From NCBI GenBank assembly GCA_002256025.1, contig NKIB01014420.1:1-43680 (forward strand): DNA of 43,680 bases, written 5' to 3'. A model generated the notes under the pieces. The model had not been told where the DNA came from and searched no databases. It saw only the letters and a list, made by a program, of their open reading frames with translations. The DNA comes from Asterionella formosa (taxonomy: Eukaryota). This document shows positions 1 through 43,680 of this stretch, one piece after another. Within the stretch, counting starts at the first letter, position 1. Every line of letters begins with the position of its first letter. A program made the translations under genes and the position numbers.

Positions 1-639
1 TCGGCATGTTTGATGCTGAACAATCTCTCGCTTCCCACCGAAAATAAATACACGTTAGCAACCCACGAGCGACTCTTACCCGCATTACTGCAGCTTATTC
101 AATGCAACGACAAAGAGACTCATCTATGCTGCCTAATTATGCTGAATTTGAGTTTTGACGAAACATTGGATTTCATGAGTACGCCTCAATTCCTTGACAC
201 CATGGCTACGTTGGTATCTGTATATGCTCCAATCGCCTACTCTGTCAACGACAGAAAGTCTGTCGAAAGTGAAGCACTGAAGTATACTTTGGGCGTTTTG
301 ATCAATATTGCGGTCGGGTTGACACAGGCGATCCGAATTTGCATGACGGCGATTCCCGAGCACGCCATTGATCTACTACATACAACTCCCAACGGCCTTG
401 AACGGTGGACGCCAAATTCCCTTGAAGACTGCTGTCTGCGACTACTTATTCAAATGGCTCAACATGACATGTGCCTACCCTATCTGAGCAAACTAAATGT
501 AGATCTTGTATTATATGAAGAATTAGATGGCAATGGTGGTATACACCATATGCGGGCAAGGACTTTAAAGGCAAGGTTGGATGAGTGGAGATCGATAGGT
601 GCTGGATGCCAGGAAAGCCCTCTCAATTTATTATCTTGA
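1..639 (+). CDS. 3' part of an armadillo/HEAT-like helical repeat protein (5' end outside the window)
   Basis: Frame is open from base 1 to TGA 637-639. Leu-rich helical segments with ARM-like motifs (MLNNLSL, IMLNLSF, VLINIAV, LLIQMAQ). Confidence 0.55.
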   Translation, partial: SACLMLNNLSLPTENKYTLATHERLLPALLQLIQCNDKETHLCCLIMLNLSFDETLDFMSTPQFLDTMATLVSVYAPIAYSVNDRKSVESEALKYTLGVLINIAVGLTQAIRICMTAIPEHAIDLLHTTPNGLERWTPNSLEDCCLRLLIQMAQHDMCLPYLSKLNVDLVLYEELDGNGGIHHMRARTLKARLDEWRSIGAGCQESPLNLLS

Positions 640-915
640 TCTGGTCGATGCTATCTACCAGTTGACATCTTCACAACCAGTCAAATTAAGAAATCCAAAA
701 TGCAGCTTGCAGTAAGTTTTCGTCCATACCGAAAACACTAGTATGAACGTAATGAAGGGAAAAAGCAACTGCACAGAAAACGCGTTCCAAGAAAGGATCC
801 CATGCAAAACTCTGGTGGCGATTGCCTTTCCCCGATAGCTAAATCAACGCAAGAGAGAAAGTGCTCACTGAGATGAAACCTTGGAGCATTCTTCACAATT
901 ATCAGGCCAAGCAAC

Positions 916-3139
916 TTACCTCCTCTCCAGATTTCCTACAATCTTGAACGATCTCTTTGTTTCCTTCAACGTCAGAACGTCAGCAACTTTACCCCAGAAT
1001 TTCTGGCTGCTTGATTTGGTAGGCCGTGCTTTCATGGCTATCACCCGCCTACCGCTTAATTCCGGATTAAGTTCGAGTTTGCTTCCAGCATCGAAATTAT
1101 CTGGTACCAACGTAGGAACGGGGAAAAGAAACAATAACTGTTCCCATTGTAGCCATGCACGGTAGTTCTGATGCTTCTGGAACACTGCAGCGATGCCGTA
1201 TGTAAGTAGTCCACCAAAGTAAACGTCTTGCTTCTCGAGCTGTGAACTGTCCGCGATGCCCTCCTCCTCAGCTTCCCGCCAACGCTTCTGTTCAATACGC
1301 TCACCGATTGTGAGAAGAGTGATGGTATCATGGCTTTCACTTCCGACGAGAAATGTAATTTCTGTGAAGCCGGCAGATACGAATCGCTCTTGCACTTGTT
1401 GCCGTTGGGCTTTTGTCAGTGATTGCGAGAAATGGGAAAAATATTGGTCCCACGAGTGGTTATACTCCCTTCGAATTGTCTGCTGCAGAATCATCTCAAT
1501 GATTCCGGCCTTCATCCAGCGGCCACCGTCATCCCACCAAGTTGATGCTGCGATTTCTTCATCGAGATTTAGGAGCAGCTCGAAAACGACGACGCTGCTA
1601 AGAATATTGAAGGCATCAGTAGTATTGAAAAGGATATACATGTTGTAGATGTATAACACGCATACATATCCGGTGTTCATAAACAAATCAAAGACATAGC
1701 CAAGGCTTTGCGGGAAATTATCGTTGCCATCTTCCCAAATTCGTTTGCGTATGTTTAAAATACGGGAGTAAGCTGAATCAGACCCGCAAATAATGCGTCG
1801 AAAGTTATAATCCAAGTCTCGCGTTGTTTTAAATAGGTAATACAGCAAAGTAAAAAAAAGCATCACACGAGTCCCCGCAATCAATGATACTTCTCCGCCA
1901 CCTTGTCTAGCTGCATTTATGTAGAAGATGTATAGAATAGATGGCATTGACACTTGCAGAACGAAGATTAAAAATGCATCTGTAAAGCCCGAACCCAACA
2001 CAGAAAGATAAGTATACACAGACAAGCCCACGTCTTTCAAATCCCATTGCCCACTGCTGTTGGAACGAACATCTCGCATCAAATCGAACGGCTCCATAAC
2101 GTGCTTAATCAATTCTTCTTGTCCGAACTCTCCAACGCGCAAAAAAAGATCGGCGAAATCCTTGTTCTTCGGGTTGTTCAACCAGAGATCCCATAATTCC
2201 TCAACGTACCCTTGAATGTCGAAAATCTCAAAGTCATTTTGATGACCGTCCTGAAAGCGAAGCACGTGTTCCACCCTGAGGCATGCCCATTGTTGCCAAA
2301 TCCAGGGACTGGCCCCAAATACATACAAGAGAGCGTCTTTTGGTAGGCGAACATTTTCTTCAGTCAGTTTATGGTCCACTGCTGTGGTGTAATACAAAGT
2401 TTCTTCACCCTAAAATACCCGATTAAACAAGAGCAATCGATAAGCAATAGCCACCGAAATAACACAGGTTACTATGGAGAAACAATGCTTACATGATCTT
2501 TGAGTTTGAGAGTATCTATAAGACGTTCTAGCCTCCATTCCAAATTTTCCCCTATGTTTGACACATACATGTTAGCATACACAGGGACCAGAAGAATCGA
2601 CTCTCATTTTTGCTTACCTCTTACTTCCGCCCAATCGCCTGGATAACAATAGAAAAGAAGTCAGTTGGGCACTCATGTAGTTATCACGACTTGGGATTAA
2701 ATATAGATCCTGAATGCTCACCTATGTTGTATCGCGACGGCTTTCCCTTCCGGGATGCCAAACAGTACTGGGTAATATCTTGAATCATGGGTGCATCATC
2801 TCGCGGAGCCCCAATCATGACTACCAAATTCTGTAGACGCGCCAGCAACGTAATTGCCTTTTCTACTTCGCTGTCATCACTACAGTAATTGCTTGGAAAA
2901 TCGGAATGACTCCAAATGTCACAATTATTGACATTCAACCATTCTAACAGATCGTGCAGCTCGCCTTCCGGCACGTCGCCAACATCACCTCGCGACTCTT
3001 GGTAGGACCGAATGAATGCACACAGAGCGCCGTACGTGCTACTCTCTTCTGGCACTTGAGGAACTTTAGCAGTGCATTCCGGAGTCGCATGACGCTCTAC
3101 CTGTTGAGGAACACCTCGACTCGCGGTACGAACCGGCAT
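916..3139 (-). CDS. Multi-pass membrane protein of unknown function. Exons 3139-2722, 2638-2618, 2551-2493, 2409-920/916; 3' end uncertain
   Basis: GT-AG introns 2721-2639, 2617-2552 and 2492-2410 join ORF 2684..3247 (ATG 3139) in frame to the 493-aa ORF (...NI/GDWAEVR/GENLEWRLERLIDTLKLKDH/GEETLYY...). Several hydrophobic segments. A GTAAGT donor overlaps the stop at 919-914, so a further exon near 660-840 is possible. Confidence 0.75.
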
Positions 3140-3382
3140 CGTTGACTGCTTATTTGCAGATTCCTTCGAGCAATAAGTGACAGGTTTCGAGCGTAACAGA
3201 AGGGCCGGAATGAATAGAGATTTTAGCTTCAACGAAGCTAGAATCAAAACAAAGTCGAATTCGCCTACCGGTATCTTAGTTCTCCCGTTCGAAAACGCCC
3301 ATTTTGGTTTTTATGTGCATGTATACTACCGTACAGTATTTGGAAGTTGTTTCGCATGTTTGATACCCTGCTCTTGATTTTA

Positions 3383-3622
3383 CGTACCGGTACATCTGGT
3401 ACCCCTGTTTCGTAGTAATCATTGAGATATACTCAGATACGAATAATCTACACGGTTACCGGTAGTACAGTACCTATGTTTGCAGAGTATGTAGCTGGTA
3501 CCTGGAGGTACTCCTGTACCCCGAGGAGTTACAGGGATGAATCATGGTTGTTCCCACACGACCCAGACTCACACGACAGGGGCAACTTGCAGTTGTACCT
3601 TATGGTACCAGGTACCTAGTAC
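3383..3622. repeat. GGTACC(A/T) palindromic motif cluster in a divergent promoter region
   Basis: ctggtacc, ggtacctgg and ggtaccaggtacctagtac. Confidence 0.75.
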
Positions 3623-3752
3623 TGGATTGCCTCTTGGTATGGCACCGATTCTTGGTAATCGTCCGTAAAAATGTCGTCTGTCTCAAAAGTATATAAATCC
3701 AGAGTGGAATACGGATATCCAAGTAACATTGTTCAGGGGTCGATTCCTCAGG

Positions 3753-5639
3753 ATGATTAAACCTGTTGAAGTCGGCGACAAGCGAACAACTTTACTGAAA
3801 CTCGCTGAGAAATGCTTGTCGTCCAGTAGACTTATCTTTCTCCTAGCTGATCTCCGGCTGTTAAGCTCGACAGGGCGGATCAACACAAAATATGAATCTC
3901 TCTGCCTCGATAGCGACCGGTTTCTTAGGACGACCTCTCACGGCATGGCGTGCCTCCAAACAGAAGAGCCCGAACGAGGGATTACTGCTAGCCACATCAT
4001 GGCAATCCTTCTACTCGAGATGAATGAAACAATAAATGCGCAAAGAGGCGATGTTGCTCTTGGAGAGAACGAGGGAGATTTCATGCATGAAAATGGAATT
4101 TTGATGAATCTTAGAATTAGTAGATCAGACCCTATACTTGCTCGAAAGGCGGAATCGGAATTACATACCCTTTTGAGAGGGTACAGTGCTACACTCAAGG
4201 ACGACCTATGCAACGAAATTGCCAAAGTTCACAAAGAGGAAATGACCCAAAGATCCAGTTTTGCTAGTGATGCTTCCGAGCTGGGTTTTTCGCCAATTGA
4301 AATCGAAGAGGTACCAAAAGATCAAAAGTATAGCTGGAAATCAAACAAACATTCCAAATTACAGGTAGAGAAGGAGGCTGCTACGAAAGAGTTGACTTCG
4401 CTAACAAACAAGATTTTTGACGATGCCACAGATTCGTGTGCTGAAGATATTTATGCTCGAGACGAATTAGTGAAACGTATTGAGCAAGCTGTTGCGAAAC
4501 GCGATAATGATCGCCTTGACTTTTTGAAAACCTTTTTCAAGAATGGATCAGTCACCAGAGTAATGGCCGAAAGCAAGGCAGAGTTGGTATGGTTACATGA
4601 TTGGCACACTCAGAAGGAGTGTACCTATGCAATCTCGATTGACAGGGAAGAAAATACAGTTTATTTAGTCTTTAGAGGCGCGACAACCTATTCCGATTGG
4701 GATCATTCGATCCACTGGACGACAACAAAAGTGGTCAACCCAATCGACTCAGACTATCCAAACAAATGCGAGCATATAAAATTGCATGGAGGATTTTACC
4801 GATACCTCTTTCGCGTGCGCAAAGATACCAAGAGCACAAAATATGATGAAATTGCCAGCAAGGTAGATTTTTACGGAAAGAGAATTAGTGAGAATTACCG
4901 AGTAATTGTGACGGGTCACTCACTAGGAGGTGCTTTATCGACCATTTTTTCATTCTTCGCGTCAATGGAAGAGCGATTTACAAGACTTAAACCAATCCAA
5001 GTGGTCACCTTCGGATGTCCAAAAGTTGCTGCATATCAACTTGCTGATGCAATTCGCCATCAAGAAGACGCTGGCAAGCTTCAAGTTGCCAGATTTCATA
5101 ATGTGAAAGATGCGAGTAAGTCAAAATTTTCATTCATTATCCTTTTGACTGGATCGAAGCTCAATCGTATTTTTCCTAGTTTCTCATGTTCCACCCATCC
5201 TTTGGCGATGCTCAAAGGTAAGATGGAAATATTTACAAAATTTGAAAAGACCGCATGGCTAATTCCACTGACATGACTTCTATTTGCGGACAACTAGAGA
5301 GGTGCGGCATACTATCACGTTGGACTCGACATAACATTGCCCTTGATTCGAAATCCTCTTTTTAGTGTGTGCGGGCAGCCTCGACCGCTTGTTAAATTTC
5401 GAGACCCTGAGACCTACTGGAGATCATATCGAAGGCAATTACGAGAGTTCTACTTCTTCAATCTCCCACTGCGTGTTTGGATGCTGGCGAATCATCACAC
5501 TTTGCGGGAGCATCAACGACGACTCCTTCTTGCGGATTTCGAGTCGCCACTCGTCAATTACTCCCTCGAAGAACTTTACGATGAACGCAACTTATTTACG
5601 GAAAAAGGACCAACAAAATCATCGCACAGCACGATGTAG
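3753..5639 (+). CDS. Class 3 lipase (alpha/beta hydrolase) with a long N-terminal extension; introns 5116-5179 and 5218-5297
   Basis: VFRGAT and VTGHSLGG nucleophile motifs, plus TFGCPKV. Splicing restores HNVKDAISHVPP and YYHVG and joins the 5337..5639 ORF. Start codon uncertain. Confidence 0.88.
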
Positions 5640-5827
5640 TTAGGACTGTAATTCGTTCCGAGTCGCCCTGCAAGCGACATTAGTGGTCGCTGAATTCGAG
5701 ATTAAGTATGGTGATTGCGAAATTGAAACGGACTGGAAACGGACCATGAAATACGAAATAACAATAATTGAAGGATCCATTTTTTTAGTATAATCTAATC
5801 AATACATTCGCTCATGCACCGTCGTTT

Positions 5828-7231
5828 CTACTGGAAGGAATTCGACCAGTCGACTCCGTGTTCATCGGGATGATCAAAGTTTTGGTTCTCAAGTCTTTCT
5901 ATCGCCCTTTCCTCCTCTACTTCTGTGTCCTCCTCATCGTCATCCTCCACAACGTCATTTTCTAATTCTATTTCTGTCATAATGAATCGAGCTACTGGCT
6001 GAGGTTCCAAACCCGACCCAAGAACAACTGATCCTTTCACTTGCAGGAGGGGCCTGTAGGATTTAGTCTCCATGTTTCCTTGATCAGGGGACCCTTCTCC
6101 TTTTTCTTCATCTCCTACATAACCGATCTTTCCCCAGTACATCTTTGCATCATCTTGGGTTAATGCTTGTCCCTCCGAATAGGTGCTGCCACTCACGGAC
6201 CGCCCAAAACCAAACCTCCACACTTGCAACCATAACGAATCGCGCTTGTCGCCCATGATATCCCATTTCCCCCGCAAAATGGCTGCATTGCCAAATCCAC
6301 CAGTAGTGCGAAATGTTTGATTGGCGAACAATTGAACCTCCATGACACGAATATTGACTGGGCGCTTGTCGTCGTCGTCGTCGTCGTCGTCATTTCGGCC
6401 CTTGATGGGGTCGCCTACAAATTTGTTGTACTTAATACTCCATCGTACTTCGCCTTTTGGTTTGAAGGACGGAATAGGGTGCGACGTGAGTAAGAATTTC
6501 TTGTTGGCAAAGTCAACTCGTCTAAATTTCTCCACCAATTCGCCTTCGTCCTCAATCGCTGCATTCAGCATTCCAAGCACTTGCTTCAATTGGAATTTAT
6601 CGCCCGAGAGTGGATTGTACATGGGTTGTTCAAAAAACGAAGGATGGTGACGAGGATAGAAGAACTTTCCAATCTTGACGGATCCTTTTGGGACGGAGAG
6701 ATGCGTATCCCTTGCAGGTTTCCTTGGTGTGGAGGAGCTATCTACATCGTGTGCGACTGGATTTTCTACGAGGGAAGAAAGGGACGTGGCCACGACCTTG
6801 CCGACCAAAAGAGTGTCATTGGTCTCTCCACCAGGTCGTTCGGCAGCCAACAGTAGTTTCCCGTCGACGTAGTCCCAGGTACCGTTTTGAAATCCCAGAC
6901 CCATGACAGTTTGCTCTTTCGTCTTTTCAGCAATGTCACGTTTTATAATGCGTGGACGGTTTCGTTCTTCTTCGTCACCATCACTGTACTGACGGAATGA
7001 TCCGTCCTCCTTCAGCATTATCAAATACTCTTCAGCTGCCCTAAGGACGCTAACCGCAGATGGCTTGGGGTAGACAGTAAATTCTTTCATCGGATATGGT
7101 TGCATTGGCTTAGAGAGTTTCCAAAGGCCAGCCATTGCGCGCCTATTGAGCTCCGGGAAGGTGTAGCTTTCTGCCTGATCCGACCGGAGGGCCACCAGGA
7201 GAGCAAGAAACACAATTCTTTGCATCGTCAT
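5828..7231 (-). CDS. Hypothetical protein with signal peptide, probably plastid-targeted; two internal beta-rich repeats and an acidic tail
   Basis: Single 467-codon ORF from ATG 7231. Hydrophobic core IVFLALLVAL is followed by AES/YTFP, with an aromatic +1 residue as in diatom ASAFAP-type presequences. Confidence 0.75.
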   Translation of the reverse strand: MTMQRIVFLALLVALRSDQAESYTFPELNRRAMAGLWKLSKPMQPYPMKEFTVYPKPSAVSVLRAAEEYLIMLKEDGSFRQYSDGDEEERNRPRIIKRDIAEKTKEQTVMGLGFQNGTWDYVDGKLLLAAERPGGETNDTLLVGKVVATSLSSLVENPVAHDVDSSSTPRKPARDTHLSVPKGSVKIGKFFYPRHHPSFFEQPMYNPLSGDKFQLKQVLGMLNAAIEDEGELVEKFRRVDFANKKFLLTSHPIPSFKPKGEVRWSIKYNKFVGDPIKGRNDDDDDDDDKRPVNIRVMEVQLFANQTFRTTGGFGNAAILRGKWDIMGDKRDSLWLQVWRFGFGRSVSGSTYSEGQALTQDDAKMYWGKIGYVGDEEKGEGSPDQGNMETKSYRPLLQVKGSVVLGSGLEPQPVARFIMTEIELENDVVEDDDEEDTEVEEERAIERLENQNFDHPDEHGVDWSNSFQ

Positions 7232-7808
7232 CAATAAACGAACTTCTTGTTCCAATATAAGGTGTATTCCAATGACGCTCTGTTCGTTTGCAAAGAATTC
7301 GTAATGAGAATGTGAAGTCAATCGTGAGAAATACAGTTGTTTCTCGCGAACCAGAATGCCTTATTTCTTGCTTGCCCTTTTCACAACTATGGTTCTAATG
7401 CTGACCGAAAGAAGGTCCTGTGCAACAACAGACAAATTTTCGGCTTTGGTAAAAATTGGTCCGTCAAAGCAGAATTCTGACATTCATGATTACAGGAGCA
7501 TTCACGTACAAAAGGTGATGTTCTTTTTGCTGCCTTTTGCTTCACATCTTGAAAAGAACTTTCTTATGTATTATGATCATGTACAGCATATCATGCATAC
7601 GATACGACGGATGTACAATATACACTTATTATGTAGACTACCGTACTCCCTCTGTTCATGTATAGTTGCGACTTGCGACACCAAACTTTAGGTCACTGTC
7701 TCTCATGAAGCGCAACCTCAATAATTATCCGGCTAACAGCCCTTCCTGTTAAAAAAATTGTACCAAACCGAATGGAATAAGTACAAAAATATTCTGTGCT
7801 TTTGGACT

Positions 7809-8560
7809 GATGAATGTTGAATTATTTTACTACCTCTTTGAAGTGTTCCATAATTTGGATCATCCAAAGCTCTTTGTTCTTTTCTTCACTTGTCAAATTG
7901 TTCCTTCTACAGATCTCAATGTACACGTTATGTAGCCGGTCCGAAAAGGATATGGCCATTGTGGCACTTCTCATTCTCGACTTAAGATAGGATGTGCTAG
8001 TATGCTGTGATTATAGATAGTACATTAGTAGTGACACACCAAACAAACTCAAATCTATGATTCCCTACCAAATGTGTCCAACTACTAAATTGGAAAAGGA
8101 TTGGATGCACACGAGATCAATTTTCATGTGTTGATATGGTTAGAACCGAGATGTATTGGTTAAATCAGAAATCAGCAAATATTTTTGGAGTATGTTGACT
8201 GGTGTGCAGAAAAAGTGCGAAATATTGCGAAAAATAGAGATTATGGAGAGGTTGAATTCAATGAAGTTGATGGACCTCAGCGCCTTGGACCTTGCTTCTA
8301 TTACCAATTCGTTCTGCTAAATTTATCAATGTAGCTAGACATAATGATGTGGTAGCCGGTCCGAAAAGAAGAGCCATTTTGGTACATCTCATGTTCGACA
8401 ATCTATGATGATCTGCAATGAAAGTTGAAAAATTCAACAACTACTCTGCCTTTTATGTGTTCCATAATTTGGAACATCCAAAGCTCCTTGTCCTTTTCTT
8501 TATTTACCAAATTGTTACTTCTACAGCTTTCAATGTAGATGTTATGTAGTTGGTCCGAAA
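7809..8560. repeat. Diverged local direct duplication (7809-7980 vs 8418-8560; partial third copy ~8345-8400)
   Basis: Shared strings gtgttccataatttgga.catccaaagctc.ttgt, caaattgtt.cttctacag and gtag..ggtccgaaa. Confidence 0.75.
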
Positions 8561-10000
8561 TTGGGGGATTACTGGGGGGCATGGCAGCAATATCTCGCTT
8601 ACTAATACAACACCACATTCCTGCTCTGCAGAGAACAAATAGGATTCCTTTGTCAATTTACATTGACTATACAGCGTTACTCTCAAGGATGAAGACATGG
8701 CGATACAGTGGCCCATCAGGAAAGTTACATATCAATTATGACTTACTTCACCAAGTGACAGTGTCAACAGCGGTGAAATTAAAAATAGAAATGAAACCAC
8801 ATCATGTCAAGTCACATCAGGATTGGGAGTGCAAATATGATCAATAAACTTGGGAAGCAAAACTCAACTGTGATCATGACTTTCAGCGAAAAGTTTCGAA
8901 AACAAAGGCCAAAACATTGTAAACTACCACCCAGCCATTAGGGCATATAAGTATTGCGGCCTACCACGCAGAAATGGAAGAATACATAATTCGGAAAGCA
9001 AGATTTGCGTCTAGATCTTTTTGTAAAATGGTCGATTGGGAGTCAAGATACCGGGCTAGCCTTAAGCTTTGGGGGTCACAGAAAAACACAGTCTTTAAAC
9101 TTGAGTTCGACCTGTTAGCACCGCTTCAGAGGCGGAATAAATACTATAAGAATATGGACAAAAGATGCTTTAGGTGCAAACGGTTAAACATCGACATAAA
9201 TCATGTGATTTGGTGTCCTTCAGCAAATTCATCAAGGATTAAATCATAGAAACAATTGTAGTCAATAAAGAAGTGACCGGGTTTCTGTCCTTATGTGGCT
9301 CAGAAATTTCATCAGGGCTTGCAACAATGGCTTGCAGATAAAAACATGAGTTGGGAGGCGCAAAATAGGAATGTGGTAGGATATTTAACTTTGGAAGCTT
9401 AAATGAATCAGATGGAGATAGGATGGGAACAAGTTTTTGAGGAAGAATCAGTGTCAAGTGGAACCAGGCCACCATGGTGCTTCGATGAAAAAGCCGGAAC
9501 CTCTCGCTGACCGAATTCACTGAGTCTTCCAAAGCAACAATCAATCATTTATTTGGTTGTCACGGCTAATGCTTTGAGACATGGTGTCTTACAGAATGGA
9601 AAAATTGTTAGTAGTGGAAAATATCATGGCAAGGAAAAGAAAACGAAATAATATGAACGGTTGATGTTGAACGTTGCCACAAAAGTGGAAGGAGAAAAGC
9701 TCCTGTCATTGCATCATCCATTGACATCCAGATCAATGATGGAATGAACAATGAATTGTCGTGATGACGCCCGAAAACAATATGTTCGCGGGATAATGAG
9801 TGGCTTCGGTTGCTGGGTAGCACACTCAAGGAGCAACACAATGCACAAATAGTGCATACAAACAATGTGGAATGGAAATGATAGAACTCCAAGAATCGCT
9901 CTGGAGGCAAAAGGAAAAGCGATGGAACAAAAATGCAGCCTACAAAGCGAAACTGAAATGGAAGAGGAAACAAAACGAGACGAAATGAAAAAATACATGC
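8530..10000 (+). mobile_element. Decayed non-LTR retrotransposon (LINE) 3' part with RNase H and C-terminal Cys/His knuckle, Ambal-like
   Basis: Fragments SWSEIGGLLGG, IYIDY, HVKSHQD and EAKLNCD (RNase H), then CFRCKRLNIDINHVIWCP (CCHC). Interrupted by stops and frameshifts. Ends are approximate. Confidence 0.65.
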
Positions 10001-10603
10001 TGTACAATTTGAAACTGTGAAGCAAGCAAGCAAGACAACAAATCAGGCAAGACTTACAAGCTCAGGTGTAGCGCTAACAGAAATTCACGAGGCAGTGGAA
10101 AGAAATGACAACTCAACGAGAAATGAACAATCCAAATACTGCAGCTGAAATGATCATGAAGGAAAAGTAATGCACTCTGCCCATTTGTGTTTGATTACTC
10201 TGACTTCTTGTTAACTTCTTAACCCTGCCTCTACTACATATCATATATAGGGTTGAAATGTTTCAAATAGTTGTAGATCCACGCGACCAAAGGATGCCTG
10301 CAGGGACGACATTGAAGGTGATTAGACACGATCCGTTCCAAAATATTTCTGCAAATGTCGAATTCATGTCTAGGTAGATTCACTACATACCATACTCGAT
10401 AACTGAACTTTGATAATTTGCACGATTTCATAGAAGCATAATTGCTGCCTCAATAAGGTGAACTCACATTCCTGCCTACAACAATATTTTGGGAGGCATA
10501 CCGGTAGCTGTGGAAGGAGGTCCGGGAAAATACCATTTCCACTGTGCAGGGAAAAGCCTCATCTAAATATCTCGATTCCGGGACCTTCCTGGTGCTCCCA
10601 ACT

Positions 10604-10880
10604 CGTACCTGGTACCTGGTACCCTGGTAGCCTTCGATGTCAATGTAGGTAGGTGCGAATCGAATCACGACCGACAAAAAGGAATATGTCGCTGAAATGC
10701 CTTTCCTATATGTCAGAATTTTTCTAATTCTTCTCGAACCAATCATACTCCAGTGCCGTATTAAACTTGTTACCAGCATTTTCCCCACTGTCCTTCATTC
10801 TTGCAACATTTCAGGATCCCTGTTCCTTCTTTCACGGGAGTACGAGGGTACAGGTATCTGGTACCCCAAAGTACCAGTAT
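10604..10880. repeat. GGTACC(A/T) cluster upstream of the haloperoxidase
   Basis: gtacctggtacctggtaccctggtag and ctggtacccc. Confidence 0.8.
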
Positions 10881-11282
10881 GATCAAGAAAATGCAATTGA
10901 AGAATGTCCGTTCGTGAATATAAGCCCGGTTTTACAGCGTCCATCTAAAAAAATCCTTTTCCGATATTGACCGTTTTATCTTAAACGCACACGTCGTCAC
11001 AAAAAATTCCTCTGCAGTTTCCCAACATGTGTGTCGAGGCACCGAAGCGCTTTCCCCGTTTGAGAATGTCTAAGTAAATCTTAAAGAAACAATACAGTAC
11101 CGGTAAGACATTTTGGAGCTTGCCAAAAATCCTCGCTCTGAAGAAATTTGGAGAAATCAATGTCATCGTCGTCAGCACGCAAACGAAAACATCAAAGCAG
11201 GAGTGACGAGCCAAAGAACAACCAATACCGAAGCAAAAACAAGCACTCAAAGTCCATCACAAAATCTATCACAAAATCTAAC

Positions 11283-13006
11283 ATGCCTAAAATGAAAAGC
11301 TCGATTTCCTTGTCCTTCCTTCAGTTTTGCTTGGCGTCAATCCTTCTGAGTGGTGGCTACGCTCAGAACTCTCAATGCGTTACACCCACTGGAATAGGCG
11401 ACAGCAACGGTGTGACCTACAGCGGTTACAACCTTCCTGGAGCGCCTTTTGGCATTTTCGGTGTACGTAACAGCCTTAATGCCGACTTGTACGGTTGACG
11501 AGCCGAGTTGCGAGCTCTAACTTGTCTCCTGTCGCACCACTGCTTTAACAGACCACGATTCAAACCATGTTGGCGGTGAAGCCGGGCTTTGGAGTTTATG
11601 AAACCCCGATTTTGTTTCGACTCCTCCTTGCTTCGGTTTCGTCTGTTTATGGAACAGCAGCAGCCTTCCATCCCCAGGCTTTGGAAATGTTTGGTCGCAC
11701 AAGCGTCAGCACAGCGCGTCGTCGCTGCCAGCCATCCAACATCTTTAGTCAGTCTTTGTATAATCAACACAGAGCTCTCACACTTGCATATGCGACCCTC
11801 TGGGGATTTGGAGCATTCGTTCCTACTGTCCAAAGCGCGTTAACAGGGCTTGCTGCAACGTGGAATGTAGATCTTAACATTTGCGCCACTCGCAGCTGTG
11901 CCGACATTACTACTCCTTGGGGATTGGCGCGTTCGATTGTTGACGATGCCATCGACATCTTCGCCAAAGATGGTTGGAATGCCGACGGCAAGTTATCGGG
12001 CAAATACAATCTTGTTCCATACGAGGACTGGAGGCCTATTCCCTACGCACCCAGGTCTTGTTCCAATTTGAAATGCTGGGAGCCTTTGACTGAGCATGCA
12101 TACGGTTACCTCATTAAGCAGCAGCACGTTGTCCCTCACATTGGCGCTACTGCCAAGTCCTTCTTCCTCGGGGATGCCGACATTTGTAGTCGCAACTTGC
12201 CATCGCCAACTTTCAATTATGTAACTGCATCTCAACTAAGTTTGGCACGCATGGCAAACTTAACGGATGCCACCAAAGCAGAAGTTGAGTATTTCGACCC
12301 AAAGCTGACCTCTCTTGGTCTTCTTGAGGTTCAGTATTTTCTTAGAAGAGGTTTCAATCTGGATAGCTTTGAGTTCATCCAACTGGATGCTGCCATTTTC
12401 GGCGCAGTTTACGAAAGCGTCATCGTGGCATGGAAAGAAAAAGTATACCACGATCGCGTCCGTCCAACCACGTACGTCAACAACAAATTTGGGAGTCAAA
12501 ATGTTTTCTCATATTTGGGCAACAATGAAATGATTGCAGGATTGATTCCTGCGAATGCTTGGAAAGCATACCCTCGTGTAATGCCCCACTCCGAGTTCCC
12601 TTCTGGAAGCGCCTGCGTTTGCACTGCATTCGCGAAGGGGATGATTGAATTAACTGGATCTGATAGTGTTTTGACTGCATTAGGTGGACCTTTAAGTGTA
12701 ACTATCAATCGAGGAGCTTCTATCTACGAAAAAGGAAAACCCGCAGCAGATGTTAGCTTCACCTGGAATACATGGAGCCAAGTTGCCGATCGCTGTGGAA
12801 TTTCTCGTCTCAATGGTGGTTTGCACTATGATGCGTCAGTGACAGGTGGGGCGCAGCTTTGTTCGACAATCGGTACAAAGGTCGGTGTATATTTCAAGGC
12901 TTTGCAGGCAGGACAAGTACCTGCATTTGTTGCCGATGTTAAGAACTCCACTGTTAAGAGCATCAGGTGTACCCCACGAACATGGGGACAAGATGATGAT
13001 CGGTAA
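11283..13006 (+). CDS. Secreted vanadium-dependent haloperoxidase (PAP2 superfamily, bacterial VCPO type), ~544 aa; intron 11463-11551
   Basis: Signal peptide MKSSISLSFLQFCLASILLSGGYA. An 89-bp phase-0 GT..CTAAC..AG intron joins the two ORFs. Vanadate-site motifs KVYHDRVRP (12440-12466), HSEFPSGS (12587-12610) and SRLNGGLH (12803-12826). Confidence 0.88.
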
Positions 13007-13931
13007 GAGATGTCAACAAAGGTGCCTTGAAGGAAAAATGGAATCCAAATTGTCGTCTCTATTCATAAACTTAGCTTGTAAATACATTTTAAAATCCAAA
13101 TCATTACATTCTAATTACAATTCCCACGAGATGAAGAATAAAATTGAGCTATCAAATGGTGTACTCCCAGATATCCTCACATGGTACCAGAGGAAGGTCT
13201 GTGAAAAGATGGCTTGTGCTCTGGGAAATTGGTAATATAAATACCTCAATTACCCAACCTTCTAGAGGTACCTATTATTTTGCTTCATATACTAAAGGGA
13301 TAGGCTTCAAGTTATATTCAATTCTCAGCAGTTATGCAACAACAAATTTGTTGTTAAACCTCTTGCTATGATACTAACAATCTACTCCTTTGTGTTTGTT
13401 TATTGACAAGTGCTTGAAGGCAATACATTCCTGAGGTGGTCTCATGCCTGCAAGTACAGATGTGTACAAGAAAGCATGTAGCCACCGAAAAGGGTATGGT
13501 TGAGGCAATTCACAAACTAGGTACCTGGTACTGTTTTGTTTTTGCCATTCGCTTACCTACTGCCCACTCATTGAGCATGTATGTCAATTTTGGCTTGCTA
13601 TTGCTCAGTAAAAAAAAAATTGTATATTTCCTTTACATCGAAATTTGCAATTGATCCAATATTGCCCATCATCAAATCCGATGATGCCTATTATCAAATT
13701 ATTTTTTGCACATTTCATTTTGGCAATACATTTTACGCCAATTGCCCCTTGCTCGGTTTTCCAGCCCTTGGATTGCCGAAATCGGCTAGGGGTCTACTTA
13801 CAGAAACCATTTTATATACTCTACAGATTTGATTGTAATATATCTAGTATTCACCTCATTTTTGTTCGTCACCTCAAAAGTGACTGCAGCAATTCACCTT
13901 TCACCATGCCTGATCATTGTCCATCATGCCT

Positions 13932-14176
13932 AGTCTGAGGCGAAATGAGTTCATTGATGACACCTGTAGCAATTCATCGTCAAATGGATGTGGTTGGTTG
14001 TTGGATTGCTCGTCTTCTTATGGGTTTCATATAGTTGCATCTTGCATATTTTGCCCAGTCTGAAGCGAAATGAGTTCATTGATGACACCTGTAGCGATTC
14101 ATCATCAAATGGATGTGGTTGGTTGTTGGATTGCTTGTCTTCTTGTGGGTTTCATATAGTTGCATCTTGCATATTT
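13932..14176. repeat. Tandem duplication, ~125-bp unit x2
   Basis: agtctga.gcgaaatgagttcattgatgacacctgtagc... begins at 13932 and at 14057; the copies are near-identical. Confidence 0.92.
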
Positions 14177-15635
14177 CTTTGGATGAATGATGATTCCGAT
14201 ATATCTTATGTTGGTGGCAAGTTTTTGCATCTGTCATTTATGTGCTTAACAGATCATATTCTAGTCAAATAGCCTTCATATGTGCATGGTACCCTGGTAC
14301 TAAAAACAACCGTTCATGGTTTACTAAGCTAAACTTCGATGCATGCTTTGAACACATTCTAATCTTTATGCTGTAGACTCGGTATTATCTTTACAAGACT
14401 AGAATGTTAAATTATATCCTTCACATGTTCATTGATTTTACGTACGTCAGATTTCGTCCTCACAATTGATAGGTCCTCAATTTGGTCTCACAAGAGGGAC
14501 CTTTCGACTTTTGATTGAACTCATCGTCTCCTGCTTGTTATGATACTACTTAGAGCGGATCAGTAGTAGCATAACAGTGAAACACAGAATGTGGTATAGA
14601 TGATATTTGTCTGATTTTTGATTTTGATCACTTCCGTCGTTTTTCGACATTCTGTACTGTTGTGTTGGTTCGATTGTATCTATCTACACAAGGGCCAATG
14701 TATGTATTGATGCCTACTCTTTGAAGATGTATTGTTGTTGATTTGTATAGTCATTGACCATGATGTTAATATTGCCACCAAGTAATGCTTTTCTTGTACT
14801 AACTGTGTTTGATATCTTACTACACAAATTTCGTATCGTAAGCTACATTTCAATATCATCATTACTTGCTGATCATATCATAGTAGAGAGATTCGATAGA
14901 GGAGTATTCTGGCGATCACACATAGAATGGAATGATCAGGGTTGTTCGGGGTAGACTGCTACTACCTGTCTTCTACTATCAGGGAACAGCTGTTTACATG
15001 GTTCCTACAACCATATCAGCTTCACTATACTATAATAAAGATCTCAATTGGGTTCAGGCTTTCTATTTCTTTTCTATGGTATTTCGTCCTTCGCTTGTGT
15101 GATTGAATGTCAATGCTGTAAGTTCTATTACAATGCATAAGTCTTCATGGAAACTGATATATTTTACTCAATTTCTAACCCAAAATTTTTTATTTTTTTC
15201 TCACTTGACGCTACCTATTACATTGTATATTATTCTTTGGTTTCTCGATACACTAGTTAACGCTTGCTATATAGTAAGTTTAAGTTAATGTTATCAATTT
15301 ACATAGTTTGTGAATAGACCTATACAATGTACCATAGATAAAAGGATTTGAAATATATGCATGACCTGGATGGAGTTGAAATGGACTTGAAGGTGCACAG
15401 AATTGTAGCATCCAAGATTGATGACGATAAGACACATAATAAGAGAACTACTGGGCTGTTTTTTCCTGGAAATATTAACTGTGATACTGATCATTTTAAC
15501 TATGGATGTGGAAGATCCAGTAGGTCAACTTTTGCCACATGATGGAATCACTCCTCTCACCATGGAGGTCGATGTATATTTACAGCCGCACAATCAACTC
15601 ATACCACTCTTGCTACCAAATCACTATACTGTCTG

Positions 15636-15920
15636 AAATGACCTACAAGACATGAAAGAATCAACATAAACAACAAGAAAATCAAAGAGCTTGACGAAAA
15701 TGACTGGAATGCAACAACATGCATCATTCAATTGAAGAGCGCATTTGTCAATGTCCTGGCATAGGAAGCGGTTCTGCCTCGGCGCTTTGAGCTAGCTACA
15801 TAATAACTACAGAGTAGTATGCAATGAGCTACAAACACATGAAAGAATCAAAAACAAGAAAAAGAAACTCAAGGAGCTTGACGAAAATGGCTGGAATCAA
15901 ATAAGATGCATTATTCATTT
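15636..15920. repeat. Diverged direct repeat (~100-bp homology, ~185-bp spacing)
   Basis: catgaaagaatcaa...gagcttgacgaaaatg.ctggaat occurs twice. Confidence 0.8.
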
Positions 15921-16730
15921 CATTTTGATCCAAACAGATCCTAAAGCCGCACAATAATATCAGAGTCTACCATAAGTACCACAAAAGGCAAGGCAAACAC
16001 ATGGGAGGCCAAGAATTGTCTCATTAAAAGATCAAACCAAGTCATCTGCCTTCTCCTCGGTCATCAAGATGTGGGGACAGATTAAATCACCAGTACCAGA
16101 ATATGGCATACACACCACACATAATTCCCTCTACTCTCATTCGAGAGAGTGTATCCACCTTTTCCCCAACTTGCAGCGCCTAGTAAGAAAACATTTTTTC
16201 TTTCCTGCACTTTCTCACCAAAAGTTAACTTCTGTGGCTATATTAAGATTACCCATGTATTTATTTCTACTTCAAAACCAGCCAATGTTGAGCAATCATC
16301 GTCCAAAATCTCGAAAAAACAGCAATTTCAACGGTCTCCAAAACATCGGAATCAGAATCACCAAGCGCCGAAACGTCATCATCGGAATAGTAGTCTTGTG
16401 CTAAAAAAATTTTCTTAAAATTTTCTGTACAAAAATTGCATTCCTAGTGACCGCTGCATTATTTATGATATTCTGAGTGGTTACAAAGAACTACTTACCT
16501 CCGTTTGATTGGCTGGCATGGTTTGCGAGGTCTTACTAACCCATGCCAGCCACACTGGATACACATGTAACATTTTTGGAGTGTTCGCCGGTACCATATG
16601 TGTACCAGTAGAATGCACTTTGCCTTCAAAGAATGGGCATAGCACTCTGCGCAAATTTCCACTGATTTGAATATTTCAAACGGAATCATTGTTATTCATA
16701 CTTAGCAAATAAACGTTCCCAGTTCCAGGG

Positions 16731-16895
16731 AAATTGTCGTTATATAGTTAAAATTGAAGGCAATCATGTGATGCATCAAGAAACCAAGCGGGGCTGGTGT
16801 CAATTTTTAACACGAAATTGTCCATATATAGTTAAAGTTGAAGGCAACCATATTCTGCATCAAGAAACCAAGCGTGACAAATTGTATAATGCATC
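16731..16895. repeat. Diverged tandem repeat, ~84-bp period
   Basis: aaattgtc..tatatagttaaa.ttgaaggcaa.cat...tgcatcaagaaaccaagcg occurs twice, plus a partial third gcatcaagaaac. Confidence 0.8.
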
Positions 16896-18071
16896 AAGAA
16901 ACAAGTGTGTGAATAAATATAAAATTATGCACACATTTTTTTACACAAAGCGGTTGTGGCAGCGCACATGCAATCATGATCGCAGCCAGCCATGCATGCA
17001 GTTGTGAAGCAACGGCTAAACATAAGGCCCCTCAAGTTATCTTACTACTAACACTAGTACTTACACTACTAACCCACTTAATGTTCCTCTTGCATAAACA
17101 TTCTACGCAGAGCGAATTATCATATGACACAGCTAACCCTATTCATCCTTTCTGCCTTGTTGCATACATTTTTTCTACAAATCCATGGGTTAACCCTATG
17201 ACGATGTCTGGTTAGGGTACTGTGCCGAGGGCCATACCTGCCGACTTTTATGAATCTGCCCTGGAAATTTTAGTGGTCATGAACCCTCCTGTTGATCAGC
17301 TCATGGCCTATGTGCCTAACAAAAACTAGCCGAATGCTAAACAGATTGCACAAGTGCAACAATAGCAGTGCTATCATTATGCATACATGACAAAACTTTG
17401 AAAATGTCTCATGTCAGTCATCACCTGGATATCATTTGTTCTTTACAGGATAATTACAGTCTGGATACCGCCCTTTTTTCTGTAATGTGGGATAATCCAA
17501 TTACATACCGGTAGCAGGATTCATGAATCCCATGCATGATATCACTGAAATATATCTACTGCTGAACGAATTAATATTCGTCATATCAAACCTTTTCATA
17601 GGTGAAAGGTTTTCCTTGGTGTGGGAGAGTGAGCGATCTCGCTCAACTACAGATATACGTCTGCAAATAGAAAACATCTAATTCGTGTGATGCATCTTAT
17701 AATGGCGATCCTATGATCATATAAATTCGATTTATCATCTAATATGAATAATATTTATCGTCATACAGAATATTGTATGTATATATATATCGATACATGT
17801 ATTTTTGAATATATACCATCACTGGCTGCAATCATCAACAACCGCTCAATCTGAATTTGAATCATTCGTGTTGCATGAGTAGGACAGTCGTACATGTGTA
17901 TATGTACATATCTGCTGTAGCAATCTAAAGTTTAGAAGACATAATGATAGATATTCATATATGAATATGCATGTTCGAGTCTACTTGTGTGTGAGTAATG
18001 GTAACAGGTACTACTGTCTATTGTATCATCAATTGTACTACCTGGTACCTGGTACCCTGGTAGTACCAATA

Positions 18072-18345
18072 TGTTGCACAGATATTTTTGTATGTAAACG
18101 TATGTACACGATTGATTTGAATTTTAATCATGCCCATCATAGGGATACCTACCGGTATATATGTAGCACACATATTTTTGCATGTAAATGTACGTACCAT
18201 TATGCATACGATTGATTTGAATTCAAATCATGTCCATCATAGTGACACCTACCTATATGCCGGTATGTTGCACAGATATTTGTATGTAAACGTACTACGT
18301 GTACGATTGATTTGAATTTGAATCATGCCTATGATAGGGATAGGG
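18072..18345. repeat. Minisatellite, ~90-105-bp unit x3
   Basis: tgt.gcaca.atattt..tg.atgtaaa.gta...acgattgatttgaatt..aatcatg occurs three times. Confidence 0.85.
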
Positions 18346-18390
18346 TTAGGGAGTGACTTTGGTATACTACCGGTATCTAAAGTTGATTGA

Positions 18391-18645
18391 TGGACGCAAT
18401 ATCACGCTTTCGAACAACAATGTGGCATTGGTATCCTCTGTTGGTGATGAAGGGGACGCAATAACACTTTCTCGTACAAACAAGGTGACATTGGTATCTA
18501 TTGTCACCTCGTACTCAGGCTACAACACATTCTTGTACAGACAAGGTGACGACATTGGTATCGTCTATTGGTGATGGAGGGGACGCAATAACACGTTGTT
18601 ATTGTACAAACAAGGTGACATTGATATCTATTGTCACCTCGTACT
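18391..18645. repeat. Complex minisatellite with an internal inverted repeat
   Basis: ggacgcaata.cac, caaggtgacattg and ggtatc motifs recur. Hairpin aggtgaca-N11-tgtcacct at ~18483-18509 and ~18614-18640. Confidence 0.8.
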
Positions 18646-18648
18646 GGG

Positions 18649-18848
18649 GTTAAAAGTAAGATCAAACGAGCTAAAAGTTGTTATCTGTGATCTTATTTAT
18701 TGGCAATCATATCTAACCAGAAAGAATGATCTGTAATTTTTTAGTAGTAAGATATATTCATGTTAAAAGTAAGATCAAAAAAGCTAAAAATTGTCATCTG
18801 TGATCCTATTTATTGGCAATCATTTCGAACCAGGAGGTATGATCTGTG
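18649..18848. repeat. Tandem duplication, ~113-bp period x2
   Basis: gttaaaagtaagatcaaa..agctaaaa.ttgt.atctgtgatc.tatttattggcaatcat occurs twice. Confidence 0.85.
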
Positions 18849-19859
18849 AATCATAAAGATTGATTCGAGCAATTCATCTACTGGTAAATATTTTATGATT
18901 TGTACCATCTGAAAAATTTCGTATGACTCCCGCTAATTGAGGGGCTTAATTAAATTACTTACTTGTAGGTACAAGAGTTGATGCGGAAAAATTCAAAAAC
19001 AGTATGCACATCAGGTCGTGGAAAGCAATGATATCCTCATGCATTGCATATATTTGAATTATGCATAAGCTTAATTTAATTAATTAAAGTATAAACATTA
19101 TGTCTATATATTTATACGTTTTCAAATTTTTATAAATGTATACATAGCCTATACATTTGAAATCATGTTTAGAGGTTCAATGTTATGCATACCGGTACGA
19201 CATGATCCTAAAATGAAAGATAATCCCTCCCCTGTGACAAGGAAAACTGAAAGAACGACGCTTCAACGCACCCAATGATGGCAAACCTTGCGGCTTAGAA
19301 GGATTGAAAATGGACAAGAGTGAACTGAATCTAGCTATGGTATCTCAAGAGTACATGTCAAGGTGATCAATTGTTGGGTTCACAAAGACTAAATGATTGC
19401 CTCCTTCCCTAGCAATTCAAAAGCACATTTCGCATTCAGCAGGATACCACCAATGTCGACCAAAATCTTGTAATACTCTTGTTGGATCAATGAGCCACTG
19501 TTAGAACATCACTGACATATGTTTGTTTTTCAATCTTTCAGGATAATTTTAATCAAAGATTTTTGTTGTAAGTTATAAATGACATAGGTGGAACGGTTTA
19601 TTGATTTGTACTTATGTGATCATTGACTGACACATTATTTTACTGAATTATGCGAAAAGTTCATCGATTTCTGGTAAGTGGAGCATGCTAAGCAAAATGG
19701 GACTGCAGTGTTGAGACATAAATAAAACATGGCTAACGAGCAAGTAATTCCTTCTCTTTGTTATTATGATTAGGAAATCAAATAGATAAAACAGAATCGG
19801 ATCAAAAGGAAATGGGATTTGCAGCATGTAGTCAGATGAGTTTCAGAATCAGAGTGGAT

Positions 19860-19958
19860 GGGAGGCGGGAGGCGTGCATCAAAAGATTTGAAGGCAGGAG
19901 GCAATGCATCCTCAAGAGCATTGAAGGGAGGCAGGAGGCATGCATCAAGAGCATTGAG
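19860..19958. repeat. 33-bp tandem repeat x3
   Basis: ggagg...tgcatc..aagagcattga units; they translate as 11-aa repeats GRREACIKRFE/GRRQCILKSIE/GRQEACIKSIE. Confidence 0.7.
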
Positions 19959-20514
19959 ACAATAGAAAAGGGGAACATTGGCTGTTTAACCACACAACAA
20001 AATGTAGAAACATAAAAATGATTTCGTGTTATAACAGTAAAATTGCAATCCAATTCAACCTATTTTTAACAGCTATTTCGATTAGAGTTACCATCATATA
20101 AGGCAGGATAGGTATATGATAAAAAAATATATACATCATAGGATAATGTTTTGATAATTATATGGTGGTTTGATTATTATGAGTAAGCTTATTTTAGCCT
20201 GTTCACTTTCATAGTATGAATTTTTCATACATATAACGAAATATGCATCATGCACAGAAAAATTCTGTGCAAGTTATCGTATGATACCCCTGATCTTATA
20301 AGTATGATAATTTTTTAATTGCAGAAGTACCTATAAGGTTAGGTTTACATAGATATATCAGAACTCTATCAGGAGAGAACTTGACTAACACTTTCTTGAA
20401 TACGTTAGTGTCAGCCTAGGAGATCGAGTTGCACACAAGAATTAACAAATAAGCTCACATATTCAACAAATACTACTACTTCTAGTTAGATACTTCACCT
20501 GGGACTCCGTCCAA

Positions 20515-20685
20515 GGTATACCGGTATCTACCGGCATTGAGTACCTGGTACTGGTACCCGTATATACCTGCATGGAGTAACGATACGAGGTACCTGGTAC
20601 CAGGTACCACATTACTAGAACCATACGGTACCTGGTACCGGTAATCCGATGCATCATAGATATTACCTTGAGAATACCGGTACAT
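20515..20685. repeat. GGTACC(A/T) cluster upstream of the NDUFAF3-like gene
   Basis: gtacctggtactggtaccc, ggtacctggtaccaggtacc and ggtacctggtaccgg. Confidence 0.85.
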
Positions 20686-20809
20686 AGGTGAGCATTCCTT
20701 TGCATGCCAACGTGATGGCTAACCCTGTTACACACATACCAATAAACCATTCTTGAAAAAGCATCTGGAACGATTCACCCAAATAAAGTCGTCTCCGTTC
20801 GTTTCATCA

Positions 20810-21511
20810 ATGACGCAACGATGTTCTTGTGCGATGCTTCTGCGAAATTCCAGGCCAAGGAATGTTCTCACATGGTCCCATACTATCGGTTCAAGGCTTC
20901 CCAACTATTGCTCTACACGGCTAGCCAAAACTAGATATCAATCCTCTTGGGGCAAAGGAGAAGACTTCTTGGCTGGTTCTCTTGCAGCGGGTGTCAAGCC
21001 AAAAATTATTTTAGATTCCTACGGCCCTGCGGGCTTTGACGTGATTAATGTTATCAAGAAGGTGCAAGACGATGAAACATCCAAGAGTGGCACTTTGCTC
21101 ATGAATGGATCGATTCTCGCCTTTCCTCAGTCTTGCTTCTTGTGGAAGATCGAAGATATTTCAGAGGTGACAATTTTAGCCCTGGCACCTGTTATATTGC
21201 ATCGGCCAAAGGTGGAGTACCTTTTTCTTGGATCCGAAACTCCAATGCAGCTGGATGGATTGTTAATTATGAAGAAAAGGCTACGAGAATTTGGAATTAC
21301 CTTTGAGCAATTAGATTTGGTAAGTTGGATTAAATCTAGGTGTACTATGCTAGGTGTGAACAAGGACTCTGACACTTATTCTTTTTATTGTCAGGCAAAC
21401 ACAATGGGTACCTTTAATATTTTGAATGGCGAAGACCGCGTTGTTGCAGCAGCATTGATCGTGCCGAAGGAAGCTGTAGAATCGGCAGTGGAAAAGAAAC
21501 CCAAGGCTTGA
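20810..21511 (+). CDS. NDUFAF3: NDUFAF3/Mth938-like mitochondrial complex I assembly factor; intron 21320-21394
   Basis: Arg/Ser-rich mitochondrial-type leader; motifs IILDSYGPAGF, GSILAFP..CFLW, EYLFLGS and TFNILNGEDRVVAAAL. A 75-bp GTAAGT..CAG intron. Confidence 0.8.
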   Translation: MTQRCSCAMLLRNSRPRNVLTWSHTIGSRLPNYCSTRLAKTRYQSSWGKGEDFLAGSLAAGVKPKIILDSYGPAGFDVINVIKKVQDDETSKSGTLLMNGSILAFPQSCFLWKIEDISEVTILALAPVILHRPKVEYLFLGSETPMQLDGLLIMKKRLREFGITFEQLDLVSWIKSRCTMLGVNKDSDTYSFYCQANTMGTFNILNGEDRVVAAALIVPKEAVESAVEKKPKA

Positions 21512-22732
21512 TTCATTTCATTTTGCTGCCACCCTCATAAGTTATTAATTTCCTGTCACTCCGTCTTTTCCTATTTCTCCTTTTCCGTTAATTGGAAACC
21601 TACCAACCAAGACAAGCATGCATTAATCCGGCTGCTTCAACAAGTGCATGGCAAAACTATAAAAAATCAACTAGATTTTAAGTCTACGCAATATTTCATT
21701 TCATGTATTGCAAATAGATCACAGAAACCTAAACTGAATTGTAAGTACGGTACCAGGTACGGTAGAATCAGTGCTAATGTACCCATACATAAAACAGCCA
21801 TCATCCCACTTCTTTCGTAATCTGGCCCCTCTGCTCCGAAAGGTTTGCATCAACGAAGAATTGATGTATGTACCGGTATGCCATATCCAGAAGCGAAAGC
21901 TGCTCCTCCAAGTTAAAAATATTTGTGTTCAAATCTCATGTCCTAAATCAAGCTTACATTTCTGCAATATTTTGTCGTTCCTCACTGTATTTCTCGTTAC
22001 ATTGTGTCCATGCTATACATTATACATACCGGTACATTCATAAATGAGGATCCCCAAAGCAATTTTTCATTATCACATGCACACGTACAACAAAATTGCT
22101 TTTATTCCCAATATTCATATGTGTGTATATGTACCTACATACGGGACCTGGTTTACATACCGGTAGCCAAGACGATGAGCAGACCAGCCAACGCTGTCAA
22201 TTGACTGTTGTTGATGATTTGCTGGCTTCCTAACCTCAACATGGAGGCTGTTGATGGGAACGACGAAGTAGCGGGCTCGTCATAGATCCGGGTACGCGCG
22301 CACAAGATTTTAGCTACCGGTATGGCATAGTACCAGGTTACCTGGTACCGAAAACGACGTAGGGGGGGTAGAAAATAGAGTACAGGTCTAGAGTACCAGG
22401 TACTAAGTACGTACCAGGTACGGTATGTGACAATGAAATGGAGTCATAGCGGGACTTATCGGGACAAGGCCATGAATCGTCGCTCGGTGTTGAAACCATT
22501 TGTTCTTATCAAATTTTGCGTACGACGCTAAGAAGACGAATTCCTGCTCTATAAATAAATGCAGTCATGCTACAATACCATCAGGTCGTGTATATCTATT
22601 TCACACCCCGAACAAAGAGGGGTTCTCATACCGTAGCAGGATTCAACTGAGTAAGCAACCAAAACCAAAAGGACAAATCAATCCTTTTCCCTACCTATCT
22701 CTTGCTCTCCCTTTCTAGCCACCATTGTCGTC

Positions 22733-23254
22733 ATGAGTAACGCTGAGGGTCCCGAAACGCTCATGCAGCATGTGAGTCGAGCCTGTACAAATTGTTTAGC
22801 GTCCACTTTTGCGTGCTTCTCCACTACGAAAGAGAAGACAATTATTGCCAAGTTAGAGTACGACATATCTTCCCGCAAGAAGAAGTTTGGTGTGGACTAT
22901 ATGAATATCTTGGAGAGGGTTACTTTGGAAGACAAGTTAGAGGTGGAGCTCAAGGAGTGCTTGGACAAGGCGGTCGCAGACATTAACAAGCTCAAAGATG
23001 AAATCAAGTCCCACAACGATGAAGTGGCTGCTACCAAAGAAGAGCTAGCGAAGAAGATTCAACTTGGATCTCCAGCCAAGAAAAAAGAGGAGACAGCTGC
23101 CGCAGCGGCTGGACCTGTCGCCCCTACACCATCTGAAACACCACCAGAAGTTGCGCCCGCCACAGTTCCCATCCCAACGCCAGTTGAGGAACCAGCTCCT
23201 GTCCCCGCCCCAGTGCCAGATCCTGCACCCACCGCAGTCACTACGCCTGTTTAG
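22733..23254 (+). CDS. Hypothetical coiled-coil protein with Pro/Ala/Thr-rich tail (173 aa)
   Basis: Clean ATG-to-stop ORF with a heptad-like Lys/Glu-rich region and a low-complexity PAPVP tail. Confidence 0.75.
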   Translation: MSNAEGPETLMQHVSRACTNCLASTFACFSTTKEKTIIAKLEYDISSRKKKFGVDYMNILERVTLEDKLEVELKECLDKAVADINKLKDEIKSHNDEVAATKEELAKKIQLGSPAKKKEETAAAAAGPVAPTPSETPPEVAPATVPIPTPVEEPAPVPAPVPDPAPTAVTTPV

Positions 23255-24339
23255 AGTACCACTACCGCCCCATTGTCTAATGATGCTCCGGCTCTTTAGG
23301 AATATTTGAGGTGTTCTTTTCTGATTCCACTGGTTTTTCTGTTCGCTTTCTTGTTACTAGGAATCAAAGAATTGACACTTTTCCTGTGCCACTTTAGGAA
23401 TGCCTACGTGCTTGGTTTAACTTCCCGTTTCCTTTATGTTTGTTTTCTTTTAATAGATACCAGTTTTCTCATTTATTTTTCATTGGACTTTGTTGATTTG
23501 ACTAGGTCATGAAACGACAGAATCGCCGCCCAAACCTGTAGTTTGAATCTGAAGCAACGCCTACTAAGTTTGTCAAATCTAAAATTTACATGTAGAGTTT
23601 CTGGGGTGTTTGCTCGTTCGTGGAAAATCTCTTCCATTGAATTATTATGTACAAGCATTGCTTTCAACCACAAACTTGATTTTCCACAGAAATACCTCAT
23701 GGTCACTGGCAATATGAATTGACAACCCCACCAATGCAATTTGATGAATCATTGCTGGCTCCACCTCTTCTCCCTCATTCATTTCTCTCTCCCATGACGA
23801 GCATGCATAGCATAGCAAGATCCCACAAATAAATTGAGAACTATAATCTGAGCTCGAAAGTAGCAACGATTTTCACTAAGAAATACGGCAACCAAAATAG
23901 AATTGGTCTAGGGCTTACCCCATTGTAATTTTCTTGCGCACTAGTTCACACTCAGGCGATTTAGCAAAGCCGGAAATTCGAATGGTACAGGGGAACAAAT
24001 GCCAGTATTGCAAGACCCTACTTCATTTTAGTCGCTTTCAAAAATCGATGATTCAGCAAAGTACCGAGAATCTATACCAAATATTCACGAATACGAGAAT
24101 GTTGAGACATAGAGTTGCATTCAGATTGGATTCTCGACAATTGGGTTTGCGTCGGCTATTCGCCAAAGCGTCGCTCGATAACTGAATTTCGTTGTTCGAT
24201 TCCACCGTCACCAGCGTTGCGGTGATGGATGAGGACGAAATCTGTTGTCTTCATTTTATCCTGAAGAATCCCCGTTAACAGCAAGGTGTTCAAACAGTGT
24301 CGTAAAGCTTGATGATTACTACCGATTGGTGCAAAGCGC

Positions 24340-24618
24340 TCAAAACCAACTCTGATCCAAGGGAACAGTAGGGTCACCTTCTTTTTGATCTTCGCACATT
24401 TCCTTCTTGTCTGCTCTTTCCAGTGCCTTCCTGCATAATTCACTAGCACGTCGAAGTCGCTCCATTCTGTCACCCATTGCTTTCAAGTCGTCTCTCGCGC
24501 ACTCCAGCATATGAAGCGTTGCGCCGAACGCAAGGCGCATCTTTCGGATCAGTTCAAGCTCAATGTCTTCCTTGGTTTTCTGACACTTTACCTCACTATT
24601 GCTACGTTCCCTCGACAT
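24340..24618 (-). CDS. Small coiled-coil protein (92 aa), weakly Duo1/DASH-like
   Basis: ATG-to-stop ORF with an amphipathic helix ELELIRKM...LECARDDL...ASELCRKAL. Confidence 0.55.
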   Translation of the reverse strand: MSRERSNSEVKCQKTKEDIELELIRKMRLAFGATLHMLECARDDLKAMGDRMERLRRASELCRKALERADKKEMCEDQKEGDPTVPLDQSWF

Positions 24619-24710
24619 GCTGCGATTGCCTCGCGAACATCACCTCGATAAAAAGTAATAATACATCAGCTTCTGCATTTTTTACTTAATGCATCAACCA
24701 TCACAGTGTG

Positions 24711-24820
24711 CACCAGGTATTGCTATCTGGTACCTGGTACCTGGTACCAGGTACGGTACCACCATACCTGGTACCAGGTACCTAGTACCATGCATACCAC
24801 TACTAATAATTTAAGTACCG
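24711..24820. repeat. GGTACC(A/T) heptamer array
   Basis: ctggtacctggtacctggtaccaggtacggtacc...cctggtaccaggtacctagtacc. Confidence 0.88.
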
Positions 24821-25223
24821 GTAAGCAAAGGAATCACGGACCTGATGTACACTAGATTTTCCATGTGGTACCTGGTACCGATGTTATATGAAAACCTGCG
24901 TAGTGATGCAGTTAGTTGATAAGTTGATAATATAATAGTAAACCACTTCTAATAATTAAAGTAAGCAAAGGAATCACGGACCTGATGTACACTAGATTTT
25001 CCATGTGGTACCTGGTACCGATGTTATATGAAAACCTGCGTAGTGATGCAGTTAGTTGATAAGTTGATAATATAATAGTAAACCACTTCTAATAATTAAA
25101 GTAAGCAAAGGAATCACGGACCTGATGTACACTAGATTTTCCATGTGGTACCTGGTACCGATGTTATATGAAAACCTGCGTAGTGATGCAGTTAGTTGAT
25201 AAGTTGATAATATAATAGTAAAC
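24821..25223. repeat. Perfect 140-bp tandem repeat, ~2.9 copies
   Basis: Units start at 24821, 24961 and 25101 (gtaagcaaaggaatcacgg...). No differences are visible, and each unit contains ggtacctggtacc. Confidence 0.97.
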
Positions 25224-25624
25224 TTCTTGGTGGAAATCGTAGAATAGTACGGTACCTGGTACCCTCATACATAATGGAGTGTACTCGGAGTACTTGATAA
25301 ACCAAGGTACGACCTATGGCTACGTAGCCTCATCCAATCATCTGAGTTCCAACCACAACCATCGAATTCTTTTCTAAACAATTGGTGTCGTGCGCAATTA
25401 CGGTATGTTTGCTTATAATACATACTACATATCATATATATGAAAAGATGAAATAAATTTGATCCTTCTTCATTTTCAATCTCGCTCGTCCAACAGCCTC
25501 AGTCACTACTACGTACGAATCGAATCGCTTGCATCTCCGTGATTTGTGACTTTGACAAGCCCACTATTTACCTTTTACATCCCTCGGCACCTATATTTTG
25601 TCTTGAAAGTCAAGCGAAATCATC

Positions 25625-26203
25625 ATGATCTCACCGGATAGAGGGGAAGATACCGGAGATGAAATCGAAGCATCAAGGAAACGAGCACTCGTGACACCCG
25701 AACTTCAGATGCCAACCTTCCATGATGATGCCACATCTTTTCCAACGCGTGAAATGGCACGCTTGCGCTACCTCTTTGACCTTTTGGAGGTGCCTCAGGA
25801 ATTGCTAGATAGACTGCCATTGCCCACAAGCATTAATACTTTTGAGGGTCCTGGCCCAGAATTTGCGACCCTGGACGACGCCATGGCTTATCTTGATGTG
25901 ACGCCACAGATTCTGGACGTGGTCTCTCTTATTGTTCGAGAAATGGCGCCTCGAGATGCTCTTGCTCTGCTTCTAGTGAATGACCCAGTTCTCCACGAGA
26001 ATCTATCGTCCTCACTGACGCTATTCTTGTCTCGCAAGGTCTCAAGGACTATAATAGAATACTCTCAAGGGAAGGGACAGAGGGAGCACTTTGTCCTTGA
26101 CACGGCGATTACATCACTTTCTGCAATGACTGAAGAAGCCATCGATTCCATGGAGGCTCAGATGCAGCTTGTGATTCCCATTGCAGAGATAGAGTTGACA
26201 TAG
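25625..26203 (+). CDS. Hypothetical protein (192 aa)
   Basis: Uninterrupted ATG-to-stop ORF of gene-like composition; no recognised motif. Confidence 0.6.
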   Translation: MISPDRGEDTGDEIEASRKRALVTPELQMPTFHDDATSFPTREMARLRYLFDLLEVPQELLDRLPLPTSINTFEGPGPEFATLDDAMAYLDVTPQILDVVSLIVREMAPRDALALLLVNDPVLHENLSSSLTLFLSRKVSRTIIEYSQGKGQREHFVLDTAITSLSAMTEEAIDSMEAQMQLVIPIAEIELT

Positions 26204-26904
26204 CCTTTTAGCAAGATATGTGGATCGTTTTTAAAAAGGGGAATATAGCTGTCAGCAGGGGAGCGTAAAGGGAAGATGAAAATCAGATTGAGTAAGATGT
26301 ATATTTAATAAGATGTACAACAGTCTTTGTTTCACCAAAAGTGGCTAGTCTACTGTATCTGGTACGGAGAACTCTTTACTCATTACTTCCATGATACAAT
26401 TGCACTTTGCAGCACACAATCTTGAAGTGTTCTTCGATAGACCTTGCAAGCAATGATGGTTCTGAAAGTATGCATGTCCTCAAGGTGAGCTCTCGGGACA
26501 GTCCTCATTAGGTTCCTTTCAGGTTTTACATGGTCTGGAGACCTCGACATTCCTGGCTGGTCGTGGTCTCAAGCCATATGAAAATGTGCGTACGCACCAG
26601 GTCGTGGGGTGGTGTCGTAGTTACCAACCGGGGACCGTAACTACCTGGTACCTGGTAACTGGTACTATGTACCGGTCAGCAACTACCAGGTACGGTACCA
26701 ACCAGTACAGTGGTCACCACCAACATGCATGGGTAAAATGTTATGTAGTGTACCGGGATATAAATATATATTTAGTTACGATTGTTTCATTGCTTCTCAT
26801 CTGCAAGTGTATCCCGGTATTTGTTGTTGTGTTGTTGTAAAACAATTCAGCGTTTGCTTACCGGTCATAATATTGTTTGTGTCGATCACTGTGGATTCAA
26901 GATT

Positions 26905-27698
26905 ATGATCAGCCCATCTTTTAGCTTCTTCTGCCTCATTCTCGTTCTCCTGTCCTCCAAAACATGCGTTTCTGAGAAGGTGCCCATGGAGAAGGCAATA
27001 ATTCCGAAAATGGATCCGATACCGTGAGTTTTGCTGGACCGCGAATGTTGCTGAATTCCATTTGTTCCACACAACTTACCGGTACTTTTTTCATCCACAG
27101 TATGCTCCCAGAAGTGACCAACAAGGTCTTTATAGATATATCCATTGATGGAGACGAAGAAGGCTCTGGAAGAATCGTTCTAGGTCTCTTTGGAACAGTT
27201 GCGCCGAAAGCAGTCAAGAACTTTAGAGCCCTCTGCGCTTGCGACTTTGGATTAGGAAAAATTACCGGCAAACCTCTTTGTTACAAAGGATCTACGTTTC
27301 ACCGAGTGATTCCAGATTTTATGATTCAAGGGGGAGACTTTACTCATGGAGATGGTACTGGTGGAGAATCCATTTATGGTCATCGATTTGAAGACGACGC
27401 ACTTGGGCTAGCTACAAAGCACAACCGACGATACCTCCTTTCAATGGCCAATTCGGGGAAAAATACCAATGGATCCCAGTTCTTTATCAACACAGTCAAG
27501 ACTCAATGGCTAGATGGCAAGCATGTTGTATTCGGAGTTGTGTTGGAAGGAGTAGGAGTAGTAAAGGCTATTGAACGGCAGGGAAGCAGCGGGGGTCGTC
27601 CTCATCAAATTATCCACATTCACGATTCTGGAGTGCTCGAACTAACTGAGAAGGATAAGCAACCAATCCCGGTTTCGATGCACCCAGAAAACTCCTAA
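26905..27698 (+). CDS. Cyclophilin-type peptidyl-prolyl cis-trans isomerase with signal peptide; intron 27024-27100
   Basis: Motifs [43 protein letters not shown] and [10 protein letters not shown]. Exon 1 (26905-27023) encodes a hydrophobic leader and splices in frame. Confidence 0.93.
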
Positions 27699-27771
27699 AT
27701 AAGTCAAGGAAATAAATTTTGCCCCTTTATTGAAGAACATGGTCCACATTTTATTCTCACTACTGTGCGTC

Positions 27772-29463
27772 CTAAATTAGATCAGCCACGTCCATCGGCA
27801 TCTCAGTAATCTCAGTAGTGTAAAACTGTTCAATATCACGAAGATAACGCACATCTGCCTCAGTAAGGAAATTGATAGCAACACCCTTACGACCGAATCG
27901 ACCAGAACGTCCAATACGATGAATGTAGTTCTCGCGGTTGGTGGGCAGGTCAAAGTTGATGACCAACGAAACTTGCTGGACATCAATACCACGGGCCAGC
28001 AAATCGGTGGTAATCAACACACGAGACGATCCACTACGAAACTCACGCATAATAATGTCACGCTCACGCTGGTCCATATCTCCGTGCATACATGAGACAG
28101 TGAAATCACGTTTCTGCATCTCTTCTTGAAGCCAGTCGACCTTGCGTCGAGTATTGCAGTAGATAATGGCTTGGGTAATGGTGAGAGTCTCGTAAAGATC
28201 GCAGAGAGTCTCCAGTTTCCACTCTTCACGCTCCACAGCAATGTAAAATTGCTTGATACCTTCTAGTGTCAATTCGTCCTTCTTGACCAAAATGCGGACA
28301 GGATCGCGCATGAAGCGCTGGGTGACCTCCAGGACATCCAGCGGCATCGTCGCCGAGAAAAGGCAGACCTGGACTGTTTCAGGAAGAAACTTGAAAATGT
28401 CGTAGATCTGGTCCTTGAACCCTCTCGATAACATCTCATCGGCTTCATCCAAGAAGAACTGACGAATCGAGTCAAGACGCAGAGCCCGACGGTTGATCAT
28501 GTCGTAAACACGCCCAGGGGTTCCAACGACAATGTGAACACCGGCCTGCAGGGTGCGAATATCATCACGGACGGCAGTTCCTCCGACACATGCATGAACC
28601 TGAACGTCCATGTAGTCACCGAGTGCGACTACAACTTTCTGAATCTGCTGAGCCAGCTCACGGGTAGGCGCCAAAATCAGAGCTTGACACTCACGAAGCT
28701 TGGCGTCAAGGGTGGAGAGGGTTCCAATGGCAAAGGTGGCAGTTTTACCCTGAAGAAAGATGAAAGCAAGAATGTTAGCCAATGCGACGAAGTAAAGCAT
28801 CGAGACAACGAAAGAGAATCACTCAAAGGTCTGATTTCGAGTGTTATGTTTTCAGACATTTAGAGGGTAACTCTTATTCAGACTCGAAAGATGGTGTTTC
28901 ACATGGATCATCACTCCTTCGACAGGATTCTCCATCATGCCTCCGCAAAACTTACAGTACCGGATTGGGCTTGGGCAATCAAGTCACGCCCCAACATTGT
29001 GGGCTTGATAGCTCTCTGCTGAATAGCAGAGGGTTTTTCGAAACCGTAGGCGTAGATCCCGCGAAGGAGTTCCTCGGGGAGTTCCATGCCATCAAAGGTT
29101 TCAATGGTTTCTTCCCAGTTGGAGTCGATGTCAGCATCGGTCAATCCACCTGGGGGAGCATCATCTCCCCCCTCATTAGAAGGGGGCTGGTCACTGTATT
29201 CCAAGAAGGGCGCCAGTGTTAGAAAGGAGCGAAGTCGAAAAATAAATCCATCCGCAATCCGCAATCGTGCCCCTATCAGCTACCCTACGGTAGACTCATA
29301 ACCTCGAGAGTATCGACGAGCTACTTCAGGTCCAACTGGTGGGTGCATCGGCGCTTCGTCCTCAATCCAATCAACAAAGCGCTCACGTGCAGCATTCAGA
29401 TCTTGATGGTCTACATGGCGTCGCTGCTTATGAATCTTACCTGTAGTTCTCCTCTTCGCTCAT
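27772..29463 (-). CDS. EIF4A: Eukaryotic initiation factor 4A (DEAD-box helicase). Exons 29463-29441, 29193-28956, 28749-27772
   Basis: Motifs [21 protein letters not shown] across intron 2, [32 protein letters not shown] and [13 protein letters not shown]. The splice phases are consistent. Confidence 0.96.
28847..28920 (-). ncRNA. Intronic C/D-box snoRNA, SNORD2/snR39B-like
   Basis: On the minus strand: C box GTGATGA (28914-28908), guide CACCATCTTTCG complementary to conserved LSU rRNA CGAAAGAUGGUG, D' CTGA (28881-28878), D CTGA (28855-28852), and a flanking external stem. Confidence 0.8.
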
Positions 29464-29814
29464 CGTCAATGGCCCAAAGAGGAGACCAAAGAAGTGAGGT
29501 CCACATCAAAACCGCTGGGCAAGGGCAGCCACAGCCTGCCATTCAGAAATGCTGCCAAGAGGCAGCACACTGTGTACAATCCTACGTTGCTCCTTCGCAT
29601 GTAACTACTGGTACACTACCTGTATGTCCAGTACATATGCATACCGGTATAGCAATAGAGAATCACATGATTGATTGGTTCACATAAATGTTGCCGCTAA
29701 AGCAACAACCTCGTCCAGACATGCAGACCAGCAGACTTGCTGGTGCGGCTGCCCCGCCCCCGAAGGTATCACATTCAAGCACGTACAGACATGCAGACCA
29801 CACAACTTCCCCAC

Positions 29815-29885
29815 CCCAGGTACTGGTACCAGGTCCAGGTACCAGGTACCCTGGTAGTAAAGTAACAGGTACCAGGTACCAGGTG
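29815..29885. repeat. GGTACC(A/T) heptamer array upstream of eIF4A
   Basis: caggtactggtaccaggtccaggtaccaggtaccctggtag...caggtaccaggtaccagg. Confidence 0.88.
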
Positions 29886-29999
29886 AGCGATCCTGCATAT
29901 CGATACAGATGTATATAGGGTTGGGGTTATATCAAATATATCAGCGCTCAATGATGAGAGAACTCGACTAACGCCTATTGTATACTTTGGTGTCAACTT

Positions 30000-30370
30000 A
30001 GGAAATGAGTTGTACGCAAGAAGGTGTTTGACCAACATTGCCTTATTGGATTGGTTGAATGTGGAAGTACACCCAGAAGATCAATCCTACAATAGTTTCG
30101 ATGAAGCGATGGTTTTATGGTTATATGATCATTTACCAAACAAGAGTTTTCAACATCAACAACAATGGATGCTACACTACTTATCTAAACCCTTTTCTAT
30201 GTTGGTAATGGATTTCGGAGCTCACATAAAAAATTTGAATAGGCTACTTCAACTAATGCCTATCCAGAATACTATCAAAACAGATTGTCAAAAGAAGATA
30301 TGCGGATTATTATCATCCATTCTATGCCTGATGAGTGGCAACAAGAGTTTGAATTGAATTATGCTAAAAA
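30000..30370 (+). mobile_element. Degenerate Gypsy-like gag relic
   Basis: Fragments QQQWMLHYLSKPFSM..DFGAHIKNLNRLLQLMP and, after a frameshift, IIIHSMPDEWQQEFE. These resemble stramenopile Ty3/Gypsy gag patterns as I recall them. Confidence 0.45.
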
Positions 30371-32438
30371 TTCAGACCAATTAATTTGCTTGGTTCTTGC
30401 TTAATTTTGAGAGTTAATGATGGGTAATCCCTTGCTTGGTGACATGATAGCACAAAAAGCAAGCAAATAAATCTTACCTTCTTAAAAGCATCCATTGCTT
30501 ACTATCTCAATGTTGCATCATTCCACCTTCTGCTGTTGCAACAAACAATATATGAGTTCTTGGCTGATGAAGGATTTGTTAACGGTGAGGCGATGAACAG
30601 CTACTAGAAGAGGGATGCTTGTTTTAAGGGTCATCCCCATGTTGAAAACATATTGTTTTGCACAATGGTTGTTAAATGTTGTCTTTATGAATTCAGAGGG
30701 TCAAAAATCCTGGCGCAGCCATGACTTCATCTTTGTACCAACAGAGCCTACAATCTACATGAATAAACCTGGTGCAGTCTTACCTCATCGGGAAAAATTC
30801 TGATGCTACAAGTGTGAGGACCTAAAACAAATATGACAAGAAGGAGAGGACACAGCCAATGGTTACTCTTAATATATTCACAGTACAAATGCCATATTCT
30901 ATTGTAACATAGGGCAAACCTACAGTTCCACAGTACGCACGTAGAAATGAGTACAGTTTCACAGTACGAACAGCATAATTCCTCTGGTAACAAGAAGGGG
31001 AAGAGGGAAATACTGGTAGCTAGGGCAAACCTACCACAGTCTCACACTTGTAACGATGACCTGGGTTCTACCAGCCAGGAGTACCTGGTAGTGGTACTAT
31101 ACAGTATAGCTATTTGTTAGTATGTCTGAGTGCAGCATCAAAAGACTCAAGGTACCAGGTACCTGGTACCTGCTAGTATGTATCATAGCCCTGTGTTGGC
31201 CTTGTATACCGGTACCTGGTCCCAGCTACCTATTCATTAGCTGAGGTCAACACACTCAGCATCACGATGCTGTTCCAGATATATTCACAATACAGGTATG
31301 TTATTCATATTTTTTCTTTAGAACTCATACGAAATATAGTTAATGTAATAGAATAAGAGAATTCATATTGGATGCTGACAATATCGATGGTAAGGATGAT
31401 TGTTGATATACTTCATGCACCCAGCAGTTGCCAAAAACCACATCGCTTCGATTTTCTCCATCAATTCATGCCCGATAGCACTCCGAAGATTTGCAGTCGA
31501 TAACACACACTAATTCGAATAGATATTTATTTTAGCATTTTAAATTCAATATTAAATGATTCGTTCCATACCTGTTTTGTGCTCATTAGGGTTGGTTGTT
31601 GCTTACATCATGAATCATGTCGCGATATTTCTCGAGATCCATTTCGCTCCGTTTTTCTCAATCAAATAAGGGCAAATTGCAATCATCCAATTAGTAGTGA
31701 GGTTGTCTTTTGCAATGATTTATCCTCTAAAAAATTTTATCTTGAACTTTTAAAATATTTAGTTGTAACATCAACTATTCCTGCCTTGGAAATAACCTTA
31801 TGATTGTGAACCATCACGTGGAACCACGACAATTAATCTTGTTCAGTATAATAGTAAATATTATTTACGTGAAGTGCACAACCATATGAATTAAGACACC
31901 ACTATAGCATGAATTAAGACTCCACAAATATCCTTACTATTTCATAAAGGAAGATTCATGTCGTCAATGAATTAGCCTCAAGAGCAGGACTTAGTTGAAC
32001 TTTGAAATGAATTATTTCAAACATCAACTAATTCAGTCTTGACTTCAAATTTTTTGTGAAATCTTCACATGAAACCGTTAAAAGTAAAAATTTTCTATGG
32101 GAAGAGTAGCATTAATTCATGTGAAGTACCATATAATTAACACTCCTACGTAGAACAAATTTCGAAAAGTGGCGTATTTCGCGGCTTAGATGTTGCTTTG
32201 CAGAAATAAGCCTATTTTTGTGTATTGGTGAGAGCATGGACTCGGAAGAATCCTATGGCTTGATGCAGATTCCACATACACTGGGTAGCCTTTTATAGTC
32301 CTGGTATTTCAATAAACCCTAAACATAAATTTTTCCACGCCTAATATCGCTAGCAAATCCCGATTACAATGGCGCTCAAATGTTATTGCTTTTCTCGTGT
32401 TGTCATTGAACTCAGCCTCTTCAAGGCCCGGTTAATCA

Positions 32439-32960
32439 TTATTCCATAATTTTACAACCATGAGACCTTTCCATGACGTTGAACATCTCAATTGACTGGG
32501 TTAGTATTATAGAATAAGATATTATCCATAGCTATCTCTTTCTTGGAACAACAATGACCAACACCATGGAATGGTCACCATGTCATGCTGCAGCATGAAC
32601 ACACAAACTTGAAATGATTGGTTCCTACTGCTAGTTATTCCATAACTTTTTTACTAGCTAGTATATGAGACCTTTCCATGACGTTGAATATCTCAATTGA
32701 CTGAGGAGTATTATAGAATAATATAGTATCCATATCTCATTATTGGAACAATGACCAACACCATGGAAGGGTCATCATGTCATGTTGTAGCATAAGCACA
32801 CAATTGAAATGATATGATCCCACTTCTTGTTTGGGAATGGTACATTTGCAGTACTGATTTCTTCGATAACGCTGCTATGAAAATGAGACCTTTCCAAGAT
32901 GTGGTACAGATTAAGTCACTGGGGGAACTAGTTTAGAATAAAATATAGCATCCATATTAG
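32439..32960. repeat. Diverged ~200-220-bp tandem repeat (2 good copies and 1 decayed)
   Basis: atgagacctttcca at ~32460, ~32664 and ~32883; tattatagaataa and acaatgaccaacaccatggaa also recur. Confidence 0.8.
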
Positions 32961-33268
32961 TTTCTTGCTACATTGATGAGAACCAAGGTCAGGTCACTAG
33001 AGGGCATTATAATATAAGATAGTATCAATATCTTAGAAAGGACAACATTCCTATTACCTGATTCGCTATGAGATGTCTTGTATGATAAACCCTACTACCG
33101 GTAAACACCAAGCATAGCCCTATCTTGATAATCTATACTTATCAAGTCAACCTACTGCTAGGAGTGCGCAATTTGCGCGCACGTGCGAATTGCTCACATT
33201 GTTCTTGATCAGTAGGTATACTGTACGGAAAATTTACTAGTATCAGCATACCAGAGTACCGTTATATT

Positions 33269-33435
33269 TGTTAATACCTACATATGGTATTCCGTACGCT
33301 CAACGTACAATACATACCGGTGTAACCACCAGATTAGATACATGTGTGAGTGCTAATAACAATGCACTCGTGACAGCAATAGAATAGACATAAAATTGTA
33401 ACTCACCTTTATTCACGATAAGGTTCCCCTCAACA
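33269..33435 (+). repeat. 5' LTR (167 bp)
   Basis: tgttaatacc...cccctcaaca; 155/167 identical to the 3' LTR by manual alignment. Confidence 0.95.
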
Positions 33436-33594
33436 GAGTTACAATAACTGCTCTCTCCCCGTTGTCTGCAGCACTTGTGCCATTGCGGCCTACGTTGGCT
33501 GAGTCATCGGTGTTTTTCACGCGCCTGTGCCCCACCGATTGCCCGCGTTTTTCTCGATTCTCTCCTTTGCCCCTCTTTCCAACCTTCATACATC

Positions 33595-34793
33595 ATGGCG
33601 ACTCCCCTTGTTTCTGCCGTTTTCCCTTTCCCTCATCCGTTCCTAAAGCCGATCGATGGTAAACCTACAGCCCTCATGACGACTGAGACCCGTCTTCGAA
33701 AGGAAATCTTCGCCAATGAGCGCTCTGTACACTGTACAAGCAGCGGTGGCGCTAATGGTTTTCTTGGCATCGTCATGGCTGCTGCGCCTTATCTCCTACG
33801 TGCCGGTGAAGCCTTTTTACCACCCGAGCATCCTGGCACCCAACCGCCGCACAGTGCAACTGCTACACAGTCACAAATCACTGCGGCCAACCGTCTCTAC
33901 GACACCTCCATTGATGCATTCCGCCGATATTCTCAAATCCGCAAAGCCCTTTGTCAACAAACTTTAACGGCCATCGACCCTACTTACTACAACATTCTCG
34001 AAGATGCTACTTTTGGATATGCCGACCTCACTGTGGTGTCTTTACTCTCTCATTTAGAGATTACTTATGCCACATTAAGTGCCGGTGATCTCGAATTTAA
34101 CCGCATGCCGCGTTTAGCTGATGCTTGGACACCTGATGAACCTATCGAGACTTTATGGGTATGCATCAAACATATCCGTGCCATTGCCGATGCCAGCAGT
34201 GAACCGTTATCTGATAGCACTGTCATGCAATTGACTCTTTCCGCATTGGAGCAGGCCGGTGTTTACGCTCATAGTCTTCAAACTCGGCGTGACCGCACCT
34301 CGACCAAACATACATGGGCGAATTTTTGTTCCCATTTCATCCACAGAGATAAGGAATGCTTACGCATGTTAACTGCCACCACTGCTGGATATCATGGTGC
34401 TCCTGCTGCTATTCATACTGGTGGTCATACCTTTTCCTGTCAGGCTTTGCAGCTGCCACTCGAGCTGTCACCACCAGTGGTACTACCCCTATGCCCAGCA
34501 TTTCCGCAGCTGCCCGAGCTGGTGGTACTACCCCTATGCCCAGCATTGCCGCAGCTGCCCAAGCTGTCCCAACTGGATACATATACAACAATATACAATT
34601 AGGATATTGTTGGACTCATGGTCTCACCAAGCACCCCGAACACACCAGTGCCACCTGTAACCATCCTTCTTCTGGTCATCAGCTTAATGCCACACTTGAT
34701 CGATGCATGGGTGGCAGCATACGTATCTTCGGCAATGGTACCTGTACCAACCGCACACCCCGTATCCCCCCACTGCCTACGCCACCTGCTTGA
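33595..34793 (+). pseudogene. Copia gag, frameshifted near 34430-34445
   Basis: MATPLVSAVF...GGANGFLG..., C-terminal knuckle YCWTHG...HTSATC...H in a second frame, and a 45-bp internal tandem repeat at 34477-34566. Confidence 0.85.
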
Positions 34794-34829
34794 TATCGAG
34801 GGGAGCAAGTTGACATTGTTAATAGCCCC

Positions 34830-37800
34830 ACCACACTATGCTGCTACCGCCATTGGTAGTCCCCCTGCATCTGCTCTTGTCTCTTTAGCCCATGCAGCTC
34901 TTTTTTCTCCTCCTCTTTCAACCTTGGAACAAGCGTTACTCAATGGATATCTTGTAAATTTTCCTGGATTTACTTTGGCTACCTTATGCAAACATCCCCC
35001 ATATTCCTTCGCCACCATCAAAGAAGGCCACCTCGACCAAACACGTCAAAACCTACGGTCCACACGCTTATCCCCAACTTCCATTGAGACTGGCAGTTCC
35101 ACCATTCCCACCTCCACAATCGATGCTGACTTCCACCCCAAAGGAATTGAGACCATTACAAATATGTGTTTTGCTTCTATTATTGCACCCACAGGACAAA
35201 TTTACACCGATCAGACGGGCAAATTTATCCTTCCTTCCAGTACTGGAAACAATTATATAATGATTTTATATGATTATGACAGTAACTTCATTTTCATCCA
35301 ACCTTTTCATAATCGCACCGCTTCTTGTCTCCTTGCCGCTTATCAGAAATTGCACCAAAGATTGTGCCAAGCAGGCCTTCTCCCCAAACTGCAACGCCTC
35401 GACTACGAGTGTTCTACACTCCTCAAAGATTTCTTGGATGCTGAAGATATTGATTTTCAACTGGTCCCTCCAGCAGTCCATCGCCGTAATGCTGCTGAAC
35501 GAGCAATTCGAACATTTCAAAATCAGTTCATTGCCGGCCTCTGGGGGGTGGACAGAGATTTTCCTCTTCACCTGTAGGACCAACTCTTAGATCAAGCTAA
35601 GCTTACTCTTAATCTCCTCTGTGGCTCGCGCATTAACCCAAAACTGTCTGCTTGGGCACAGGTCAACGGAACATATGATTACAGCCATGTCCCCTTGGCG
35701 CCCCCTGGTTGTTGGGTCCTTGTCCACGCTGTACCCCAACACCATACAACATGGTCTCCGCATGCTCTTGATTGCTGGTATGTGGGCCCTGCTGTGGACT
35801 CCTACCGCTGTTACCATGTATGGATGTGGGACACCCGTTCTATACGCATCTGCAATACTGTGGTCTCATGGTTTCCAACCAAAGTCACCCTCCCAAGTAA
35901 TTCGTCCACAGATCTCATCACAAGCAACCAGTCTGCAGGACATTGCCTATGCGTTGTTACACCCAACCACTTGGTCTCCGGTTGCCCCACTCACCACCAC
36001 CCACAAGGCCACTCTTCACCAGCTTCTTGAAATTCTCTCACCTACAACTCTCTCCCCTCTACCAAACCCCACCCTTTGTAGCCCTGCTCCATCACTGAGG
36101 GTGCCCAGTATACCAGCGGCGCCCAACCTCCACGTAATCCCTGAGCTTGCTGCCCCAACATTGAGGGTGCGTAACCCTAACCCTAACCCTCTACGCCAGG
36201 GCAACGGTAACCCTAACCCTACCAGCAACCCACCTGGCAGTGTCCCCATGCACACTCCCCTGCCCCCTCACCCATATCGGGATGCCCTTTTGCTTCCCAG
36301 TCCACCTTCCTTGCCAGCTACTTATGACACTACCACTGCCCCCCAAATGCCGCCGACGCCATGGTACCATTTCCCACGATACTGTTACTCCCACCCCTCT
36401 TATGCTTGCCAACCTTGCTCTTAATACGTACATAACCAGTGCTACTCCCCCAGTCACTGATTTTTGTTTCCACGGTACCGCTATCAACCCTGACAATGGA
36501 AAAATTGCGGGATTTAAAGAGTTAATGACCTGTAGCACTGCTCCCTTGTGGGCCACAGCCAATGGGTTGGAAATCGGCCGGTTATTCCAGGGATTGGGCC
36601 CCAATTCCACCATGCCTACTGGTACTAATTGCTGTTTCTTTATCAATAAGCATGAAATGCCCTCACACAAATGCGCCACCTACATTCATATTGTATGTGC
36701 TGACCGCCCTGAAAAGATCATTCCCCAACACGTTTGCTGAACCGCTGGGGCGATTGTGTGCTATACATAGGTAATGTCACCACAAATACTGCAGATCTGA
36801 CTACTGCTAAATGTTTGTTCAACAGTACAATCAGCACACCCAATGGATGTTTATGACCATTGACTTATCGGATTTTTATCTCGAAAGCCATCTTGCACCA
36901 TCTGACTACAAGTACGTTTGCATCCCATTATGGATGATCCCCTCTCACATCCAATCCCTCTACAATTTAGCCAACAAGATCATCGATGGTCATGTCTACG
37001 CGGAAATACACTGCGGCATGTACGGCCTGCCTCAGGCTGGTAGGCTTGCCAATGACCAACTTGCAAAGTTTTGCTCCCGCATAATTACCTCCCTTGCCCA
37101 ATCACCCCTGGCTTCTGGAAAGATAGCACCAGTGATCTCATGTTTACACTTGTTGTCGATGACTTCGGTGTGCGGTACACCAACCGAAGTGACGTGGAAT
37201 GTCTCCTCACCATGCTATGCACCAAATACCGCCTCACAACTGATTGGACTGGCTCCCGGTACATTGGTCTTGCGCTGGTGTGGGATTATGACAACCACAC
37301 TGTCGACCATACTATGCCGGGCTACATCGCTCATGCCTTGCAACGATTTGACCATTCACCACCCACACAACCACAACATGCTCCCCATGCCTGGATTGCA
37401 CCGCAGTATGGCGCGCGCCAGCAATTTGTTGTTCCCGATGTCATGCCTGTCCTCAACCTCCTTGATAAAAACCGTGCGCAGGAAGTTCTTGGTACCCTCC
37501 TCCTCTATTTTGCCCGTGCCATTGATTGCACTAGTATGCTGCCTGCCCTTGGTACATTGGCAACACAACAAGCCACCCCTACTATGGCCACATTAACTGC
37601 CATTACGCAACTTCTCAATTATTGTGCAACCAACCCTGAAGCCACTCTCCGCTATACTACCAGTGACATGGTCCTCCATGTCGAAAGCGATGCCTCTTAT
37701 CTCTCTGAAACGCGTAGTTGTTCCCGTGCTGCCAGCATTCACTTCCTCAGCTGTAAACCCATATCTTTGCCTTGCCCTACCACTCCTATCCCTCCTCTTA

Positions 37801-38170
37801 ATGGCGCGCTATACGTGCACTGCCAAATTCTTAAGGAGGTGCTATCTAGTACTGCTGAGGCCAAACTGGCAGCCCTTTTTCACAATGGCAAGGAGGCTTA
37901 TGCTATTCGCAACATCCTGGCCAAACTCAGTCATCCTCAACCTTCGACTCCCATTGTCACTGATAATAGCACTGCCAGCGGTATTGCCAATGACACAGTC
38001 CACCAAAAACATTCCAAGGCTATGGATATGTGTTTCTATTGGGTCCGTGATCTGGTTCGACAGGGCCAATTCTTTTTTACTGGAAAAAGGGCAGTTTGAA
38101 TCATTACAATTATTTTACTAAGCATCATCCTGCTTCCCATCATGCTTTGATGCGCCCTTGCTATCTCCAT
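34830..38170 (+). pseudogene. Copia pol (integrase, RT, RNase H), fragmented; no protease motif seen
   Basis: Motifs are spread over ORFs 34618..35577, 35695..36030, 36240..36740, 36811..37596, 37071..38099 and 38096..38395. Confidence 0.88.
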
Positions 38171-38276
38171 TGTCCTCCTTCTCTCCCTGGTCCATCTAAC
38201 TACTATGCTTGCCTGGCTTCTGCTGCTGGTCCCCTTTCTCCTCTCCCTTTTCTACCTGAATCTGCTGGTGAGGGTG

Positions 38277-38443
38277 TGTTAATACCTATGTATGGTATTC
38301 CGTATGCTCAATGTATGATACATACCGGTGTATCCACCAGATTAGATACATGCGTGAGTGCTAATAACAATGCACTCATGACAGCAATAGAATAGCCATA
38401 ATATTGTAACTCACCTTTATTCATGATAAGGTTCCCCTCAACA
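38277..38443 (+). repeat. 3' LTR (167 bp), preceded by a short purine-rich tract ggtgagggtg
   Basis: Direct repeat of 33269-33435, followed by ATATT. Confidence 0.95.
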
Positions 38444-38599
38444 ATATTGTTGGATTGGAATAAAGTAACTGTAATAATAACTGGCAGGACTCCCCAATAC
38501 CATACTGGCTGACGTTAGTATAAGTATTACTGGTATCATACTGGTGGTGGATGCCAAAACATGGCTCGCAGCAAACTGCAGGAAGAAATGACGGACCTA

Positions 38600-38860
38600 T
38601 GGTACCTTTATGTTACATAGCCACATATCGGCATTGTAGTACCAGGGTACCTGGTACCCTGGTACCAGGTACCAGGTGCCGATAGACACTTGTAACATTC
38701 GTTGCTGGACCACGCAAAGCTGTGTGCATTAGTCTAGCAGAATGCTGGCTGTAGTAGGAGTTCCAGGTACCTGGTACCAGGTACCGTTACCTGGTACCGC
38801 AGTGGTGACAGACTGGACCAGGTACCCCCTGGTACCAGGTACCAGGTACCCTGGTATTCG
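38600..38860. repeat. GGTACC(A/T) heptamer arrays between the Copia element and the TPR gene
   Basis: gggtacctggtaccctggtaccaggtaccagg, caggtacctggtaccaggtacc and ctggtaccaggtaccaggtaccctgg. Confidence 0.88.
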
Positions 38861-39573
38861 GAGTAACAACAGCATACCGGGCCGTAGACTATACTGTACT
38901 GTAGCTGAACAATGCCGCTCCATTGTTGGATGCATGGTATCTAGTCTACATGTTTTCAAAGAAATGAAAATCTCGAACGCGTGCTCATCCATTGTTCACA
39001 CGCCAAGTCGGTCTTGTCCAACGCATCACGGAAACGCTCGAATCTTACGGTTAAACTCATTACAGGAAGGGGTATCACCTTGAGGGATTTAGCTATGAAC
39101 TGGGCTATGTCAAATTTAAATCATGAATTGAAACGAGTTCGCGCATTCAAATCAACCACGCTCAACGCCTATGGCAGGCGCTGCGCTTGGTCTCACTATG
39201 GGTTCCTCGTCGGATGCAGTTTTACTGTAAACACACATGGGTCCCATGAAAAAGCTTTGTCCGCATTGACGAGGAGTTGAGCGTGTTTAGCCTCATTAGC
39301 GATTGAAGATCAGCCTTCGCTCCATACATCAACAACTTTAGCAATCTTGCCAACTGGTGAAAAATACAGGGGAGTAGCAACACTGCGATCCATTGAGAAT
39401 AACAGAAGCAGAGTAACGAGTGCGTCGATCGAAGTCCGCGACCTGTAGGAGTCAGTCCTTTCAAAAAGTCCGCATACAAGACTGCAGTACCGGCAACCCG
39501 ATCGACTCCGTTTTGCGTCAAAACCTGAAATCGCCATCCCAACGACTAAACTCAAGCAACGAAACCAGCAGAC

Positions 39574-42030
39574 ATGTCGGTCAGACGAAGGACTGGGTCT
39601 CCCTTACTTGGGATGATGATTGATCGCTCCTCGTTTGATGCGGACGATCACAGTATAAATGATGATTCTACCATCGGAAGTTTACCAGTGCGACGGAGGA
39701 AGGATGGTCGGGTCCGACGAAAGTTACGGTGGAAGCCACCTGCCTTTCGAGCACGCAACAACAAGACCAAGTCTTGTGCGGATTCCATAACCAGTGCAGG
39801 AGAAAACTCAAATAAGACAACCAAGTCTTTCCATACCTTCCACAGTACTGAGACACCAGTACAAAGCAACTCGAGCAAGGCGCACATCAAGCAAATTGGA
39901 CGGCCGGAATATCCAGATACATTTGATGGTATGGTGACGATTGACAACGAAGGAGAGTTTGTTCATACCAGAATGCTTCCAAAGTCGACACCGGCGAAGA
40001 TGCGTTCGATACAACCGACAGTGAAAGAGCTTGGACGCATGTCGAGCTTAGACTTTCAGTCCATCTCTGAAGATTCAGCTACTTTCAATTTTCGCCAAGA
40101 GCACAAGCCGCATATCTTTGACCCATTTGGCCAATATCTGGGCAGCACAACGCAAAGACCACCAAAGTGGACCAAAAAGAGTTCCTTGACCACTTCGAAG
40201 GGCGGGAAATCGCCGATAGGAAGCAGATCCGCAGTTGTCTCTCCACAAACTATTGTGACAGCACTGACCATGTCGTCAGAGGCGACGGATGACGAGAGGG
40301 AATGGTCCAACACGATGCCACCATCAAACGAATTGGAGGGCCAAGTTCGGTACATTTCGTCTCCGAGTCTGCCCATGCCTTGGAGCGGAGCGGACGCTGC
40401 AGCTGGAGTTGGAGTTGGACTCTCACCCGTCAAGTCTTGGAGTCCGGAGGTAACTCCGACTCTTGTGACACCCGTCAAGGACAAGTCAATGCAAAGAATG
40501 TCACCCATGTCGCCCATGATGAAACGGCCAAGGGCATCTGCAAGGACTGGTTCACCCGATCCAGTTCTGGCAAAGGTGAATATAGATTTGAACAGCCCAT
40601 CGAGCTTGACCAGTATCGTTGGATACAGTGGTCTCCTTACGGGTCAACATTACGCACATGACAAGGAAATGCCACCCTTACCACACAAGGCATATAATCG
40701 ACCAGTCGATACATCCATGACAACTGAAAGTAACAAATCGACGAGCCCATTATCGCTGGGCTCCCTAAAAGCCCGACGATTGATCAGCGATGACGACTCA
40801 ATGTCTACTAGATCACATAATACTTCCATGGAAGATTTAGTCATCACCAATTATGATGATCCCATGGTTGAAGATTTGGAGACTACGACATCGTCGAGAG
40901 GGGGGCAGATGGAACGACGATCGCGAGCGAAAACGGGCCCTGTCGATGTGGACAATGGTTCATTTGTTGAGGTGGAAAGCCATTTGAATGCCATTCATGA
41001 AATGGCGGCTGAGCACTTGGCACACGGAGAATATGTGGAAGCACTCGAGGTCTTCGAAGAAATCCTGCGAGGCCAACGAGAAAGGTACGGAGAAGGACAC
41101 TATCGAGTGGGAACAGCTCTACACAATATTGGTATAGTACATCTCAAGAGCGGAGATTACATTCGAGCTGTGGAAGTCTGCCAACAAGCAGTTCTTATCA
41201 GAAAAGATACTTTGGTGCCAAACCACCCCGACGTCGCGGTTTCGTTGGGCCAGCTTGGAGTAGCGAATTTGGAGTGTAAACAGTACAAACAAGCGCTAGT
41301 TGCCTTTCGCGAAGCACTCCAGATTCGCCGAGAAAGTCTTGGACCTAAACATCCAAAGGTTGGTAAAATTCTGAACAATATTGGATGTGCTCTTTACGAG
41401 TTATCAGAACTGGATGGTGCGAGGCTTGCTTTCGAGGAAGCTCTGGAGATTCAACGGGAGAGCTTGAGACGCTCGCCGAATATGGGAGTCAACGAAAAAG
41501 AATCGCGTGCACTCTCGCATTCGATCCTTCTTAGTGTTGCTTCAACGTTGTGCAATATTGGATCAATCAAACTCCGGTGGGGCCATTATGAAGAAGCCAG
41601 CATCGTGTTGGAGGAAGCCTTGCTCATTCAACAGTCTGTACTTGGCGACGATCATCAAATCGTCCTTACAACAATTAAAACTATCAACTTTGTTGACCGT
41701 GCATTGGAAAATTGTGACGATCCATCCCCTACCACTGAAGATTTCTTTGCTCGGTGGAATCTAACTGCAGGCATGGTCCCAATTTCTGTTTCCAATCAAG
41801 CCAAGGAGTTTGCCACGGGTTGCGTTTCGTCAGAGGATTCTGTCTCCAACAAGTTGATAAGCATGGGTTTCATGGATTCTTTTCGATGGGACAAATCGAA
41901 GCGTTGGTATAAAGAGTTACTTCCTCCGCAAGGAACTGGATGCGGACCAAGCGTTGAAGAAGCAATGGATGATGGCGCTTCCACTAGCAGTTGGTCATTT
42001 CTCGCATCTCCATCGCAGGTCAAGATCTAA
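39574..42030 (+). CDS. TPR-repeat (kinesin-light-chain-like TPR) protein with a long disordered Ser/Pro-rich N-terminus, 818 aa
   Basis: Approximately 42-aa repeats: HYRVGTALHNIG, HPDVAVSLGQLG, HPKVGKILNNIG, VASTLCNIG, LGDDHQIV. Confidence 0.88.
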   Translation: MSVRRRTGSPLLGMMIDRSSFDADDHSINDDSTIGSLPVRRRKDGRVRRKLRWKPPAFRARNNKTKSCADSITSAGENSNKTTKSFHTFHSTETPVQSNSSKAHIKQIGRPEYPDTFDGMVTIDNEGEFVHTRMLPKSTPAKMRSIQPTVKELGRMSSLDFQSISEDSATFNFRQEHKPHIFDPFGQYLGSTTQRPPKWTKKSSLTTSKGGKSPIGSRSAVVSPQTIVTALTMSSEATDDEREWSNTMPPSNELEGQVRYISSPSLPMPWSGADAAAGVGVGLSPVKSWSPEVTPTLVTPVKDKSMQRMSPMSPMMKRPRASARTGSPDPVLAKVNIDLNSPSSLTSIVGYSGLLTGQHYAHDKEMPPLPHKAYNRPVDTSMTTESNKSTSPLSLGSLKARRLISDDDSMSTRSHNTSMEDLVITNYDDPMVEDLETTTSSRGGQMERRSRAKTGPVDVDNGSFVEVESHLNAIHEMAAEHLAHGEYVEALEVFEEILRGQRERYGEGHYRVGTALHNIGIVHLKSGDYIRAVEVCQQAVLIRKDTLVPNHPDVAVSLGQLGVANLECKQYKQALVAFREALQIRRESLGPKHPKVGKILNNIGCALYELSELDGARLAFEEALEIQRESLRRSPNMGVNEKESRALSHSILLSVASTLCNIGSIKLRWGHYEEASIVLEEALLIQQSVLGDDHQIVLTTIKTINFVDRALENCDDPSPTTEDFFARWNLTAGMVPISVSNQAKEFATGCVSSEDSVSNKLISMGFMDSFRWDKSKRWYKELLPPQGTGCGPSVEEAMDDGASTSSWSFLASPSQVKI

Positions 42031-42499
42031 CTTTGTAGGCTACAGTATCAAAAATACGATATTCGCGTTTTACGATTGGAGCATTAAAACCAGCATGTGA
42101 AGGGAAGTATAAGTACAATTTGTTTTAGCAGCTTCTTTACTCAAGGAGCCTGCGATTTCCGATCATAGCACTGCAAAGTGATTCCGAAGCATCGGCAATA
42201 CATACATAGTTTTTTGTATTATCATTCAAATTTATTATCGTTCTAGTCAATTTCCATATTACCTACATGAGCTTCAAACAGCTACGATAGCTATGTACAG
42301 GGAGTTCCGGGGAAGTCCGAATATTGCGAGCCTTATGTGAGCAAACCTTAAAAATGGCTTATTGTTATGTTCATTATGTAGCAGTAGTCACTACCTACGA
42401 TAGTGCCTGGTACCAGGTAGGTGCATTCCTCGTAAACGCACGTCCCAGGGGGGATACGACATGAGCGAGATACTATGTACATTATATGATTAGGGTTAA

Positions 42500-43680
42500 T
42501 GTAGTCGATGTAAATGCTTCTTAGTATTTACGTACGGGAAAGTCTTCTAGACGACCAAGCGCTCTGTCAAGAATATAGCATCAATGGCTATAATGAGTCA
42601 CAAGGACTGTGGACTCGACTATAGTCCAATGAGTCAAATGGTGCGTTCCCATGTCAAGAAGCTTGCTAACGAGATTGATGTCTTAGATCAATCAGAAGAA
42701 GGTTTACATCAACGAAAAGGGAACACGAAGAACAGGTTCTCGAAGTGTGATGAATGGGATTGAAACTTAGTTTTAGTTTAATCTTATAATTAAGAAACAG
42801 TGAGAATTGACAGAGTAAGGTCAATAGCGAAAACTAGCACGAAGGCTAGCAGCAGAAAGAAGATAACAATACTAGTGGTATAGCAGGTAAGTTCTACGTA
42901 AGAGGAACCCGTCAGACGGGAAGGAGTACGAGACCTTTCAACACGCTTTAAAGCGTTCACTTTAAGGCCACAGGCTACTCAGGAACCATGGGAAGTGACG
43001 AAGACACGTCAGTGAGGTTGCCGACATTCGATGGGCAAGATGCTAAATGGCACATGTGGAAAGCGAAGTTTCTCGCATACGCGTGCTACAAGAACTTTCA
43101 AGGAATACTTAACGGTGACGAACTACCAAGAGGAGAGAAAGACCTAAAGGGCGATACGATCGTGTTGTCGGATGCTGACGAGAGATGCATCCGAAGGAGC
43201 AACACAGTTGCTTACACAAGTCTGATAATGGCATGCCAGAGTGGGCCATTCGGACACGTAAATAATGCAAGAAGTGCCGAGTTTCCTAACGGCAATGCTA
43301 AAGAAGCATGGGACAAGCTCATTTCTACGTATGAGTCAGGCAACATGGCGAATGTCATTGCCTTGTCCCACCAATGGACGAAGTGCACTCTAGGGGAAAA
43401 CGAGAACCCCGACAGCTGGTATGTGGAGTTGGATCGAATCCGGGAACGATTGGGCAATACGAGCTCCGCCGTTTCGGATGGTGCCTATGTGGCACACATG
43501 ATCAACAACCTACCTGAAAGCTACAAGAGTTTGGTAGTAGGAAGGTTCGGCCTGGCGCGCAACACGCTAACGGTCGAAGAGATTAAGACAGACATCCGGG
43601 ACTACTACGATCTATATGTCCGGGATGACGTCAAAACGACTAACAAGAACAAGAGTGAACAGGCCTTCTACACGAAAGGG
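42500..43680 (+). mobile_element. 5' end of a second Ty1/Copia element (putative LTR ~42500-42943 plus gag), running out of the window
   Basis: A Copia gag ORF follows ...acctttcaaca (42943). LTR limits cannot be confirmed without the 3' LTR. Confidence 0.6.
42988..43680 (+). CDS. Copia gag(-pol) polyprotein N-terminus, open to the window end (missing from the ORF track)
   Basis: 231 codons with no stop: MGSDEDTSVRLPTFDGQDAKWHMWKAKFLAYA...GNAKEAWDKLISTYE...ENPDSWYVELDRIRERL...HMINNLPESYKSLV. Confidence 0.88.
   Translation, partial: MGSDEDTSVRLPTFDGQDAKWHMWKAKFLAYACYKNFQGILNGDELPRGEKDLKGDTIVLSDADERCIRRSNTVAYTSLIMACQSGPFGHVNNARSAEFPNGNAKEAWDKLISTYESGNMANVIALSHQWTKCTLGENENPDSWYVELDRIRERLGNTSSAVSDGAYVAHMINNLPESYKSLVVGRFGLARNTLTVEEIKTDIRDYYDLYVRDDVKTTNKNKSEQAFYTKG

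Follow-up and report, generated by a model that had tools for sequence, protein, structure and literature searches.

Background

The accessible portions of three publications place the vertebrate box C/D snoRNA snR39B/SNORD2 in intron 3 of EIF4A2 (PMC2653536, PMC10324135, PMC13736004), and in the last of these the association is recorded for 84 of 109 vertebrates. As far as the available text of the respective reports goes, human EIF4A2 hosts four other snoRNAs (PMC10324135) and frog eif4a1 hosts two (PMC8609340). Within EIF4A2, the motif AIQQRAI falls in exon 3 and HIVVGTPG in exon 5, according to the same portion of PMC10324135. At the level of eukaryotic supergroups, the part of a 44-genome survey drawn on here reports no homologous snoRNA in equivalent introns (PMC3511168).

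A preliminary description of a 43,680-base stretch of DNA from the diatom Asterionella formosa (hereafter the window, meaning the whole stretch analysed) proposed that intron 2 of an eIF4A gene carries a C/D snoRNA of this type. Its accompanying statement that human SNORD2 lies in an EIF4A2 intron is in keeping with the literature summarized above. To explain the shared host it offered either a pairing inherited across supergroups or convergence on a favored host. We analyzed the locus and its relatives, and estimate a probability of about 0.75 that the element is a genuine intron-encoded diatom snoRNA acting as a methylation guide, with the sharing of a host gene with vertebrates reflecting independent settlement.

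The host gene and its introns

The gene is encoded on the minus strand of the window. Exon 2 (28956..29193), which ends in ...IAQAQSGT, is delimited by its open reading frame and by RNA contig joints at both ends, and exon 3 (27772..28749) is an open reading frame that runs from GKTATF... to the stop codon. Between them lies intron 2 (28750..28955), the snoRNA host, a GT..AG intron of 206 nt in phase 0 that splits the Walker A codons (AQSGT/GKT). Its borders are given both by the sequence and by a joint omitting precisely these 206 bases in contigs of all four RNA runs. Intron 1 (29194..29440), with a contig joint in three of the four runs, has no Rfam match at E-values up to 1, and in the strain of RNA run X16 it differs by 10 substitutions and 3 indels. 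The unusual length originally ascribed to intron 2 holds for its 206 nt, but it is not the sole long intron, because intron 1 of the same gene has 247 nt.

The product of exon 3 contains the Pfam domains DEAD and Helicase_C. Against solved relatives, the host protein scores best with eIF4A-I (541 bits, versus 520 bits for eIF4A-III), and a comparison of the last exon alone gives 94-96% identity to diatom-labelled proteins. These comparisons agree with the earlier assignment of the host as an eIF4A gene and, as far as sequence similarity can tell, it is one of the eIF4A-I/II type.

The RNA contigs bear on the snoRNA itself as follows: those of runs X9, X13 and X10 leave positions 28798-28919 uncovered, while one 265-nt contig of run X16 spans the whole of intron 2 and could derive from pre-mRNA or DNA. 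No separate small RNA from intron 2 is seen in the contigs of the four runs.

Anatomy of the snoRNA

Upon re-reading, the minus strand at 28814-28932 corresponds to the sequence originally given for the element. The two-part enclosing stem proposed for it is recovered in both the minimum-free-energy and the centroid folds. Its outer part pairs GAGAAUC (28926..28932, minus strand) with GAUUCUC (28814..28820, minus strand); it is present in the window sequence only, and relatives lengthen their stems in other ways. The inner, terminal stem pairs UCGAAGG (28916..28922, minus strand), which ends one base ahead of the C box, with CCUUUGA (28823..28829, minus strand), and is further marked by the covariation described below. 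The C box GUGAUGA (28908..28914, minus strand) lies near the 5' end and matches the RUGAUGA consensus; its UGAUGA is invariant in alignment A1, though this hexamer belonged to the search pattern, as did the D' box CUGA (28878..28881, minus strand).

The D box required reinterpretation. The preliminary description had given a second CTGA downstream of the D' box; in alignment A1 the box that directly abuts the covarying terminal stem is CAGA (28830..28833, minus strand), and the CUGA in question (28852-28855) sits 18 nt inward. Across the eight diatom-type copies this D box reads CUGA in five, CAGA in two and UUGA in one, with the GA invariant. In the geometry of the k-turn, CAGA and UUGA D boxes would still pair with U5 and G6 of the C box via this GA. 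The inward CUGA forms part of UGUCUGA (28852..28858, minus strand; alignment A1), which is invariant in all eight diatom-type copies and which we infer to be a C'-like box of degenerate sequence, with a GA that could act as partner of the D' box. At the corresponding place the chrysophyte-type copies L014 and L104 display a canonical UGAUGA. The expected size of the RNA is ~90-100 nt rather than the ~70 nt suggested earlier.

Within the 43,680-base window the composite pattern TGATGA-N5-20-CCATCTTTCG-NNN-CTGA is found a single time, and none of 100 dinucleotide-preserving shuffles contains it. Folding energies (z -0.04 to -1.9) do not surpass those of shuffles, as is usual for C/D snoRNAs, and are uninformative. 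Anatomy, shuffles and the conservation in relatives all agree with the initial proposal, and judged by these features intron 2 carries a real box C/D snoRNA.

The guide, its predicted target and family placement

The D' guide CACCAUCUUUCG (28885..28896, minus strand), three nucleotides from the D' box, is a 12-nt perfect complement of CGAAAGAUGGUG of eukaryotic LSU rRNA; in a fragment scored by Rfam as eukaryotic LSU rRNA, this complement is reached after ~800 nt. The C at 28886, at the fifth position before D', selects the G of C-G-AAAG. We take this G to be the equivalent of human Gm1509 and of the yeast 25S site commonly numbered Gm805. Thus, the earlier prediction that guide and D'+5 rule together select the SNORD2/snR39B site is borne out at the level of prediction from sequence, and the Rfam SNORD96 guide is aligned in the same way.

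The guide and the D' box are separated by the spacer AGU (28882..28884, minus strand), of which the G and U can pair with C and A of the rRNA, and the A, should the rRNA read ACCCG, faces a C as the only mismatch (A.C). For this base the preliminary description had foreseen either a mismatch or a C-to-U change in the rRNA of the species. A scan of contigs from prokaryote genomes for the target motif yielded 89 loci, 16 of which resemble eukaryotic LSU contaminants; one of the 16 (L146) is confirmed by Rfam, and none is assignable to a diatom. Since ACC precedes CGAAAG in 16 of these 16 eukaryote-like fragments, none of them known as diatom, the C-to-U change is without support, and the mismatch stands on condition of the ACCCG reading.

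The best Rfam match of a 401-base stretch is SNORD96 (RF00055, clan CL00072), aligned over the full-length model at 26.5 bits (E = 0.007); its consensus has the same guide and spacing, aligned base for base with the diatom guide. The whole window is devoid of Rfam matches at gathering level, the 26.5 bits of SNORD96 comparing with a gathering score of 43. Likewise, SNORD2/snR39B (RF01299) gave no gathering match, with SNORD96 being the family retained for the clan in the E-value scan. Relatives of the diatom snoRNA score 30-37 bits, and plant-like loci from the same scan, which serve as positive control, 61-70 bits. Hence the Rfam check proposed at the outset gave the expected clan as best match, but at a score short of the gathering level. 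Together, the guide and its alignment support placing the snoRNA guide in the snR39B/SNORD2/plant snoR39BY(Z37) group.

Relatives in other ochrophytes

A metagenome scan keyed on the snoRNA motif recovered at least 121 loci; by its design it is silent on eIF4A genes lacking the snoRNA, and as C box, guide and D' box belong to the search pattern, their conservation among the relatives is built in. An eIF4A intron holds the motif in fourteen of the 121 loci listed (12 distinct), in every case between residues 86/87 and 88. Among the matches listed, these eIF4A-hosted loci belong to other diatoms, to a chrysophyte and to eukaryotes that are unplaced, and the ochrophyte relatives comprise L004, L014, L104 and L047 together with eight diatom-type loci. 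The three bases before D' are AGT in 13 and AGG in one of the 14 listed eIF4A-hosted loci; elsewhere among the matches listed they are GGN in 84 of 109 copies.

Two lines of evidence come from outside the search pattern. The first is conservation: across the eight diatom-type copies the 46-48 nt of the snoRNA that the pattern leaves free show an identity of 0.80, to be compared with 0.75-0.82 for the flanking exons and 0.49-0.55 for the intron flanks. The second is covariation, with both sides having changed in five of the eight aligned pairs of the terminal stem in the same copies. The values of this stem are reached by 13-16 of 500 shuffles for four covariation measures and by 27 of 500 for the percentage paired. 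At a shorter distance, the strain of run X16, which is ~1% diverged, differs at one of 119 snoRNA positions, in a spacer, versus three of 87 in the rest of the intron.

The class II copies (L004, L014, L047 and L104) have their intron at the same Walker-A site, 5 nt upstream and in phase 1, and their 3' halves differ from the diatom type in possessing other second guides. In a phylogenetic tree L014 groups with Paraphysomonas (95/93) and L004 branches as sister of the diatoms sampled; the N-terminal exon of L047 has no close named relative, and L104 is likewise without a taxon placement. A comparison with other stramenopile eIF4A genes, which had been suggested as a check, thus finds the boxes, the guide and the host intron kept in other ochrophytes; the shared Walker-A site holds throughout, but not an identical position, given the 5-nt difference. 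The shared eIF4A Walker-A introns, the exon-level conservation of the 3' half and the compensatory stem changes indicate that the snoRNA-eIF4A pairing is old in ochrophyte algae. Most likely, to judge from these comparisons, it predates the diatom-chrysophyte split, the intron having moved 5 nt in the meantime.

The 3' half and a possible role in cis

The region downstream of the D' box contains two conserved segments. The middle element GAGUUACCCUCUAAA (28859..28873, minus strand), defined from alignment A1 outside the search pattern, retains GAGU.A.CCUC.A in all eight copies, and its two variable loop positions are only ever C or U. It could be either a small hairpin (GAG/CUC) between the D' and C'-like boxes or an accessory antisense element. 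Fungal-like LSU fragments contain a 10-nt complement of it, UAGAGGGUGA, near position 200, and the version in the window is also complementary to the 3' end of 18S rRNA. The LSU partner predicted around position 200 would read ACAUUUAGAGGGUAAC.

The second segment, AAAACAUAACACUCGAAAU (28834..28851, minus strand), extends from the C'-like box to the D box as a possible second guide, and seven of the eight copies retain ACU(C/U)GAAA(U/A) in it. In three of the 16 LSU fragments its complement UUCGAGU(GU) precedes the target by ~28 nt, and the partner predicted there would read AUUUCGAGUGUUAUG. These additional rRNA complementarities of the two segments are leads only, because at 9-11 nt they are near chance for the ~35 kb searched. 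The SNORD96 5.8S guide was also considered for the pre-D region and was rejected, its sequence being absent. On the available alignments, the 3' half is conserved yet non-canonical, without the 5.8S guide and with a degenerate C' box; it may supply an antisense element, second or accessory, or instead pair with the D' guide itself.

The last possibility arises from ACUCGAAA of the pre-D region, which is complementary to UUUCGAGU, the 3' end of the D' guide. This 8-bp pairing is preserved in 98% of cells across the eight copies and appears in the predicted fold of three of four diatom-type copies. It brings up the alternative that the element acts mainly in cis, its alternative folds, this pairing and the outer stem, tuning the splicing of eIF4A intron 2, with methylation secondary or lost. 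Such a role would fit a 3' half that is conserved with no recognizable canonical second guide, and has a precedent in human SNORD2, which pairs with its own intron and controls exon 4 inclusion according to the accessible text of PMC10324135 and PMC11028025. Nevertheless, the pairing shows no covariation, and one of its strands is already fixed by the rRNA target and the search pattern. Furthermore, the chrysophyte-type copies and L004/L047 lack ACUCGAAA and yet retain the snoRNA in the same intron, the intron sequence beyond the snoRNA is not conserved, and the RNA-run contigs hold no alternative splice form around intron 2. We therefore regard a predominantly cis-acting element as unlikely, and a guide acting on rRNA remains the preferred reading.

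Convergence or descent of the shared host

Under the descent option, an snR39B-type snoRNA would have been seated beside the Walker-A codons since the stramenopile-animal ancestor (near the last eukaryotic common ancestor), that is for more than a billion years, with sliding of the intron, and lineages such as plants and fungi would have lost or relocated the pairing. By analogy with the human case, the pairing might then persist through feedback of the snoRNA on eIF4A splicing. In favor of descent, vertebrates share both the target site and the host gene family, and the pairing has demonstrably lasted long within ochrophytes. Moreover, since shifts of the intron by a few bases can leave the snoRNA in place, a differing position falls short of absolute proof of independent origin.

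Exons 3 and 4 of vertebrate EIF4A2 have 133 and 140 nt, and intron 3 presumably interrupts the Gly codon of I-K-G-Y-D, ~30-35 nt upstream of the diatom intron position; a displacement of some 30 nt would speak against descent. The junction codon of this intron is not given in the available text of PMC10324135 and PMC4574758, and a literature search for the Drosophila counterpart Me28S-G980 found no paper. None of the 84 listed GGN-type copies from other eukaryotes is hosted by eIF4A (58 of these are flanked by 250 nt or more on each side). The snoRNA is also mobile among hosts, the same type, AGU copies included, occurring in a NAT10-like gene, an ABC transporter gene and snoRNA clusters. Nothing past the rRNA-constrained guide ties the diatom snoRNA to SNORD2, and the best family of the clan is SNORD96 instead. 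Finally, a chance repeat of the host is plausible because eIF4A genes are frequent snoRNA hosts. Accordingly, the option of descent across supergroups, which the preliminary description had entertained, finds no support in these comparisons and appears very improbable; the sharing with vertebrate SNORD2 is most likely convergence on a favored, highly expressed translation gene.

Proposed mode of action

The mature RNA, its protein binding and the methylation are predicted here from the features above. Splicing of the eIF4A pre-mRNA would free intron 2, in which the 7-bp terminal stem, lengthened by the 7-bp outer stem, would join the C box GUGAUGA and the D box CAGA. The joined boxes would bind the core snoRNP proteins Snu13, Nop56, Nop58 and fibrillarin, and exonuclease trimming of the remaining intron would leave an RNA of ~90-100 nt, expected to span roughly 28826-28919. 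Its D' guide would then pair with LSU 5'-ACCCGAAAGAUGGUG-3' through 12 contiguous pairs, one A.C mismatch and two pairs more, allowing fibrillarin to 2'-O-methylate the target G, which faces the fifth base upstream of D' (the yeast Gm805/human Gm1509 site).

The CAGA D box, the degenerate C' box and the A opposite C three bases from D' could each weaken this function. That these features, along with an Rfam score below threshold and the absence of RNA evidence, betray a decaying relic, nonfunctional in this species, is scarcely credible, as the oddities are common to several diatom lineages with exon-level conservation, compensatory changes maintain the terminal stem, the D-box variants retain a pairing-compatible GA and the close strain shows a lone spacer change.

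Implications and comparison with known systems

Diatoms hereby gain a snoRNA verified by conservation; in the open-access text searched, we found no catalogue entry for it. The relatives indicate that one snoRNA-host pairing can last at least across the diatom-chrysophyte divergence. They also furnish a clean example of an intron that moved by 5 nt together with its cargo, inside a protein motif that ranks among the most conserved known, and are thereby relevant to current discussion of intron sliding and of "constrained drift" in snoRNA locations. The recurrence of the host gene known from vertebrates offers a useful test for distinguishing convergence from ancestry, with the present evidence favoring convergence; if descent were true, no homologous intronic snoRNA-host pair would have been known before to span eukaryotic supergroups.

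Of the known systems, vertebrate SNORD2 (snR39B; chicken GGgCD34; RF01299, CL00072) resembles the diatom snoRNA in being an intronic box C/D snoRNA of an eIF4A-I/II host with a D' guide for the same LSU site, listed as 28S Gm1509 in human and G1457 in chicken in the source text available. It differs in belonging to another supergroup, whereas the diatom RNA has AGU before D', which is not fully complementary, is longer, has a distinct 3' half and remains below all Rfam gathering scores. The intron positions differ too, with the diatom intron at the Walker-A codons and vertebrate intron 3 following the exon that contains AIQQRAI, in the available account (PMC10324135).

Plant snoR39BY/Z37 and SNORD96 (RF00055), which give the best Rfam match, share D' guide and spacing with the diatom snoRNA; the predicted target is also the same, Arabidopsis Gm812 in the cited part of PMC3511168. 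However, the SNORD96 5.8S guide CUGC(A/G)AUU before D, sought as CTGC(A/G)ATTCTGA, is present in 33 of the 84 GGN-type copies and in none of the 20 AGU/AGG-type copies among the matches listed, and the plant-like copies are located in snoRNA clusters, not in eIF4A.

Yeast snR39B is independently transcribed, and its gene, unlike the diatom one, is not in eIF4A. It targets the equivalent G of 25S rRNA, listed as Gm803 in the portion of PMC3511168 used here. The ochrophyte relatives (L004, L014, L104, L047 and the eight diatom-type loci) have in common with the snoRNA of the window the host gene, the Walker-A intron and AG(U/G) before the D' box.

The host gene and its second intron

The snoRNA lies in an eIF4A gene on the minus strand, whose exons occupy 29441-29463, 28956-29193 and 27775-28749, the last followed by the stop codon, and are separated by intron 1 (29194-29440, 247 nt) and intron 2 (28750-28955, 206 nt, GT..AG). 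Contigs from all four public RNA runs contain a joint excising exactly the 206 bases of intron 2, and those from three of the four the intron 1 joint. DEAD and Helicase_C domains are found in the product, which against solved structures scores 541 bits with eIF4A-I and 520 bits with eIF4A-III. Proteins labelled Stephanodiscus, Thalassiosira, Skeletonema, Cyclotella, Chaetoceros and other diatoms match the last exon at 94-96% identity, which identifies the organism as a diatom and confirms the stramenopile origin; the public runs containing the window stretch are labelled as freshwater, lake or algae metagenomes. Intron 2 interrupts the Walker A motif (AQSGT / GKT) in phase 0.

A closely related strain, seen in one of the RNA runs (X16), has exons diverged by about 1% and four differences in intron 2, only one of which falls within the 119-nt element, in the spacer between C box and guide. 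Intron 1, which is longer than intron 2, looks unconstrained: that strain has 10 substitutions and 3 indels in it, and Rfam yields no hit up to E = 1. A convergent ORF for a cyclophilin-type peptidyl-prolyl isomerase (26976-27698, plus strand; Pfam PF00160, E = 2e-42) faces the 3' end of eIF4A, with a gap of only ~75 nt between the reading frames, and a GGTACCAGGTACC-like short tandem repeat is present at 29800-29880, upstream of the eIF4A start.

Anatomy of the snoRNA

On the minus strand, the element is enclosed by an outer stem, GAGAAUC / GAUUCUC (28926-28932 / 28814-28820), and a terminal stem, UCGAAGG / CCUUUGA (28916-28922 / 28823-28829), both of which are predicted in the minimum-energy as well as the centroid folds. 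Within these follow the C box GUGAUGA (28908-28914), an 11-nt spacer, the guide CACCAUCUUUCG (28885-28896), the three bases AGU (28882-28884) and the D' box CUGA (28878-28881). The 3' half comprises a small hairpin, AGAG-UUACC-CUCU, a C'-like box UGUCUGA (28852-28858), an 18-nt region ending in ACUCGAAAU (28834-28851) and the D box CAGA (28830-28833), which immediately adjoins the terminal stem. The preliminary description had this architecture right except that it took a second CUGA for the D box; that CUGA is internal, and CAGA serves as D. The window contains a single instance of the composite motif; 100 shuffles contained none. Four of eight diatom-type copies, the window's own included, have a second UGAUG(A/G) placed 12-20 nt before the C box (window 28930-28937; L026, L105 and L109), which may represent either a relic or an alternative C box.

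Family and predicted target

Nowhere in the window did an Rfam family reach its gathering score, but with relaxed thresholds over 401 bases the best match, SNORD96 (RF00055; E = 0.007), belongs to clan CL00072, in line with the family assignment first made. This match spans the full model, scores 26.5 bits, short of the gathering score of 43, and aligns the consensus ...CACcAUCUUUCGGGaCUGA with the window guide and D'. In its treatment of this group, PMC3511168 places plant snoR39BY close to RF00055 and human and yeast snR39B in RF01299, a family sharing a clan with RF00055, and gives the three guides one equivalent site (Arabidopsis Gm812, human Gm1509 and yeast Gm803, in that paper's numbering). 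As originally proposed, the D'+5 rule predicts that the window guide selects the G of the Arabidopsis Gm812 / human Gm1509 site, and the guide complement is present ~800 nt into a fragment (L146) with an Rfam match to eukaryotic LSU rRNA.

Against the rRNA ACCCGAAAGAUGGUG, the guide would form 12 contiguous pairs; an A.C mismatch follows at the third base from D', and then G-C and U-A. The predicted A.C mismatch holds if the diatom rRNA is as in the 16 eukaryote-like LSU fragments that we recovered from contaminated prokaryote assemblies, none known as diatom; ACC precedes CGAAAG in all 16, and the proposed C-to-U change finds no support among them.

No mature RNA was seen: contigs of three of the four RNA runs do not cover the snoRNA, and the fourth run has one contig spanning the whole of intron 2, for which pre-mRNA or DNA is a possible source. 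Judged from its sequence and conservation, the element is most probably a genuine box C/D snoRNA, conserved and belonging to the snR39B/SNORD2/Z37 guide group, to which it is new, and its 3' half is divergent. We found no report of a diatom snoRNA of the present type in open-access literature text.

Relatives in eIF4A and a probable shift in intron position

A single scan of metagenome contigs with TGATGA-N5-20-CCATCTTTCG-NNN-CTGA yielded at least 121 loci. Among the 121 matches listed, 14 lie inside an eIF4A gene, as judged by tblastn with the window eIF4A, and 12 of these are distinct, since L025 equals L017 and L110 equals L020. In all 14 the motif falls between eIF4A residues 86/87 and 88. 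The intron position of the window is common to at least eight distinct loci (L017, L020, L026, L032, L102, L105, L109 and L120), seven of which are complete, and all seven also have the window 3' half. In the remaining four (L004, L014, L047 and L104; class II) the intron lies 5 nt further upstream and, in phase 1, splits the Gly codon of S-G-T; the 3' halves are unlike that of the window. Intron length ranges from 194 to 316 nt among copies; the snoRNA core measures 80-85 nt in nine diatom-clade copies and 70-90 nt in others.

In a tree of 29 rows, 22 of them named proteins chosen from 357 for readable organism names, L014 falls with Paraphysomonas (95/93), L004 branches as sister to every sampled diatom inside a 98/95 clade, and L020 is identical to the Chaetoceros row. 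Among the matches listed, the upstream position is found in a chrysophyte, in the sister lineage of the sampled diatoms and in two eukaryotes that could not be placed (L047, L104), and the downstream position in diatoms only. The simplest reading is therefore that the 5-nt shift happened on the diatom stem, making the two positions a candidate for intron sliding with the snoRNA cargo retained. The comparison with other stramenopile eIF4A genes recovers the same snoRNA at the Walker A codons, in two positions 5 nt apart; it is resident in the Walker A intron of eIF4A across ochrophytes.

Conservation beyond the search pattern

Boxes and guide are conserved in the orthologous introns; the search pattern itself dictates the C box, ten of the guide bases and D'. 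Independent of the pattern are the host gene and intron, the bases before D', the stretch from D' to the D box and the terminal stem. The bases before D' are AGT in 13 and AGG in one of the 14 eIF4A-hosted loci listed; among the matches listed elsewhere, GGN takes their place in 84 of 109 copies. Across eight copies (28 pairs), the 46-48 nt separating D' and the D box have a mean pairwise identity of 0.80, against 0.82 and 0.75 for 90 nt of flanking exon on each side and 0.49 and 0.55 for the intron flanks. In the terminal stem, five of eight pairs are altered on both sides, and 87% of cells are paired versus 30-57% in slid controls; four covariation measures were reached by 13-16 of 500 column shuffles, and the percentage of cells paired by 27 of 500. 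The D box reads CUGA in five copies, CAGA in two and UUGA in one, with GA invariant. In k-turn geometry these variants turn U.U into U-A, or G-C into G.U, and are hence still compatible with the fold.

The 3' half

GAGU.A.CCUC.A is invariant in the 3' half, with loop variation of C/U only, as is UGUCUGA, where chrysophyte-type copies have UGAUGA. The segment ACU(C/U)GAAA before the D box complements the final 8 bases of the D' antisense region; 98% of cells are paired, and covariation is absent. It also complements UUCGAGU, ~28 nt upstream of the target in three of the 16 LSU fragments (L123, L164 and L188), a string identical to the one that ends the D' antisense region. Such 3'-half matches, 9-11 nt long, are near chance level given how much sequence was searched. 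The 3' half may have a second or accessory antisense role, or hold the RNA in a closed self-paired state; the A before D' is kept across copies with differing 3' halves, so self-pairing alone is an insufficient explanation for it. A role as the SNORD96 5.8S guide was rejected: among the matches listed, that guide is carried by 33 of 84 GGN-type copies, as against none of 20 AGU/AGG-type copies. The chrysophyte-type copies L014 and L104 share a second guide before D, UACCUCUGACAA, with GGA-type copies outside eIF4A (L041, L111, L112 and L118); its complement resembles what we take to be a conserved 18S rRNA stretch.

Comparison with the vertebrate pairing

If, as we presume, human EIF4A2 has an exon 3 of 133 nt and an exon 4 of 140 nt, vertebrate intron 3 would interrupt I-K-G-Y-D at its Gly codon, 30 nt upstream of the class II site. 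The exon account in PMC10324135 has AIQQRAI in exon 3 and HIVVGTPG in exon 5 of human EIF4A2. That SNORD2 resides in an EIF4A2 intron is borne out by the sources consulted: chicken snR39B sits in intron 3 (PMC2653536); human SNORD2, likewise in intron 3, is described as modifying 28S position 1509 and as pairing with its own intron to regulate exon 4 inclusion (PMC10324135, PMC11028025); and EIF4A2 hosts SNORD2 in 84 of 109 vertebrates (PMC13736004). As summarized in a 44-genome survey, 22 equivalent snoRNA-bearing introns occur across supergroups, none with a homologous snoRNA, for which constrained drift was proposed (PMC3511168).

Of the two evolutionary readings first offered, common descent of the snoRNA-eIF4A pairing with that of vertebrates would account for the same guide group in the same host gene, but appears highly improbable. 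Among the matches listed, none of the 84 GGN-type copies, 58 of them with at least 250 nt on both sides, lies in eIF4A. AGU-type copies occur in introns of a NAT10/Kre33-like gene (Pfam PF13718 and PF13725; L003/L056, ~1370-1408, minus strand) and an ABC transporter gene (L037, 2001-2042), showing host switching within this snoRNA type; others lie in a snoRNA cluster (L080: 137-237, 855-889 and 1096-1176) that also holds SNORD14-like and Am982-type (snR39/59-like) RNAs, and in a tandem array of four (L083, 294-1038). We therefore favour convergence on the eIF4A host. Vertebrate eIF4A genes are described as hosting several snoRNAs (PMC10324135, PMC8609340), so that a chance repeat of one pairing among the dozens of shared snoRNA families would not be unlikely.
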